DNA of 64,000 bases from an uncultured bacterium (GTDB taxonomy: Bacteria > Zixibacteria > MSB-5A5 > CAIYYT01). Location of the stretch: the NCBI GenBank assembly GCA_963726455.1, contig CAVSCK010000002.1, forward strand, positions 61,383 to 125,382, written 5' to 3'. The position numbers were made by a program, and so were the translations under genes. Positions 1-64,000 of the stretch are shown here, one piece after another. The first letter of the stretch is position 1. Each line of letters opens with the position of its first letter. The notes under the pieces were generated by a model. That model made no database searches. It was not told where the DNA came from and saw nothing but the letters and a program-made list of their open reading frames with translations.

Positions 1-348
1 CGGTGACGCTCTGGAAAGAGCAGGCGCGCGAATCAAAGCGCGAGTCAAGCCATTAACTTGCGGGACCAACCAGCCAGGAGGAAGTAACAACAATAGTTTT
101 CAGGAAGCGCAGAATTCTTCCGTGTAGCACGTGCACTCCAAAGAAAGTTCACTCGGACGGCGGTTCTGTACCTACTGGATCAATCCGATGGCCTTCGGCA
201 TTATGGTCCTTGCCGATCAGGGATGTCACTTCTCGACAATTTGGCTTGAAGAAGGGGACGATTCTTCTATCTTTGTAATCGGAAAGCAGAACTGACCTCG
301 AAGACAATTTAGTCATGGTTGTGATGCATAACACCCGTTCCGTTACAA

Positions 349-364
349 AGGCACTCTAATTGCA
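349..364 (+). promoter_or_regulatory. sigma54 (-24/-12) promoter of the activator gene
   Basis: AGGCAC-TCTAA-TTGCA; GG at 350-351 and GC at 362-363 with the canonical 10-nt spacing; lies 15 nt before ATG 379. Confidence 0.65.
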
Positions 365-378
365 GAATCGGCAAGACC

Positions 379-3300
379 ATGCTACCAGCGCGATTTGAAC
401 TAATCCGACAAATCTCTTCAGGTGGCCTCTATGACACGTTCCTTGCGCTCGATCGCGTGACTTCACGCCAAGTGCTGGTTAAGCGACCGGCTGAGATATC
501 CAATATCTCCATTGAAGAACGAAATGCACTTCTGAGAAAGTCATATTCGATTCTCAAGCTCCTGAAACATCGTGGCATTGTGATGCCGTGCGCACTCGTC
601 GAAGAAGGCGGCAGAAGCCACGTTGCCTATCCATATTATGATGAGCAACGATGGGTTTCCTTGTCGCCGGAGTTGTTCTTGGAGCACTATCGAACGCTGC
701 TGGTGCAGATGTGCACGATTCTTGATTTCGTGCACGCCATGGGCTTCGTACATAGCGATATCAAGAAGGCCAACTGGCTATGCCTCCGCCGTGAATCGGG
801 CCTCCGGGTCTTGTTGACGGATTTTGACTTTGCCGTTCGTAGCGGTTCGAAACCGAACCGGCGAATCTTCGGATCGCTGGGGTTCATGGCACCCGAAGTG
901 CTGCGGGATGAGATCGTTTTGCCGCAGTCCGATCATTTTTCTTTCGGTCGCATGTTGTTTGAACTCGTATCGCACGCTACGCCTAAAGAAGAATTGTCGC
1001 TGCCAAATATCCTGACGTCCGGACTGGAAGAACAACAAATCACCGGTGATCAAGTTCGGGCCGGTTTTGAGCCACTAGTGCCATTCATAAATAAACTGCT
1101 CAAGAAGCATTACGAGGATCGCCCCTCCAGTTTGGGAGTCCAGCTTCAGACCGAGCAATCCTTTCTCGGCGTACAGCTTTCGACTTATCAAAACCGTTTG
1201 ATTCAGGACGTTGTTGCTGCGCATTTGCGGCGCCGACGCCAGGAAGAGGAAGCGGCTGAGGAATCTCTTGAACGTTATCTACCTCGCGAAGCCGGAATCT
1301 TTGGCATTCCGAGCGAATTACTTCTCGACCTTTTCAACCTGGCTGAAATGAACTTCTTTGGAAAGGCCAGGATTTTCGCCGGCTGGCTGGCTGACTCGGC
1401 CGTCAATCGTCACGGTTCTTGCTGGCATGTGGAGATCACTGTTCGCCTGGTCGGAGACTTCTATCGCAGATTCAAAATTCTTGGCGAACCTACCGTTGAC
1501 CCGGCTAATGGTGTTGAGCAATGGAAGCGAATCCGCCGGGCGCTGCGCTTCAAGGTAAAGAATCAATTCCTCAAGGCCGCGGCGCTGCTGAGTCCGATCG
1601 TGCAAGCCGTCAGAATGTCGGATTCTGTTGCTAGTCGCAAGTTGCTCGCCCAGTTGCTACTGAAGATGGGTGAGTCTCTGCAATTCGCCAATATGCGAGC
1701 CGAGGGAAAGAAATGTTTTCGAGAGGCATGGGAACTTGGAGAGCTTTCAGATTTGCGCCGGATTCGATTGATGCTCGAAGAAGCCGATTTGGAGTCGTTC
1801 AGTCACGGCGGTATGTCATATCGGAAAGTGCTCATGCAGGCCTATGCGCTGGCACAAAGACGGGAACGTTCTGATTTGCGGGCCTGTGTCCTGATTCGGC
1901 AGATCTGGCTGGACCATACGGAAGGACGTCAATACGTGGCACTGCAAAGGGCCAAGACACTTGAGAGATTCTGCGCCAGACACAACCTTTATACCCGACG
2001 AGCATCCGCACTCTCCGGTATGGGCAGTATCTACTGGATATTGGGAAGATTGCAGGACGCCGTCGACGTCTTCCAAGAGGGTTTGCGCGCGAACCCGGAA
2101 CAAGTGAGCAGAGGAGTCAGGAATATTCTTGCCGCCAATCTTGGAGCGCTGCAGCACGATCTGGGCGATTATCGGAAGGTGGTAAACACGCTTCTCCCAT
2201 TCACACGGCAGAGTCTTTCAATCAACGAGGTGCAGTACAGGTCACAAGCTCTCGCCAACATTCAGGCAGCATACGCATTCCAAGGAAAGTACGACTTGGC
2301 TGAGGACATGTCGAATCAGGAGTTTTGGCTACCTTCCCAGCGGAGTGACTTGGGAGGTATCGGCCGGTATTACATTGGGCGAGGTTCAACGCTGTTGAGA
2401 GCGGGCAGATATCATGATGCGGAGTCTAATCTTCGGCAATCTGTGGAATTGTTGTCTTCACTGTCAAACACGGCGTTGCTGGGCCGCGCTGAGATGTACC
2501 TGGCGACGCTGCGCACCTGGCAGGGTCACTATGAAGTCGCCAGACAACATCTGTCTTCGGCGCGGACATTGATCAACTTGAACAGTGACAAGCTTCATTC
2601 GCTAGACCTGGATATTCTATCGCTGGCGATCGAATTCGACGAAGGTGTCTCCGACTCGATATCGGAAAGACTCAAAAGGTTGTATCAGGAATGTCTCGGC
2701 CTGCCTTATTATCTTGGCGCAGCATACTGCCTGTACTACTTAGTTTATGTTGGGCGTCCCTTCGATGCCGTGCGCCTTGCAGCAACAAGCGCCGAACTAA
2801 TGAAATACATGACCGGCTCGGGAGGAGTATTCGGAGCCGCCGTGGCGCAACATCTTCGCGCCTATACTGAATCCGAACCCTCCCAGGACGGCGTAGACAT
2901 CGGCGAACTCAAGAAGGCATTCGTAATGTACGAAAACGCGCATCTCTACTTCTATTCGATTACAGTAGCAAGACAAGTCGCCGAATACTATAAACGCCAC
3001 GGACATCCGAAACTTGCCGACAAGTTCATTGAAGAGGCCCTCTTCCACGCCGACCAACTCGACAACACACGCTTGAAATCCCAGCTTGAGGCGGCGCGGC
3101 TGGACATCCTGGGTGAAATTGGTGAGCCGATCCCGGAGCGCGACGTGTTGTACCGCATCAGCACTCTACTAGGCGGGCTCACGGATTACCGTCCTGCCGT
3201 CGAACAGTTGCTGCATTACGCAATCGATCTGACCGGAGCGGAACGCGGTGCGATTATACTTGCAGATGATGAGGGGCGCAATCTCAGAGTCGAATCGTCG

Positions 3301-4611
3301 TATGAATGCGATTCGCAGAGCGTCGCCGACATAGTTGCGATCAGTCGCAATGTGATCAGGTCGGTCTTCGACAAGGCCAAAGTGCTGTTCGTGGAAAATG
3401 CGCTTGACGATAAAGCCACCAAGTCATACAAGAGCGTGGTTATGCACAACATTCTTTCGATTGCCTGCGCTCCATTGGTGGTCGAAGGCAAAGTAATTGG
3501 CGCGTTATACCTGGATCATCACTCTCTTCCCGGACTCTTTACCAGTGATGACCGCGAAACCGTGGAAGCTATCGCAAATTTTATCGCGGTGGCCCTCTTG
3601 CAGGCGCGGCTGGTGCGTTCGTTGCGCAATCAGAATCTCGACCACCAGTATCTGTTGCGAAATCAGGGAATTGAGAACCAGTTTCTGACACGTTCCAGGA
3701 CAACGCTGGACATCATTGACAAGATACCGATGATCGCTTCATCAGAAGCATGTGTGCTGTTGTTGGGGGAAAGCGGGACCGGCAAGGAAATCCTGGCGAA
3801 AAGTATACACGACCAGAGTCCGCGAAAGGACGGTCCGTTTGTTCGCCTAAATTGTGCTTCTCTCGGCGGCGAGATGCTGGAAGCCAACTTATTTGGTGTG
3901 GAGAAGGGTGTGGCCACAGGAGTGGCAAGTCGCGAGGGCGTACTCCAGGCAGCCGACGGGGGCACGCTATTTCTGGACGAAATCGGTGATATGCCGCTGA
4001 CTACTCAGGCCAAGCTACTGCGAGTGCTGGAACTTAAGCAATTCGAGAAACTGGGAACCAACAAGACCATTGAAACAGATATTCGGTTAGTTGCCGCGAC
4101 CAACAAGGACTTGAACAAGCTCATCGATCAGAATCAATTTCGGGCTGACCTCATGTATAGAATCAATACGATTGAGATTAAGATTCCTCCTTTACGGGAG
4201 CGGCCAGACGATGTGAAGCTCTTGCTCGATCACTTCGCCGACGTCTTCGCCCGCGGGCGGAAAGTAACATTCACTTCAACGGCCACTGCTGCGCTGACCA
4301 GATATTCCTGGCCGGGTAATGTTCGCGAACTGCGGAATTTCGTCGAGAACGCCAGCGTCATGTCGAAATCCAGAGTTGTCGATATTGATGCGCTTCCGGA
4401 CGAAATTTCGAAAAACTACGTGAACACCATGAGTCTGGGCATACGCTCATTGACTGCTGAAGCTGAAAAGCAACTTATCGAGAAGGTGCTGGCCAAGAAC
4501 AACTGGAATCAGGCCGCGGCGGCCCGCGAACTGGGTCTTTCCTATGCGACTCTGCAGCGAAAAATAAAGAAATACGGAATTAAGCGACCCGACGACAACT
4601 CTTTCAATTAG
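379..4611 (+). CDS. Ser/Thr kinase-like + TPR/helical repeats + GAF + sigma54-activator AAA+ + Fis-type HTH (bacterial enhancer-binding protein)
   Basis: Kinase motifs VLVK, HSDIKKAN, DFD, GSLGFMAPE; TPR-like Ala/Leu helices; GAF (SIACAPL..GKVIGALYLD); Walker A GESGTGKE, Walker B TLFLDEIGD, WPGNVREL; C-terminal NQAAAARELGLSYATLQRKIKKYG. Confidence 0.92.
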   Translation: MLPARFELIRQISSGGLYDTFLALDRVTSRQVLVKRPAEISNISIEERNALLRKSYSILKLLKHRGIVMPCALVEEGGRSHVAYPYYDEQRWVSLSPELFLEHYRTLLVQMCTILDFVHAMGFVHSDIKKANWLCLRRESGLRVLLTDFDFAVRSGSKPNRRIFGSLGFMAPEVLRDEIVLPQSDHFSFGRMLFELVSHATPKEELSLPNILTSGLEEQQITGDQVRAGFEPLVPFINKLLKKHYEDRPSSLGVQLQTEQSFLGVQLSTYQNRLIQDVVAAHLRRRRQEEEAAEESLERYLPREAGIFGIPSELLLDLFNLAEMNFFGKARIFAGWLADSAVNRHGSCWHVEITVRLVGDFYRRFKILGEPTVDPANGVEQWKRIRRALRFKVKNQFLKAAALLSPIVQAVRMSDSVASRKLLAQLLLKMGESLQFANMRAEGKKCFREAWELGELSDLRRIRLMLEEADLESFSHGGMSYRKVLMQAYALAQRRERSDLRACVLIRQIWLDHTEGRQYVALQRAKTLERFCARHNLYTRRASALSGMGSIYWILGRLQDAVDVFQEGLRANPEQVSRGVRNILAANLGALQHDLGDYRKVVNTLLPFTRQSLSINEVQYRSQALANIQAAYAFQGKYDLAEDMSNQEFWLPSQRSDLGGIGRYYIGRGSTLLRAGRYHDAESNLRQSVELLSSLSNTALLGRAEMYLATLRTWQGHYEVARQHLSSARTLINLNSDKLHSLDLDILSLAIEFDEGVSDSISERLKRLYQECLGLPYYLGAAYCLYYLVYVGRPFDAVRLAATSAELMKYMTGSGGVFGAAVAQHLRAYTESEPSQDGVDIGELKKAFVMYENAHLYFYSITVARQVAEYYKRHGHPKLADKFIEEALFHADQLDNTRLKSQLEAARLDILGEIGEPIPERDVLYRISTLLGGLTDYRPAVEQLLHYAIDLTGAERGAIILADDEGRNLRVESSYECDSQSVADIVAISRNVIRSVFDKAKVLFVENALDDKATKSYKSVVMHNILSIACAPLVVEGKVIGALYLDHHSLPGLFTSDDRETVEAIANFIAVALLQARLVRSLRNQNLDHQYLLRNQGIENQFLTRSRTTLDIIDKIPMIASSEACVLLLGESGTGKEILAKSIHDQSPRKDGPFVRLNCASLGGEMLEANLFGVEKGVATGVASREGVLQAADGGTLFLDEIGDMPLTTQAKLLRVLELKQFEKLGTNKTIETDIRLVAATNKDLNKLIDQNQFRADLMYRINTIEIKIPPLRERPDDVKLLLDHFADVFARGRKVTFTSTATAALTRYSWPGNVRELRNFVENASVMSKSRVVDIDALPDEISKNYVNTMSLGIRSLTAEAEKQLIEKVLAKNNWNQAAAARELGLSYATLQRKIKKYGIKRPDDNSFN

Positions 4612-4629
4612 TCCTCACCACCTCCAAAA

Positions 4630-4651
4630 TTGTCACCGATTTCGGTGACAA
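4630..4651. promoter_or_regulatory. palindromic operator / upstream activator sequence 1
   Basis: TTGTCACCGA-TT-TCGGTGACAA, perfect 10-bp arms; core TCACCG-N4-CGGTGA. Confidence 0.6.
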
Positions 4652-4697
4652 CAAAACTCAATATTTGCGCCTGTTAGCACGTCCTCCGGTAACTGGG

Positions 4698-4713
4698 TCA
4701 CCGAAAACGGTGA
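4698..4713. promoter_or_regulatory. palindromic operator / upstream activator sequence 2
   Basis: TCACCG-AAAA-CGGTGA, the same core as at 4633-4648, 65 bp downstream. Confidence 0.6.
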
Positions 4714-4808
4714 ACTCTGCGCCGAACCGCCACTTGGCAGCTCATATCCCAAGACAATAAGCAGTTATACGACAAGGAGTTGCGAGATGTAGCTCTTCGG
4801 CAAGCATT

Positions 4809-4823
4809 GGGCACGCTTATTGA
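4809..4823 (+). promoter_or_regulatory. sigma54-type promoter (non-canonical -12 GA)
   Basis: GGGCACG-CTTA-TTGA versus consensus TGGCACG-N4-TTGC; correct spacing; downstream of the two palindromes and of IHF-like (CAA/TAA-N4-TTR) boxes at 4755-4782. Confidence 0.55.
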
Positions 4824-4876
4824 CATGCTCCTCCATGAAGGAAGTCTGAAAAGACCATCAACTCATAGGAGGAGTT

Positions 4877-5119
4877 ATGAAGAGAGCCAAATCCCTTACG
4901 GGCATCTTGCTGGCACTTCTGTTTTCCCTGCTGCTGGCAAGCTTCCTGGGACCGATGTCAGCCGTCGCGGTCGCTAACGACGGCGGCGGCGGCGGTTCTA
5001 TCCCGCCAACCATTATTCCGACCGATACAACTGATCCGGGTCACATCAGTGATCCCTCGGGAGACAGTACCGGGTGGGAGGCAAGTCTATTCTTGACACT
5101 CGTGGGGGTGCTGTTCTAA
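4877..5119 (+). CDS. small exported peptide (signal peptide, Gly/Pro/Thr/Asp-rich core, hydrophobic C-terminal tail)
   Basis: Strong RBS AGGAGGAG at 4867-4874; MKRAK + hydrophobic stretch + AVA cleavage motif; ends WEASLFLTLVGVLF. Confidence 0.75.
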   Translation: MKRAKSLTGILLALLFSLLLASFLGPMSAVAVANDGGGGGSIPPTIIPTDTTDPGHISDPSGDSTGWEASLFLTLVGVLF

Positions 5120-5143
5120 CCACGAATTCCAAACTGAAAGGAG

Positions 5144-5803
5144 ATGTGGATGGGACTGCACGGTCAGCCCCATCCGAGCCAAATGAGTAAACTAGATAAG
5201 CTGCTGCTGATTCTGAATCTGCTGTATCATCGCCCGCACGTGTCCCTGGAATCAATCCAGCGCGAATGTCAGATCAGCGAGCGAACAGCGTATCGTTATG
5301 TTCGCTCTCTTTCGAGTGCGAGATTCCCTGTCTACTTCGATGAGGAAGTCAAAGGTTACCGCCTGGTTGAGCGCGGCAGCCCTTTGTCGCACCTGACTGC
5401 CGATGAAGCAGCCATGGTGCTTTTCGGATTGGTAATGTTGGAGAAATCGCTCGGCCCGTCAAGACTCGATGCGGTAAGAAGGGCCCGGGCAAAACTGGAG
5501 ATGAAGCTAACTGCGAATATGCAGGAGGTGATTCTGGCCGGCAAGCCACTCCTCTACGATAGGCATACTCCCGAAGTGATAAAAGAGCATCTCGTCATGT
5601 CCCTGATCAAACTCGCTAATACCGAAGAGTGTGGTGTGAAGCTTCAGTATACGGGAGAGAATACACAAGGGAAGAACATCATATTCGACAAACCACGTCT
5701 GATTTTTGACAATGAGTGGATGATAGGACCCAAGCGGGATTCGCTGCCTGAGTCAAGGATTCCAATTCGTCTGGTACGCGATCTGAGTCTTCTCAATACC
5801 TAA
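5144..5803 (+). CDS. HTH_11 (YafY/PafB-like) transcriptional regulator with a degenerate WYL-like C-terminus; start may be 5150 or 5183
   Basis: MSKLDKLLLILNLL...ISERTAYRYVRSL...P+Y...GYRL and LTADEAAMV, typical of the N-terminus of WYL-family regulators. Confidence 0.75.
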   Translation: MWMGLHGQPHPSQMSKLDKLLLILNLLYHRPHVSLESIQRECQISERTAYRYVRSLSSARFPVYFDEEVKGYRLVERGSPLSHLTADEAAMVLFGLVMLEKSLGPSRLDAVRRARAKLEMKLTANMQEVILAGKPLLYDRHTPEVIKEHLVMSLIKLANTEECGVKLQYTGENTQGKNIIFDKPRLIFDNEWMIGPKRDSLPESRIPIRLVRDLSLLNT

Positions 5804-5933
5804 TGGTGTTGCTCTGAGACGTTGAGACTCTGATTCACAGACTGCTTGAAAGGATGTCCAAATCCGGCAAGAAAAAAAATCGCTACCCGCTGACAGGATT
5901 TGACAGTGGCTGAACTTACCTTGAGGAGGTCCG

Positions 5934-6190
5934 GGCAGGTTACTAGCCAGCCCGAAAAGGGGATTTAGGGGGGCAGAAGAATAACATAGCAGGGAAGAGA
6001 CCATCTCAGGAGAGGGGGGCAGGAAACTCCCGAGAACACCGAATCCCTTCCCCGCATTGCCAATTAACTAGTTGGTTGTCTTTCCAGCAACCAGAAAATC
6101 CCCTGCTTTAAGAAATCCTGCGTCCTCGGAGGGACGCCGGAGACGCCCGTCAACCCGGCAACTCGAATTCTGGCTTGAGTTAGACTTGCC
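5934..6190 (+). ncRNA. candidate structured non-coding RNA (multi-branched)
   Basis: Nested pairings GGCAGGT/ACTTGCC, AGCCAG/CTGGCT, AGCAGGG/CCCTGCT, TGGTTG/CAACCA, GCGTCC/GGACGC; G-U pairs favour the + strand; no convincing ORF. Confidence 0.4.
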
Positions 6191-6224
6191 TTATGGTACC
6201 TTGTGTCCAGTGGTTGACTTGGGA

Positions 6225-6776
6225 TTATTGGCTAGACTTGTCATCCCAGGCCACGATGCGATACAGATTGTCCTGTTTGTTCTTGCGAAATTTGAATTCG
6301 GCAACTCCCACGGCCTCATAGAATTCGCTGCCGTAGTCTCCGTTTAAGTCCTTGACTGACAAGTGGAAGTAGACACGCCAAACTTCCCAGATTTCGTCAG
6401 AATGCGTCTCTTGACGGTCGAAAATGGGCACCCAGGTGTCGAGAGTGATTTCGTCGAACAGCCGAAAGAGCTTCTCCGTGCGTGCCAGATCACCGGAGGG
6501 GCCGTCACGGGGAATCTCGACTTGCTCGATCTGGCCGGTTCGATCCTGATCGACATAGCGGAAGATGAACTGCTCGTCGAGGCAGTTTTCGTAAACGTCG
6601 ATATCGTGATGTTCATAAGAGTACTTGAAATTGTGAAGCACCGAATCGGGGGACGTTTGCTTGACGATCGGAACGATGCGAGACGGTCCGATCACTGCCG
6701 GAGCAAAAGGATTTTGGCAGGAGACAAAGATGACCGTCGCTGTAACCGCGATCGTTATGGCGCTAACGGTACGCAT
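6225..6776 (-). CDS. lipoprotein, NTF2/SnoaL-like fold likely
   Basis: Lipobox FVSC; NPF, P..VL.N...SY and CLD..F.FRY motifs shared with the upstream neighbour. Confidence 0.8.
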   Translation of the reverse strand: MRTVSAITIAVTATVIFVSCQNPFAPAVIGPSRIVPIVKQTSPDSVLHNFKYSYEHHDIDVYENCLDEQFIFRYVDQDRTGQIEQVEIPRDGPSGDLARTEKLFRLFDEITLDTWVPIFDRQETHSDEIWEVWRVYFHLSVKDLNGDYGSEFYEAVGVAEFKFRKNKQDNLYRIVAWDDKSSQ

Positions 6777-7341
6777 TCTTCAACTCCGCCCAGGATTGAG
6801 TGTCGAGATTGAGATGCAAGTCACTCCAGTTCAGAATCGCCCAAAAGTTGAAAGCCCCTTCTATCAGTTCAAAACGCGCCACGCCTTGATAGGTCTGAAG
6901 CGCTTTGCCGGCGGTATCAGATACTGTGATTGTATAGCCACGTACCAAAGTCGCGGACGTATCGAGGATGATGTCCGGCTGCCCCGACTGAGTCGTCAGC
7001 ACGACATTCAACTTACGCTCGCTCCGCGAAGCATTGAAGTCGGTGAACAATTTTTCCGCTAAACTGACTTCCTGTGAAAATCGCCAGCCGGAATCGCTTT
7101 GGGCGCCTTGAATAAAATCATATCGGAAAACAAAATCGCTGTCGAGACATTGAATGAAGTTGCTTATCACTAGTTCCCCGTAGCTAAGACGCAGATTCTC
7201 CAGAACGATTTGCGGAGTTGTAGGAGGTATGAATGTGCCCGCATGAGTGGTCGGCGCTTCGCTATCGCGGGTAGAAAAAGGATTCTTGGCGCATGAAGTA
7301 ATCGCCAAGGTTATGAGCAGGGTCAACATGAGCCGTCTCAC
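6763..7341 (-). CDS. lipoprotein, paralog of 6225-6776
   Basis: GTG start at 7341 overlapping the upstream TGA (GTGA) with a GAGG RBS; lipobox ITSC; same motifs as the neighbour. Confidence 0.8.
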   Translation of the reverse strand: MRRLMLTLLITLAITSCAKNPFSTRDSEAPTTHAGTFIPPTTPQIVLENLRLSYGELVISNFIQCLDSDFVFRYDFIQGAQSDSGWRFSQEVSLAEKLFTDFNASRSERKLNVVLTTQSGQPDIILDTSATLVRGYTITVSDTAGKALQTYQGVARFELIEGAFNFWAILNWSDLHLNLDTQSWAELKNAYR

Positions 7342-9158
7342 AAATACCTCTTGATCGAAATTGAGAACAAATCGTACTCCTGATTTCGCTGATTCTGATA
7401 GTCCTGAACTCGTCGTTCCAGTTTGCAGTTGATCTGAGATGAGTTGGTCAAATTCCACTGGAAGTCGAATCCGATCAGGACTCTGGTAAACTCCTCCGAC
7501 AGTTGGCGTCTTCCCAGTGTGATATGAGCATCAAACAGGTGATCGTACGAACGCTGGATTTCGTACACGGCGTACGGCTGAAAACGCATACCGTCGATGG
7601 GACGATAATCGATTCCGATGCGGGGGCGGTGTGTGCGCCTGTCCCAGCTTATTTGCTGTTGCCATTGATCCGTGTAGACCAGCGGGCCGAAGTCCTCGTA
7701 GCGATAGCTGTATTCGACTACGAGGTCCGTGCGGTGCGAGCCGGCGAGCGTAACGGTGCTCGCAAAGTTCGCCCGACGGTAAAGAGTATTCCGTCCGCCG
7801 AGTTCATTCTTCTCATATTCATAGTAAATATAATTGGCATACATCTGGTAGCTCTGTTGCACCACAATTTGAGAATAAGGTTTCCAAATCAGTGACGGAT
7901 TAAATATGTAAACGTTGTTGACATTGTTGTTCGCTGAAAGTTGGCCGGAGATGTAAATGGTGTGAAAACCACGATAGCTTCCCTCGACAAGGCCTGTCAA
8001 AAACTCGTGAAAGCGATGGATATACCGCAACGACGCAACAGTCACCGAGCGGTCTCGATCTGCAAAAAATGTGGAAGAGGTGGGCGCCAGATAAGAGGTC
8101 ACGCCCATTTGCCCGGATAGATCAAGAGTATCCGCACCGAACAGAAGTATGTCAGCCACTAAACCGACCTGGCCGGTTTCGGCCAATTGATTGGTTTGTA
8201 ACTGTCCGAAGTCTTCCTTCGTGCGGTTGAACAGGTACGAGCCCTGCAGTGACAGCCGCTTCCCGAACTGCCGTGACAGAGCCAGTTGATATTCGAATAG
8301 TGACGTGAAGTTGTCGGTCTGTCTTACGAGATCGGTGACCAACGGGTCGTATTCGTAGTTGTAGCCGTCGAATCGATAGGCAGCGTTCGAAGTCAACATG
8401 AATGCCTGCGGAAGCCGGCGACTGGCATGGAAATCCCAGCGTCTTTGTTCTGTCCGCTGGCGGGCGGTAGCATCGAAATTTCCGCTGGAAGGAAAATACT
8501 TCTTTTCGCCAAAGCCCTGCTTTGCTTCGAGAGTAAGCGTATCGCCATCGGCGCCGTTTCTGGCGTACTCATAGTTGAATTCGATATTCCGCTGCGGCGT
8601 ATGGCGGAGCGTAGTGAATCCGCCTTCGACATGGGCGCTGCCGAACTTGAGGTCGTGGCGCGGTGTGATGGATATCTGACTTTGATATCCAAAACCTGAC
8701 TCGCTGTTCGACGCCGGTGCAAACCGCCTTTGTTCCCACACCAAGCCGCTACGCTGCGTGAAGCTGACGTGACTCTTCTGGACGCCCGTGATCAGGTACG
8801 CGCGCGTTGCAATCAGTCGCTTCGTTTCCAGGCGGTCAAAGTCCTGTCCAAATTCCATACCGGTGACGATTGCCGGACTAACGTGATATCTCAGTGCCGC
8901 CACCGTGCGCGCGGATTTCTGCCAGCGATCGCCGCCGGCGCCGAATACGGATTTTCGAATCAGAGTCGCCAGGGAACGATTCTGCACCGAGAAATCCAGA
9001 GATTTGCCGAGGCTTCGTGCGAAGGATGCCGAGTCAGACCAGTTGTAAGTCTGACGGTCAAGCGAGAAATCGAGATTGAGACTAAGAGCGAAGAGAGAAC
9101 TGCCGGAAAGGAAGTGTGCGGACGCGACGATGACTAAGGCGAATCGCAAAAAACGCAT
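7338..9158 (-). CDS. exported, probably outer-membrane beta-barrel protein of unknown function
   Basis: Signal peptide from ATG 9158 (MRFLRFALV...ALS); alternating aromatic/hydrophilic strands; ends FSISIKRYL. Confidence 0.75.
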   Translation of the reverse strand: MRFLRFALVIVASAHFLSGSSLFALSLNLDFSLDRQTYNWSDSASFARSLGKSLDFSVQNRSLATLIRKSVFGAGGDRWQKSARTVAALRYHVSPAIVTGMEFGQDFDRLETKRLIATRAYLITGVQKSHVSFTQRSGLVWEQRRFAPASNSESGFGYQSQISITPRHDLKFGSAHVEGGFTTLRHTPQRNIEFNYEYARNGADGDTLTLEAKQGFGEKKYFPSSGNFDATARQRTEQRRWDFHASRRLPQAFMLTSNAAYRFDGYNYEYDPLVTDLVRQTDNFTSLFEYQLALSRQFGKRLSLQGSYLFNRTKEDFGQLQTNQLAETGQVGLVADILLFGADTLDLSGQMGVTSYLAPTSSTFFADRDRSVTVASLRYIHRFHEFLTGLVEGSYRGFHTIYISGQLSANNNVNNVYIFNPSLIWKPYSQIVVQQSYQMYANYIYYEYEKNELGGRNTLYRRANFASTVTLAGSHRTDLVVEYSYRYEDFGPLVYTDQWQQQISWDRRTHRPRIGIDYRPIDGMRFQPYAVYEIQRSYDHLFDAHITLGRRQLSEEFTRVLIGFDFQWNLTNSSQINCKLERRVQDYQNQRNQEYDLFSISIKRYL

Positions 9159-9943
9159 TTGAGCTTTCTCATCAGGGCGACAAAATCCGTAACAGCCAAT
9201 TGCTCCGGCCGTATTGCAGGTGTCAACGCCAGCGAGGTAAGCAGATCGACTGCTGCTTGCTGATCTAACCTGTACTCCTCCCGCAAAATACGAACAATCG
9301 TCTTGCGGCGCCACCGGAAACAGGCGGAGGTGAGACGTCGCAGATCAGCGTACTCGGAGTCGACTATGTGTGGTTGCGGCAAACGCTCAAGGCGGATTAC
9401 GGCTGAATCGACCTTCGGTTTTGGGAAGAAAGATCCCGGGCGCAGGGTGAAGACTCGTTTCACGTTGAAGAATAACTGAACAAAGATGGTGAGAGATCCA
9501 AAATCCTTCCCGCCAGGATTCGCTGCCAGACGTTGTCCGACTTCCTTTTGAACCATCAACACGACCAGCGGAAAAGTGCTCCGGTGCTCAACTATCCATT
9601 CAATTATCGGCGAGGTCAGGTTGTAGGGAATATTGCCGACGAGTTTGGCCTCGGTGGCTGGAGATATGGCATCGGCGGGCCGGATATCCAGAATGCTGTC
9701 ATGCAAGACCCGGAGATTTGTGGCGTCTCTGAATCTTGATCTGAGTCCTTCCACGAGGGCATTGTCCAATTCGACTGCCATGACTTGGGCCCCGCTGTCG
9801 ACGAGATGGCAGGTCAGATCGCCTCGGCCGCCGCCGATTTCCAGCGCAGTATCGCCCGGCCGTAACTCCAGACAAGACGCAATGCGCCTGGCGGCGTTCT
9901 GATTGATCAGAAAATTCTGGCCCAGACTCTTCTTGGGTCTCAT
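9134..9943 (-). CDS. rsmA: 16S rRNA m6,6A dimethyltransferase KsgA
   Basis: KKSLGQNFL, LEIGGGRG, VGNIPYNLTSPI, MVQKEV, FFPKPKVDSAV. Confidence 0.97.
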   Translation of the reverse strand: MRPKKSLGQNFLINQNAARRIASCLELRPGDTALEIGGGRGDLTCHLVDSGAQVMAVELDNALVEGLRSRFRDATNLRVLHDSILDIRPADAISPATEAKLVGNIPYNLTSPIIEWIVEHRSTFPLVVLMVQKEVGQRLAANPGGKDFGSLTIFVQLFFNVKRVFTLRPGSFFPKPKVDSAVIRLERLPQPHIVDSEYADLRRLTSACFRWRRKTIVRILREEYRLDQQAAVDLLTSLALTPAIRPEQLAVTDFVALMRKLKCVFCDSP

Positions 9944-10701
9944 TCGAATTCAAAGAAGGCGGTGGCGTTGCGGTCTACGATTGACTCGATCTCTTCGAAA
10001 TCACGATTAAGAGTCGTTGCGAGCTTTTCATAGGCAAGTCGAATAAGGGCCGGTTCGTTGCGTGTGCCCCGGTGCGGATGCGGCGCCAGAAAGGGGGCAT
10101 CAGTTTCGAGCATAATCTGTTCGAGGGGCAATTCCTTAATGATGTCCGGCAAACGCGAATTGGTAAAAGTGAGCACGCCGCCGACGCTCAAATGGAAACC
10201 GTAGTCTATGGCTCGCATCGCTTCCTGTCGATTCCCGGAAAAACAGTGTAGTACGACGTTGGTCTGATACGCTTTTTCGTTGGCAAGAATGTCGAGCGCC
10301 TCGTCGTATGCATTGCGAATATGAACTACCAACGGCAATCCCAGTTCCTTGGCGAGTGCAATCTGGCGCACAAATGCCACGCGTTGCTGGTCTCGTGGTG
10401 AGCGATCGCGGAAGAAATCCAAACCGACTTCACCGATGGCGACTACTTTGTGATTATTCGCATATTCGCGCAGTTTCCGCTCGGCATTGTCATCGTATTG
10501 TGACGCGTCGTGGGGGTGGATGCCGACGGCGGCAAAGATCTGGTCATAACGCGATGCCAGATCGACGGAGTTATCAGACGACTTGAGATCACAGCCGATA
10601 TTAACGATGCGGGTTACACCGGCCTGAGTGGCACGCGCGATCACTTCCTCGCGGTCGTCGTTGTAATCGGGGAAGTCGAGATGCGCGTGTGTGTCGATCA
10701 T
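9940..10701 (-). CDS. tatD: TatD family nuclease
   Basis: IDTHAHLD, GIHPH, AIGEVGLD, VLHCFSG, ETDAPFLAP. Confidence 0.96.
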   Translation of the reverse strand: MIDTHAHLDFPDYNDDREEVIARATQAGVTRIVNIGCDLKSSDNSVDLASRYDQIFAAVGIHPHDASQYDDNAERKLREYANNHKVVAIGEVGLDFFRDRSPRDQQRVAFVRQIALAKELGLPLVVHIRNAYDEALDILANEKAYQTNVVLHCFSGNRQEAMRAIDYGFHLSVGGVLTFTNSRLPDIIKELPLEQIMLETDAPFLAPHPHRGTRNEPALIRLAYEKLATTLNRDFEEIESIVDRNATAFFEFE

Positions 10702-10703
10702 TG

Positions 10704-12623
10704 TCAGCTGATCGTGGCGCCGGGAGGCAAATCCTTGTCGACGGTCAGAACGGCGAGCTGTTTGCCTGATTTGGCCGCCAGCAACATGCCGTTCGAATCG
10801 TTGCCGCGTATCTTGGTCGGTTTGAGGTTGGCGACGACGATTATTTTCTTGCCGACCATCTCTTCAGGGGCATAGAACTCGGCGATACCGGCGACAATCT
10901 GACGCTTCTCTTCGCCCAGCGAAATCTGCAGCTTGAGCAGTTTCGTTGCGTCCGCAATCCGCTCGCAGGCGAGGACTTCCGCGACCCGAAGTTTGACCTT
11001 GCCAAAATCGTCGATGGTGATAATGCCATCTTCGGTTACGGCGGCTGCTGTGACAGAGGGAACGGCAGGATTGGCCGGAATCTGCAGGCGCGGAAAGACA
11101 TTTTCACCGGCCACAAGCTGCGTTCCCGGTTTGAGCAGATTGGGTTTCTCGATATCCGTGATGATCGGACTGTACCCCTTGGGGAATCCGAGCATGCCAA
11201 GCACCTGCTCCGACTTTTCGGGCATAATCGGCCAGGTAAGTGATGCGGCGATGCGCACCGTTTCCAGCGATCGGTGCAGCACGGTTCCGAGCAGCGCAGT
11301 CTGGCCTTTCTTGCCGAGTTCCCAGGGCTTGTTGTAGTCGAAATAGCGATTTGCACAGCGGATCAGATTCCAGATCGTCTCGACGGCGCCAAGCACGTCA
11401 ATGTTACGGATCAGTTCAATTGCCTTGCCTGGTGTGGCGGCGAGCGCCTCGCGCAGATCGGCGCTGTGATCGTCCACCGATTCATCGAGAGGAGGTACCT
11501 TGCCATCGAAATTCGTGAAGGTCAGCTTCATGACACGGCTGACCAGGTTGCCGTAATCATTGGCGAGATCGGAATTGTATTTCTCGTACAGCCGCCGGTA
11601 GTTGATGTCGCCATCCTGATGGAACGGAAATTGTGACGTCAACAGATAGCGGGCGCCATCTCTGCCGAAATCATGAATGAGACGTTCATTGGCGATAGCG
11701 TTACCAAGCGACTTGCTGATTTTCTGGCCATCCAGACTGATATAGCCGTGAATGAATAAGATGTCAGGAATGCGCAGCCCGGCCGCCAACAGGATCGCCG
11801 GCCAATACACGGCGTGGAATTTGAGAATGTCCTTTGCCATGAGATGGACGATCTGCGATTTGTTCCACCACTTGTCGAATTCGGCAGGGTTGTCCTCGAA
11901 GCCGATTGCGGTGATATAATTCGGCAGCGCATCAACCCAGACATAGGTCTTCTGCGTCGGGTCAAAAGGAAGATCGATCCCCCAGTTAACCCGTTCGCGC
12001 GAAATCGAGAAGTCGTCGAGCTTCTGTTTGATGAGACCCAACACTTCGTTGCGGCGGCCTTCGGGCATGATGCGGAGACGGCCATCCTGTATCATCTTCT
12101 CCACCTGATCTAGATAGGCCGACAGGCGGAAGAAGTAGTTGGTTTCGCTCACCGCTTTGGGTTTGGTCAGGTGCACCGGACACAGCCCGTCGACAAGTTC
12201 TTTCTCCGTGATGAACTTTTCGCAACCGGTGCAATAGAGGCCTTCATATTTGCCCTTGTAAATAACCGGCTCGCCGGCGGGAGTTTTGGCGTTGTACAGT
12301 ATCGTCAGCAGCTTCTGCACGCCCTTCTTGTGCTTCTCGGAGGTCGTGCGGATGAAAAAGTCGTTGGAGATGCCGAGCGATTTGAAAGTCTCCACGAACA
12401 GCTTGTGATTGTCGTCCACCAACTGTTGTGGCGTCTTTCCGGCGGCGGCAGCAGCTTCTTCGAGTTTGCTGCCATGTTCGTCCATCCCGGTCAAGAAGAA
12501 AGTCTCTTCACCGGCAAGTTCGTGAAAGCGTGCCAAAATGTCGGCCGTAATCGTGGTGTAGCCGTGACCGATGTGGAGGCGGTCGTTGGCATAGTAAATC
12601 GGAGTGGTGATGTAAAAATTCAT
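10704..12623 (-). CDS. metG: methionine--tRNA ligase with C-terminal tRNA-binding domain
   Basis: YITTPIYY, HIGH, YVWVDAL, KISKSLGN; C-terminal OB-fold NLKPTKIRGNDSNGMLL. Confidence 0.98.
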   Translation of the reverse strand: MNFYITTPIYYANDRLHIGHGYTTITADILARFHELAGEETFFLTGMDEHGSKLEEAAAAAGKTPQQLVDDNHKLFVETFKSLGISNDFFIRTTSEKHKKGVQKLLTILYNAKTPAGEPVIYKGKYEGLYCTGCEKFITEKELVDGLCPVHLTKPKAVSETNYFFRLSAYLDQVEKMIQDGRLRIMPEGRRNEVLGLIKQKLDDFSISRERVNWGIDLPFDPTQKTYVWVDALPNYITAIGFEDNPAEFDKWWNKSQIVHLMAKDILKFHAVYWPAILLAAGLRIPDILFIHGYISLDGQKISKSLGNAIANERLIHDFGRDGARYLLTSQFPFHQDGDINYRRLYEKYNSDLANDYGNLVSRVMKLTFTNFDGKVPPLDESVDDHSADLREALAATPGKAIELIRNIDVLGAVETIWNLIRCANRYFDYNKPWELGKKGQTALLGTVLHRSLETVRIAASLTWPIMPEKSEQVLGMLGFPKGYSPIITDIEKPNLLKPGTQLVAGENVFPRLQIPANPAVPSVTAAAVTEDGIITIDDFGKVKLRVAEVLACERIADATKLLKLQISLGEEKRQIVAGIAEFYAPEEMVGKKIIVVANLKPTKIRGNDSNGMLLAAKSGKQLAVLTVDKDLPPGATIS

Positions 12624-12630
12624 TCTGTAA

Positions 12631-13482
12631 CTAGTTCCGTATTTTGGGGCCGGCAGCAGCGAGCCGTTTTCGTTCCATCAGGTTGTAATCTTTCCAGGCC
12701 AGTTTTTCGTAACCACCGTCCTCATAGCGCAGTGTCATCGACTGATGGAAGACGTTGATTGCCTCGACCACAGCCGGGCCGAGTTTGCCATAAATCGTTG
12801 AACCGACTTCGGGAAATTTTCTGGCCGCTTCGGCGTAATGAGTCTGCTCGTACAGCAGACAGCATAATAGTCTGCCGCAGTTGCCGGAAATCTTGGCCGG
12901 GTTAAGCGACAAATTCTGATCGCGCGCCAGTTGCGTGGATATCGGCTCGAATTCGCGAATAAAGGAATTGCAGCACTGAATCAGTCCGCAGATTCCAAAT
13001 CCGCCAAGCCGCCGTGCTTCATCGCGTACGCCGATTTGCCGCAACTCGATGCGCGTGCGATAAACCGCCGCGAGATCCTTGACCAGGGCGCGGAAGTCCA
13101 CGCGCTCATCGGCGGTAAAATAGAAAGTCATCTTATTGCAGTCGAATTGATATTCGACGTCAACGAGTTTCATGTCCAGACCGTGCTGACTGATCAAGTC
13201 TTTGCACTGGTCGTAAGACTGCGTTTCCATTTCGCGGTTCTTCGCCAGTTTCTCGTGATCGTCGTAGATCGCCTGGCGGAGAATCGACTTGAGCTTCGGC
13301 GGGCGCGGGCCGATATCGGCGCTCGGCTGAATTATGTTGTGGACAAAGCCCATGTCTTCGCCGCGTTCGGCCTGGACAATGACCCATTCCTTATTGTGCA
13401 GATCGAGCGAAAACGTGTTTTCGTAGTAATCGCGGCGTGACGCCTTAAACTCGATTTCGTATATGAGTTCCGAGAGTTCCAT
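12631..13482 (-). CDS. ricT: PSP1-domain protein (YaaT/RicT family)
   Basis: FYFTADERVDFRALVKDLA, RIELRQIGVRDEAR, GICG...CC, KISGNCGRLLCCL. Confidence 0.92.
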   Translation of the reverse strand: MELSELIYEIEFKASRRDYYENTFSLDLHNKEWVIVQAERGEDMGFVHNIIQPSADIGPRPPKLKSILRQAIYDDHEKLAKNREMETQSYDQCKDLISQHGLDMKLVDVEYQFDCNKMTFYFTADERVDFRALVKDLAAVYRTRIELRQIGVRDEARRLGGFGICGLIQCCNSFIREFEPISTQLARDQNLSLNPAKISGNCGRLLCCLLYEQTHYAEAARKFPEVGSTIYGKLGPAVVEAINVFHQSMTLRYEDGGYEKLAWKDYNLMERKRLAAAGPKIRN

Positions 13483-13643
13483 TCAATACTCCAAGGCCGT
13501 GGGAAATAGAATCGGCCTCAAGGAACTTAATTAACCCGTTCGTCAGGCCAGTGTCAAGGAATCTCTCCCGGAGCCGGTTGGGGGCTGTGTGCCTCGGATA
13601 GGGCGGAAGTTGTTACTGTGCAAGCGGGTAACGGCCCAAATGG

Positions 13644-15926
13644 CTAGAAATCGAAGGCGACGCCGGCGACGGGGAGTAGCTGCCATTGATAGAGCGGCTG
13701 AATCGACGTTGTCTTGCTGTCCCAATAGTACTGGTAGACGTTCTTGCGATCGTAAACATTCATGACGTCCAGATAGATTGACATACGTCCGAAGCTGAAC
13801 TGCCGGTCGTAGGTGAGTTTGGCATCAAGGCGATTGTAGGGGGCGTAATGTGCCTGATTGAGACGGCGATAATCGAGATAGGTGTAATTGGCGGTGCGCG
13901 AAATCGGTTCGTTAATCGGCGTGTAAGGCCGCCCGCCGTTCGCAGCGAAACGAAGCGCCAGAGACCAGTGTGCCAGCGGGTGAAGATCGGTCGCAAAGTT
14001 CAGACTGTAGTCCGTGTCGAAGTCTCCGTCAATTTCCCGACCTTTGCCGTTGTTGTAGCGGGACGTGAGCAGGGCGCCGCCGGCAGCGAAATTCAGGGCA
14101 GTGCCGAAAGTTTTTTCGATTGTCAGCTCGAGTCCCTGGCTGAATCCGTGGCCGCAGAGTTCGATTCTCCGCATTTCATAGAACTTGTAGTCGGTGGCAA
14201 AGTCGACCATCGGCCGGGTTGGCCAAATGGTGGTCACAGGGTAATTGGGATAGTTTTTGCGGTAACCGGTCAGCGTGAGCCGCAGGCCGGTGGGAAGAGT
14301 GCTGGTGGCGCCGACGGCATAGTGCGTGGCGCGAATATAGTCGAGAGTGCGATTCTGTTTGTCGGAAGTCTGCCAGATCAGGGGCGCCGTCTGGCCGAAT
14401 TCGCCTGCCGATGCAAAGAATGTCAGCGCCGGTGATACGGCGTAGCTGGCACTTAACCGTGGTGAAAACAGGGAGGCGTTGGCCAGGTCCTGAAAATCAT
14501 GGCGCGCTCCGACGGTTATTTTCAGTGCCTTCAGGACCGAGGCGGAAAGCTCGAGGTATTCGCTGAATTCCTGAATTGAAAGCTCTTCCACCTGCCGAAT
14601 CCACTTCTGATTGATGCCGAATTCATCGCGGAAGTTCGCCAGACTCATGGGGTAATCGGCGTGCGTGGCCCGGTAAGAGCCGCCGAGGTTAAGCTGTATG
14701 TGCTCAGAGTACAGGCTGGTGAGATCGAAGGTCAAGCGGTGAAAACGCTCATAGGATTGGTTTATGTAATTTGCCGTGTGATTATCGAAGTCGCCTTTCA
14801 TGTCATAGCGCGTATAATTTAGCGCGTATCCGGTCTCAATAAGTGTGTTGGGCGACAAGAGAGACGTCCATCGTACACCTGAGAGTACCTGATCCTGTTG
14901 AAACGCAAATCTGCCGTTGGCATATCCCCACACGCCAGGAGGTAATTCGAATCGATCGGAGCCGGCGAGCGAAAAGAGCGTGATGCTTTGCGACGGCGAT
15001 ATTCGATACCCGGTCTTGATTGAGGCGTCGGCGTATTGCGGAACTGCCGGAGCATTAAGGCGCGACTTCAGTAAGTCCAGATAGCTTTTCCGAGCATGAG
15101 CCAGCAGGTAGAGCGGCTTGGTTTTCGAACCCCATCGGACGTTGCCGCTTACTCCCGACAGATCGAGACTGGCTCCACCGCCGGTATTGATCTCCTCTCT
15201 TCCCAGCAGATCTATTTCCGCGAGACCCGATAGGCGATTCGGATATTTTACTGAGAAGTTGTTGCCCGCAAGACGAATCGCGCCCACCTGATCAGACACC
15301 AACATGCTGAACGGTCCACCCGTCGAGCCCTGGCTGCCGAAGTGGTTGATATTCGCCGTCTCGAAACCTTCGACAATCACCACGGTTTCGGTAGGATTGC
15401 CGCCGCGAATAACGAGATCATTTCGAAAATCGTTGGGAATTGACACGCTGGGACTCTGCTGCAGGAAACGAAATGGATCGTTGAGACTGCCCGATGCAGC
15501 GAGAAGCTGTTTGCGTTCGAAGTTCTGCACATTGTCGGCGGCGGCCTCGCGATGTGTATCGCGCTCCGACATCACGACTATGCCGTCGACAATCTTCGGC
15601 TGTACGGTGAGGAAGACGGTGTCAATCGCGTTATCTGAATCAGAGCCGGCCTTTGCCAGCGATATAGCCCGGTCAGCGTAGCCGACGAGCGACAGGCGCA
15701 ATTTTGAAGGGCAGTTGTCGTAGCAAAGAAATTCGTAGCGGCCGGATTCATCAGAGACCGCAACGATGTCGCCAGATTGTGTCCGTATGTAAACATTCGC
15801 CAGGGGAGCTTTGGCCTCAGCCGAACAGACTACGCCACGCCACCGAGTGGATTCCCGGGCATTCAGTGTTGGCGAAGCGAACGCCAGAACGATAACGAAG
15901 AAACTAAGGACTTTGCCGTATTGCAT
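13644..15926 (-). CDS. TonB-dependent receptor with CarboxypepD_reg-like N-terminal domain
   Basis: Signal peptide from ATG 15926; plug motif IRGGNP..E...+EG...NINHF; FSPRLSASY; terminal AFDF. Confidence 0.9.
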   Translation of the reverse strand: MQYGKVLSFFVIVLAFASPTLNARESTRWRGVVCSAEAKAPLANVYIRTQSGDIVAVSDESGRYEFLCYDNCPSKLRLSLVGYADRAISLAKAGSDSDNAIDTVFLTVQPKIVDGIVVMSERDTHREAAADNVQNFERKQLLAASGSLNDPFRFLQQSPSVSIPNDFRNDLVIRGGNPTETVVIVEGFETANINHFGSQGSTGGPFSMLVSDQVGAIRLAGNNFSVKYPNRLSGLAEIDLLGREEINTGGGASLDLSGVSGNVRWGSKTKPLYLLAHARKSYLDLLKSRLNAPAVPQYADASIKTGYRISPSQSITLFSLAGSDRFELPPGVWGYANGRFAFQQDQVLSGVRWTSLLSPNTLIETGYALNYTRYDMKGDFDNHTANYINQSYERFHRLTFDLTSLYSEHIQLNLGGSYRATHADYPMSLANFRDEFGINQKWIRQVEELSIQEFSEYLELSASVLKALKITVGARHDFQDLANASLFSPRLSASYAVSPALTFFASAGEFGQTAPLIWQTSDKQNRTLDYIRATHYAVGATSTLPTGLRLTLTGYRKNYPNYPVTTIWPTRPMVDFATDYKFYEMRRIELCGHGFSQGLELTIEKTFGTALNFAAGGALLTSRYNNGKGREIDGDFDTDYSLNFATDLHPLAHWSLALRFAANGGRPYTPINEPISRTANYTYLDYRRLNQAHYAPYNRLDAKLTYDRQFSFGRMSIYLDVMNVYDRKNVYQYYWDSKTTSIQPLYQWQLLPVAGVAFDF

Positions 15927-16151
15927 TAACTGAGTTCTCCGGGAGTTGCGAATTCCGCTGCAAGACAGATTATTTCTGGAATTGGAATCTATGCTCAATG
16001 TAATCCCTAATCGCCTTTATTGTCAATAAAACTTCGAACAAGAATGATCGTGATTTTGTGAACTTGCCGGGAACACTTTCGCCATCATAAATGTTCATTC
16101 ATGATGAAGGATGATATACGGTTGCCGACAATTGTTAAGGAAGTGACGTTA

Positions 16152-16352
16152 ATGAGACGATTTTTGTTTATCGGTATTCCAACCATTCTGTTTGCCTCAG
16201 CAGGTTACCTCTATTATCATTATATCGGCTGTAGCAACGGAACGTGCACTATCGCGTCGTCCCCATTTTGGTCAACGGCGTTTGGAGCTTTGATCGGCGC
16301 CTCAGTCGGATTTACTCTCTCTGATCGGAAGGACAAAGATGCCAATCTATGA
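16152..16352 (+). CDS. small membrane protein with C-x4-C motif (DUF6132-like)
   Basis: YLYYHYIGCSNGTCTIASSP between two hydrophobic segments; RBS AAGGA. Confidence 0.75.
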   Translation: MRRFLFIGIPTILFASAGYLYYHYIGCSNGTCTIASSPFWSTAFGALIGASVGFTLSDRKDKDANL

Positions 16353-16539
16353 ATATTCATGCGAAGCGTGCGGCAAAGAGTTTGAATTGCTGTTGGCGCG
16401 AGAGAAACTAGCAGATCAACAGAAGTGCCCCCACTGTTCCTCCGACCAATTAGTCCGGAAGTTTTCCGCATTCGCCAGTCCGGCAGGGTCGGGTGCAGCC
16501 AGCGCGCCTGCCCGACACAGTTGCGGCAAGTTTACCTGA
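16339..16539 (+). CDS. FmdB-family zinc ribbon protein
   Basis: MPIYEYSCEACGKEFE...CPHCSS...RKFSAF. Confidence 0.9.
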   Translation: MPIYEYSCEACGKEFELLLAREKLADQQKCPHCSSDQLVRKFSAFASPAGSGAASAPARHSCGKFT

Positions 16540-16737
16540 GGTTAGTCTGATCTTTCAGGCGGTCGCCTGAATCGTAACGTCAATCAGCAGTCAATACTAA
16601 ATTTGTCGGGGTAGACTAACGGCATGAGTCTGTCCGAACAAGAGATGGCTTCGTCGCTCCCAACTCACCGCACGACTCACCATTCTCCTCGCGATGACGT
16701 GTAGTGGGTGTTCGGATATTTCGTAATAGAAAGGATC

Positions 16738-18429
16738 TTAGTTTTGCGCGGGGGCTGCCGGCTCAGCGCTTGGCGGTTCGGCCGGCTGCGTGACGCAGGG
16801 AATCGATACCGTAATCGTGGTGTTCGCTTGCGCCGCCGGGTCTACCACGATGGTTCCGCCGTGGTTGGCAACAATCCTTTTGCAGACTGTCAGGCCAAAT
16901 CCATGACCGTGTTCTTTGGTAGTGAAGCGCTCACGAAATGCCTTCTTGAGATTGTCAGGGCTGAAACCTGAGCCGTTGTCGATGACCGTGATCACGAACA
17001 AACCGGCCGGTTCATCGTAGCGCGTGGTAATGGCTATCGTACCGTCACGTCGCTCGGCTCCGATGGCTTCGCCGGCGTTGTTGAGTAGATTGTACAGAAC
17101 CTGCTGTAATTGTGCCGTGTCGACATAAACCTGGGGCAGGTTCGGGTCAAGACTGACGTCCAGCTTGATCAAACGGAACCGACGCTGGTGTGAGGCGAAG
17201 GTCACGATCTCGTTAATCATGCCGTTGAGATCAGCCATCTGACGCTTGGTGACCATCTTGCCGGCGTCCGAAAGCGACTTGGTGAAGTTCTCAAAACGGC
17301 TGAGATTGCGTTTGACGTTCTCCAGGTATTTGAGCGATTCTTCCGGAATCCTGCCTTCGCTTTTCATCTGGAACAGTTCGATGTTTGAAGCAACGATCGC
17401 GATGAAATTGTTCAGCTCATGGGCAATTTCCGAGGACATCATTCCCTGTGTTGCCGCGCGCTCAAGTCCGACGAGCCGGTCTTTGAAATCCTCCAGCCGC
17501 GTCATGGCATTTCGCGCCTCTTCGAACAAGACCATGTTGTCCAGCGAGATTGAACTCATGCTGAGAAGCACGGTCAGCAATTGACGATCCACTTCCTTGA
17601 CCGTGATTTCACGCTCACTCTTGATTGTGAGGATGAGTTTACTGTTCTCGGTAGCCGGAAGTGACGTCGACAGAAAATATCCATGCTGGCCCGCGAAGAC
17701 ATTCTCGATCTTGCCTGATTCAGATTCTTGCAGGAACTTCTTGAAGATGGGGTGCTCGCTGATATTGCCCAGGTGATGTGTTTCGGTGGCAGCCAGAGTG
17801 TCAGCCGGCAGGTCGCTGGCCATTGATTCCTCGGCCTCGAGAAAATTGGATTGGCGAATATTGTCGGACGAGACCGCGCGCAGAAGTTTCGATCGGCGAT
17901 CGAAATAGAGCACCGAGCCCTCTTTAAGGCCGAGATGGAAGAGGGCGAAGCCCAGTATGAGCTTGAGCAGTGATCGGCAGTCGCCGACTGTGTAGAGCGC
18001 GCTGGTAAGATCCGAAAGCTGGGACAATCCCTTGGAGCCACGCTTCTCCTGAAACTCACGACGTTTCTGCACGGCGGTGGTTACGGAGTGCCTGATCTCC
18101 TGAAGTTCGAACGGTTTCATGACATAATCGTAGGCGCCCGCGGCAATGGCTTTCTTGGCCGTTTCGACATCCGCATAGCCGGTCATGAATATGACTCCGA
18201 GTTCGGGGTCAAGCTCAAGTGCTTTTCGAGCCAGGGCGATGCCATCCATGTCGGGCATGCGAATGTCGGTCAGGAGAAAGTCAAATTTCTCGGACTCGAC
18301 CAGTCGCAATGCCTCCCCGGGGTTGGGGGTGGCGCTGATCTGACAGCCGACGGTAGAAAGCGCATCGGACGCAAAGTGCAGCACGATGTCTTCGTCATCG
18401 ACGATCAGAATTTTGACTTCATTAGCCAG
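16738..18429 (-). CDS. hybrid receiver-histidine kinase (REC + GAF-like linker + HisKA + HATPase); probable CTG start
   Basis: The frame stays open upstream of 18384 and gives KILIVDDE; TDIRMPDMDG; IAHELNN; NLLNNA, DNGSG, GHGFGL. Confidence 0.9.
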   Translation of the reverse strand: MANEVKILIVDDEDIVLHFASDALSTVGCQISATPNPGEALRLVESEKFDFLLTDIRMPDMDGIALARKALELDPELGVIFMTGYADVETAKKAIAAGAYDYVMKPFELQEIRHSVTTAVQKRREFQEKRGSKGLSQLSDLTSALYTVGDCRSLLKLILGFALFHLGLKEGSVLYFDRRSKLLRAVSSDNIRQSNFLEAEESMASDLPADTLAATETHHLGNISEHPIFKKFLQESESGKIENVFAGQHGYFLSTSLPATENSKLILTIKSEREITVKEVDRQLLTVLLSMSSISLDNMVLFEEARNAMTRLEDFKDRLVGLERAATQGMMSSEIAHELNNFIAIVASNIELFQMKSEGRIPEESLKYLENVKRNLSRFENFTKSLSDAGKMVTKRQMADLNGMINEIVTFASHQRRFRLIKLDVSLDPNLPQVYVDTAQLQQVLYNLLNNAGEAIGAERRDGTIAITTRYDEPAGLFVITVIDNGSGFSPDNLKKAFRERFTTKEHGHGFGLTVCKRIVANHGGTIVVDPAAQANTTITVSIPCVTQPAEPPSAEPAAPAQN

Positions 18430-18841
18430 AGTGCTGAACCTCTGTTGTCGCCTTGTGGCGAGCTGCGGCTATATCTTCAATCTTATTCATCAGGTTTCTA
18501 AGTTCGGTCAGGTCAAACGGCTTGCAAATCACCGCGACCACGCCTTCCTGCGCTGCGGCGTCAGCCAGCTTGTCGGGATAGCTGTCCGTCATAACAATCA
18601 TTGTATCCGGGGCCATATGGCGAATCTTGCGGGCAGTTATGAGGCCGTTCTGGCGGGGCATATGCATGTCGGTGATAACCAAATCGTACTTGTTCTTTCC
18701 GAACATCGTCACCGCCTCGATACCGTTCGGCGCCTTGTCCACTTCGTAGCCGTCGTTGTAGAGTACTTCCGCCAGCAGATCGCGCATGATCTCGGTGTCA
18801 TCCACCACCAATATTTTGCTCACCAGCCGAGTCTTCATCAA
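18422..18841 (-). CDS. single-domain response regulator
   Basis: KILVVDD, TDMHMP, KPF. Confidence 0.92.
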   Translation of the reverse strand: MMKTRLVSKILVVDDTEIMRDLLAEVLYNDGYEVDKAPNGIEAVTMFGKNKYDLVITDMHMPRQNGLITARKIRHMAPDTMIVMTDSYPDKLADAAAQEGVVAVICKPFDLTELRNLMNKIEDIAAARHKATTEVQHSG

Positions 18842-19200
18842 TTTCCCAGGGCCTTCGTCACGGAATTGCGAATTTGCGAGATCGAAAATGGTTTCTTCAG
18901 GAAATCGGCAGCGCCGGCGCGAATGCAGTCTGACGCTGTCTCCAGCGAGGCGTACCCGGTGATAACAATAACCTGGAGGTCCTGCTTCATCTCCTTGGCG
19001 CGCCGCAATAATTCCAGTCCGTCCATCTGCGGCATTTTCAAGTCAGTGATGATTACGGAAACGTTGCTACCCTGCAGAATCTGCAATGCCTCTTCACCAT
19101 CCTTTGCGCCCAGCGGCTCATAGGAGGCGAAGACTTCAAGCAGGAAATCCCGCATCACCTCTTCATCGTCCACAATGAGAATTTTCCCATGTTGCGTCAT
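18838..19200 (-). CDS. single-domain response regulator
   Basis: KILIVDDE, TDLKMPQMDG, ITGY, KPF. Confidence 0.93.
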   Translation of the reverse strand: MTQHGKILIVDDEEVMRDFLLEVFASYEPLGAKDGEEALQILQGSNVSVIITDLKMPQMDGLELLRRAKEMKQDLQVIVITGYASLETASDCIRAGAADFLKKPFSISQIRNSVTKALGN

Positions 19201-19241
19201 AAGGGGCTTTACCTTGTCTCGAACAAGACGTAGTTCGTCAG

Positions 19242-20892
19242 TTAAGCTGTAATTTCAACCTTCTCTTTTACAATCGGTAAAACGACCGTAAAAGTTGAGC
19301 CCACGCCGATCGTCGATTCGACTTTAATATCGCCGCCGTGGTCTCGCACGATTCCATAGGAGACCGCCAGACCCAGGCCGGTACCCTCTCCAACCTTCTT
19401 CGTAGTGAAGAATGGCTCGAAGATCTTACCGACGTGCTCCTTGGGAATGCCCGATCCGGTGTCCGTAAACAGAATTGCCACGGCTCCACTAAATTCGCCA
19501 ACTGGTTGTTGCAGAAGCGTCTGCACGCGCAGTTCGCCACCCTCGGACATGGACTGCATGCTGTTGATGATGATGTTGGTAAATACCTGCTGGAGCAGGT
19601 TCGCGTTGCCAAAGATATGTGGCAGATCGGGTTGCAGCTGTTTGTAAAGATGAATGTCCTTCATCCTCAGCTGATGCGAGGTAAACAGGAAGATCTCTTC
19701 CAGGGCCGCGTTGACATCTACCAACTCAAATTCAATCGTGGTGGATGACCGGCTGAACTTGAGCAGGTTCTTGACGATCATCTTACAGCGACGTGCCTGT
19801 AATTCTATGTCCGACAAGTACCTGGAGAATGCAGTGACGTCCGTGGCCGCCAATTGACCTGACTGAACCTTCTCCAGCGCGAATTGTGCATAGCCGAGTA
19901 TTCCACCAAGCGGATTGTTAAGTTCGTGCGCAACTCCGGCGGCGAGTTGGCCAACCGCGGCCATCTTTTCCGACTGAATGACCTGTTGCTGAACCTCTTC
20001 GAGCTTCTGAGTCCGCTCATGCACCATCAACTCAAGGTTTTGGTTGTGCAGCTCAAGTTCTTTCTGTGTCTTGGCGAGCGAGTCGCACATGGTGTTGAAG
20101 GCGTGCGCCAGTCGTTCCAGTTCCTGATCGGTCTCCACGTGAACGCGCTGAGAGAGATCACCGGAAGCGATTCTCTCGGTGGCATCAACCAGCGTGTTGA
20201 TGGGACTGGCAATCATCTTGACCAAAGTCACGGAGAGAAGAATACCGAGCATGACCAGCAGGAGAGTGAAGAAGACGATCATCTGCGTCGTCTCGGCGAT
20301 CTTCGCGATCGTTTCCTGCATGCTCAAACCGACGTGAACGTAGCCGATGGTTTCGGACTTGCTACCGGCATCACTCTGTTTTGAAATCGTTGAGCCAAGT
20401 TCTTCCTTGGAAATACTTGATGTCTGAGTCAGGACCGGGCTGAAAAATTCGACGTAATCGGTGCCGTCCGGCAGTTTGCATTTCCAGGACTTTACTTCCC
20501 CCGGTTCTATTAAGATCGGTTTGGAGAAATCGATTTCGTCGCCCTTGAGACAGATGTTGGTGGAATCAACATCGCCGCGCTCTGCACTTGGTGAGCAGCG
20601 AGCCCGACTTGGTGTATATTTCGGCAAAAAGAATATCTTTGTCGCTGAGGAGCCCCTGAACCAGGCCGTCCAATTCGGTCGAGTTCTCCAACATGACGCC
20701 GAACTCTGCATTTATGGCCAGATTGCGTACGAGGGAATTGCCACGACGCTGCAAGGCCTCCATTGCGGAATCAGAGAATTGCCCAATCATGAAGAACGAG
20801 AGCAGTATCGAACTCGCTAGCAGCAGAACGCTGACGCCCAATATCAACCGCCATTTCAGGCCCATCGAGGCAGTGAGACGCTTTATGTCCAT
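19242..20892 (-). CDS. membrane HAMP sensor histidine kinase (NtrB-like), with one frameshift near 20575
   Basis: N-terminal TM segment MDIKRL...LILGVSVLLL lies in a different frame from the second TM, HAMP, AHELNNPL and FEPFFTTK..GEGTGLGL; ATG 20892 overlaps the upstream TAA. Confidence 0.88.
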
Positions 20893-21852
20893 TAGTACGT
20901 CTCCTTTGCCACGCTGACCATCTCCGGCGGCAGAACCAGATTCAAGAGTTTGCTGGACTTGAGATTCAGGTAGAGATAAATGATATCGGGAACGCTTGGC
21001 TTGGTCTTGCTGGGATCGGCGCCGTCGATGATTCGCAGACGCAATTTCGCCGGCCTGACGACCGACGTATTTATAGTCCGCTTCCAAACAGAAGAGCGCG
21101 CCGCTCTCGACGAAAGTTTGATTGAATCCCATCACGGGGATTCGATTTCGCAGAGTCTCCAATAATGTGTAGCGGACAAACTGCGGCGTCGAGAGTTCTT
21201 CGTCGGCGACCGTCCAGATACCCTCCACGGAACGGCAGAGACTGTCGATCGCCTCCGGGAGCTGCTTGGCGCTGACAATCTTGTAAGCAACGAGTTGCAG
21301 TCCCAGCTGGGTTGCGGCTTTCTTTGCCTCCTCGACAAGTCGGCGGGTATTCTCGGTGTAGATGACTCCAACCTTCTTCATGTTGGGAATCATTGACACG
21401 AATTTACGGAGCTGCAGGTCCGCCGGAATGTCCAGCGCCGCGCCGGTGACATGACGCCCGGGAAGATCCCATGACTGAATGAAGCCCGATTCAATCGGAT
21501 TGAGAACTTTGGCAAACACGATTGGCAGCTGAGGAAATGCCCGGTCGGCAAACTGAGTGGCGCTCGTGCCGATCGTGACCAAAAGATCAGGCCGGCTGGA
21601 CTCGATGGCCTGTCTTTGAGATGCCTCGGAATCGGAAAGGAAGTACTGCCTTATCTCGCTGACTTTCTGTGACTCCTTGAGAGTTTGCTCCAGACCTGCC
21701 AGCGTGCGCAAAGTATGTTTGGTGGAGTCACTGTAGATGATCGCAACTTGAGGAGCGGCCAGCAATTCCAGAGGCATTACCGCCAATAGCAGTGCTGCAA
21801 TCAGCACAGCGCTTCTTGACATTACGCCTCTCGTCTCTATTGCCGGCATCAT
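20892..21852 (-). CDS. periplasmic ABC-type substrate-binding protein (ABC_sub_bind family), with one frameshift near 21040
   Basis: Signal peptide; PDLLVTIG, PIVF, VTG, VGVIY, VGRQAGEIA; the shifted frame continues LRIIDGADPS...LYLNLKSSKLLNLVLP...ETY-stop, the usual end of this family. Confidence 0.85.
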
Positions 21853-22025
21853 TTGAACTCCGTCGGCGACAAGAAGCGCAGGATTCGACAGCAGCAGACT
21901 TGGTCGAAGGTCACGCGTGTGAGATTCTCCGTTAGAAATGGCTCTGCAAAATTTGGCTTTGGCAAAATCAGACCTGACTTAATGGTTACCGAGTCCGCAC
22001 CAATAACTAATTTCTGCTAAGAAAG

Positions 22026-22052
22026 TTATCGGAAGCTTGTTGATTGGCTTTA
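22026..22052 (-). promoter_or_regulatory. sigma28 (FliA/WhiG)-type promoter
   Basis: Minus strand TAAA-N15-TCCGATAA versus consensus TAAA-N15-GCCGATAA. Confidence 0.6.
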
Positions 22053-22264
22053 CCTTGCGGCAGCCCAAATGATTCAAACTTAAACTGAAAAATCGCGATC
22101 TGAGAGTGAGTGTGGTTGAGCGTGGGGGAATGATCCTAATTCGAAACACCGACTGATTCAAAAAGAATCATTCGTTCGCAGAGCGGCGAAGCGCTCATCA
22201 CCCCTACAGCTCTGGCGACCAGTCCCTGCAAGGGTTAATCCCAAAAAAAGGATTACGAATCGGG

Positions 22265-22291
22265 TTAAAAATGCCTGCTACATTCCGACAC
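22265..22291 (+). promoter_or_regulatory. possible sigma28-type promoter
   Basis: TTAA-N15-TCCGACAC, just upstream of the structured leader. Confidence 0.35.
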
Positions 22292-22306
22292 TTATAGAAG
22301 AAAGAA

Positions 22307-22440
22307 AGTCAGCAAACGAAGTGGCCCAGACATAAGTCACTATGCGAACCGATCCCCTTAGAGGGGTCAAAGGCACTTCGTGAGCTTGGACTGGTGATCG
22401 CGAGGAAATGCCGAGGTCTTTCGGATTTCAGCGCGCGCGA
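22307..22440 (+). promoter_or_regulatory. candidate structured 5' leader RNA
   Basis: ACGAAGTG(22316)/CACTTCGT(22374) stem enclosing two small hairpins; second stem TCGCG..GAAAT.CCGA/TCGG-ATTTC..CGCGA. Confidence 0.35.
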
Positions 22441-22474
22441 CTGAATGGAACTATACAGAGTCGGAGGTTGCTTC

Positions 22475-25135
22475 TTGAATCACAAGAGTTCGGTTCTTGC
22501 AGGAGTCCTGACAGTCACTCTCCTGTTTACGGCGGTAACGCTGTATGGAGGCACTGCGGGCAAGATTGCCGGTACCGTGCGGTCCGCCGCGACAGGTGAG
22601 CCGTTACCGGGCGCTACCGTGTCGGTACTGGGCAAGTCGATCGTAACGGTCACGGACATTGATGGGGAGTTTTACCTGATAAACTTGCCCGTAGCCAACT
22701 ATGACATCGGCGTAGAGCTGATTGGCTATCGCCCCGAGAAACGAGCAAGCGTCAAGGTTCTTCTTGATCTCACCACGCCCTTGGAGGTTACTCTCGAGCC
22801 GACCACTATGGCGATCGACACCTTCGTGACGGTGGTTGCTGAACGTCCTCTGATTCAGAAGGACGTGACCGCGTCGGTGGAAACGATCACCAAGGAAGAA
22901 CTGGCGACTCTGCCTAATGCCAGAAATGTCGGCGACGTCCTGTTGCAGATGGCCGGGACGGTGGCTGACTCCGACGGACGGCTTCATGTCCGCGGCGGTC
23001 GTAACGGGGAAGTGACCTATTACTTTGACGGCATGCCGGTGCAAGACCAGTTCGCCGGATCGCTGGGAACGCGAATTACGCCGGACGCGCTGGAAGAAGT
23101 CAACCTCGCCAGCGGCGGTTTTACGGCCGAATATGGTGAGGCACTGTCCGGAGTCGTCAACGTCCTGACGCAAGAAGGCACCGATACCTACAGCGGTAAG
23201 CTGAAGCTCACGGACGGAATGACGCGGACATACGACGTTTACAATGGAGAATACCGGAACCTTAAGCGCACGCACAACAATTACGGCGTGTTCAATTTGG
23301 CGGGTCCGATTCCGGCTGTCAAGAGCGATAAAGCAAGCTTCTTCAACTCTGTCGAATACATACATGACGGCGGCTATTTCCCGCACAACTCGCTGACCGA
23401 CTGGACGATCACCTCCAAACTTTCCATGCAACCCATCCAGCGGTTGAAACTGACCGTTTCCTCCAGCTATTTCCAGCAGCAGATGCAGCGGTTCGAACAT
23501 CGTGATCTAAATGGCTATTCGTATGATTTCGCCCTTGGTAATTCCGGACTGATCAAGAGCAGTGCGTTTCGGTTAGGCGCCAAAGCAACCTGGCAACTAT
23601 CGGCGAACGCAATGCTGACCCTCAGAGCGGGATTCTTCGACACCAAGAGCAAGCTGGCGCCGGACAAACTATTCGACACCTACTGGGACAAGTGGCCGGG
23701 ATATTCGGTTGATTCGAACGGCCTGTACAACGGCACCGTCCAGTACAACTATCGTACCGACTCAACATACTTGAATAGCGGATTCGTAAACGACACACTG
23801 TTCTATCCTTACTATCTGAATCGCGAATCCTCCTACAATTCCTTCGGATTTGACGTGATGTCTCAGCTCAGCAAGTACCATTTGGTGGCAATCGGAGCTG
23901 AGTACCGCAAGAATCAACTGCTTTGGGACAACAAGCAGTTCTTTAATGTCAGGCCATACGGCGAGAAATACGACGTCGAGCCGGCTTATGCCGCCGCCTA
24001 CGCCCAGGACAAAATTGAACTTGGGTACTTGATTATCAACGCCGGCTGGCGAGTGGATTATCTGAATGCCAAGATCGCGTACTGGGATGATCCCGCCAGG
24101 AAGACCACGCGACTCAGTTCAAAGAGCAAGTTGCACTTCTCGCCGCGCTTAGGGTTCTCGCATCCAGTTTCGGACAGAACTCTGTTCCATGCAAACTACG
24201 GTTTCTATTACCAGGTGCCCAGATATCCTCTCATGTTTACGAACCTGCAGGGTGATTTGTCTACCGGCTATCCCATCGTGGGCAATCCGGACATGGAACC
24301 CGAAAAAACAGTATCGTACGAGTTTGGCGTAACGCAGCAAATAGCCGAGGACACTCGGTTTACAGCGACGACTTATTATAAGGACGTCTCCAACCTAGTA
24401 TCCAGCGAGCAAGTGTTTTATGGCGCCTCAACCTACACGCTTTATCACAACGGCGACTATGGTTCGGTCAAGGGGCTGGATTTGGTATTTACCAAGCGCG
24501 GCAACGCACGCCTCTCCGGCTCCGCGAACTACTCATATATGATTGCCGAAGGGAATTCTTCCGACGCCAATGAATTCTATTACAACTATTTCACGGTTGG
24601 AGATAACGCGCCGCCGGTACCGGTTCAGAAATATCCGTTGTCGTTTGATCAACGACACACGTTGTCGGTGAATGTCGACTATCGATTCGGGCGCAATGAT
24701 CGTCCGCGGATTTTCGGTTATCGCCTGCCAGCGGCCTGGGGCATGAGCACCTTGATTACTTACGGTAGCGGCATGCCATACACGAAGACTGACCAGAAAG
24801 GGATGCGGATGGGTGGACTCAACGAAGGCAGAATGCCGGCGACCTATCGCGTCGACTTACGCTTCGACAAGGACTTCTATTTCACGAAGAAAGACTTATC
24901 AAAGCTTCGGCTGTTTGTCGAAATCAACAATCTGTTTGACCGCCGCAACGTCACGACGGTGTACACGCGCACCGGTCTGCCGAACGATGATGGTTTCGAT
25001 TACGCTCTGGCAGCCACTCAACAGGATCCAGTTACGGCGAGCCGCGTCAATGCGCTGCATCGCCTGCTGGCCAGGAATCCGCAGAATTATGATCCGCCGA
25101 TCAGCGTGCAATGGGGGTTGGAATGGATGTTCTAA
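22475..25135 (+). CDS. TonB-dependent receptor
   Basis: TTG start after GGAGG; GKIAGTV...EPLPGATV; HVRGGR; GGFTAEYGEALSGVVN; SPRLGFSHP; terminal WMF. Confidence 0.92.
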   Translation: MNHKSSVLAGVLTVTLLFTAVTLYGGTAGKIAGTVRSAATGEPLPGATVSVLGKSIVTVTDIDGEFYLINLPVANYDIGVELIGYRPEKRASVKVLLDLTTPLEVTLEPTTMAIDTFVTVVAERPLIQKDVTASVETITKEELATLPNARNVGDVLLQMAGTVADSDGRLHVRGGRNGEVTYYFDGMPVQDQFAGSLGTRITPDALEEVNLASGGFTAEYGEALSGVVNVLTQEGTDTYSGKLKLTDGMTRTYDVYNGEYRNLKRTHNNYGVFNLAGPIPAVKSDKASFFNSVEYIHDGGYFPHNSLTDWTITSKLSMQPIQRLKLTVSSSYFQQQMQRFEHRDLNGYSYDFALGNSGLIKSSAFRLGAKATWQLSANAMLTLRAGFFDTKSKLAPDKLFDTYWDKWPGYSVDSNGLYNGTVQYNYRTDSTYLNSGFVNDTLFYPYYLNRESSYNSFGFDVMSQLSKYHLVAIGAEYRKNQLLWDNKQFFNVRPYGEKYDVEPAYAAAYAQDKIELGYLIINAGWRVDYLNAKIAYWDDPARKTTRLSSKSKLHFSPRLGFSHPVSDRTLFHANYGFYYQVPRYPLMFTNLQGDLSTGYPIVGNPDMEPEKTVSYEFGVTQQIAEDTRFTATTYYKDVSNLVSSEQVFYGASTYTLYHNGDYGSVKGLDLVFTKRGNARLSGSANYSYMIAEGNSSDANEFYYNYFTVGDNAPPVPVQKYPLSFDQRHTLSVNVDYRFGRNDRPRIFGYRLPAAWGMSTLITYGSGMPYTKTDQKGMRMGGLNEGRMPATYRVDLRFDKDFYFTKKDLSKLRLFVEINNLFDRRNVTTVYTRTGLPNDDGFDYALAATQQDPVTASRVNALHRLLARNPQNYDPPISVQWGLEWMF

Positions 25136-25199
25136 AGCATGAGTTTGAGGCGGAGATGACCATAGGTAACCAGGCCGCTGGTGTTTCGGAGGAATGCTC

Positions 25200-27860
25200 A
25201 TGAATGTTAAATCATTAAAGATCGCACTGCTCCTGGCGGGCGCGCTGATTTGCGCAAGCGCAATACCTGCGCTTGCGGCACAGATGAAAGTCAGTACGCC
25301 GGCGCCGGAAGTACAGGACATTGCCGTCCAGGACAAAGGCAATATCGCCACCACCGTGTCCAACTGGGGTCTGATCGGCGGTTTGCGCGAGTACGGATTT
25401 CCGTCGGGCGAATGGCCGAAAGGATCGGGCCACAATTATCTCGCCGAATTGAAATACTGGATGGGAGCAACTCGTACGAGCGGCGATACGTTACTGGCCT
25501 GCACGGAGAACGACTTCACGCCCATACCGTCGATCGTTTCGGGAACCGAATCGTATCAAATCCGATTGTCAACGGACACCACGCGCTTCGAATATGATCC
25601 GACAGATACGGTGGGTGCGGGCGTCGGCCGGCCGGCTTATGGCTGGCGGGTATGGAATCCGGAAACGCAGACCTGGGATTACAATCAGGTCTGGGACAAT
25701 CAATCTCAGTCATACGTAAACGGCGGCCCGGCTTCGCTCCAGGAAAGTTTCTATCGGTTTGACGACGCCGGACTGGGTGTCCCGCTACTCGGTCTGCAAA
25801 TGACTCAGACCATTTACCAGTGGAACTACAGCTACAACCAGGATTTCCTGTTTGTGGTGCTGCAGATCACGAACAACAGCCAGTACGACTACAATGATTT
25901 TGCGTTCGGTCTGTACTGCGATTTCGATATCGGCGGCCCTGATGGCACGGGCGAAAACGGGCGCCTTGGCGATCTGGTGAAAATGGACAGCTCGCTTAAC
26001 CTGGCGTGGACATACGACGCCGATGGTTACGATCCGGGTTGGGGGCCTTCGGTGACTACCGGCCTGATGGGGACACGTTATATCGAAACTCCCGACAACA
26101 TCGGCATGACGGCGTTTCGCACGGGTCTCTGGGAAGAACAGCCGCAGGAGCAGAAGGACCGGTACCATTTTATCTCAGCGCATCAGTATGACAGATCGTT
26201 GCCGCCGGGTGACCAATACTATCTCCAGTGCACCTCCGGCATCAACCTTCAGCGCGGCAAAACCATCCGCATCGGGTTTGCCCTGATAGCAGGTTTCGAC
26301 GAAGTCGATTTCCGGGCGAAATCCCAGATGGCTCAGGCAGTGTATAGCAATCACTTTCTCGGTCCGGAACCGCCGCAACCGTCAAAGTTGACGATTGTTC
26401 CGGGTGACCGGCAGGTGAAACTGTCCTGGAACCGCGCCGCCGAGCTGAGCGTCGATCCGATGAGTAATTCTCAGGACTTCGACGGCTACAAGATCTATCG
26501 CTCGACCGACAAGGGAATAAGCTGGGGCAGACTGGAACGCCATCCAGACGGCAGCACCGGTCCTGATTACGTGCCGATCGCAATCTGGCGCGTTGATGGT
26601 CCGTCAGGGCCGATACCGCATACCTTCGTCGACACCTCACTGACCAACGGTTTCGAGTATTGGTATTCCGTGGTTGGATTCGACAAGGGTGACACATCCT
26701 CCGGCGTCGGCGTACTGCAGACGGCTTATGGCCAGCCGGCCAAGGATGTCAATGCCGCCTCGGCTGTGCCTCGCACTGATCCGGCCGGCTATTACGAGAT
26801 ACAGAAGACACTGGTTCACGAAACGGCGGGCGGTGGCAACATCTCGGACGGAAGATTGGTGGCCGACTTGTTCGATCCCTCGAAGTTGACGGGACAGGAT
26901 TACAGGATCGGCTTTGTTGAAGATCCGGTGGCCACCAGTTGGTTCGTTGTCAATCGTACCACCGGCGATACGCTGGCCAAAGATATCACGGATCAATCGG
27001 GTGACGTGAAGACGGCGCCGATCGCTGACGGCGTGCGCCTGTTGATGTTCAACGGCGAACGGTGGCCGTCGCGATTCGCGCAGGTGGCGATGGGCGCGGG
27101 CACTGACACAACAGTACATCTGGGATACATCTATGGACCAATCGGAGATGTTTTCGGCTGGCCGCTGGGTGGTGATATACATTTCCGCTCAACGTATCAG
27201 TTGCGGTTCACGGCGGGCGGTTCCGAGGGTTATTCGATCTACGACGATGTTACTCCCATCCACCTTCCGTTTGAAATATGGAATACGACGACGAACGAAC
27301 AGGTGATCGCTGAGATCTATCATCAGGATCCGGCGACTCCAGCGTGGGATCCACGCAATCGTGATTACATAACAGTCGTGGATTTCCCCTATGACGGCGT
27401 CGCGCATCCCGAGGCGTTTCCGTACTACCATTCGTGGTTCTTCCGCATCGGGACGTCCGATACCAACTATACTGCCGGCGACGTTTTACAGATTGACGGT
27501 GCGCCGCTAAACGGAGCGAACGACGTGTTCGTTTATCAGGCGCCGGGCATCGACCAGAATGCGGCTGCCGCCGCACTCGATCAGATCAGGGTCGTGCCCA
27601 ATCCCTATATCTCCAGGGCGTCGTGGGAATTGGTTGAAGGCGAACGTCGGCTGGAATTCACCCACCTTCCGGACAGAGCAACTGTCCGCATCTACAACCT
27701 CGCGGGCGATCTCGTCCAGACATTGCAGCACGAAGGCAGCGGAACCTATGTATGGAATATGCTGTCGTCGAACGGTCAAGGGATTGCGCCGGGGTTATAT
27801 TTCTACCACGTCGACTCTGAGGTTGGCACCCGGGTTGGCAAGTTTGCGGTAATCAAATAG
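25200..27860 (+). CDS. large secreted protein with FN3-like segment and T9SS/FlgD-like C-terminal domain
   Basis: Signal peptide; PGDRQVKLSW, DFDGYKIYRS, YWYSVVGFD; C-terminal IRVVPNPY...IYNLAGDLV...W...GLYFYHV...GKFAVIK. Confidence 0.85.
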   Translation: MNVKSLKIALLLAGALICASAIPALAAQMKVSTPAPEVQDIAVQDKGNIATTVSNWGLIGGLREYGFPSGEWPKGSGHNYLAELKYWMGATRTSGDTLLACTENDFTPIPSIVSGTESYQIRLSTDTTRFEYDPTDTVGAGVGRPAYGWRVWNPETQTWDYNQVWDNQSQSYVNGGPASLQESFYRFDDAGLGVPLLGLQMTQTIYQWNYSYNQDFLFVVLQITNNSQYDYNDFAFGLYCDFDIGGPDGTGENGRLGDLVKMDSSLNLAWTYDADGYDPGWGPSVTTGLMGTRYIETPDNIGMTAFRTGLWEEQPQEQKDRYHFISAHQYDRSLPPGDQYYLQCTSGINLQRGKTIRIGFALIAGFDEVDFRAKSQMAQAVYSNHFLGPEPPQPSKLTIVPGDRQVKLSWNRAAELSVDPMSNSQDFDGYKIYRSTDKGISWGRLERHPDGSTGPDYVPIAIWRVDGPSGPIPHTFVDTSLTNGFEYWYSVVGFDKGDTSSGVGVLQTAYGQPAKDVNAASAVPRTDPAGYYEIQKTLVHETAGGGNISDGRLVADLFDPSKLTGQDYRIGFVEDPVATSWFVVNRTTGDTLAKDITDQSGDVKTAPIADGVRLLMFNGERWPSRFAQVAMGAGTDTTVHLGYIYGPIGDVFGWPLGGDIHFRSTYQLRFTAGGSEGYSIYDDVTPIHLPFEIWNTTTNEQVIAEIYHQDPATPAWDPRNRDYITVVDFPYDGVAHPEAFPYYHSWFFRIGTSDTNYTAGDVLQIDGAPLNGANDVFVYQAPGIDQNAAAAALDQIRVVPNPYISRASWELVEGERRLEFTHLPDRATVRIYNLAGDLVQTLQHEGSGTYVWNMLSSNGQGIAPGLYFYHVDSEVGTRVGKFAVIK

Positions 27861-27880
27861 CTGGGAAACAGGAGGCAGCA

Positions 27881-28894
27881 ATGAAATTGTCCAAGTACAT
27901 CCTGCTGGTTGCCGGTTTGGTGTTGCTCGTTGGCGGCGCCGTTGATGCCGGAGACTCGCAGTCCAAGGTAGGTACCGCCGGAGCTCAATTCCTGAAATTG
28001 GGCATGGGCGCCAGATATACGGCCATGGGCGACGCATCGGTCGCGGCTGTGAATGACGGTTATGCACTCTATTGGAATCCGGCCGCCATGGGCGCAACCA
28101 CAAAATCTTTTATCGAATTCACGAACGTCAGTTGGATAGACGGAGTCGGATTGAACTACGTCGCGTTTGTCAGGCCGACGCGGTTCGGAACGCTGGGCGC
28201 ATCGGCAACGATTCTAAGTTCCGGTAACATGGAAATTACGACAGTCGATCAACCCGACGGAACCGGCCGAATGTTTTCGGCATCCAGCTATGCGCTGGCT
28301 CTCGGCTATGCCCGCCAGATGACTGATTTCTTTTCCGTCGGCATGAATTTCAAGTATGTCGCCGAGCGAATCTCCGAAGAACGGGCCAGCGGAATTGCGT
28401 TCGATTTCGGAACCATGCTGACACCGGGATATCGCAATCTGCGGGTCGGCATGAATATTTCGAACCTGGGTCCGCAACTTAAGTTCTCCGGCTCGGAACT
28501 CAATTTCCGCTACAATCCGTCGGGGGACAATTCAAGTTTCGACAAGTCTGAAGGCGTGTTGTCGGTTGATCCGTATGACCTGCCGCTCATATTTCGCATC
28601 GGTGTGGCGTACGATCTTCAGTATTCCAAGAACACGCGATTGACTTTCGCGGCCGAAGCTCAGGATCCTTCCGACCAGGATCAGCAGGGTTCGATTGGAA
28701 CCGAAGTGGCATTCTTCGAGAGATTCTTTGTGAGGGGCGGTTACAAATTCAACTATGACGAAGAAGACTTCTCGTTCGGAGCCGGACTGAACCTCAAGGT
28801 CTGGTCGCAGACTGATGTGAACGTCAACTATGCCTGGGCCAATTTTGGACGCATGTCGTCGGTGCAGCGAATTTCCCTGGGATTTCGTTTCTAA
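27881..28894 (+). CDS. PorV/PorQ-family outer-membrane protein
   Basis: GAQFLKLGMGAR..AMG, YWNPAA, terminal RISLGFRF. Confidence 0.88.
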   Translation: MKLSKYILLVAGLVLLVGGAVDAGDSQSKVGTAGAQFLKLGMGARYTAMGDASVAAVNDGYALYWNPAAMGATTKSFIEFTNVSWIDGVGLNYVAFVRPTRFGTLGASATILSSGNMEITTVDQPDGTGRMFSASSYALALGYARQMTDFFSVGMNFKYVAERISEERASGIAFDFGTMLTPGYRNLRVGMNISNLGPQLKFSGSELNFRYNPSGDNSSFDKSEGVLSVDPYDLPLIFRIGVAYDLQYSKNTRLTFAAEAQDPSDQDQQGSIGTEVAFFERFFVRGGYKFNYDEEDFSFGAGLNLKVWSQTDVNVNYAWANFGRMSSVQRISLGFRF

Positions 28895-28927
28895 CGACAA
28901 ATCACCAAGTCTTCGAACAATACACAG

Positions 28928-28957
28928 CAGGGCGCGAATGTCGCGCCCTGTTTTTTT
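28928..28957 (+). terminator. intrinsic terminator
   Basis: CAGGGCGCGA-ATG-TCGCGCCCTG followed by T7. Confidence 0.85.
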
Positions 28958-28988
28958 GTCTGAGATCAGTTAGTTAAAGTACTGAAGT

Positions 28989-30458
28989 TTATGCTTCTTC
29001 AAGCAGGTAGCGAGCGACGTTAACGCGAACTTCCTGGGGTTCAACCACTCGAACGATGGAGCGACGGAAGTCGCCGGTGCGGGGATCACGTTCGGCCAGA
29101 TTAAGGTCAATGCCACGTTCATAAAACTTGCGCGTGTCGCCGATCACTTTCACCTTGGGCCGTAACAAATCAGTGTTGTTCTTGCCAACGACCAGCGCCA
29201 GCTCATCCTGATCCAGCAGCAGCAACGTTCCGGGAGGATACAGTGATACCGTGTTCAGGAACACTTTCAGCAAATGCGGGTCGAATTTGAATTCTGCCTG
29301 AAGGACCATACTGCGCAGTACCTGCTCGGGAGAAGCCGGAATCTTGCGGTAAACGCGCCCGGAGGTCATCGCATCAAAGACATCGCAAATGGTCACGATC
29401 TTGCTATAAAGATTCGGAACCCTTTGGCGCTTCAGCACAGGGTAGCCGGAACCGTTCAGGTTGTAATGATGCTGGGAGGTAACGATCATGGCGCGACAAC
29501 TGCGTTCTTCAAAGGGAAGAGTTTTGGCAAGTGTGAGCACTCCGTAGGTCGGGTGCATACGCATCATTTCCCAATCACTATCATCAAATTTGGTAGGTTT
29601 GTTGAGAACCTGCAGCGGCAGGCGGGTTTTGCCGATGTCGTGGAACAGCGCCGAAAAGCCGAGGGTCGACAGTTCGGTCTTGCTCAAATCCAGTTTTGCG
29701 CCTACGCAGATGGCATAGATGCAGACATTCGTGCTATGCAGAAATGTATACTGATCGTGAGTCTTGAGCGCGGTCAATTCCAGAAGATAGCTGTCATCGG
29801 CACTGATCTGGTCGACCAATGAATGAACGACGCGCTTGGTGCGTGCAAGATCGACAGGCCGATTGGCGGTCATGGTATTGGCGACCATTTTGAGATTGGT
29901 CATGGCGTAGAAAAACGTCTTTCTCGCAAACTGGCGCTTTTCCCGTTCCTTGTCCTTGTCGAGTTGATCCTCGTCAGTAAGCGGCAGCAGCTCAATCGTA
30001 GCGACACCCGCAAGATCGAAGCGGCGCTGAATTTCTTCGAAACTCATCTGCGTCTGGCGCTCAGCTTCATTGAGAAGCAACACGGCTTGTTCGAGTTCGG
30101 ACTTTGTGACTTCCGAGGTAGTCAGGAAGCCGGAGATTCCGACCGCGCTGAATAGTTCGCGTAAATGGTCGGGTGCGGACAAGCCGTCGGCGTCATAGCG
30201 AACTCTGACGCCGCAGAAGAAGAAGTAGCCGGTGTGCACTTGAATGCTGGCCTCGTTGAATTCGTCCAAACAGCTCCGAACGATGGCATAGCACTGTTCA
30301 AGTTGAGTCTTGAAGGTGTCGTTGTCTGGGAAGTGAACGCGAGCCGTCTTCAGGAAGATACTCAACTGATTGACCAGCGCTTTGCCGCGCTGCGAATAGG
30401 CCGCTTCCTCGGAGGCTGTCATTTGCCGCGAGGTGAGACTGTCATTCTGACTCGCCAT
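28989..30458 (-). CDS. HD-GYP domain protein (putative cyclic dinucleotide phosphodiesterase)
   Basis: HDQYTFLHSTNV, FHDIGK, HHYNLNGSGYP, CDVFDAMTSGRVYR, FDP. Confidence 0.9.
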   Translation of the reverse strand: MASQNDSLTSRQMTASEEAAYSQRGKALVNQLSIFLKTARVHFPDNDTFKTQLEQCYAIVRSCLDEFNEASIQVHTGYFFFCGVRVRYDADGLSAPDHLRELFSAVGISGFLTTSEVTKSELEQAVLLLNEAERQTQMSFEEIQRRFDLAGVATIELLPLTDEDQLDKDKEREKRQFARKTFFYAMTNLKMVANTMTANRPVDLARTKRVVHSLVDQISADDSYLLELTALKTHDQYTFLHSTNVCIYAICVGAKLDLSKTELSTLGFSALFHDIGKTRLPLQVLNKPTKFDDSDWEMMRMHPTYGVLTLAKTLPFEERSCRAMIVTSQHHYNLNGSGYPVLKRQRVPNLYSKIVTICDVFDAMTSGRVYRKIPASPEQVLRSMVLQAEFKFDPHLLKVFLNTVSLYPPGTLLLLDQDELALVVGKNNTDLLRPKVKVIGDTRKFYERGIDLNLAERDPRTGDFRRSIVRVVEPQEVRVNVARYLLEEA

Positions 30459-32166
30459 CAGTGCCGCCTTTCCGCCATCTTTCTCTCAGAGCCAGGATTT
30501 TGCTCGCAATTGAGCTATATCGCGATCTGGTATTCTCAGCGAGTTCTGCCAGAAGTTCATCCGCCTCCGTAGTTGGCGAACGTTTAAGCGCGTTTAGAGC
30601 TGTATCCTGCAACATGCGAATCGGGCCGCGATTAAAGAGCCGGTTGCGGCTGAGAATGTCTCTGACCATAAGGACTGCTCTCGGTCCACCTGCTACAACC
30701 ATTGCTTCGACAATCTTGCGCATCTCTTCGGGAGGAGCATCCAGGAATTCGCGAGTGTTGATGATTTTCGATAGTCCTTCATAGGCATCGTCCGAACGGC
30801 TGCCGCCGAGGGCATCGGCCGCAGCGATGCGAATCTGTTGCGAGTCATCCTCCAACAGCGCCAGCAGAAGCTCAGTCTTCCCGGGATCGGTTATCTTGGC
30901 GAGCGCCTTGACGACTTCCCCTCTGATGCGAACATCGGAGTGGGCGGCTACGCGCCGCAGAAAGCTGAGTGCCCGCGGATGTCCGGTTTCACCCAATACC
31001 CAGACCACGTTACGGACCAGGTACCAGCGGCTGTCAAATACAGCGCTGCCCAACAGGTCGATTCTATCCAAACCTTTCTCGGCAAGTAAATCACAAACCA
31101 TCTTCCGTGCCGGGAAGAATGTCAATTCTCCCAACATCCAGAGGAGATTGTTGAATGATTCCCAACCCAGACTTTCCAGATACTGGCGGGCCGGCTCAAG
31201 ATCCTGGTCTTCATGTTGATTGAGTGCTTCGGTGATCATTTTGATGCGCAAGCTGTCGCCGCATCGAGAGACAAATTCGCCCAGTCGTTTTCCCGAACCT
31301 GATTCTTCCCGTGGTCCCGTCTTGATCAGTTCCTTGACCTGGTTCAGAATGTGATTCATGGTGGTGAAGTTAGCCTCTTGAATCGTCTTGTCGAAGATCG
31401 ACTGTAACGCATCGTAGGTCATCGCCAGGTCCTGTGGCGACGTAGTCGACTCACAGAGAAGCAGGAGAAGTTCAATTGCTTGTTCCTTGATATTCAATTT
31501 GCGATCGTCATCCACCATCTTGCGCAGGGCGACCAGTTCATCCCGCGAGAAACTGGCCACGTCAGAGTAACGATCGATCAGCATGTCGGACAATGTAGGA
31601 AGCTGCTCCTGGATGTCGGGAGGTAACACCTCAACGGTCTGAGGCACTGTTCGCGTCGAGTCAAATTCTTCGCGCAGTTCATGGACCTCTGCCACTTCGA
31701 AAACATCAACAACATCGTAGGTGATGTGTTCGAAGCCGGCCTGCCAGAACAGGTTCACGATGTCTTCGGCGTTTTCGTCACGGCCCGAACAGGCGACCAA
31801 CGCTCCAAAGAATGCCGACGCTTCCTCCTCCGTTACGAAGGGAGTGATTTCCAGAAAGCGAATGCCGTCGCGGTGCAGCAACTGGGCAATGTTGTCCGAT
31901 GCAACCGCGCCTTTGAGCACAACCTCTTCCTCAACGAGAAGTGAATCCTGAGTGACCGTGACCCCCAGAGCTTCACCGCCCTCGAAGACGTTCTTAAGTT
32001 TCTCGAAAAATTGTGACCTGAATTGGGTGGCAATGGGATGCTCAGGAGGATATTGCCGGGATGCTTTAATCCCCTTGGTCAGACTCTGGAACAAATCCTT
32101 GAGAGCAGCCTGCTCTCCCGGACTGTACCCCACGCCGTTATGTTGAGTGACTAATCGTTCTACCAT
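30442..32166 (-). CDS. HEAT-repeat protein
   Basis: DSRWYLVRNVVWVLG, HSDVRIRGEVVKAL, DDSQQIRIAAADALG; start uncertain (32166 or 32199). Confidence 0.88.
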   Translation of the reverse strand: MVERLVTQHNGVGYSPGEQAALKDLFQSLTKGIKASRQYPPEHPIATQFRSQFFEKLKNVFEGGEALGVTVTQDSLLVEEEVVLKGAVASDNIAQLLHRDGIRFLEITPFVTEEEASAFFGALVACSGRDENAEDIVNLFWQAGFEHITYDVVDVFEVAEVHELREEFDSTRTVPQTVEVLPPDIQEQLPTLSDMLIDRYSDVASFSRDELVALRKMVDDDRKLNIKEQAIELLLLLCESTTSPQDLAMTYDALQSIFDKTIQEANFTTMNHILNQVKELIKTGPREESGSGKRLGEFVSRCGDSLRIKMITEALNQHEDQDLEPARQYLESLGWESFNNLLWMLGELTFFPARKMVCDLLAEKGLDRIDLLGSAVFDSRWYLVRNVVWVLGETGHPRALSFLRRVAAHSDVRIRGEVVKALAKITDPGKTELLLALLEDDSQQIRIAAADALGGSRSDDAYEGLSKIINTREFLDAPPEEMRKIVEAMVVAGGPRAVLMVRDILSRNRLFNRGPIRMLQDTALNALKRSPTTEADELLAELAENTRSRYSSIASKILALRERWRKGGTDGESE

Positions 32167-32282
32167 GTTAGCTAATATGCCTATTCTATTGATCGTCAAC
32201 TAGATAGGAAGACTTTAGGATGCGTCGAAAATCTTGACAGATGTCGTCGTAATTGTTGAAAGCGCGATATCTGCAGGCTGAG

Positions 32283-33194
32283 TTACTTCTTCAGAACGGC
32301 GGCAAGCCGGCCGTCGGCGCTGGCAAGTAAATGTTTCGCTTTGGAATAGTCCACTGCAAGCAATTGCATAGCGATGGCAGTCTTGACCTCACCGCGTGAA
32401 TTGGTGAGCAACTTTGTGGCTTGTCGGTAGGAGATTCCGGTAGTCTCCACTAGAATTCTTTTCGAACGCTCGGCAAGTTTCGCTGATGTCGCCCGCAAAT
32501 CGACCATAAGATTGCCGTAGCACTTGCCCATCTGCACCATCGATGCGGTAGTTATCATATTCAAAATAAGTCTGCAGGCAGTGCCCGCCTTCATCCGTGT
32601 TGAACCGGTCAATACCTCCGGCCCGACAACTGGGTTAATCACGAGGTCAATATATCGCGGAACGGTTGGGATATTATTGCAGGCCAGAAAGATGGTTGCC
32701 GCTCGACATTCTTTCGCGCGTTTGAGAACAGCGAGCGGATAAGGTGTTCTGCCGGATGCAGCTATGCCGATCACGGTATCTCTCGAATTCGGTTTCAATT
32801 TGTCGAGATCGCGCTTGCCGGCGGATACGTCATCTTCTACGCCCTCCCGTGATCTCACCAGAGTTCGTCGTCCACCGGCGATGACGGCCTGAACCATGCG
32901 CGGGGAAACTCCGAATGTCGGCGGGCACTCGGCAGCATCGAGCACGCCCAGCCGCCCGGACGTTCCAGCACCGGCATAGATCAGTCGGCCACCTGTGCGA
33001 AATGAATTTGTCACGAGTTCCACGGAACGGGCAATTTGTGGAATCACACTAGCGACGGCGGCAGGTACTCGGCTGTCCTCGGAATTTATCAGCTTGAGAG
33101 CTTCGACAACTTGCAGGCGGTCCAGCCGGGCCGAACGCGGATTGCGCGTTTCCGTGGTCAGCGTCTTGAGATGTTCGTAGAGCCTTCTGCTCAT
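32283..33194 (-). CDS. murQ: N-acetylmuramic acid 6-phosphate etherase
   Basis: TETRNP, GAGTSGRLGVLDAAECPPTF, GPEVLTGSTRMKAGTA, GNLMVD. Confidence 0.97.
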   Translation of the reverse strand: MSRRLYEHLKTLTTETRNPRSARLDRLQVVEALKLINSEDSRVPAAVASVIPQIARSVELVTNSFRTGGRLIYAGAGTSGRLGVLDAAECPPTFGVSPRMVQAVIAGGRRTLVRSREGVEDDVSAGKRDLDKLKPNSRDTVIGIAASGRTPYPLAVLKRAKECRAATIFLACNNIPTVPRYIDLVINPVVGPEVLTGSTRMKAGTACRLILNMITTASMVQMGKCYGNLMVDLRATSAKLAERSKRILVETTGISYRQATKLLTNSRGEVKTAIAMQLLAVDYSKAKHLLASADGRLAAVLKK

Positions 33195-34021
33195 CAGGGC
33201 GTCGCAACTGCGGTCAGCAAAATCATGCTCGAGATAGACAGCGCGCCAATTTGTCCGGTGACTCCGGTACGATTGACGTTGCGCGCAAATCCTGTCGGCA
33301 GGGTAAATGGCAATACGCTGTTGTCGATCGGTTCGTCATGATAGGCGGCGATCCAAACATCATAATCGCCGGCCTGGAACTGCCCCTGGGTATCGCGGAA
33401 TTTCTCGCGTGGAATAAGTGTCGAGAGATACGGCGGATCAGAAATGTAGTCAGCCCCGACAAGAATCTTGCTATAGCCGATCGCGTGATTGTTGCTACTA
33501 ACTGGAGTGACAACAATTAGGTACCCATCGGCGAACGCGGCGGGATTCCACCGAATCTGGACATTGTCTGTAGTCGAGCGAACTACGCCACCTGTCAAAC
33601 CGATGACTGTCGCGGAAAAAGTATCGGGCACCGAAGTCTGAAAACTGAATTGGAACTCATCGACCAGCGATCTGACCTTGAGCATCGAGGTGTCTCGCAA
33701 CGCGCTGGGGGAAAACGACTGGCGGAAGGTGCCGTCTCCGACGCCGCCAAGCGAAATAGACGGCGCACTGTCGGCAGTGGGCGCTTCGATCGTCACAAGC
33801 GCTGCGGTCAACGCCTGGTTATTGCGAACGAGCGACGCAAAACCGCTGGCCTGGGACACATTAGCGTCACGCACGATCAATCCGTCGATTACCCAGTTAT
33901 TGGTGACGGTTCCTTTTGTGCCGGTATCGCCGCACGAAACCAGCGTGAACATCGTTACCAGTAACAAAACTATTGCCGGTAGCGCATGATCACGCATCAG
34001 GTGTTGGCATATCTTCTTCAT
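33194..34021 (-). CDS. lipoprotein of unknown function
   Basis: Hydrophobic segment then lipobox LVSC; stop codon overlaps the murQ start. Confidence 0.75.
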   Translation of the reverse strand: MKKICQHLMRDHALPAIVLLLVTMFTLVSCGDTGTKGTVTNNWVIDGLIVRDANVSQASGFASLVRNNQALTAALVTIEAPTADSAPSISLGGVGDGTFRQSFSPSALRDTSMLKVRSLVDEFQFSFQTSVPDTFSATVIGLTGGVVRSTTDNVQIRWNPAAFADGYLIVVTPVSSNNHAIGYSKILVGADYISDPPYLSTLIPREKFRDTQGQFQAGDYDVWIAAYHDEPIDNSVLPFTLPTGFARNVNRTGVTGQIGALSISSMILLTAVATP

Positions 34022-34130
34022 ACGAATCCCTCTATTTGTTATTGTCAAATATGTCGCATACTGACGGGGTATTCACGTTCCCCAATTATATATCGCCATC
34101 GAAGACGTTTAGTTCAACATAAAACCATGG

Positions 34131-34784
34131 CTAGGGCACTTTGACGCCATCGATGATCGCGCTGTCGAGATATCGCATGTCGGCAGGATCGTCAAGTTGA
34201 ACAAGGCCGATACCGCGCGCATAATATTCGTTGTATACATCGGTTGATGTGTCGGGAGCCCCGGTATGATAGTAGACCGATGTCTTGATTTCGTAATGCA
34301 GTTGTATGCAGCTATCGGTCATTGCGTCGGCGACACTCTTGCTGAGGTAACCTTTGAATGTGACAGTGCCCTTGAATCGCGCCGAGTCTACCGAACTGGT
34401 ATAGCCGGGAACGATTCTTCCCAGAGCGGACGTTTGATACGGTTTGTCCTTTTCCAGATCGAGAGGGATTTGCAGCGGAGGATCAAACCAGAGGAATCCC
34501 CCCAAAAGATGCTGGGCGAACCGGGCCGAGGTGAGAGTCCAGGCCTCTTCCGTTTGACCGTTTTGGAGCAGGCGGTTACATAGCGTTCCGGAGATTGTCG
34601 TGTCACCGGTCAAAATTCGGGCATACTGACCATTGTTGTAAAACCACTGATTTCCGTTTCGGACAGGGAAGTAGCGTTCACCGTCCTTGATAACGACGGG
34701 TTGAGGGTTGGTTCCTTTCTTGCTACAGGCCCCGACAACTGCGATAACCGTAAGTGCAATCAATATGAAGCCAAAATGCCGCAA
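34131..34784 (-). CDS. lipoprotein of unknown function
   Basis: TTG start after GGAGGA; lipobox VGAC; YFP..GNQW.Y and EYYARGIGLV motifs. Confidence 0.8.
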   Translation of the reverse strand: MRHFGFILIALTVIAVVGACSKKGTNPQPVVIKDGERYFPVRNGNQWFYNNGQYARILTGDTTISGTLCNRLLQNGQTEEAWTLTSARFAQHLLGGFLWFDPPLQIPLDLEKDKPYQTSALGRIVPGYTSSVDSARFKGTVTFKGYLSKSVADAMTDSCIQLHYEIKTSVYYHTGAPDTSTDVYNEYYARGIGLVQLDDPADMRYLDSAIIDGVKVP

Positions 34785-34990
34785 AATTCCTCCGGAGAAT
34801 CAGGTTAGATTATCACGGTCCTTGACCGCCAAACGGGTCAAGTGCCAATATACATTACACGTACGAGCGCCGAAATCGTTTACACTTCAAATATCGGCGT
34901 GGGTTGCTCGTAAACTTTATGTGGCTCCAAACAATGCGCAAACATTGAGTTGCGGTATGGGCAAATTCGGGTATATTCAATATATATAAT

Positions 34991-36181
34991 ATGGAAAGCC
35001 CTTTAACCCAGAAGATACTCTCTTCCGCCCAAAAGGTCTCGGGCGCAGCGGTTACCCTGAGGCGTAAACTGCATGCCGTTCCGGAAACCGCCTGGCAGGA
35101 GCACAAAACCTCAGAAATCCTGAAGGATTTCCTAGCCGAGCGCGGAATTTCGTTTAAGCCAATGTTAGACACTGGGATAGTAGCGGAAATCGGCTCTGGC
35201 AAGGGGAAGTGCGCGGCGATTCGCTCCGATATCGACGCGCTACCTATAAATGAGGAGACTGATTATCCGTTCAAGTCGACCTTTCCGGGTCGGATGCATG
35301 CTTGCGGGCACGATATTCACATGGCGACGGTTTCGGCGGCTGCGGTCATGATTAGCCAACTGTCGGAGCAGTTTAGTGGCACGGTAAAGGTGCTGTTTCA
35401 GCCCGCAGAAGAAGAGCCCCCCGGCGGCGCGCTGAAAATGGTCAAGGCGGGCGCCCTGGAATGTCCAAAAGTAGACATGATTCTTGGGTTACATGCTTGG
35501 CCAACGATCAAGACCGGTCAGATTGGGATCAAGGATGGTCCTTTGTGTGCCGGAGTTCTCGATTTTGACGTGGAGATTATTGGCAAAGGCGGTCATGGTG
35601 CGTATCCCAGTGACACCATCGATCCGATCGTTTGCGCCTCACAGATGGTGATGAGTCTACAGACGATCGTTTCCCGGAGCGTGAATCCCTTTGAACCGGC
35701 AGTGGTGACGATTGGTAAAATTGATGGCGGTACCGCGCGTAATATCATTCCACCGCGCTGCCGACTTCACGGCACCGCTCGCGCGCAGACCGACAAGTTG
35801 CTGAAGCAATTGAAGCACGGGATCGAGACCATTGTGTACAACACTGCCAAGAGTTGTGGCGCCAAGGCCGAGATGAAGTACATGGAAGGTTATCCTCCAC
35901 TGGCGAATGTTCCTGCGGCCAACGTCTATCTCAAACAGGCGGTTCATGATCTTTACGGTAAGAAAGCTGTCGTTTCACTACCTTATCCTTCGATGGGGGG
36001 AGAGGATTTCGCATACTACCTGCAACACGCACCCGGCGCCATGTTCCTCTTGGGAGTCGGGAATCCGCAGATTGGTGCGGTGTACGGGTTGCATCATCCG
36101 AAATTCAAAGCCGACGAAGCTGCCATCATTGTTGGCGCCGGCGTTCTCACTAAATCCGTAATAGATTTTCTAAATGCGTAG
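34991..36181 (+). CDS. M20D family amidohydrolase
   Basis: LHAVPE, RSDIDALP, MHACGHD, FQPAEE, GGHGA, MGGEDF, HHPKF. Confidence 0.95.
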   Translation: MESPLTQKILSSAQKVSGAAVTLRRKLHAVPETAWQEHKTSEILKDFLAERGISFKPMLDTGIVAEIGSGKGKCAAIRSDIDALPINEETDYPFKSTFPGRMHACGHDIHMATVSAAAVMISQLSEQFSGTVKVLFQPAEEEPPGGALKMVKAGALECPKVDMILGLHAWPTIKTGQIGIKDGPLCAGVLDFDVEIIGKGGHGAYPSDTIDPIVCASQMVMSLQTIVSRSVNPFEPAVVTIGKIDGGTARNIIPPRCRLHGTARAQTDKLLKQLKHGIETIVYNTAKSCGAKAEMKYMEGYPPLANVPAANVYLKQAVHDLYGKKAVVSLPYPSMGGEDFAYYLQHAPGAMFLLGVGNPQIGAVYGLHHPKFKADEAAIIVGAGVLTKSVIDFLNA

Positions 36182-37661
36182 ACTGTTACTGTTCTTCGCC
36201 ATCATGCTGCTTGCGGGATCGTCCGCGTTTGCGCAGCGCATCTACAATTGGTACAGCCCCGGCGATTGGGTGACCTACACTGATACGCGTTACGTGACAT
36301 CGATCGCGCGAGGGTTCAACACCGTCTATTTTGGCACGTCCGGTGGAATTCTGCGCTACGACATGCAGGCGGAGAAATGGCTGGATCCGATAACCGTATC
36401 TGACGGATTGCCCGACAACCGCATCCGACGTCTGGCTGTCGATCGACTGACAGACGAGATTTGGGTGGATACTCCTCATGGTGGAAGCTATTACAGCCCT
36501 ACCTCGCAGGATTGGAGCGATAACCTGGACTTCCCGATGGACAAAGTTCAATCGTCCGGTGTGTCACTCGGCGATCTTCCGAATCTGTTTCCATCAAACA
36601 ACTATCAGTACTTGCCGGGCGGTACGCTGGTCGATCGCAACATGATTCAGTATCCGATTACTCAGATGTTGCGGGATGAAGATGACGTTGTTTGGATGGG
36701 TCTTTGGGGTCTTGGGCCGGCCGAGGCCGATCTGCGCCGCGACGACTTGAAGATCATGTGTTTCGGTCCGTACGACGCAGACATCGCTTATCTCGACAAG
36801 GACGGCGAGAATTTCTGGCTCTTGGGGGGCAGCGACGGACTCCCGGGTTCGATCACGCATTATGACCGCTCGTCCGATCAGTGGGAATATATTGAGCCTC
36901 AGAACGAATCCGGCGTTATCTCTGATCGTTTCACAGCGCTCGCCCATGACGACAAGAACGTTTGGATGGGAACGGACATGGGATTGGTCCGAATGGATAA
37001 ACGCACCGGATCGTTCAAATCATATTCGCACTTTGAGGGAATCTACGGCACTCAGGTTAATTCACTTCTGCCCATCAAGAACAACCTGCTGATCGGAACG
37101 GACATGGGTGTGAGTGTGTATGATCTGGTTCGCGATTCGATTTACCCCGCTGTTACGAACGCTATCCAGGGTCGGGCGGTCTATTGTTTCGCCATTCGAG
37201 GGCGAACCATCTATGCAGGCACCCAGTTTGGCTTATACTCTCTCGATTGGGGCACCAGTCAGTGGCAGCAACTCTCCGTAACATCGGGGGATCTGCGGGG
37301 AGGCGTCTATGACATGCAAGTTGTTGATTCGTTGCTCTATACCGCGGGCGATGACGGCCTGGTGATTCTGAATCTCGCCGACAGCAGTGAAGTTGTCTAC
37401 GATCGCAATACCAAGTTTGGCAACAGCATCCTTACGAAATTGCTGGTACATCAAGGTGTTCTCTGGGTCGGCACGAGCAGCGGCCTGTATCGTTTCAACA
37501 AGCGTATAGGTACCTGGTATCGCTACACTCAGAGTGACGGCCTGATTAGCCAACGTATCACGTCACTGGTCGGAGACGGCGATTTTGTCTGGATCGGCAC
37601 CGACAAGGGTGTCTCTCGTTTTCGCTGGAAGTCGTACAACCGCAGCGACTGGCTCCAATAA
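36174..37661 (+). CDS. exported beta-propeller protein (two-component regulator propeller-like repeats)
   Basis: Signal peptide; repeated W+GT..GL and DGL...I motifs. Confidence 0.85.
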   Translation: MRRLLLFFAIMLLAGSSAFAQRIYNWYSPGDWVTYTDTRYVTSIARGFNTVYFGTSGGILRYDMQAEKWLDPITVSDGLPDNRIRRLAVDRLTDEIWVDTPHGGSYYSPTSQDWSDNLDFPMDKVQSSGVSLGDLPNLFPSNNYQYLPGGTLVDRNMIQYPITQMLRDEDDVVWMGLWGLGPAEADLRRDDLKIMCFGPYDADIAYLDKDGENFWLLGGSDGLPGSITHYDRSSDQWEYIEPQNESGVISDRFTALAHDDKNVWMGTDMGLVRMDKRTGSFKSYSHFEGIYGTQVNSLLPIKNNLLIGTDMGVSVYDLVRDSIYPAVTNAIQGRAVYCFAIRGRTIYAGTQFGLYSLDWGTSQWQQLSVTSGDLRGGVYDMQVVDSLLYTAGDDGLVILNLADSSEVVYDRNTKFGNSILTKLLVHQGVLWVGTSSGLYRFNKRIGTWYRYTQSDGLISQRITSLVGDGDFVWIGTDKGVSRFRWKSYNRSDWLQ

Positions 37662-37721
37662 AAAAAGCAACTCTCGCCTCGTTCCGGAGGTATTTATAGC
37701 ATAGTTTGTCATTGTCAATGA

Positions 37722-39308
37722 ATGGGAGACTTTGACGGACTATCAGAGTTACCGGTACCGATGTCTCAGGCGGCTCACAAGATGTGCTCAGGAACTAATA
37801 CTATTCGGCGTGCTGTATCCGTGCATGTATCGATCGGGCGCCATCGCGCACTTTGGCTGGCGCTGGGCGTAGCACTCGTGGCAGCGTCATGCAGTCTGTT
37901 CGCTGCCGACACGGACAATTTTGCCTCGCAGTCCCTGCCTCAGGACGGAAAGGTGTTGACTGTGACATCGGCCAATTACGATGACAAGGACGGCGCTGAG
38001 CTGATCGTTTTTTCCGCCGATGACCGGGGGCAGAGGCATCTGAAGATCTTCACCGCGAACCCGGCCGGCCTCTACGACACCATTCCGAAAGCCAATTTCG
38101 AATTGCCAACGGGGGTATTCGGCTATCAGATCGTTGATTTCGATTCCGACCGTCGCGATGAGCTGCTCTTACTCGGTCTGGAAGCGGCTTATCTGCTTGA
38201 TTTCGACAAGGGTGGATATGTATCCGGACTGAAGCCCATTGCTTCTTTCGAACGGCTTTTCGGCATCCCGGATCCGAATTTCGTTATCGAATATAAATTC
38301 GCCTTCGATCTTAACGGCGACGGCATTTTCGAACTAATACTTCCAAGCTGGAATGGTGTGCGCCTCCTGCAAAAGAAGGACAATGGTTTTGCGGCTGCGA
38401 AACAAATGGCGCTTACCTACAAGGCGGATGGCGTCAATGATGTCAATGTGCTGAACTGTTCAGGAAATAGCGAAGTCGGTTTTCGTCTGCCGATCATCAC
38501 GGTTATGGATCTCAATACCGACCGAAGCCCTGATTTGCTGGTTGAGACCACTGCCGGTCTGGCGATCTTCTATCAAACCGGCAACATGCAATTTGCTGAT
38601 CGTCCTAATCGCTTTCTGGAGGTCAAGCCGAGTTATCAGCAGAACCTCTTTTTCAGCGCCTCGGGCCTGGCCGATCTCAATAGGGATCGCTTGCTGGACT
38701 ACTGCCGTGTATTCACGCAGAGTTCCGGCGATGAGTTCAAAACCGTCATCGAGATTTTCTTCGGCAACGTGCAGGAGGGTTTCTCATCGCGGCCATCGAA
38801 GCGGATAGTCCTCGATCAATTCGGAGCGGGATTGAGTCTAAAGGACTTGGACAACGACGGCACCGCGTCAATCATTATTGCCACCTTACCGGTGACGCCC
38901 ACCAGTCTGGTAAAGGCATTGCTCGTCAAGGGTATTCCGGTCGAACTGAATGTCTTCGAGGTCGACGGAGGAGTCATTGCCGACCAGCCGGTGACGGTGA
39001 AGCGGGTATCCTGTGGGTTGTCATTTTTCCAGGACCGAATTCCGGCGAAATACCTCGGCTGCGTTGACGGTGACCTGGAGGGCGACCGCTTTAATGACCT
39101 GGTAGTTGTAACGGACGACGAGGAACTCCAGGTATTCCCCGGCGGCCGGAGACCGCTTTTTTCCGATAAGCCGTCGATCGTTCGCAAAGCCAAAGGTGTA
39201 ATATCAGTCGAAGCCAGGCGCTTAAACGGTGACACCAAGGCGGATCTGATACTGCAGGGACGTGATGAGGACGGCCGCGAGACGGTAACTCTGCTGATCA
39301 CGAAATAA
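37722..39308 (+). CDS. FG-GAP/VCBS-repeat exported protein; start uncertain
   Basis: Repeated DLNGDG, DLNTDRSPDL, DLDNDG and DLEGDRFNDL motifs. Confidence 0.85.
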   Translation: MGDFDGLSELPVPMSQAAHKMCSGTNTIRRAVSVHVSIGRHRALWLALGVALVAASCSLFAADTDNFASQSLPQDGKVLTVTSANYDDKDGAELIVFSADDRGQRHLKIFTANPAGLYDTIPKANFELPTGVFGYQIVDFDSDRRDELLLLGLEAAYLLDFDKGGYVSGLKPIASFERLFGIPDPNFVIEYKFAFDLNGDGIFELILPSWNGVRLLQKKDNGFAAAKQMALTYKADGVNDVNVLNCSGNSEVGFRLPIITVMDLNTDRSPDLLVETTAGLAIFYQTGNMQFADRPNRFLEVKPSYQQNLFFSASGLADLNRDRLLDYCRVFTQSSGDEFKTVIEIFFGNVQEGFSSRPSKRIVLDQFGAGLSLKDLDNDGTASIIIATLPVTPTSLVKALLVKGIPVELNVFEVDGGVIADQPVTVKRVSCGLSFFQDRIPAKYLGCVDGDLEGDRFNDLVVVTDDEELQVFPGGRRPLFSDKPSIVRKAKGVISVEARRLNGDTKADLILQGRDEDGRETVTLLITK

Positions 39309-39394
39309 TCAAACTATTTGACATTGAGGAGTCGCCGACATAACTTCCCCTGTGGTTTGTGAGGAGTTAAAGCAACACAAAAGGAAGTAGCATT

Positions 39395-39586
39395 ATGGAG
39401 TCGACGTACCCCGACTGTCTCAAGTGCAAGACAGGTAAGTTGTTACCGCTCTCGGATTATGGTCGTGAGGGAGCCACGATCCGCTACAAGGCTTGGGCTT
39501 GTTCCAACCCTGATTGCGGATTCAATTTGCGCATTGATAACGGCGAAATTTCGTTCGGCAAGACTATTCTGCAATCGAACAAGTAG
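39395..39586 (+). CDS. small zinc-finger protein
   Basis: CLKC...CSNPDC; RBS AAGGA. Confidence 0.8.
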   Translation: MESTYPDCLKCKTGKLLPLSDYGREGATIRYKAWACSNPDCGFNLRIDNGEISFGKTILQSNK

Positions 39587-39600
39587 TCGCTTAACCCTGG

Positions 39601-40536
39601 GTGAGGGGCGAGTTGAAGTTTAACCCCCTTCGCAATATTGTCCTGAAAGTCAGTGCCCTCGCACTGGCGCTTCTCTTGTGGGTCCATGTAGCCACCAACA
39701 AGACCTATGAGTATCAGTTGGACCTGCCGCTGCGGGTCATCAACGTCCCCGACGGCCTAGTGCTCCTTTCAGATATTCCGCATACCGCGGCAGTCAAAGT
39801 GCGTGCCACCGGCAAACAACTACTGCTGCTTTCCAGTTCCGACCCCATCATCTTAGTCAACTGCGCCGATGCCAAATCGGGCACGACGGAGCGGCCGATC
39901 AGCAGCGCGGAACTGATTGAAGCATTGGGCAGATCATTTGACTTCGCCGAGGTGACGGTGCCTCGAACTCTGGAACTGAAGTTCGAACGCCGGCTCGAGA
40001 AACTGGTGCAGATACGTTCGGCAATTCGCGCCGAGCCGGGACCGGGCTTTGCGCTGCTTTCAAATCCGCATGTTGATCCAGACACGATAACTGTTTCCGG
40101 ACCGGTGTCAGTGCTGCGGCAACTCCGCTTTCTGGAGACCAGCCCCAAACCGTTTCTCGGTTTGACGTCGGCACTGAATCAAAAAGTAAGTCTGGCATTG
40201 CCCGAGTCGCTCAAAATCAGCGTTCGGGATTCATCCGTAACCGTTCAGGTGGAAGTAGAGACCGCGCAGCAGAAAGTATTCTCTAATCTGACGATAATTC
40301 CTCCGCCGGGATTTCCCTCGGGAAGATACGACATCGTTCCGTCTCACTTAACGGTGACTGCCAACATTCCCCAGTCGAAGTATCGTTTTGTGAATGCCGC
40401 TGATATCGGCGTATCATTTCGACGACCGCTGTTGTCGAGCGATACCGTCAAGGCCGCTCTTGAGTATTCGCTTCCGGATGGTGTCGGTATCGCCGGAGCG
40501 CGGCTCGACTCGGTCATGTTGATCAGAAAACCATGA
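39601..40536 (+). CDS. YbbR/CdaR-like domain membrane protein
   Basis: LKVSALALALLLW.+V; V.P..ITVSGP motif. Confidence 0.82.
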   Translation: MRGELKFNPLRNIVLKVSALALALLLWVHVATNKTYEYQLDLPLRVINVPDGLVLLSDIPHTAAVKVRATGKQLLLLSSSDPIILVNCADAKSGTTERPISSAELIEALGRSFDFAEVTVPRTLELKFERRLEKLVQIRSAIRAEPGPGFALLSNPHVDPDTITVSGPVSVLRQLRFLETSPKPFLGLTSALNQKVSLALPESLKISVRDSSVTVQVEVETAQQKVFSNLTIIPPPGFPSGRYDIVPSHLTVTANIPQSKYRFVNAADIGVSFRRPLLSSDTVKAALEYSLPDGVGIAGARLDSVMLIRKP

Positions 40537-41534
40537 AAGTTCTAGGCATCGAAACCTCCTGTGACGAAACCGCCGTGTCGGTCGTCGAGGATGGCTCCAA
40601 AGTTCTGGCCGAATTTGTTTATTCGCAGGTCGAACATTCTGAATTCGGGGGCATCGTTCCGGAAATCGCCTCGCGTCAGCAGTTGCGCAAGATCAACCCG
40701 CTTTTCGAGGCCTGCAATGCGGCCTATCCGATTTCGCCGAAAACTATCGATGGCGTCGCCGTAACCTATGGCCCCGGATTGATCGGGTCGCTTCTGGTCG
40801 GCCTCAACTTCGCCAAAGCATTGGCCTATGGCTGGCAGTTGCCGCTAATTGGCATCAATCATCTGGAAGGCCACATCTTCGCAAACCTGCTGTCGGATGA
40901 CTCCGTTCGACCGCCGTTTGTCTGCCTTATAGTGTCCGGCGGTCACACTCTCCTCGTCAAGGTCAACGACTGGTGCGACTATCAGGTCTTGGGATCAACG
41001 CGAGATGATGCAGCCGGTGAAGCGTACGATAAGGTTGCTAAGGTGCTCGGACTGGGTTATCCGGGCGGACATCAGATTGACAACCTCGCCAAATCGGGTG
41101 ATCGCAGTTTCCATCGTTTCCCGATTGCCCGGTTCAAAGCGGGGGAGTATCAGTTTTCATTTTCCGGTCTCAAGACGTCGGTTGCGCTATACCTGAAGGG
41201 AAAGGACGAGACGTTCAAGCAACAGCATCTGGCCGACATCTGTGCGTCGTTTCAGGAGTGCGTAGTGGAAATGCTGGTTACTCCCACATTGAACGCCGCC
41301 GTCGATCTGGGGATGAAAATGATCGCCGTAGGGGGAGGGGTCGCTGCTAATTCGCGTTTGCGTGAGGTGTTTCACCAGCGCGCCTCGCAATATGGGATCA
41401 AAGTCTTCTTTCCGGAGTTTCGTTACTGCACGGATAACGCTGCGATGATTGCTGCTGCAGGGTGTTTTCGATTCGCGAAGGGCCAGGGCTCAGATTACAA
41501 TCTTACGGCCACGCCTTACTTGCCGTTATCCTAA
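40533..41534 (+). CDS. tsaD: tRNA N6-threonylcarbamoyladenosine transferase
   Basis: LGIETSCDET, GGIVPEIASR, GPGLIGSL, HLEGH, VSGGHT, DDAAGEAYDK, CTDNAAMI. Confidence 0.97.
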   Translation: MKVLGIETSCDETAVSVVEDGSKVLAEFVYSQVEHSEFGGIVPEIASRQQLRKINPLFEACNAAYPISPKTIDGVAVTYGPGLIGSLLVGLNFAKALAYGWQLPLIGINHLEGHIFANLLSDDSVRPPFVCLIVSGGHTLLVKVNDWCDYQVLGSTRDDAAGEAYDKVAKVLGLGYPGGHQIDNLAKSGDRSFHRFPIARFKAGEYQFSFSGLKTSVALYLKGKDETFKQQHLADICASFQECVVEMLVTPTLNAAVDLGMKMIAVGGGVAANSRLREVFHQRASQYGIKVFFPEFRYCTDNAAMIAAAGCFRFAKGQGSDYNLTATPYLPLS

Positions 41535-41552
41535 ATTGGCCGCTCATTTCAT

Positions 41553-42221
41553 TCAATGGGCAGCTATGAAGCTGTCCAACTCGGCGTGCCAGGCATCAGG
41601 TTCGAAAGTCCCCGGAGTGGTATCCTCTCCCAATAAGAGATCCACCATATAACGCGGTTTCCTGCCGCCGATGTACATGGACTTGCTGCACGATACGCAA
41701 TAGGTGACGACGTCGTCCGCCGGCATTTCACTTGCCCGCCTCTTCATCTGTTTCTCCACTCGCTTGACCGGCAGGGTTCCGTAGAAACTGTCGCCGCAAC
41801 AGGTGCTCTTGGTTTTAGTGTGAGCGGGTTCAACCACTGCGACGTTCATTCGCCTGAGCAGGGCCCTGATGGTAACATGTATTATATCTTGATCGCGGGT
41901 CGGACAGGCATCGAGGACAGCCATCTTCCTGCCGCCGTAGTCGGGGAAAGGGAAAGTTGTACTTTTCGCGAGGACTTCCCACAAGGAAACCGTGGTGATA
42001 CCTTCATACAGTTCCCGATACCGCTTGTCGCATCCGGCACAAGTGTTAACGATCTCCGTACCGGTGGGCAGCTCGGGCTCGTGTCGGCAGCAGGTCAGGT
42101 GTTGGTCTATTTCGCCGAATTCGCGATAAAGGCAACTCAACATCCTGGCAGCCAGTTGCGGCTTGTAGATCATCAGCGCACAGCCCGGTGCGAATACTCT
42201 CTTCACGAGATAGTCTCCCAA
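41553..42221 (-). CDS. (Fe-S)-binding CCG-domain protein
   Basis: FAPGC, CC, CAGC, DACP, TCCG, YCVSC. Confidence 0.85.
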   Translation of the reverse strand: MGDYLVKRVFAPGCALMIYKPQLAARMLSCLYREFGEIDQHLTCCRHEPELPTGTEIVNTCAGCDKRYRELYEGITTVSLWEVLAKSTTFPFPDYGGRKMAVLDACPTRDQDIIHVTIRALLRRMNVAVVEPAHTKTKSTCCGDSFYGTLPVKRVEKQMKRRASEMPADDVVTYCVSCSKSMYIGGRKPRYMVDLLLGEDTTPGTFEPDAWHAELDSFIAAH

Positions 42222-42237
42222 ATGAAGGGGCGATTGA

Positions 42238-42780
42238 TCAATCGAAAAGGGTCACGGTCGACCCAGCGAGTACCTTCTGCTCGTGGTCAAGCAGCCAGCG
42301 TTTCCTCCAAAGGCCGCCGCCGTAGCCACGGAGATTCCCATTTGCTTCGATGATGCGATGGCAGGGAACGATGATCGAGATTCGGTTTGCTCCATTGGCG
42401 CGTCCGACTGCGCGCGATGCCAGCGGCCGGCCGACCGCCGCCGCGACTTCGCCGTAGGAGCGAGTCTTGCCCAGGGGGGTCGCCAGCAATTCGCGCCAGA
42501 CCGACATCTCGAACGGCGTGCCGGCCATATCGAGCAGTAAATCGAATGTCGATCGGTCGCGCGCGAAATACTCGTTTAGCTCGGCGATCGCTTGCTGGTT
42601 AAAATCATTATGACCCATGACGGTGTCCTGACGATACCGTGTTTCAATTGCGTGGCGGATCTTATCGACGCCACCGCGGTCATGAAACTCCAGAAGGCAG
42701 CAACCCTTGTCGGTTGAACCAACAATCATCATTCCTATCGGTGACTCAACATTTGTGCAAATAACTCGGCTAGCTGACAT
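42238..42780 (-). CDS. ogt: methylated-DNA--protein-cysteine methyltransferase
   Basis: GTPF...VW, SYGEVA, RAVG.ANG.N, PCHR, GYGGG. Confidence 0.95.
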   Translation of the reverse strand: MSASRVICTNVESPIGMMIVGSTDKGCCLLEFHDRGGVDKIRHAIETRYRQDTVMGHNDFNQQAIAELNEYFARDRSTFDLLLDMAGTPFEMSVWRELLATPLGKTRSYGEVAAAVGRPLASRAVGRANGANRISIIVPCHRIIEANGNLRGYGGGLWRKRWLLDHEQKVLAGSTVTLFD

Positions 42781-43312
42781 GGTTCCTCCTTGGCGTAACG
42801 CCAAACTCCCGCTTGTAGGCCTCACGGAAGCCGCTGGCGGATTCAAATCCGCTCTCAAACGCCACCGTGAGGTAGTTGACGCCGCTTTCGATCATTTTGC
42901 GGGCATGTTCCAGGCGCATTTTTCTGTGGAAGGCCGTCGGCGTGGCGGCAAATTGCGACTTGAAGTAACGCCTAATGGTCGAAACATCCACACCAGCGGA
43001 GTTCACCAAGTCGCCCTCGTCCAGGTGGCGCGACAGATTCGAACGCATCAGGTCGATTACCCCATCGAACCACTTGGGAGCAGTATTGGGAAAATTCGCC
43101 GCCCGGCAGCGTTTGCATCCCCGGAATCCCAATTGTAATGCCTGCGCCCTCGATGCGGCAAGAATGATGTTCTTCAACATTGGTTTCTTCGCCTTGCAGG
43201 AGGGGAGGCAGTAGATCATGGTTGAGCGGACGCAGACAAAGAAACGCCCGTCGTATTCTGAATCCCGCGCCATCATCGCCCGGACCATCTCTTGATTCGA
43301 CAGCTTCGTCAT
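42770..43312 (-). CDS. adaA: Ada metal-binding domain + AraC HTH (AdaA-like regulator)
   Basis: RDSEYDGRFF, YCLPSC, GFRGCKRC; AFESGFESASGF. Confidence 0.9.
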   Translation of the reverse strand: MTKLSNQEMVRAMMARDSEYDGRFFVCVRSTMIYCLPSCKAKKPMLKNIILAASRAQALQLGFRGCKRCRAANFPNTAPKWFDGVIDLMRSNLSRHLDEGDLVNSAGVDVSTIRRYFKSQFAATPTAFHRKMRLEHARKMIESGVNYLTVAFESGFESASGFREAYKREFGVTPRRNHVS

Positions 43313-43398
43313 GACGACAAAATACGGAGGTGTAGTATCTAGAATCTACCGAAATTCGTGCAGGGAAGTGCGATTATGGGGTTGAAGCCAATCAAAAA

Positions 43399-43472
<74 letters not shown>

Positions 43473-44561
43473 ATTACGCGATTGCACTATACGGAGCGTT
43501 GCCGGATTTTGTCAAGCAGTTTTTGGGCGGCTCAGCATCACGGTAAACGCCTAACCGGGCTGTTCGCTCGGCTGTGGCGGGGTCGCCCAACCGAGAATAG
43601 CCCTTTCGCGAAGTTTCGCAGGTCGGAACAGAGTGCCGTCATTTTCGTCCCGCATGACAACCAGCGGTAGTGGAGGGTCGGCGACAGAATAGGAACTGCG
43701 GTCATCGAACGCCACCAACCGCCAGTGCAGGCCCGGCTTAAGGTGCAGAACTAACATCTTGACCACCTCTCTTGAAGACTGTCTGGGAAAGCCCTTGCTT
43801 CTCCCAAAGGAAATACGCAACAGGCCCCTATCAGTTCGAAAAAAAGAGTTCGCGGGCTGAAATTTGCACAGGCCGCGATGCAGACGCGCATGCGGCAGCG
43901 GGAAATGAATGAGGACGTGAAATCGTAGATCTGGCGTGCGCATAGACATGCTTCAATTCTGATTTTCCGGCGACGAAAATGGGGGAGTCGAGAATTTTGA
44001 GTAGCCATCTACCTGAGGAAGGAGTTCGCGTCGCGATGCAAATCTCCGTCGACGGACATCTTGTCAATAGTTTTGTCAAAAACTTTTTCATTAGAAGTAC
44101 GATTTTCCAAAAAAAATTCTGCTTCGCCTGACGTCTCGCCGAGGGACGCCTTCGGTCTTCCGGAGTGGTGGTCGAGGAACAGAAATGGAGAAAGTGATTC
44201 CCACCCTCGACCCTGAGTGAGGTCACGATTCACCTCAGGTGGGCCGCGTCTTCGACTCTGTGAGTTCATTCAGTGTCGAGAAGCGCAAAACCATGTACAT
44301 CAAATTCGTCAAGCCAGTAGCGGTTCAAATGCGATACGATCGTTTCAGCCATGTCATTGAGACATCGAAGACGAGGGAGTAGAGCATCGTAGAATATCCC
44401 ATTGAGCGACCCGACTCATCGTCTCGATGTGTTCACTTCGATCGCAAGTTGGGTGGAAGAAACGTATCACGTGAAGAAGGAAGGTGATGACGACTTGATC
44501 GCCGGAACGAGGTCACTGAAGAAAATTTGTCATCAGAACGCATTTCATAAAAAGTTTTTTG

Positions 44562-44589
44562 TTGATTTCGTATTTGTTTACGGTACACT
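44562..44589 (+). promoter_or_regulatory. sigma70-type promoter with AT-rich UP element
   Basis: TTGATT-N16-TACACT preceded by AAAAAGTTTTTT. Confidence 0.45.
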
Positions 44590-44749
44590 CTCCTCTTGTA
44601 GATATGTTCTGGCAAACGATGTTGATAAGAACTGACCAAGTAACATTAGGACAACGCTGCAATGTTGCCCGGTTCTTCGCAACATCACAATTGTACTCGA
44701 CAGTAGTTGAGTCACAATAAACCCTAAACACATTCCAAAGGAGTTGGTC

Positions 44750-44827
44750 ATGCCAGCTAAGAAGAAACCAGCAGCCAAGAAGAAAGCTGCCAAGAAGCCG
44801 GCCGCCAAGAAGGGCGCGAAGAAGTAA
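44750..44827 (+). CDS. 25-aa Lys/Ala/Pro-rich histone-H1-tail-like microprotein
   Basis: MPAKKKPAAKKKAAKKPAAKKGAKK; RBS AAGGAG 6 nt upstream; synonymous variation between repeats; below the ORF-track size cut-off. Confidence 0.8.
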   Translation: MPAKKKPAAKKKAAKKPAAKKGAKK

Positions 44828-44945
44828 ATCTTCTTTGCAGTACCTACCGGAGCTGTGAAGGGTCAGTCGGCTGGATCAAGGATTGATCGCAACTGACCAC
44901 GACAATTCGAAAACGTTCTCACAGACTTCGGTGCGACGAACTTTC

Positions 44946-44983
44946 CATTAACCCGCGCCAGTGATGGCGCGGGTTAATGTTTT
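44946..44983 (+). terminator. intrinsic terminator
   Basis: 15-bp perfect stem CATTAACCCGCGCCA-GTGA-TGGCGCGGGTTAATG then TTTT. Confidence 0.8.
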
Positions 44984-45116
44984 AGGGGCCTATTAGGCCG
45001 GTATCGGCGGGGCAAGGCGCCAAACGCCGAAAGCGGGGTGGCAAACATCACTTGACCCACAAATCCAGAGCCGCTAACTTCGGGCAATCGCCATAAACGG
45101 AAAAGTCACATACAGC

Positions 45117-46274
45117 ATGCTGATTCTTGACGGACACTGCCGCCCCATCGATAAACTGCCTGCCCGGCCACTTGCTGCGGTCCTGAACTCACGGCAGTCA
45201 AAGCGCCCCTGCAACCGAGACGGTTGGGTTACCTCGACTCAGAAGGCCGTCGATTATCTGATCGCGCACGAATATTCGGTCATTACTTCGATTGGCCTCA
45301 ACACTTGGGAATTGGTGGTCCATCTCGTGAATGTGCGGGGTGGTTCGCAAGTGGTCATCCTTCCGCCGGATGAAAAAGACAAGCTCGAGTGTCAGGTGAG
45401 GGAAGTAATTTCTGACTTCCAACTCGATCCCGAGCGGTGCACGTTCATCGTCTTCTCCCCTGAGGTAGAGAATCGCCGACAACCGAAGGTATCCTGGCCG
45501 GAACGCGATTTGATGGCTATCGACCTCGCCGAACTGGCGGTTCCGGTGTCGTTGCGTCCCAACGGCACCTTGAAGACGCTCGTTGACCGTGCGAGTGCCT
45601 CCGGCAAGAGTATCCTCGACGACTTTCGCGCCGAGTACCGGCCAGCGTCAGATCTTGTCAAATATGATTTTGACGGCCTGGTTCTGAATCCTGAGCTTGG
45701 CGAGGAGGGATGGAATTATCTCACTCATTGGACTAGATCATCGCACGGCCGGTATTCACGGGAGACCAGCCACGATTATTATAGAGATATCATCGGACAT
45801 GACACCTACCCACGCTCAGCACTGCATACTCTGTCTAGAATTATTGATGAGGGGGTTATACACGGTTCCGGCAGGTTCATTCGCGGAGGCATACCGGTCG
45901 TATCGTTTACCGGTTTGCCGCCGTCGGAGGCGGTTACGCTGATGCGCTGGCGGCGTCGGTATGTGTATTGGAATTTCGAGCCGTACGGAGTGGCAATTCA
46001 TGTCGACGCGGCTCGTGCTGCGGGAATTCGTCCGGTCTGTTACGGTGACGGTGAGCTCTATGAGCAATTGCCCGTCGATCACCGGCCGTTCTTTCAGAAT
46101 GCCGGCTCGGAAATTGCCGACTGGCGTCCAGAGGCGGAATGGCGGCATATCGGCGATCTGAATCTGCGGCATCTGCCTGCGGACTCCGTCCGCCTGATCA
46201 CATTCAAATGTGGTGAAGCTGCGACATTGCAGAAGAACACGAAGTGGCAGGTCATACCGCTGACAATCGACTGA
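45117..46274 (+). CDS. hypothetical protein; N-terminal DprA/SLOG-like and C-terminal ADP-ribosyltransferase/AbiGi-like motifs
   Basis: Long ORF; LTHWTR, L.RII.EG, VVSFT, PYGVAI, GIRPV.Y, EAEWR; N-terminal WPERD...I..A...VPVSLRPNG. Confidence 0.7.
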   Translation: MLILDGHCRPIDKLPARPLAAVLNSRQSKRPCNRDGWVTSTQKAVDYLIAHEYSVITSIGLNTWELVVHLVNVRGGSQVVILPPDEKDKLECQVREVISDFQLDPERCTFIVFSPEVENRRQPKVSWPERDLMAIDLAELAVPVSLRPNGTLKTLVDRASASGKSILDDFRAEYRPASDLVKYDFDGLVLNPELGEEGWNYLTHWTRSSHGRYSRETSHDYYRDIIGHDTYPRSALHTLSRIIDEGVIHGSGRFIRGGIPVVSFTGLPPSEAVTLMRWRRRYVYWNFEPYGVAIHVDAARAAGIRPVCYGDGELYEQLPVDHRPFFQNAGSEIADWRPEAEWRHIGDLNLRHLPADSVRLITFKCGEAATLQKNTKWQVIPLTID

Positions 46275-46336
46275 AAACAGGTCTCTGAGAGATAATTGGG
46301 GCTACTGAAGCGGGTAAAAGTCCAAGCGAATGATCT

Positions 46337-46804
46337 TCAGAATTGCATGCGGTCGAATGTCTCTTTGGTGCGGGGCATCAAAGGCGAGTTTTGCTGATAG
46401 TCGTCTTTGTCCTTTTGCTGGTTATAGATGCGCATGCGTACAGTGAAATCCTGGCAGGCCTGGCAGCGACGGATATTGCCGGCTTTGTCCTTGGCGACAC
46501 GGCGGGTGTGCTTGTGGTTGGGGGCGAACACCTGCTTGCCGATGATTTCATACCCCTGTGAGTGGTCGTGGTCGTTGTGCCACTTTACGCCTTGGACAAC
46601 ACGTGAGTTGCTGGCGTCGTAGATTGTCGCGCCGGGGCACTCGATAACGACAAAATCGTTTGCGTTCTGGTAATCACGAGAAGCAGAAGTGAAGAAGTTG
46701 TAGTAGTCGCCGTACTTCTCGTTACAGGGAAGACAGAGAAAGACCCCTTTGAATTCCCGCATCGGTTTCCCGCAGATATGACACCGTTCCGCCTTGTCCG
46801 CCAC
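46337..46804 (-). CDS. hypothetical Cys/His-rich zinc-binding protein
   Basis: CHIC, CLPC, HNDHDH, CQAC; GTG start with purine-rich RBS; clean codon usage. Confidence 0.75.
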   Translation of the reverse strand: MADKAERCHICGKPMREFKGVFLCLPCNEKYGDYYNFFTSASRDYQNANDFVVIECPGATIYDASNSRVVQGVKWHNDHDHSQGYEIIGKQVFAPNHKHTRRVAKDKAGNIRRCQACQDFTVRMRIYNQQKDKDDYQQNSPLMPRTKETFDRMQF

Positions 46805-46809
46805 TTTCC

Positions 46810-46983
46810 TTACCTCTTGGACTCATGCCGTCCGAGTATCAACTGCGGCAAATCGACAAAGCGGCAACTGTCGCCAACGACGACGAGATTACATTTTGGG
46901 CATTCCTTCTTGCCGTCGTTCTTGACCAGTTTGACGCCGCAAAGCGGGCAATGCGTTTTCCGGTTTCTTCGCCATGGTCGCAT
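46810..46983 (-). CDS. 57-aa zinc ribbon protein (absent from the ORF track)
   Basis: MRPWRRNRKTHCPLCGVKLVKNDGKKECPKCNLVVVGDSCRFVDLPQLILGRHESKR; RBS AGGA; ends 6 nt before the next start. Confidence 0.7.
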   Translation of the reverse strand: MRPWRRNRKTHCPLCGVKLVKNDGKKECPKCNLVVVGDSCRFVDLPQLILGRHESKR

Positions 46984-47040
46984 GGTCTGTTCCTACCGTT
47001 TCTGCCGAATTGCATTACGAACAGGTGGCTCGACTTCCAC

Positions 47041-47361
47041 CTATCCTCTGAGCAGGAGAATTCCTGAGAACACCGCCGCTGTGACCGGGAGCACGTGATA
47101 AAAAGAGAATGGCAACAGCCAGGCGCCAACAAAAGCCAGGGCCACCGCCGGAATCACCACGCAGCGCAAGATGTCGAATGACAACTTGACCATTCGCCAC
47201 AGCACCAGCATGCCGAGAATCCCGAATGTTAAATAGAGTGCCAGCGTGGCAGTCATGCCCAGGCCGGCGACCAACTCGCCGTGGAGCCCGATTAGTCTCT
47301 CTGTCAATCCCCCGGACAAAGAAGTGAGCCCCGCCGACAGCGCTTTCCACCCACCGAACAT
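47041..47361 (-). CDS. small multi-pass membrane protein
   Basis: Three hydrophobic segments; ATG 47361 after GAGGA. Confidence 0.75.
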   Translation of the reverse strand: MFGGWKALSAGLTSLSGGLTERLIGLHGELVAGLGMTATLALYLTFGILGMLVLWRMVKLSFDILRCVVIPAVALAFVGAWLLPFSFYHVLPVTAAVFSGILLLRG

Positions 47362-47371
47362 TGTGTTCCTC

Positions 47372-47599
47372 TCAGGTGGGAATCGTTTCGTCAATCGGCT
47401 CGATTGTCAGCGATGATTCCCCGACTCGCTGCAGCCCGATCATTCTGCGTGTGAGGAAATTCTGCGACGTAATCCAGCGCTGGGACATCTCGAGTACTTC
47501 TTCCTGCTGCACTTCCGAAATCCAGTCAATCACCACACAGTCGTAGTGCTCGTCGTCAACCGTCAGGTCGTCCATTGTCAGCGTGAATTTCACTTTCAT
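47372..47599 (-). CDS. hypothetical small acidic protein (75 aa)
   Basis: ATG 47599 after GGAGGAGG; MKVKFTLTMDDL... Confidence 0.75.
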   Translation of the reverse strand: MKVKFTLTMDDLTVDDEHYDCVVIDWISEVQQEEVLEMSQRWITSQNFLTRRMIGLQRVGESSLTIEPIDETIPT

Positions 47600-47707
47600 C
47601 GCAGCCTCCTCCTGCTTGTATCTCTGCAAGGTGTTCTTGCAGACTCTTTGCCAACCGGAAGGCAAGAATCCGAGGCGGTTTAGCACGTTCTGGCGCAAGC
47701 AGATAGG

Positions 47708-48670
47708 ATGGGTGGAGCAAGTCGAAACAGTGGTAAGGGGCTCGTTGAGGGGCTTGATTTATGGGAATCATCCCACACCAATCGGACAATCTCCTTCAAT
47801 ATCAGGCAGATAGAGCGTATATTTGTCCTCGTGCAGCAGTCTTGGCGCAACCTATATAAGGTCACGGATCTCTTCTCTTGTCCGCATCGGCTCCACAAAC
47901 ATCATGAATCGGGAACGTCAGTTTGGCATGTTCTCAAGTACAAGGCGTGCTTTCCCGACGGCTGCGTAACGTTTGCCTGGAAGTGCACGAAGTTCGACGA
48001 CGGCCACAAGTGCCCCAGAAACAAGAAGCATGTCGGCAAGGACTGTTTTTCCTGCCCGCACTTCTACGATCTTAAGCTGGCCTACTCGCCCGATGTACAA
48101 GTGGACGACGTAGACTATGCGCGCTTCCGCAGCGACTTCTCTGAATTTGAGGAGTGGGTTAATGGGCTGACCGGCAAGAGGGTTGAAATTCGCGGCCGGA
48201 TCAAGACGGTCAATCCGCTGCTGACAAATGAAGGTGACAACGGCAATTTCCGCATCGCCTGCCGGGGGGTACTACTTTATCTCACGGACGGAATATTCGG
48301 CTACGATATCTTTGAGGATCCCTTTTACGCGCGCCTGTCGTTCAGTGCTTATGACCGAATCAATGTCGCGGTTGGCGACACGCTTGATATGAAGGGTCAA
48401 TTGGAGATTGATCGCGGCCGGTTTGTATTTGGCAAGGTTGGCGATATCGAGGTAGTACGTCGAGGCGAAAGCGAACCGATACCATCAAGCCAACTCAAGC
48501 AGGCGAAATTCACCGGCACGGTTGTTGACGGGCAGCCCGCCAAGTGCCTGCTCTGCGCGCATGGCCTCTTGATCGATTCCAGCAACAGTGACGGACGTAG
48601 TGCACCGAGACGATTGCTCTATTGCATCAAGGGCGTTGCCGATTACCACTTCTGCCCGTATACCATTTAA
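47708..48670 (+). CDS. hypothetical Cys/His-rich protein with a central OB-fold-like region; true start probably later
   Basis: CPH..H.H, CFPDGC, CFSC, CLLC, C...Y.FC; VEIRGRIK...VGDTLDMKG. Confidence 0.75.
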   Translation: MGGASRNSGKGLVEGLDLWESSHTNRTISFNIRQIERIFVLVQQSWRNLYKVTDLFSCPHRLHKHHESGTSVWHVLKYKACFPDGCVTFAWKCTKFDDGHKCPRNKKHVGKDCFSCPHFYDLKLAYSPDVQVDDVDYARFRSDFSEFEEWVNGLTGKRVEIRGRIKTVNPLLTNEGDNGNFRIACRGVLLYLTDGIFGYDIFEDPFYARLSFSAYDRINVAVGDTLDMKGQLEIDRGRFVFGKVGDIEVVRRGESEPIPSSQLKQAKFTGTVVDGQPAKCLLCAHGLLIDSSNSDGRSAPRRLLYCIKGVADYHFCPYTI

Positions 48671-48834
48671 CTCCGGTATTCCATTCAAGATCAAGGCGTC
48701 GCGTGGAAAGGTGGTTGACTTTCACCACGGATTTGATTACTATACCAGAGTACAAAGTCTACGACCGCCTACTACATCGGTTACTTAAGGACTGCGGTTA
48801 TAACTCCATATACTTCATTTCGGGAGGTTGATCC

Positions 48835-49653
48835 ATGAAAGCTCGCCGGCTACTCTTGGGAGCAGTGTTTGCTCTGCTGACGGTGTGGCAGTCTTCGGGG
48901 TTCGCCAACTCCGGGGATGTTACCATTAAGATCAACGGTGGTAATGCCGCCTATATCGGTGAAGTCAACAGACTGGAAATCTGGGTTACTAATGATGTTC
49001 CTCTCGGGGGAATGGTGCTTCCGTTTAGAACCGACTGGCAAGTGACCTACCACTGGACCAAGCCATACGGCAATGTTCCGATGAGCGGCCACCGCGTCCA
49101 GGAGTTTGGAGACGCCTTTACAGCCATAGGAAACGGCTTCGATTTCGGGGATAAGAATGATAACGTCTCTCCTGACTCCATGGTCATGGTTGGCGCTGGA
49201 TTTCGAGCGCCGCTGCCGGCACATCTGACCAGTACCAAGTTGTTCGACCTCGAATTCTACATCGATCCCTGGCAGCCGGAAGTTGCTAATGGTCTCTGCG
49301 TCGACAACATTCAGTTCTTCCCCAGTCAGCCGTGGGCGTTTACTGATTCGAGCGGCCTCGGACCGGATTTTGCACCGACGTTTCAAGGCAACGCCAATTC
49401 CGACGTTTACACACCTGACGCTCCGGCGGTCTGTTTTGACGTGGTACAGCGTCAGTTCGTCAAGGGCGATGCCGATTTCTCGGGATCTCTTGATATCTCG
49501 GACGCAGTCTATCTGGTGTCATTTATCTTTAGTGCTGGCGCCAAGCCGATGCCCTTTGCGGCAGGTGATGTGAACTGCGACCAATCCATTGACATCTCCG
49601 ATGTGGTCTATCTGATCACATACATTTTCGGGAACGGCCCGGCTCCCTGCTGA
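48835..49653 (+). CDS. secreted protein with cohesin-like N-terminal domain and C-terminal dockerin type I repeat
   Basis: Signal peptide; GDADFSGSLDISDAVYLVSFIF and GDVNCDQSIDISDVVYLITYIF. Confidence 0.88.
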   Translation: MKARRLLLGAVFALLTVWQSSGFANSGDVTIKINGGNAAYIGEVNRLEIWVTNDVPLGGMVLPFRTDWQVTYHWTKPYGNVPMSGHRVQEFGDAFTAIGNGFDFGDKNDNVSPDSMVMVGAGFRAPLPAHLTSTKLFDLEFYIDPWQPEVANGLCVDNIQFFPSQPWAFTDSSGLGPDFAPTFQGNANSDVYTPDAPAVCFDVVQRQFVKGDADFSGSLDISDAVYLVSFIFSAGAKPMPFAAGDVNCDQSIDISDVVYLITYIFGNGPAPC

Positions 49654-49748
49654 AATTCGTTGGAATAATTCCAGGTAATTGTGGAAACGCCGTCGGAAAC
49701 TGATCCGGCGGCGTTCTTCTTATCGGGAATAGCCGGTCCCGCTTGCGT

Positions 49749-49778
49749 CGCAAGTTTTTCTGTCGTCGCACTGTCAAA
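49749..49778 (+). promoter_or_regulatory. ECF-type promoter motif, copy 1
   Basis: CGCAAG-N17-TGTCA, ending 8 nt before the sigma ATG. Confidence 0.55.
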
Positions 49779-49786
49779 CACACGTT

Positions 49787-50425
49787 ATGTTGTCGACGAC
49801 AGTGCCAGGGGAACAAGACATACAGGAACTGGAGCTGATTCGCAGAGTTGCAGCCGGCGAGCGGGCGGCATTCAAGCTACTCTTCGACATTCACTCTCCG
49901 CGTGTACTTAACTTCCTGTTGCGCCTGGTCGGCAACCATGATGACGCGGAAGAGCTTACCCAGGATGTGTTCCTGTCGCTCTGGCGGCACGCCGACACTC
50001 TGCGTGGCGAAAGCAAATTGTCCACCTGGCTTTACCGCGTTTCCGTCAACAAAGCCATCAATTTCAAGAAACGGGGGGGCTTATTCTTTCAGGTCAAACA
50101 ATTGTTTTCGCTGGATGCCGAGGACGAGGCAATTGCCGACAAATTGCCAGCTTCAGAAGCAGATAGCCCCGATCGCAAGATAGAGATAAAGGAAGCCCGG
50201 CTGGAGTTAGCCGAATTGATGGCCCTGCTCCCGAAGCGGCAGCGGGACGCCTACTTGCTCCATAAGCTGGAGGGCTTGAGCTACAAGGAGATAGCCGGCG
50301 AGTTGCACGTCTCTTTGGGGACGGTGGAATCTCTCATGCACCGCGCCAAGGAAAACCTGCAAAAAGCGATCCTTAAGCATTCCAGAAAGTCCGCAAGAAA
50401 GAATAGACCCCAAGTGTCACAATAG
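49787..50425 (+). CDS. ECF sigma factor
   Basis: DAEELTQDVF, LSTWLYRVSVN, LPKRQR, EGLSYKEIA...GTVESLMHRAK. Confidence 0.95.
   Translation: MLSTTVPGEQDIQELELIRRVAAGERAAFKLLFDIHSPRVLNFLLRLVGNHDDAEELTQDVFLSLWRHADTLRGESKLSTWLYRVSVNKAINFKKRGGLFFQVKQLFSLDAEDEAIADKLPASEADSPDRKIEIKEARLELAELMALLPKRQRDAYLLHKLEGLSYKEIAGELHVSLGTVESLMHRAKENLQKAILKHSRKSARKNRPQVSQ
50392..50421 (+). promoter_or_regulatory. ECF-type promoter motif, copy 2 (inside the 3' end of the sigma gene)
   Basis: CGCAAG-N17-TGTCA, same boxes and spacing as copy 1. Confidence 0.55.
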
Positions 50426-50444
50426 CGATGGTTGGAGGAAGCCA

Positions 50445-50936
50445 GTGATTAAGTGTATTGACATTGAACAGAACCTAATTGACCTACTGGACGGGTCGAT
50501 CGTGGGTGAGCGCCGGGCAGAACTAGCCGCCCATCTTGACGATTGTCCGGCCTGCCGCCGTCTGGTCGCTGCCTACCAACCGATATTCGATAAACTTGCG
50601 GATCGCGCCTCGACTGAACCTCCGCGCGAGCTCTGGTACAGACTACAGGACCAGATTAACCGCATGGAAGAAAACCGGCCGTCTCGACTCCACCTCCCTG
50701 TTCACTGGCGGCCGGTTATCTCTTTATCGATCAAATCGGCCGGGTTGGTGATCGCTCTGGCTATCGGTATCCTCCTCGGCAACTCCCCTGTAGATACGCA
50801 GAAAGTGGCAGAAGAAGAAATCCTGGACTATTATGCCAGTTCATTAACACAGCCGTCGTACAGTTCGGTTTCTGACGCCATCTATCAATTTGAAGAGACC
50901 GGCGTCACTGCAACCAATGGGGGAAATGGAAAGTGA
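50445..50936 (+). CDS. zf-HC2 (ZAS) membrane anti-sigma factor
   Basis: C..I...L..LLDG, HLDDCPAC, one TM segment. Confidence 0.9.
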   Translation: MIKCIDIEQNLIDLLDGSIVGERRAELAAHLDDCPACRRLVAAYQPIFDKLADRASTEPPRELWYRLQDQINRMEENRPSRLHLPVHWRPVISLSIKSAGLVIALAIGILLGNSPVDTQKVAEEEILDYYASSLTQPSYSSVSDAIYQFEETGVTATNGGNGK

Positions 50937-51436
50937 AAGAGCGAACTCTTATATATGTGGTCGTTGTCCTCGTGGTAGTCAACATTGCTGCTTTGGGAAC
51001 GATTTTGTATCAACGGGTGGCGCATCCATTTTGGGGTGCCCAGCGAATTGGGCAGGGAATGGAAGGAATGCCGGAAGGCATAGGGCGCTTGCAGCTCTCA
51101 CCAGATCAGCGCCAAATTCTTAAAGCATCGCGCGAACGGACTGACAGTCTGGTGTCGCCAATCCATGATGAGATCAAGAACAAACGGCGGGAATTGGTGG
51201 CGGAACTTGGTAGCAGCCAGGCAGACACGGCAAAGGTAAATCAATTGCTTACGGAGATAGGCGATCTGCAGATTTCCGTGCAAAAAATTATGGTTCATAA
51301 CTTCATGGAAAACAGCAAAGCGTTTTCCCCCGAACAGCGGAAAGTGTTTCTGCGAATGATCGAGTGGCGCGCCGAATGGCAGGAACGTCCGATGTTCGGT
51401 CCGGGGAGAGGATTTGGACGCGACAGGCACGACTAA
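50933..51436 (+). CDS. Spy/CpxP-like periplasmic heavy-metal-sensor family protein
   Basis: N-terminal TM; LQLSPDQ and FSPEQR repeats. Confidence 0.85.
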   Translation: MKERTLIYVVVVLVVVNIAALGTILYQRVAHPFWGAQRIGQGMEGMPEGIGRLQLSPDQRQILKASRERTDSLVSPIHDEIKNKRRELVAELGSSQADTAKVNQLLTEIGDLQISVQKIMVHNFMENSKAFSPEQRKVFLRMIEWRAEWQERPMFGPGRGFGRDRHD

Positions 51437-51519
51437 ACGGAGAGATTGCTGACCGACGCTCGGCTGTCGAGCTCGACTATCCTGAATTGATATTATAGAC
51501 ATACGAAAGGAACTGAATT

Positions 51520-52086
51520 ATGAAACGAAACCTCTTACTGACCATGGCACTGCTGGGGCTATTGGTACTCGCCTATACACCCGCGTTCGCTCAAGCACCC
51601 GATGAAGGTAACTTCGACGATCAAGAGTCAATGATGGGCGCAGGTCCGGGGCATGGAATGGGAATGGGTATGGGTATGGGAATGATGGGAGGTGGCGGTG
51701 AACGCGCTCGCAAAATCGCGGATGAGCTGCAACTGACTAAAGACCAGAAGAAGCAGATAGAAGACATCACCGTGAACTATCGCAAGGATGTTATTACCAT
51801 GCGGGCGCAGGCACGGGTGATGAACATTGATCTGCAACAAATGATTCGCAACGACGGCAAGCGTGCCGACATTGATGCCAAGATCGATCAGATCGGCAAG
51901 CTGCGGACCGATATTCAAAAGAAGACCGTCGGAATGCGGCTGGCGCTCCGTGGCGTGCTGACGCCCGATCAACGCGAAAAGTGGGACAATCGGGCTACCT
52001 GGATGCCCTCGGGTCCCGGACAACAGATGAAAGATATGATCATTAAACGGTTCAGAGATCGCGGCGGCAGAGGTCAAGGACTGTAA
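51520..52086 (+). CDS. Spy/CpxP/ZraP-family chaperone
   Basis: Signal peptide; GM-rich tract; LQLTKDQ and LTPDQR motifs. Confidence 0.88.
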   Translation: MKRNLLLTMALLGLLVLAYTPAFAQAPDEGNFDDQESMMGAGPGHGMGMGMGMGMMGGGGERARKIADELQLTKDQKKQIEDITVNYRKDVITMRAQARVMNIDLQQMIRNDGKRADIDAKIDQIGKLRTDIQKKTVGMRLALRGVLTPDQREKWDNRATWMPSGPGQQMKDMIIKRFRDRGGRGQGL

Positions 52087-52122
52087 TCCCCACGACAAAC
52101 TTCACGGTTCTCGTTTGACATT

Positions 52123-52160
52123 GCGGGAGCGCGGCCGAGTCGCGCTTCCGTTTTGTTTTT
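52123..52160 (+). terminator. intrinsic terminator
   Basis: GCGGGAGCGCGGC-CGA-GTCGCGCTTCCGT followed by a T-rich tail. Confidence 0.75.
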
Positions 52161-52319
52161 GAAGCGAGAAAATGAGTTTCGCGCCAAAGCACATGTAACC
52201 CGTATAGTATTTAACGGGGCATTCCCGGAAACCTTTTCTGATTTGGACTGTTATGGAGGGTACGTTGACTGATGGACGACGGAATTGTTGTCGTCACGAA
52301 GTCTAGCAATCAGGAGGAA

Positions 52320-52913
52320 ATGAAGATGAACAAATTTGCTGCAGGAATTGTCGCGGTTGCGATAACGGCGCCCACATTGCAGGCGACCGTCTGGGATATC
52401 GACAAGGCACATACTAACATCGGGTTCAGTGTCAAGCACATGGTGATCACGAAGGTCCAGGGCAAGTTTGATGACTTCAATGGCACCATCAATTTTGACG
52501 GCAAAGATCTCGCGACCGGTTCGGTTGAAGTCAACATTAAGACCGCGAGTATCGACACCGATGTTCAACAGCGCGATAATCATTTGCGATCCAACGACTT
52601 TTTTGCGGCTGATAGTTTTCCTCAAATGTCCTTCAAGTCGACCAAGATTGCCCCCGCTGACGGCGGGTCGTTCAAGATAATGGGCGATTTGACGATGCGC
52701 GGGCAGACGCACCCGGTGACACTGGATGCTACTTTCAACGGTGTCGTCAAGGGGCCAATGGGCGATGTCCGGGCGGGGTTCTCGGCCACGACCAGAATCA
52801 ATCGTCAGGATTGGGGAATTACGTGGAGCCACACGCTCGACTCGGGCGGCCTGGTGGCAGGTAACGATGTCGATATCAATCTGGACGTCGAAGCCGTTCA
52901 GCGGAAGGAATAA
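52320..52913 (+). CDS. yceI: YceI family protein
   Basis: WDIDKAHT.IGFSVKHM, SIDT...RDNHLRS.DFF, GDLTMRG.T.PV; RBS AGGAGG. Confidence 0.93.
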   Translation: MKMNKFAAGIVAVAITAPTLQATVWDIDKAHTNIGFSVKHMVITKVQGKFDDFNGTINFDGKDLATGSVEVNIKTASIDTDVQQRDNHLRSNDFFAADSFPQMSFKSTKIAPADGGSFKIMGDLTMRGQTHPVTLDATFNGVVKGPMGDVRAGFSATTRINRQDWGITWSHTLDSGGLVAGNDVDINLDVEAVQRKE

Positions 52914-53109
52914 TTTTAGGGACGTACCCTAAGCGATCTATAAACACCTGTATCTGTAGAATCAACGAATAGAGACGCCGCCCGGAAGGATTCCGGACGG
53001 CGTTTCTATTGCTGCTCCATTCCCGTTGCTTCGCAGCCGAAACGGCATTATACTGGCTGGAGTGTATCGAATTATCGGAATTCTATTCTGCACATAAGGA
53101 GTACTCCAT

Positions 53110-54640
53110 ATGCCCAAGAAACCTGAAGAGGCATTAAAAGAACTGACACAGATAATGAATGAGGCATCGCTACTGAGCGCGGCCGGCGCGCTGCTCGGAT
53201 GGGATGAGCGCACCTACATGCCGCATAAGGGCGGCGCACACCGCGCCAACCAACTCGCGCTGTTGGCTGGCATGGTGCATGACAAGGCGACGTCGCCGCG
53301 AGTCGGCGAATTGCTCGCCCAGGTCGAAGGCACACCGCTGGTCAAGGATCCGCTTTCTGCCACTGCCGTCAACATCCGCGAGATCAGACGATTCTACGAC
53401 AAGCAAACCAAGGTTCCCAAGAAGCTTGTGGAAGAAATCGCCCACGCCGAGACCACCGGTCAGGGTATCTGGGTTGAGGCACGGAAGAAGTCCGATTTCA
53501 AGATGTTCCAACCCTCGCTGGAAAAGATGATTGATCTTAAGAAGCAGTATGCCGAGGCCGTCGGTTACGAAGATGTTGCCTACGATGCACTGCTCGACGA
53601 CTACGAGCCTTATGCTTCGACCAAGTCGGTGACCAAGGTGCTCGGCAAGTTCCGTGAGGAACTGGTACCATTAGTCGCAAAGATCACCGGTTCAGACAAG
53701 AAACCGAATGTCTCGATCCTCGAACGCGAGTATCCGGTCGAACGGCAGCGTCTGTTCGGGGAAATGGCGGCGGCTCTGATCGGATTTGAATTCGATGCCG
53801 GACGTCTCGACACCACCGCGCATCCGTTCTGCACCGGAATCGGGCCGGGTGATACGCGCATCACCACGCGCTTCAATCCGAACCACTTCGGACAGGCGCT
53901 TGTTTGGAATCCTGCACGAAGCCGGCCACGGAATTTACGATCAGGGTTTACCGAACGAACACTGGGGTATGCCGATGGCCGAATCCGTCAGTCTTGGGGA
54001 TCCATGAATCGCAATCGCGCATGTGGGAGAATCTGGTCGGTCGTTCGAAACCGTTCTGGGAGTTCTTCTTCCCACTGGCGCAGCAGACATTCTCACGAAT
54101 CACTGGTCGGGTGTCACGTTCGACGACTTCTACTTTGCCATCAATGATGTGCGCCCGTCCTTCATTCGTGTCGAGGCCGATGAAGTGACTTACAATCTGC
54201 ATATTCTGCTGCGCTTCGAGATCGAGCAGGCAGATCTTCAACGGCGAGATCAAGACGAAGGACATTCCCAAGGTCTGGAACGAAAAGTTCAAGAGCTATT
54301 TCGGGCATTGACTCCGCGCAACGACGCCGAGGGTTGTCTGCAGGACATTCACTGGGCGGCCGGTCTCTTCGGTTATTTCGCGACCTATTCTCTCGGCAAT
54401 CTCTACTCTGCGCAGTTCTTCGCCAAAGCCAAGCAGGACATAGGCTGATCTCGACGAACAGTTTGCCGCCGGCAAGTTCCATCCATTGCGTGACTGGTTG
54501 CGCAAGAACATCCACAGTCACAGGGCCAACGTTATCGCGCCGAGGAACTGGTCAAGGTCGTTACCGGCAAACCGCTTGATCACAAACCGCTGATGAAGTA
54601 CCTCACCGGCAAGTTCGCGCCGCTGTATGGCGTGAAGTAG
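53110..54640 (+). pseudogene. carboxypeptidase M32 (Taq-type), broken by several frameshifts in the 3' half (probably sequencing errors)
   Basis: LGWDERTYMP, YDALLDDYEP, HPFC; LHEAGHG, HESQSR, IRVEADEVTYNLH and GCLQDIHW fall in different frames. Confidence 0.88.
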
Positions 54641-54681
54641 ACCGACTTTCAAGCATCTGGATTCCATGGCATTTGGATTCC

Positions 54682-54707
54682 GTAGGGGCGACTCGGCGAG
54701 TCGCCCT
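54682..54707 (+). repeat. GTAG-type REP-like palindrome
   Basis: GTAG then GGGCGACTC-GGC-GAGTCGCCC. Confidence 0.55.
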
Positions 54708-54781
54708 TTCCATTTGACATGCGACTAGCAATCAGACTTCTTCTTTCAGAGCCATTCACTTCCAATGACGAAATGAAGTAG

Positions 54782-54940
54782 CTTGTAGCCCACCCAAAGC
54801 CTTGCGTCGAATGGGTTTCTGCTCCAAACCGCAAGTCGCGCATGTCTCGCCTTCGACTGCATTTTGCGGCAGTAACGAATTCGACTTCACAGGCATCGAG
54901 AAAGAACCCACCCGTCGGAAGCCTTTGGGCGGGCTATAAG
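54782..54940. repeat. REPIN/MITE-like element with ~40-bp imperfect inverted repeats
   Basis: CTTGTAGCCCACCCAAAGCCTT... versus the reverse complement of the right end, CTTATAGCCCGCCCAAAGGCTT... Confidence 0.55.
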
Positions 54941-54973
54941 TCTGAGTGCGGAAATTGCGAGACGGAAATTAAA

Positions 54974-55007
54974 GAAAAACCCCCGAACTTACGTCCGGGG
55001 GCTTTTC
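54974..55007 (-). terminator. intrinsic terminator, possibly bidirectional
   Basis: GAAAAACCCCCG...CGGGGGCTTTTC just after the stop of the minus-strand gene. Confidence 0.65.
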
Positions 55008-55031
55008 AATTCGAGTTATCGGGTGAGAAGA

Positions 55032-57740
55032 TTACTTCAGCAGAGTCATCTTCTTGGTGTCGGTGTAATCACCGGCCGTCAACTTGTAGAAGTAGACGCC
55101 CGAGGCAACCGAAGTACCGCCATCGGTATCGGCTCTGCCACTTAACCGAGTAACTACCCGCAGCCTGATAGCCGCTCACCAACGTCTTGATCTTGTCACC
55201 AAGAATGTTGTAGATCGACAATTCAACGTGACCACTCTGAGCGACTACGTAGTCGATCGTGGTCTCAGGGTTGAACGGGTTCGGGTAGTTCTGATTCAGC
55301 GTGAAGGACGTCGGCAGATTGCCGTTGTTCTTGTTCGCTGTCGTCAGCTCGCTGATGCGAATGCGGTCACCGTTTTCGGTCCAGGTGACCGTCTGCTCGG
55401 CAACTTCGCCATTGACCTTCAGCGTAATGACACTGCCGGCAGACTTGCCAACCGCATCACCGTTCAAGGTCTCGGCGCCGTAGACCGGCATGAATCCGAA
55501 CTTACCGGCAGTTGCGAACCACATTCTCACCAACCAGCGCACCGGAGGCATCGTAGGCCTCGATCACCGTACCAACCGGAAGAGTCTCGCCGTTCAGCTT
55601 GACATTGAAGCCGTACAGGTTGACCCAGGTGTTGGACTGCGCACGTACGCGGCGTGAAGTCTCGACTTGTGAGCAGCAGGAACGTCCTTCGCAAGAACGG
55701 GCCGGACTCCGGATAAATCAGCGTCGCGGCGCCGGTGGTCTTGATCCAGTAACCGAAGTCACGCTTCATCTCGTCGAGAGTTGTTAAACTGCGGATAGGC
55801 CGGATCATAGGTCAAAGCGCCCTGATCGTAACCTAGCACAACCACAACCTTATCAAAGATCGAAGCCAGAGCCACCGGGACCGTGAACGGAACTATCGGC
55901 AGATAGCTGACCAGATTCCAGTTCTGTTCCAGATCGATCGGAGTGGAAGCAGCCACCATCGGCCCCTCGACGACACAGCGTGTCTTCGGCGTTCATGCGG
56001 AACCAGAAGCCGTGAAAATGATCGGCAAACAGCAGCGTCGAGAACTCCGGCAGCTTCGGATCGTAGGTCTGCGCACCCTGCTCGAAGCTCAGGATCACGT
56101 CGACGTTGTCCATCACGTCCTTCGCCAGGATCATGATGCTGTCATTCGGCGTGTCGATGTTCCACGAAACCAGATTCCAACCCTGCTTGAGGATCAGGCA
56201 GTGAGTCGGCGGAACCGGCGTGCACGTCGAAGCAAGCTTCGTAGCGGTCGCCGTTCTGTGCCCCAGTGAATCGGGCCGTTTGCCATCGTAGCAACGATAA
56301 CCATCCACCTTGACCGTGATCAGGTCATCCGGCTCGCAGCCTTCATCGACAGCTCGGCGTGTACGGATCATCGCGGTACACCGGCATAAAGCCGTAGGTA
56401 CCGGCCTGGAACCATCGTCCACTGACCACAGAGAACACCTTCGGGATCGTAGGCTTCAATTACGCTACCCGGGAGCACCGGCAGGCCTTCAAACAATGCG
56501 ACATTGTTGCAGTAGAGATTGACCCATTCATAAGTCGGAGTAACCGTGCCGCCATTGGATCTCAGACGGAAGTTGAGATCGCTGGCAGGAAGTCCGGTCT
56601 CTTCGTAATCGGCATAATAGCCCGGCTTGAACACGCGAACTGAATATGCAACCGGCTTGCCCGGAGGCGGACAGATTTCATAGAAACCGTCACCGGACCG
56701 GAGGTTGTCGTAGCAATCGGATTGCCCTGCGGCGGGAAGGTGTTGAACAACTCAACCGTCGCACCGACAATCGCATCCTGCGCGTTATCCAGAATGAAAC
56801 CGTTCATGCAGAATGACGGGATGCAGTCGACCTGAATCGAACCAGGAGCGAACTGCGGATAGATCGAATTCGCCAGCGAGTCGTTGAACATCAGTTCAAC
56901 ACCCGGAGCGATAAACTGGCTGTCAATCGCTACCAGCACCGGACAGTTTTGACCGGCGGTGAACCACAGGGTCGCCCACAGGCCTTCACCCGGCAATACC
57001 AACGGCTCGGGCGGGATTCTCAGCGCGCCCAGTTTTACCGTCCGGTTGGTGTTGTTTACCGTACCGAACTTGGCGCTGATGTATGCGATGCGTGAACCAA
57101 CGAAGGATACCGAATCGATTGTCACGTCAGCGGAACTCCAGTGCAGACCGGCGGACATTCCGGCAATCTGTTCGAAGTTCTTGAAGTTCACGGCCACGCC
57201 TACCGAGTTACCGGCATAGACCGAAACATTCTGCACCATCACCGAATCGATTGACGGCGGTTTCGGATTCACGGTCAGGTTGATCGTGATCATGGCAGAG
57301 CCGACTTTGGCGCCCTTAGCTAGAGCATCGACACTGACATGAGCTACATAGGACCCAACAGTCAGTGAAGCAGTGTTGTATTCGAGTTTCAGCATCGTAC
57401 CCGGGATGGCACCTGCAACAACCGAACCCGTATCGGGAACAGCGGTGACCCACGCCTGATCTGACGAAGCCAGGAAGTGCAGAGTTCCGCACAGGGCGTC
57501 GTTGGTTACGAACACTGAGTCGCTGCCGAAGGCCTGGCCTTCTTCAATCTGGTGATCGAAGACCGACTGACTTACCATCGGCACCGGTACTTCTGTGCAC
57601 GGATTGACGACGAAATAAACGGTCGTCGCGTGCGGACCGGCCTTCTTCACAACCTCGGTGGCGGTAAGTGTGATCGGATAAGTGCCGACCGCAGTGTTAC
57701 CATCCCACGCGATGTGGACAATGGCGTCCGAGTCGGTGGG
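55032..57740 (-). pseudogene. large secreted multidomain protein (Ig/BACON-like, cohesin-like, repeated GWNLVS modules, T9SS/FlgD-like CTD); 5'-truncated at the junction and multiply frameshifted
   Basis: Consecutive minus-strand fragments; LKQGWNLVSW and LEQNWNLVSY; NQNYPNPFNPETTIDY; ends TKKMTLLK-stop. Confidence 0.8.
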
Positions 57741-58654
57741 GTGGACGTCGGCGGGCGCAGCGCCGACGAGGCCCGCGACGTGATCCAGAACAAGGTCGTC
57801 GCGCCCCTGAAGCGACCCGTCTACGTCACCTACGGCGACCAGCGCTTCAAGCTCAACTCCAGGCAGTTCCACCAGAGCGCCGACCTCGACGGCATGGTCG
57901 CCGAGGCGGTCGAAGCGAGCCGCGACGCGAGCCTGCCGACCCGCGTCTGGCGCGAGGTGACCGGGGGCGAGGTGGACGCGAACCTCGCCCCCAGGGTCAG
58001 CTACGACGAGGACTCGATCCACAGGTTCGTCAAGCAGGTAGCCGAACAGGTCAATCGCGACCCGCAGGACGCCAGCATCATTCCCAGTGGCGACGACTCC
58101 TCACGCCGACGCCGGGGGAGGACGGCATCTCCCTTCGGGCGGACGACCTCGACCGCCTGGTCGCCCAAGAGGTCGAGGACCCGATCGGCGCCCGCTCGGT
58201 CCAGGCGAGGGTGGAGCGGACCAAGCCCGAGGTGACCCGGGCGGAGCTGGCCAAGGCATATCCGACCTACATCACCATCGATCGGGCCGCATTCACCCTG
58301 CGGCTGTTCAAGAACCTGAAGTTGGTCAAGAGCTATCCGATTGCGGTCGGCCAAGTCGGGCTGGAGACCCCCGCCGGCCTGTACCACATCCAGGACAAGC
58401 AGGTAAACCCCTACTGGCACGTGCCCAACTCCTCCTGGGCGGGCTCCCTCGCCGGCACGACCGTCCCGCCAGGGCCCAGCAACCCGCTGCAGGCACGCTG
58501 GATGGGCATCTTCAACGGCGCGGGCATCCACGGCACCACCGACATAGGCAGCCTCGGCAGCGCCGCCTCTCACGGTTGCGTGCGCATGTCCATTCCCGAC
58601 GTGATCGATCTCTACGACCGAGTCGAGGTCGGCACGCCGATTTACGTTCAGTAG
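57723..58654 (+). CDS. L,D-transpeptidase (YkuD) with peptidoglycan-binding region; 5'-truncated, frameshift near 58105
   Basis: GVRVGGVDVGG; YPIAVG...TPAG; GIHGT...SHGCVRM. Confidence 0.88.
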
Positions 58655-58724
58655 CTCGGGATTGGCCGCTCCCTCATCAGGTCGGGGAGGCACAGGACGC
58701 CCTGCGGCGAAGTCTCGCCTGGCT

Positions 58725-59642
58725 ATGTCAACCGCCACCGCGCAGAAGCGCGATTCCGCCTGGGGGGAAGCGCTGGAGGGGTTCGAGCGTGACCTCACCG
58801 CCCGCGGCGCCGCGCCTTTGACCAAGCGGGCCTATGGCGCCGACCTCGCTCGGTTCGCCGACTGGGCCGATGACCGCGAGCTGGAGCCCGCGGCCGTGCG
58901 CTACCGGGACCTTCGTCGCTACGCCGCCCACCTCAGCGAGGGCGGCGCCTCGGGGGCAACGGTCGCTCGCAAGCTGGCGGCCCTGCGCAGCTTCTTCGAC
59001 TCCATGCTGCGAGCCGGAGGGGTGAGCCAGAATCCGGCGGACCTGATCGCCAGCCCGAAGAAGGAGTCGAAGCTGCCCAGGGTGCTGGGTCAGGACGAGA
59101 TCGCCGGGCTGCTGGAGCGGATCCCCGCGCGGACGCCCTTGGAGGTGCGCGACCGGGCGATGCTGGAGCTGACCTACTCATGCGGCCTGCGCGCCGAGGA
59201 AGTGGTCAAATTGGATCTCGACTCGCCCGACTTCGAGGGCGAGCGCCTGAGGATCGAGGGCAAGGGCTCCAAGACCAGGATCGTGCCGATGGGAGAGCCC
59301 GCCCAGCGTGCGCTCCGCCGCTACCTGGAGCGCGCGAGACCCACTCTCGCCGGCCGCTCGGAGGAGCGGGCCCTGTTCGTCTCCAAGACCGGCAGGCGTT
59401 TGTCGACCTCCGACATCCGGCGCCGGCTGGAGCGCTGGGTGCGCGAGGCGGCCCTGGCCGGCGGCGTATCGCCGCACGCGCTGCGCCATTCGTTCGCGAC
59501 GCACCTGCTCGAGGGAGGGGCGGGGCTGCGTGCGATTCAGGAGCTGCTCGGCCACTCCAGCATCTCGACAACCCAGATCTATACGCGGGTGGAGGCGTCT
59601 CGGTTGCGCTCCCAGTACGCTCGCAGTCACCCGAGAGCCTGA
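58725..59642 (+). CDS. xerC: XerC/XerD-family tyrosine recombinase
   Basis: RDRAMLELTYSCGLR, GKGSKTR, SPHALRHSFATHLL, QELLGH, TTQIYT, HPRA. Confidence 0.92.
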   Translation: MSTATAQKRDSAWGEALEGFERDLTARGAAPLTKRAYGADLARFADWADDRELEPAAVRYRDLRRYAAHLSEGGASGATVARKLAALRSFFDSMLRAGGVSQNPADLIASPKKESKLPRVLGQDEIAGLLERIPARTPLEVRDRAMLELTYSCGLRAEEVVKLDLDSPDFEGERLRIEGKGSKTRIVPMGEPAQRALRRYLERARPTLAGRSEERALFVSKTGRRLSTSDIRRRLERWVREAALAGGVSPHALRHSFATHLLEGGAGLRAIQELLGHSSISTTQIYTRVEASRLRSQYARSHPRA

Positions 59643-59675
59643 GAAAATGCCTGCACGATTGCGTGAGGGGAGGAG

Positions 59676-60452
59676 ATGGAGACCGACGTAAAGGCTTTCG
59701 AGATACGGGAGCTTTGGCGGCGCTACAAGGAGCAGGGCGATCCAAGAGCCCGTGAGCGGCTCGTCGTCGCCTACTCCCCGCTGGTCAAGTTCGTCGCGGG
59801 GCGGACCGGCGCCAGGCTGCCCTCGCACGTCGACCAGGCCGACCTGATCTCCTACGGCATGATCGGCCTGATCGAGGCGATGGAGCGCTTCGAGCTGAAG
59901 CGCCAGATCCGCTTCGAGACCTTCGCCATGCAACGCATCCGCGGGGCGATCATCGACGAGCTCCGCTCGCTCGACTGGGTGCCGCGCTCGGTGCGCTCGC
60001 GCGCGCGGGACATCGAGCAGGCGAACTCCAGGCTCGAGCACGAGCTGGGGCGGGTGCCCACCGACGCCGAGCTTGCCGAGCGCCTCAACTGCGACGAGGA
60101 GGAGCTGCAGGAGTCGCTGCTGCAGATCTCGAACTCCTCGATCCTGGCTCTCGAGGAGCTCTGGATGGTGCCTGACGCGTCCGGGGACAAGGTCTCCCTG
60201 CTGGACACGATCGAGGACGAGAGCGCCCCCGACCCGCAGCTCGCCCTCGACTCAAGCGAGGTCCGCGACCGCCTGCAGGAGGCGGTCGAGCATCTGCCCG
60301 AGCGGGAGACGCTGGTTATCGCGCTCTACTACTTCGAGAATCTCACCCTGCGGGAGATCGGCGAGGTCCTGGGGGTGACCGAGTCGCGGGTCTCGCAGCT
60401 TCACTCCAAGGCAGTGCTGCGCCTCAGGTCCCGCTTGAAGAGCGGTCACTGA
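59676..60452 (+). CDS. whiG: FliA/WhiG-family sigma factor
   Basis: YSPLVKFVAGR, RIRGAIIDELRSLDWVPRSVR, LYYFENLTLREIGEVLGVTESRVSQLH. Confidence 0.93.
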   Translation: METDVKAFEIRELWRRYKEQGDPRARERLVVAYSPLVKFVAGRTGARLPSHVDQADLISYGMIGLIEAMERFELKRQIRFETFAMQRIRGAIIDELRSLDWVPRSVRSRARDIEQANSRLEHELGRVPTDAELAERLNCDEEELQESLLQISNSSILALEELWMVPDASGDKVSLLDTIEDESAPDPQLALDSSEVRDRLQEAVEHLPERETLVIALYYFENLTLREIGEVLGVTESRVSQLHSKAVLRLRSRLKSGH

Positions 60453-60550
60453 TCAAACCGGCTTCTCTGGAGCTTTGCTTCCGGGGATGGCGGGTGAGGG
60501 TGCGGGCGCCTTGGCAACCCTGGGCGATCCTCAGATAGGGTGCGCTGTGA

Positions 60551-62641
60551 ATGGCTCACCAGGCCGCCGACCGGATCCGCAACGTCGCCCTGATCGGCCA
60601 CCGCGGCAGCGGCAAGACCTCGCTGCACGAGGCGATGCTGTTCGAGGCCGGAGTGATCAACCGCCTGGGGCGGGTCGACGAGGGCGGCACGGTCTCCGAC
60701 TCGGAGCCGGACGAGCAGGAGCGGGAGATGTCGATCGGCGCCTCCGTCGCCTCGTTCGAGCACGATGGGCGCAAGATCAACCTGATCGACACCCCGGGGG
60801 ATCCCAGCTTCGTCGCCGACACGGTCGCCAGCCTGCGTGTGGTTGACGCCGCGGTGGTCGTCGTCAACGCCGTGATGGGCGTCGAGGTCCACACCGAGCG
60901 CCTCTGGCAGCGAGCCGACGACGAGGGGCTCGCCCGGCTGGTCTTCGTCAACATGCTCGACCGCGAGCGGGCCGACTTCTTCCGCAGCCTCGAATCGCTG
61001 CAGAGTGCCTTCGGCTCGCACGTGGTCGCCACCGAGATCCCGATCGGCACCGAGCATGAGGTGCGCGGCGTCATCGACCTGATCGACATGAAGGCCTTCA
61101 TCGCCCAGGGCGAGGGACGCGGCGCCGCGGCCGAGGAGGAGATACCCGTGGAGCTCCAGGCGGAGGCCACCGAGTACCGCGAGAAGCTGATGGACGAGGT
61201 CGCCGAGAACTCCGACGAGCTGATGGAGCGCTACCTCGAAGGCGAGGAGATCGACCACGAGGAGATCGTCACCGTGCTCAAGCAGGGCGTCACGGCGGGC
61301 AAGATCTTCCCGGTGACCTGTGGCGTCGCCACCAAGAACCTCGGCACCAGCCGCCTGCTGGAAGCCCTGGTCGAGGATCTGCCCTCGCCGGCGATGCGGG
61401 GCGGCGTCACCGCTCTCGACGGGGAGGGCGAGGAAGTCGAGATCGCGCCCGACGAGGACGGCGAGCTGGTCGTCTACGTGTTCAAGACGCTCGCCGACCC
61501 CTACGCGGGGCGCCTCAATCTCTTCCGGGTGGACTCGGGCGTGATCAAGGGGGACTCCCAGGTCACCAACGTGACCCGGCGGGCGAAGGAGCGGATCGGC
61601 CAGCTGCTGATTCCGCGCGGCAAGGAGCACGAGCAGGTGGACGAGCTCGGCGCGGGCGACATCGGCGCGGTGGCGAAGCTCAAGGAAACCCGCGCGGGAG
61701 ACGTGCTCGCCGCCAAGGACGCGAAGGTTTCCTTCCCTGCGCTTGACCTGCCGGCGCCGGTGATGGCCTTCGCCTTCGAGCCGAAGACCAAGGGCGACGA
61801 GGAGAAGGCGGTCAACGCGATTCGCCGCCTCGAGGAGGAGGACCCGACCCTCGACGTCCACCGCGACTCGCAGACGGGCGAGCAGATCATCGCCGGGCTG
61901 ACCCAGGTCCACGTCGAGGTGATCGTCGATCGCATGAAGAGCCGCTTCGGTGCCGAGATCGAGCTGCACCCCCCGCGCGTGCCCTACCTGGAGGCGATCC
62001 GCAAGCCCGCCAAGGCGCACGGCCGCTACAAGAAGCAGACGGGGGGCCGGGGGCAGTTCGGCGACTGCCACATCGAGATCTCACCGGCCGAGGCGGGGAC
62101 CGGCTTCGAGTTCATCGACGGGATCAAGGGCGGCGTCATCCCCAAGGGCTTCATCCCAGCGGTCGAGAAGGGCATCGCCGAGGCGATGCACCACGGCATC
62201 CTCGCCGGCTACCCGGTCAAGGACCTGCAGGTCCGCCTCTACGACGGCCAGTACCACCGCGTCGACTCCTCCGAGAACGCCTTCAAGATGGCCGGCTCGA
62301 TGGCCTTCAAGCAGGCGATGGAGCAGGCCGACCCCGTGCTGCTGGAGCCGATCATGCTGCTCACCGTGAGCGTGCCCGAGGACGTCGTCGGCGACGTCAT
62401 CGGCGACCTCAACTCGCGCCGCGGCAAGCCCCTCGGCATGGAGCCGAAGGGCTCGGCGACGGAGGTCAAGGCCGAGGTGCCGATGGCAGAGATCCTCGAC
62501 TACGCGCCTGATCTGCGCGCGATTACCGGCGGACGCGGCGACTACACGATGGAGTTCGCCCGCCACGAGGAGATTCCGTCCCATCTCGCCCAGCGGGTCA
62601 TCGCCGAGGCCAAGGAGTCCGGCGAAGAGGTCCGCGCTTAG
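60551..62641 (+). CDS. elongation factor G-like protein (EF-G2 type)
   Basis: GHRGSGKT, DTPG, NMLD, KKQTGGRGQFG, YHRVDSSE, LLEPIM, GDLNSRRG; non-canonical G1/G2 compared with the main FusA. Confidence 0.92.
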   Translation: MAHQAADRIRNVALIGHRGSGKTSLHEAMLFEAGVINRLGRVDEGGTVSDSEPDEQEREMSIGASVASFEHDGRKINLIDTPGDPSFVADTVASLRVVDAAVVVVNAVMGVEVHTERLWQRADDEGLARLVFVNMLDRERADFFRSLESLQSAFGSHVVATEIPIGTEHEVRGVIDLIDMKAFIAQGEGRGAAAEEEIPVELQAEATEYREKLMDEVAENSDELMERYLEGEEIDHEEIVTVLKQGVTAGKIFPVTCGVATKNLGTSRLLEALVEDLPSPAMRGGVTALDGEGEEVEIAPDEDGELVVYVFKTLADPYAGRLNLFRVDSGVIKGDSQVTNVTRRAKERIGQLLIPRGKEHEQVDELGAGDIGAVAKLKETRAGDVLAAKDAKVSFPALDLPAPVMAFAFEPKTKGDEEKAVNAIRRLEEEDPTLDVHRDSQTGEQIIAGLTQVHVEVIVDRMKSRFGAEIELHPPRVPYLEAIRKPAKAHGRYKKQTGGRGQFGDCHIEISPAEAGTGFEFIDGIKGGVIPKGFIPAVEKGIAEAMHHGILAGYPVKDLQVRLYDGQYHRVDSSENAFKMAGSMAFKQAMEQADPVLLEPIMLLTVSVPEDVVGDVIGDLNSRRGKPLGMEPKGSATEVKAEVPMAEILDYAPDLRAITGGRGDYTMEFARHEEIPSHLAQRVIAEAKESGEEVRA

Positions 62642-62667
62642 ATCTCGCCCCGGCTTCGCTACCTTGC

Positions 62668-63432
62668 GTGGCCGTGGTCGGCTTCAGGCACGACTTCGAG
62701 AGCTGCGAGGCCTGCGGGCGCACCCTGCTCCAGGGCGAGAGCGGCAGTGTCTACGTCTCCGCGCGCGGCGAGAGCGCCTACGCCTGCGACCTCTGCGCAC
62801 CGCGGCTCCGCCGGGAGGGCTGGGTGCACGAGGCGGCCGCCAGCGAGCTGCTGCTGGACCCGGTCCGGCCGCCGCGACCGAAGGCCTCCCCGTGGCGACG
62901 AGCCCTTGGGTTGGAGCCGCCCGAGCCGCGAGCGGAGACGACCGAGGACCCGATCGAAGACGCCCCCGCGGAGCGGCGCCAGGAGGGAGGCGAGCGGCGG
63001 CCCGAAATTGCCCCCGCGGCCGAGCAGGTGACCGCGGCGCCCGAGCGCGCCGAGCCGCGTGCGCCGGCGCCCCCTGCGCGGATCGAGCCAGCCCCACTAC
63101 CCGAGGACCCGGTGCTGTTAGCGGCGATCGAGCGCTTCAACGACAGCGACGCCTCCCGCAAGGTGGCCGGGCTCAACCGCTCGCTGGGGGAGCCCAGCGT
63201 CTCGGTCGTGCCCGATGACGACGACATCTCCGAGGTGCGGATCACGGTCGCCTGGGAGATCTCCTGGTATCAGTGGGTGGTGGACCTCGATCGCGCGGCC
63301 CGCCCGCCGCGCCAGGTCGGGCGGGGCGAGGAGATGTCGGAGCTGTCGATGGACTGGAGGCGGTGGAACGCCCACGCGCGCCGGGACGGGCACCTGCGCC
63401 TCGGCGCGGCTTCGGCGGCCACTAGCGGGTGA
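62668..63432 (+). CDS. hypothetical protein: N-terminal CxxC-CxxC finger, Pro/Glu-rich linker, C-terminal globular domain
   Basis: CEAC...CDLC; ITVAWEISWYQWVVD; GC3-rich frame. Confidence 0.75.
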   Translation: MAVVGFRHDFESCEACGRTLLQGESGSVYVSARGESAYACDLCAPRLRREGWVHEAAASELLLDPVRPPRPKASPWRRALGLEPPEPRAETTEDPIEDAPAERRQEGGERRPEIAPAAEQVTAAPERAEPRAPAPPARIEPAPLPEDPVLLAAIERFNDSDASRKVAGLNRSLGEPSVSVVPDDDDISEVRITVAWEISWYQWVVDLDRAARPPRQVGRGEEMSELSMDWRRWNAHARRDGHLRLGAASAATSG

Positions 63433-63851
63433 GCCGGCCGAGCCACGTCGTCGTCCACGTCGACGGTGGCGCCAGGGGCAACCCCGGCCCGGCGGCGGCG
63501 GCCGCGGTGGCCAGCGACCCCAAGGGGCGGCCCCTGACCGAGCGAGCGAAGACGATCGGGGAGGCGACCAACAACGTCGCCGAGTACGAGGGAGTGCTGC
63601 TCGGCATCGAGCTGGCGCGCGATCTCGGGGCGAAGGAGCTCGACCTGGTCGGGGACTCCGAGCTGATCGCGCGGCAGATCCGAGGCGAGTGGAAGGTGAA
63701 GCAGGTTCACCTGAGGCCCTACCGCGAGCGCGTGGTCGCGGCCTTGCAGGACTTCCAGCGCTGGTCGATCCGAAACGTCCCGCGCGAGCAGAACGCCGAG
63801 GCCGACGAGCTCCTCAACCAGGCGCTGGACGAGGCGGCTGCCGGCGGCTAG
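63429..63851 (+). CDS. rnhA: ribonuclease HI family protein
   Basis: DGGARGNPG, TNNVAEY, GDSELI, VPREQNAEAD. Confidence 0.92.
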   Translation: MSRPSHVVVHVDGGARGNPGPAAAAAVASDPKGRPLTERAKTIGEATNNVAEYEGVLLGIELARDLGAKELDLVGDSELIARQIRGEWKVKQVHLRPYRERVVAALQDFQRWSIRNVPREQNAEADELLNQALDEAAAGG

Positions 63852-63932
63852 TTCCTGCCTTAGACCGCGGCTCCCAGGTCCTGTTTGATCGCCTCGTGGT
63901 CCAAGTCGGCCAGCCTATACTGGAGCGCTCGC

Positions 63933-64000
63933 GCGGCTGTAGCTCAGTTGGCTAGAGCGTCTGCTTGCCATGCAGAAGGTCGTGGGTTCGAATCCCATCA
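63933..64000 (+). tRNA. tRNA-Gly(GCC), 3' end cut by the window edge
   Basis: GCGGCTGTAGCTCAGTTGGCTAGAGCG-TCTGC-TTGCCAT-GCAGA...GGTTCGAATCCC. Confidence 0.93.

Follow-up and report, generated by a model that had tools for sequence, protein, structure and literature searches.

The window, a 64,000-nucleotide stretch of the genome of an uncultured bacterium of the Zixibacteria, carries near its left end three genes in a row on the plus strand: the gene for a 1410-residue enhancer-binding protein (EBP; the activator), a gene for a small, predicted exported peptide, and the gene for a helix-turn-helix (HTH) regulator of the WYL type. The original prediction, made from this DNA, had proposed a cassette in which an EBP gene, a pair of repeats and a -24/-12-type promoter precede the gene of a small exported peptide and that of an HTH regulator, and the relatives show this cassette to be conserved. 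The activator family was found in 109 of the 285 genomes of the phylum (E<=1e-20), mostly as a single copy, and 37 loci were compared, 17 of them close and 20 picked across families among those 109 genomes. The order is conserved, with an activator of ~1400 aa (kinase-TPR-GAF-AAA+-HTH) followed by a small signal-peptide ORF and then an HTH-WYL regulator of ~205 aa. The small ORF is recognisable 3' of the activator gene in 35/37 loci, two of its copies being disrupted, and a full-length WYL-type ORF comes next in 34/37. Homologs had been expected to carry the downstream small ORF and the promoter motifs; besides the 35/37 small ORFs, the GG..TTG footprint was found in 33/33 loci scored. A search of genome contigs with the activator alignment caught generic AAA+ motifs and returned ordinary EBPs of many phyla.

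The neighbours of the module are housekeeping genes (KsgA, TatD, MetRS), and no importer or processing protease gene lies within the conserved module at the loci examined. A defence-island reading was dropped: the PADLOC matches are to generic kinase, RtcR-type AAA+ and WYL models, and the module is single-copy, phylum-wide and set among housekeeping genes. The original prediction did not recognise the cassette as a described system, and a search of openly accessible papers, main texts only, likewise met no description of the module among the papers listed. The WYL identity of the third gene, an altered GAFTGA loop in the activator, a non-canonical -12 element and an anti-Shine-Dalgarno run over the promoter had been missed in that prediction.

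The activator and its altered loop

The activator gene (379-4611, +) has the kinase/TPR/GAF/AAA+/HTH composition first proposed for it, as Pfam confirmed. A Hanks-type kinase domain (Pkinase, residues 7-251; nt 397-1131, +) is followed by a modelled helical and beta-hairpin remnant (nt 1141-1503, +), a TPR solenoid of about 30 helices (Pfam residues 542-735; nt 1513-3174 from Pfam and the model, +), a GAF domain (residues 941-1073; nt 3199-3597, +), the sigma-54 AAA+ domain with its lid (Sigma54_activat, residues 1104-1267, and AAA lid, 1273-1347; nt 3688-4419, +) and a Fis-type HTH_8 (residues 1360-1399; nt 4456-4575, +). The E-values are 8.6e-59 for PF00158 over residues 1104-1267 and 4.9e-14 for HTH_8. 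An AlphaFold model of residues 255-940 has a pLDDT of 86.8 and a pTM of 0.84, and its TPR part resembles generic long TPR solenoids (APC subunits, LGN).

In the kinase, K35 is nearly invariant and H125, D127, N132, D148 and A171-P172-E173 are invariant (19 sequences), so that by sequence the catalytic Lys, the HxD...N loop, the DFG-type Asp and the APE of a Hanks-type kinase are all present. Judged by eye, a single conserved Gly is left of the Gly-rich loop and the helix-C Glu lacks conservation, which makes kinase activity uncertain. Between residues 255 and 540, Pfam gave no match to a P-loop NTPase (AAA_16, NACHT or NB-ARC); an AAA_16 match at residues 1122-1165 is the EBP Walker A. The domain order is shared with Pkinase-AAA_16-TPR-GAF-Sigma54 fusions of 1600-1800 aa from Myxococcota, Thermoanaerobaculia and others, and there are MalT-type TPR matches, but the 1410-aa form lacks the P-loop module between kinase and TPR and keeps only the helical and beta-hairpin remnant. 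In families f6 and f18 of the phylum, AAA_16 survives at 284-344 of a 1675-aa form. Mycobacterium tuberculosis PknK and Escherichia coli MalT are studied cousins of such kinase-STAND-TPR regulators, and the Sorangium cellulosum genome paper is said to mention kinase-EBP fusions.

By its sequence the activator belongs with the bacterial EBPs (bEBPs): an AAA+ sigma-54 interaction domain with Walker A and B is present, the Walker A columns G1130-K1136 and D1200/E1201 being invariant in the aligned orthologs. The L1 loop, usually GAFTGA in bEBPs, departs from that motif and reads GVATGV (residues 1177-1182; nt 3907-3924, +). The third loop position is F or Y in the other 19 EBP-type matches of the genome, the activator alone among the 20 deviating, and is A in 17/19 aligned orthologs. 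The family pattern is GxATxV, further relatives having GVATTV, NAATGV and KAATDV, whereas the distant kinase-STAND-TPR-sigma-54 fusions retain the canonical GAFTGA. The activator family retains the loop T, as it does the remainder of the AAA+ signature. In PspF, according to PMC3467059, F85 and T86 contact sigma-54 region I, and a bulky cross-linker at any loop position abolishes open-complex formation. Given this precedent, the replacement of the F of GAFTGA by A means that sigma-54 activation by the activator is not assured.

Upstream of the gene, a sigma-70-like promoter candidate, TTGAAG-16 nt-TATCTT (246-273, +), was picked by eye, and similar TTGAC-N16/17-TAnnnT sites lie upstream of several orthologs. 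The sigma-54 promoter originally placed here is present as a sequence, AGGCACTCTAATTGCA (349-364, +), ending 15 nt ahead of the activator ATG, but it was kept in 0/15 orthologous upstream regions, has no repeats upstream of it and is probably not functional. With no conservation of the site, the suggested positive feedback is unsupported as far as it would run through this promoter.

The peptide and WYL-factor genes

The small ORF (4877-5119, +) starts 266 nt past the activator stop and encodes the 80-aa peptide whose export had been predicted. By heuristic inspection only, residues 1-33 look like a signal peptide: the n-region is basic, the h-region is hydrophobic, and AVA|ND resembles a cleavage site; there follow an acidic Gly/Pro-rich linker and a hydrophobic C-terminal tail (residues 67-80; nt 5075-5116). 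Pfam, NCBIfam and PADLOC gave no family for the peptide. The ESM Atlas cluster that matched best, a family of 87 aa, has most of its occurrences in Zixibacteria; its score of 0.89 falls below the 0.9 guide and makes it a lead only. Among 34 aligned relatives the predicted mature parts, 33-64 aa long, are all net negative (mean -6.6), with (D/E)G conserved at the mature N-terminus and L, F, I or Y as the final residue in 32/34.

The third gene (5144-5803, +), an ORF of 219 aa, is the HTH regulator of the original prediction. The sequence and a model (pLDDT 84.2) identify its product as an HTH-WYL factor, with a winged HTH at the N-terminus and a WYL beta-domain of five strands at 164-217. HTH_11 matches at 9.7e-7 (Pfam) and PADLOC WYL at 1.1e-16 over residues 16-188, and the conserved start is M14 (nt 5183). 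The best Foldseek matches are DriD, PafBC, BrxR and CapW, and WYL factors fill every one of ranks 1-24 in the list. The factor shares HTH_11 and the WYL fold with these proteins; it differs in length (219 aa versus about 280-330), in placement under a sigma-54 activator with predicted co-transcription with an exported peptide, and in having no C-terminal WCX domain, the protein ending just after the WYL strands at residue 219. In the recognition helix, ERTA(F/Y)RY, R47, T48 and R51 are invariant in 15 sequences.

Repeats, promoter and anti-Shine-Dalgarno run

Two putative upstream activator sites follow the activator stop, neither assigned to a strand: site 1, TTGTCACCG-ATTT-CGGTGACAA (4630-4651), centred ~194 nt before the predicted start site, and site 2, GGTCACCG-AAAA-CGGTGAAC (4696-4715), 65 nt from site 1. 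The two exact TCACCG-N4-CGGTGA boxes noted earlier lie within them, at 4633-4648 and 4698-4713. Two such boxes arose in 0/100 shuffles of the window, and no more than 6 exact copies occur in the 3.64-Mb genome; of the 4 besides these two, 3 fall within long ORFs. Covariation of the palindromes with the HTH had been proposed as a check, and the half-site type does track the recognition helix of the activator HTH_8. In the first 140 nt, the 13 loci with the helix (I/M)PL(S/T)(T/N)(L/F)RR have 35 TTGCC(A/G) half-sites and 5 T(C/A/T)ACCG (TTGCC(A/G) in shuffles: mean 1.5, maximum 10), and the 10 loci with TLQR, VLKR or ILKK helices have 34 T(C/A/T)ACCG sites and 3 TTGCC(A/G); because the groups were set after both features had been seen, and because the loci share ancestry, these numbers make the cases look more independent than they are. 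The C-terminal HTH of the activator is thus, from sequence, the predicted reader of the repeats. One genome, G201, has two full modules whose repeats differ (TTGCCA versus TTTGC(T/A)), a difference to be expected if the two circuits run in parallel and insulated from each other.

Between the repeats and the promoter, the IHF-like boxes of the original prediction fared better in the relatives than in the window. The window itself has an A+T-rich stretch with a weak match (4754-4770, +) and 0 sites with <=1 mismatch to the IHF consensus WATCAANNNNTTR in that interval. A site with <=1 mismatch to WATCAANNNNTTR lies at the same offset in 13/33 loci; 500 shuffles gave 2.2 such loci on average and 7 at most. 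The genome has two HU/IHF-family genes.

The predicted -24/-12-type promoter reads GGGCAC-GCTTA-TTGAC (4809-4824, +; match GGCACGCTTATTGAC at 4810-4824), with a predicted start at ~4835. In the second sigma-54-type promoter that had been proposed, conservation extends to the GG and TTG blocks but not to a C at -12. The GG..TTG element stands at the same distance in 33 loci, in most of them 56-69 nt ahead of the start codon of the peptide gene; 18 loci have 6/6 positions, 13 have 5/6 and 2 have 4/6, after two placements had been adjusted by eye. The -12 dinucleotide is GA rather than GC in the window, and across the 33 loci the -12 base, read by eye, is A in 25, T in 5 and the consensus C in 3. 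The genome carries rpoN, and its intergenic GGCA(C/T)-N5 sites continue with NTGA in 42 cases, NTGC in 56, NTGT in 20 and NTGG in 14. The near match of NTGA to NTGC, well above NTGT and NTGG, suggests that TGA is usable as a -12 element in this genome.

Over positions -7..-1 of the promoter lies an anti-Shine-Dalgarno (anti-SD) run, CTCCTCC (4828-4834, +), the complement of GGAGGAG at 4868-4874. The element overlaps -12..+1 of the promoter and covaries with the SD: cognate SD/anti-SD duplexes average -15.0 kcal/mol versus -11.2 for non-cognate pairs, and 0/5000 permutations reached the cognate value. The predicted fold of RNA 4818-4885, in which the SD and AUG are paired, has -22.7 kcal/mol (z -3.93), and that of RNA 4835-4885 has -8.8 (z -0.9). 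The duplex-energy test was used in place of RNAalifold, which gave no consensus pairs for 30 leader sequences because the anti-SD run is out of register in the alignment. A terminator scan found no terminator-like site between the activator stop and the peptide start, its sole plus-strand match (4521-4537) falling within the activator ORF, and no Rfam family matched across 4400-6300. We suggest that the run could silence peptide translation on transcripts reading through from the activator gene, and that sigma-54-initiated transcripts, beginning just past it, would stay translatable. With a canonical start site most of the run lies outside the sigma-54 transcript, so this role rests on unproven read-through. 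An anti-SD run inside a promoter suggests a simple way to tie translation to the promoter from which an mRNA originates.

A probable sigma-54 circuit and its rivals

The tracking of half-site by helix, the IHF-like box and the GGCAC-N5-TTGA promoter make it most likely that the activator drives the operon through sigma-54. That the three genes form a self-contained regulatory module, with the activator driving a peptide-WYL operon via sigma-54 through much of one uncultured phylum, we consider reasonably probable. A cytoplasmic, multi-sensor EBP, in which a kinase, what is left of a STAND-type module, the long TPR solenoid and GAF are combined, would be made from its own, probably sigma-70-type, promoter. 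In response to whatever its sensor domains detect, its Fis-type HTH would bind the two repeats just past its own stop codon, the DNA would bend at the IHF-like box, and the AAA+ ring would activate sigma-54 RNA polymerase at GGCAC-N5-TTGA, ~190 and 125 nt downstream of the repeats. The first product of the operon so driven would be an acidic peptide of ~45 aa, exported by Sec, which begins with a conserved (D/E)G and has a hydrophobic helix at its C-terminus; the second would be the HTH-WYL factor, which would relay the signal to further genes.

The module seems to be an undescribed variant of enhancer-dependent regulation. It has the GAF + AAA+ + HTH_8 core of NifA, FhlA and NorR, the GAF-type sigma-54 EBPs, and their layout of upstream repeats, IHF-like box and -24/-12 element. 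It differs from them in the loop GVATGV, in an extra kinase/TPR N-terminus of 940 residues and in its predicted target, a peptide and WYL-factor operon; the best NCBIfam match of the activator is nifA (residues 923-1339), with a score of 334 bits that falls short of the cut-off of 528. It joins three signalling systems that are usually treated separately: sigma-54, a WYL factor, and a Hanks kinase coupled to a TPR sensor of STAND origin; a familyless exported peptide comes in addition. The activator family breaks two highly conserved sigma-54 rules, having lost the GAFTGA phenylalanine and, at most promoters, the -12 C, yet has the full enhancer layout phylum-wide. It is thus a natural experiment on the extent to which L1-loop and fork-junction contacts are needed. 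Should the peptide not be a signal, the module would still be a compact master switch in single copy, with a regulon that could account for some of the biology of its hosts.

The original prediction went further and proposed an autoinducing circuit of the RRNPP kind, in which the exported peptide or its tail re-enters, binds the TPR solenoid of the activator and raises transcription of the peptide gene. We regard this as unlikely. RRNPP pairs of Firmicutes (PlcR-PapR, Rap-Phr, NprR-NprX, Rgg-SHP) likewise place a TPR-bearing cytoplasmic regulator beside a small Sec-type propeptide gene that it apparently controls, as the activator apparently controls its peptide gene. Four of five signature criteria published in PMC10075063 are matched or plausible here (small propeptide, Sec-type signal, TPR-bearing regulator, direct neighbours), the 80-aa propeptide lying within the 10-100 aa of the signature and directly beside the receptor gene. 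The (D/E)G of the mature peptide is conserved beyond the needs of signal peptidase; the tail is the diverging part of the tandem peptide genes of genome G119 (8/20 last residues differ versus 4/66 first, by eye); and the paralogous modules of G201 have diverged in peptides as well as repeats. The receptor size and OppA-type re-import speak against it: the activator has 1410 aa against 250-500 aa in the signature (PMC10075063), and in this diderm genome (G000, scored 100% complete) no OppA-family (PF00496) binding protein was found by a search whose control was positive in 11/14 known genomes. The conserved module lacks an importer or protease gene, the strongly acidic mature part of 33-64 aa is far from the 5-10 residues of RRNPP peptides, and no RRNPP receptor is among the 40 structural matches listed for the TPR model; the module also differs from these pairs in its sigma-54 output, kinase and GAF. 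A co-fold that paired residues 255-935 of the activator with residues 34-80 of the peptide, each supplied as an alignment and run without controls, scored 0.01 and 0.00, which speaks neither for nor against binding. Equally doubtful is the wider proposal of sigma-54-built cell-to-cell peptide signalling in Zixibacteria-type bacteria, in which the fast-diverging hydrophobic tail would be the TPR ligand, the G201 and G119 copies separate channels and the WYL factor the output. If true, no diderm phylum would have shown receptor-propeptide logic of the RRNPP-like kind before, the receptor here would be an EBP, and peptide communication would open up in an uncultured phylum.

We also give little credence to a circuit in which the activator works without sigma-54, as do NtrC and HupR-type proteins lacking GAFTGA, and GGCAC..TTGA is something else. 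Caulobacter NtrC reportedly has no GAFTGA loop, and is described as an unconventional bEBP. The family-wide F-to-A change in L1, unique among the 20 EBP-type matches of the genome, and the mostly missing -12 C fit such a circuit. Against it, the loop T and the remaining AAA+ signature are kept; the GG and TTG blocks hold sigma-54 spacing and a fixed start-codon distance in 33/33 loci, among which no conserved -35/-10 pair was seen; repeats 125-190 nt upstream with an IHF-like box make a classical enhancer layout; and intergenic NTGA sites are nearly as numerous as NTGC. Finally, inverted repeats close to the operon of the regulator itself are common targets of WYL proteins, BrxR and CapW among them, and DNA-bound structures are among the Foldseek matches, but that the repeats are autoregulatory operators of the WYL factor, the activator acting elsewhere, is very improbable: the invariant R47, T48 and R51 argue that this factor does not read repeats that vary by lineage, the repeat type goes with the activator helix, and the repeats, instead of covering the promoter, are found 125-190 nt upstream.

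Conservation of the three-gene module

The activator gene (379-4611, +) encodes 1410 aa and is followed by an 80-aa peptide ORF (4877-5119, +) and a 219-aa HTH-WYL factor ORF (5144-5803, +). Pfam places Pkinase at activator residues 7-251, TPR repeats at 542-735, GAF at 941-1073, the sigma-54 interaction AAA+ domain at 1104-1267, the AAA+ lid at 1273-1347 and a Fis-type HTH_8 at 1360-1399; the top NCBIfam model is nifA, at 334 bits, under its cut-off of 528. The opposite-strand genes downstream of the module (KsgA, TatD, MetRS, PSP1 and a TonB-dependent receptor) have housekeeping or unknown functions. The WYL gene is followed by about 420 nt (5804-6224) with G-rich runs and no ORF call, up to the next gene on the opposite strand; Rfam found no match in this stretch. 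An NmrA-like gene (G000:C2:60542-61438 in the window's genome) lies upstream of the activator, its end at 1-127. Genes for NmrA-like NAD-binding proteins adjoin the module in several genomes, with side and strand varying; in loci L034, L035, L036 and L038 the gene is downstream.

It had been predicted that activator homologs would be followed by a short signal-peptide ORF, and this was borne out. A search of 40 relatives gave full-length activator homologs at 29-40% identity, and 17 loci were fetched from it with downstream DNA. Using activator residues 1-924 as the query, we found the family in 109 of 285 phylum genomes at E<=1e-20, nearly always in single copy, and the counts of activator-bearing genomes include 16/20 in family f1, 46/108 in f7, 18/33 in f15 and 15/20 in f18. 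Twenty more loci were then picked across families, not at random. Among the 37 loci made up of the window and 36 fetched loci with usable downstream DNA, 35 have a small ORF of 66-105 aa some 250-330 nt past the activator stop, and 34 have a full-length regulator of 200-230 aa after it; the other three regulators are accounted for by a contig end, a masked stretch and a fragment. The peptide ORF is broken by an in-frame stop in L037 (genome G017) and by a frameshift in L155 (genome G174), through either gene decay or assembly error. Genome G201 has two complete modules on one contig, about 31 kb apart (L163 and L164), which differ in their repeats (TTGCCA vs TTTGC(T/A)) and in their peptide tails. 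The activators of families f6 and f18 are longer, at about 1675-1705 aa, and retain an AAA_16 STAND NTPase between kinase and TPR. In these families the peptide and regulator genes are separated by a stand-alone ORF of about 245 aa for a degenerate sigma-54-type AAA+ protein, which has only Walker A and the lid (L043 3497-4249, -; L172 989-1717, +).

Repeats, candidate promoter and leader of the putative peptide operon

The 266-nt spacer between the activator stop and the peptide start carries the two exact TCACCG-N4-CGGTGA palindromes noted originally, at 4633-4648 and 4698-4713, and none of 100 shuffles had two. The exact palindrome has six copies in the 3.64-Mb genome (5 contigs); of the other four, one is intergenic and three fall within long ORFs. 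In close relatives the same place is occupied by two compact palindromes spaced about 65 nt, with half-sites TAACCG, TTACCG, TTGCCG and TTGCCA, and more distant relatives have arrays of TTTGCCA-type half-sites. Inverted repeats with 7-nt arms, a gap of 2-6 and 1 mismatch or fewer occur in 29 of 35 spacers; 200 shuffles gave a mean of 18.4 such spacers and never more than 25.

As judged from sequence comparison, half-site type tracks the recognition helix of the activator's HTH_8, the covariation that the original prediction had called for. Thirteen loci with the helix (I/M)PL(S/T)(T/N)(L/F)RR have 35 TTGCC(A/G) sites (shuffle mean 1.5) and 5 T(C/A/T)ACCG sites, and ten loci with TLQR, VLKR or ILKK have 34 T(C/A/T)ACCG and 3 TTGCC(A/G) sites, counts which overstate independence, since the groups were defined after both features had been seen and the loci are related. 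Pairing of Arg with G and of Gln/Lys with A at the third half-site position would fit common recognition rules. The WYL factor is not the expected reader of the repeats, since columns R47, T48 and R51 of its recognition helix are invariant.

The genome's only other intergenic exact palindrome is in locus L174 (G000:C5:199500-204000, about 880-3740), where it adjoins three TTCGCGAA-type palindromes. Downstream are a 117-aa signal-peptide ORF, a 342-aa TPR protein and a 393-aa sensor-less sigma-54 activator; the locus may be cross-regulated, or may be a second case of the theme of small exported protein plus TPR plus EBP (enhancer-binding protein).

Downstream of the repeats is a -24/-12-type site, GGGCACGCTTATTGAC (4809-4824, +), and, as predicted, homologs have one too. 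In most loci a GG..TTG element with sigma-54 spacing precedes the start codon by 56-69 nt; with two automatic placements corrected by eye, it scored 6/6 positions in 18 loci, 5/6 in 13 and 4/6 in 2, i.e., at least 4/6 in all 33. The base after TTG, read by eye, is A in 25 loci, T in 5 and C in 3. Intergenic GGCA(C/T)-N5-NTG(N) matches in the window's genome comprise TGC 56, TGA 42, TGT 20 and TGG 14, and the counts for TGA and TGC suggest that TGA may be usable as a -12 element here. The genome has rpoN and two HU/IHF-family genes. The claim of IHF-like boxes survives for the relatives, where a box with 1 mismatch or fewer occurs at one fixed offset in 13 of 33 loci vs 2.2 expected, but not for the window itself, which has no such box.

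A sigma-54 promoter had also been proposed before the activator gene, with possible positive feedback on the activator. The match, AGGCACTCTAATTGCA (349-364, +), is 15 nt from its end to the activator ATG and lacks upstream repeats, and a site of this type is kept in 0 of 15 orthologous upstream regions; by eye, sigma-70-like hexamers are present instead in several orthologs and at 246-273 of the window. The site is probably not functional, and positive feedback is therefore unsupported.

A CCTCC-rich run at promoter positions -12 to +1 is complementary to the Shine-Dalgarno (SD) region of the peptide gene, with lineage-specific extensions up to 12 bp. The mean duplex energy is -15.0 kcal/mol for cognate pairs, a value reached in 0 of 5000 permutations, and -11.2 kcal/mol for non-cognate ones; 9 of 33 cognate duplexes rank first. 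RNA 4818-4885 folds at -22.7 kcal/mol (z -3.93) with SD and AUG paired, and RNA 4835-4885 at -8.8 (z -0.9). A scan found no terminator-like site in the spacer, its sole plus-strand match lying within the activator ORF (4521-4537). If the start site is canonical, the anti-SD run would be confined to read-through transcripts; we propose that read-through mRNA would be translationally silent and sigma-54-initiated mRNA translatable. In the window the run is at 4828-4834 and covaries with the SD region at 4868-4874, about 40 nt downstream, in the same places in 32 related loci.

An altered L1 loop in the activator

The most interesting oddity of the module is a family-wide change in the L1 loop, the sigma-54 contact loop, which is GAFTGA in canonical EBPs. 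The activator lacks GAFTGA and has GVATGV (3907-3924), unlike all other EBP-type matches in the genome (20 in all), the other 19 having GAFT, GSFT or GAY(T/S). A replaces F in 17 of 19 aligned orthologs, and more distant members have GVATTV, NAATGV or KAATDV; in contrast, GAFTGA is kept in distant kinase-STAND-EBP fusions of other phyla. In PspF, residues F85 and T86 contact sigma-54 region I (PMC3467059). Chiefly because of this loop change, the sigma-54 dependence of the activator is to be viewed with caution.

In the kinase domain, K35 is nearly invariant, D127, N132, D148 and APE are invariant, and the Gly-rich loop is reduced. The model of residues 255-940 (pLDDT 86.8, pTM 0.84) has about 120 residues of helices and a beta-hairpin, then a TPR solenoid of about 30 helices. 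Because longer relatives carry the AAA_16 module, the 120-residue part looks like a leftover of a STAND module.

The predicted exported peptide and the HTH-WYL factor

The peptide has no family match in Pfam, NCBIfam or PADLOC. The 34 aligned peptides share a basic n-region and hydrophobic core, a predicted A-x-A|(D/E)-G cleavage junction and a Gly/Pro/acidic linker, with two Cys in some lineages. The predicted mature parts are all net negative. The tail comprises 12-15 hydrophobic residues after an acidic one; its last residue is L, F, I or Y in 32 of 34 peptides, and it lacks a basic anchor and is rather short to span a membrane. Genome G119 has two tandem peptide genes (L168 2710-3291, -), near-identical until the last 20 residues, of which 8 differ.

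Such tail diversification, together with the paralogous modules, is what speaks for signalling by the putatively exported peptide in the manner of RRNPP quorum-sensing receptors, a reading we nonetheless consider improbable: the OppA family was not found in the window's genome, the module has no importer or protease gene, and the predicted mature part is long and acidic. Against the five criteria of the published signature (PMC10075063), the module departs in receptor size and agrees, or plausibly agrees, in the others. The best structural matches of the TPR model are APC subunits and LGN, i.e., generic long TPR proteins, with no RRNPP receptor among the 40 matches listed. Literature searches found no description of the three-gene module among the papers listed, and we rate it as an apparently undescribed form of enhancer-dependent regulation.

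The third protein is matched by the PADLOC WYL model at 1.1e-16 and lacks a WCX extension. Its predicted structure (pLDDT 84.2) suggests a fold like those of DriD, PafBC, BrxR and CapW, its best structural matches. A fragmentary 117-aa paralog of the WYL factor, with the HTH part only (5.9e-22), is encoded elsewhere in the genome (G000:C4:1064190-1064543, -) beside the gene of a 529-aa secreted protein. A response-regulator EBP, its AAA+ domain apparently split over two frames, is encoded on the same (minus) strand about 5 kb upstream.
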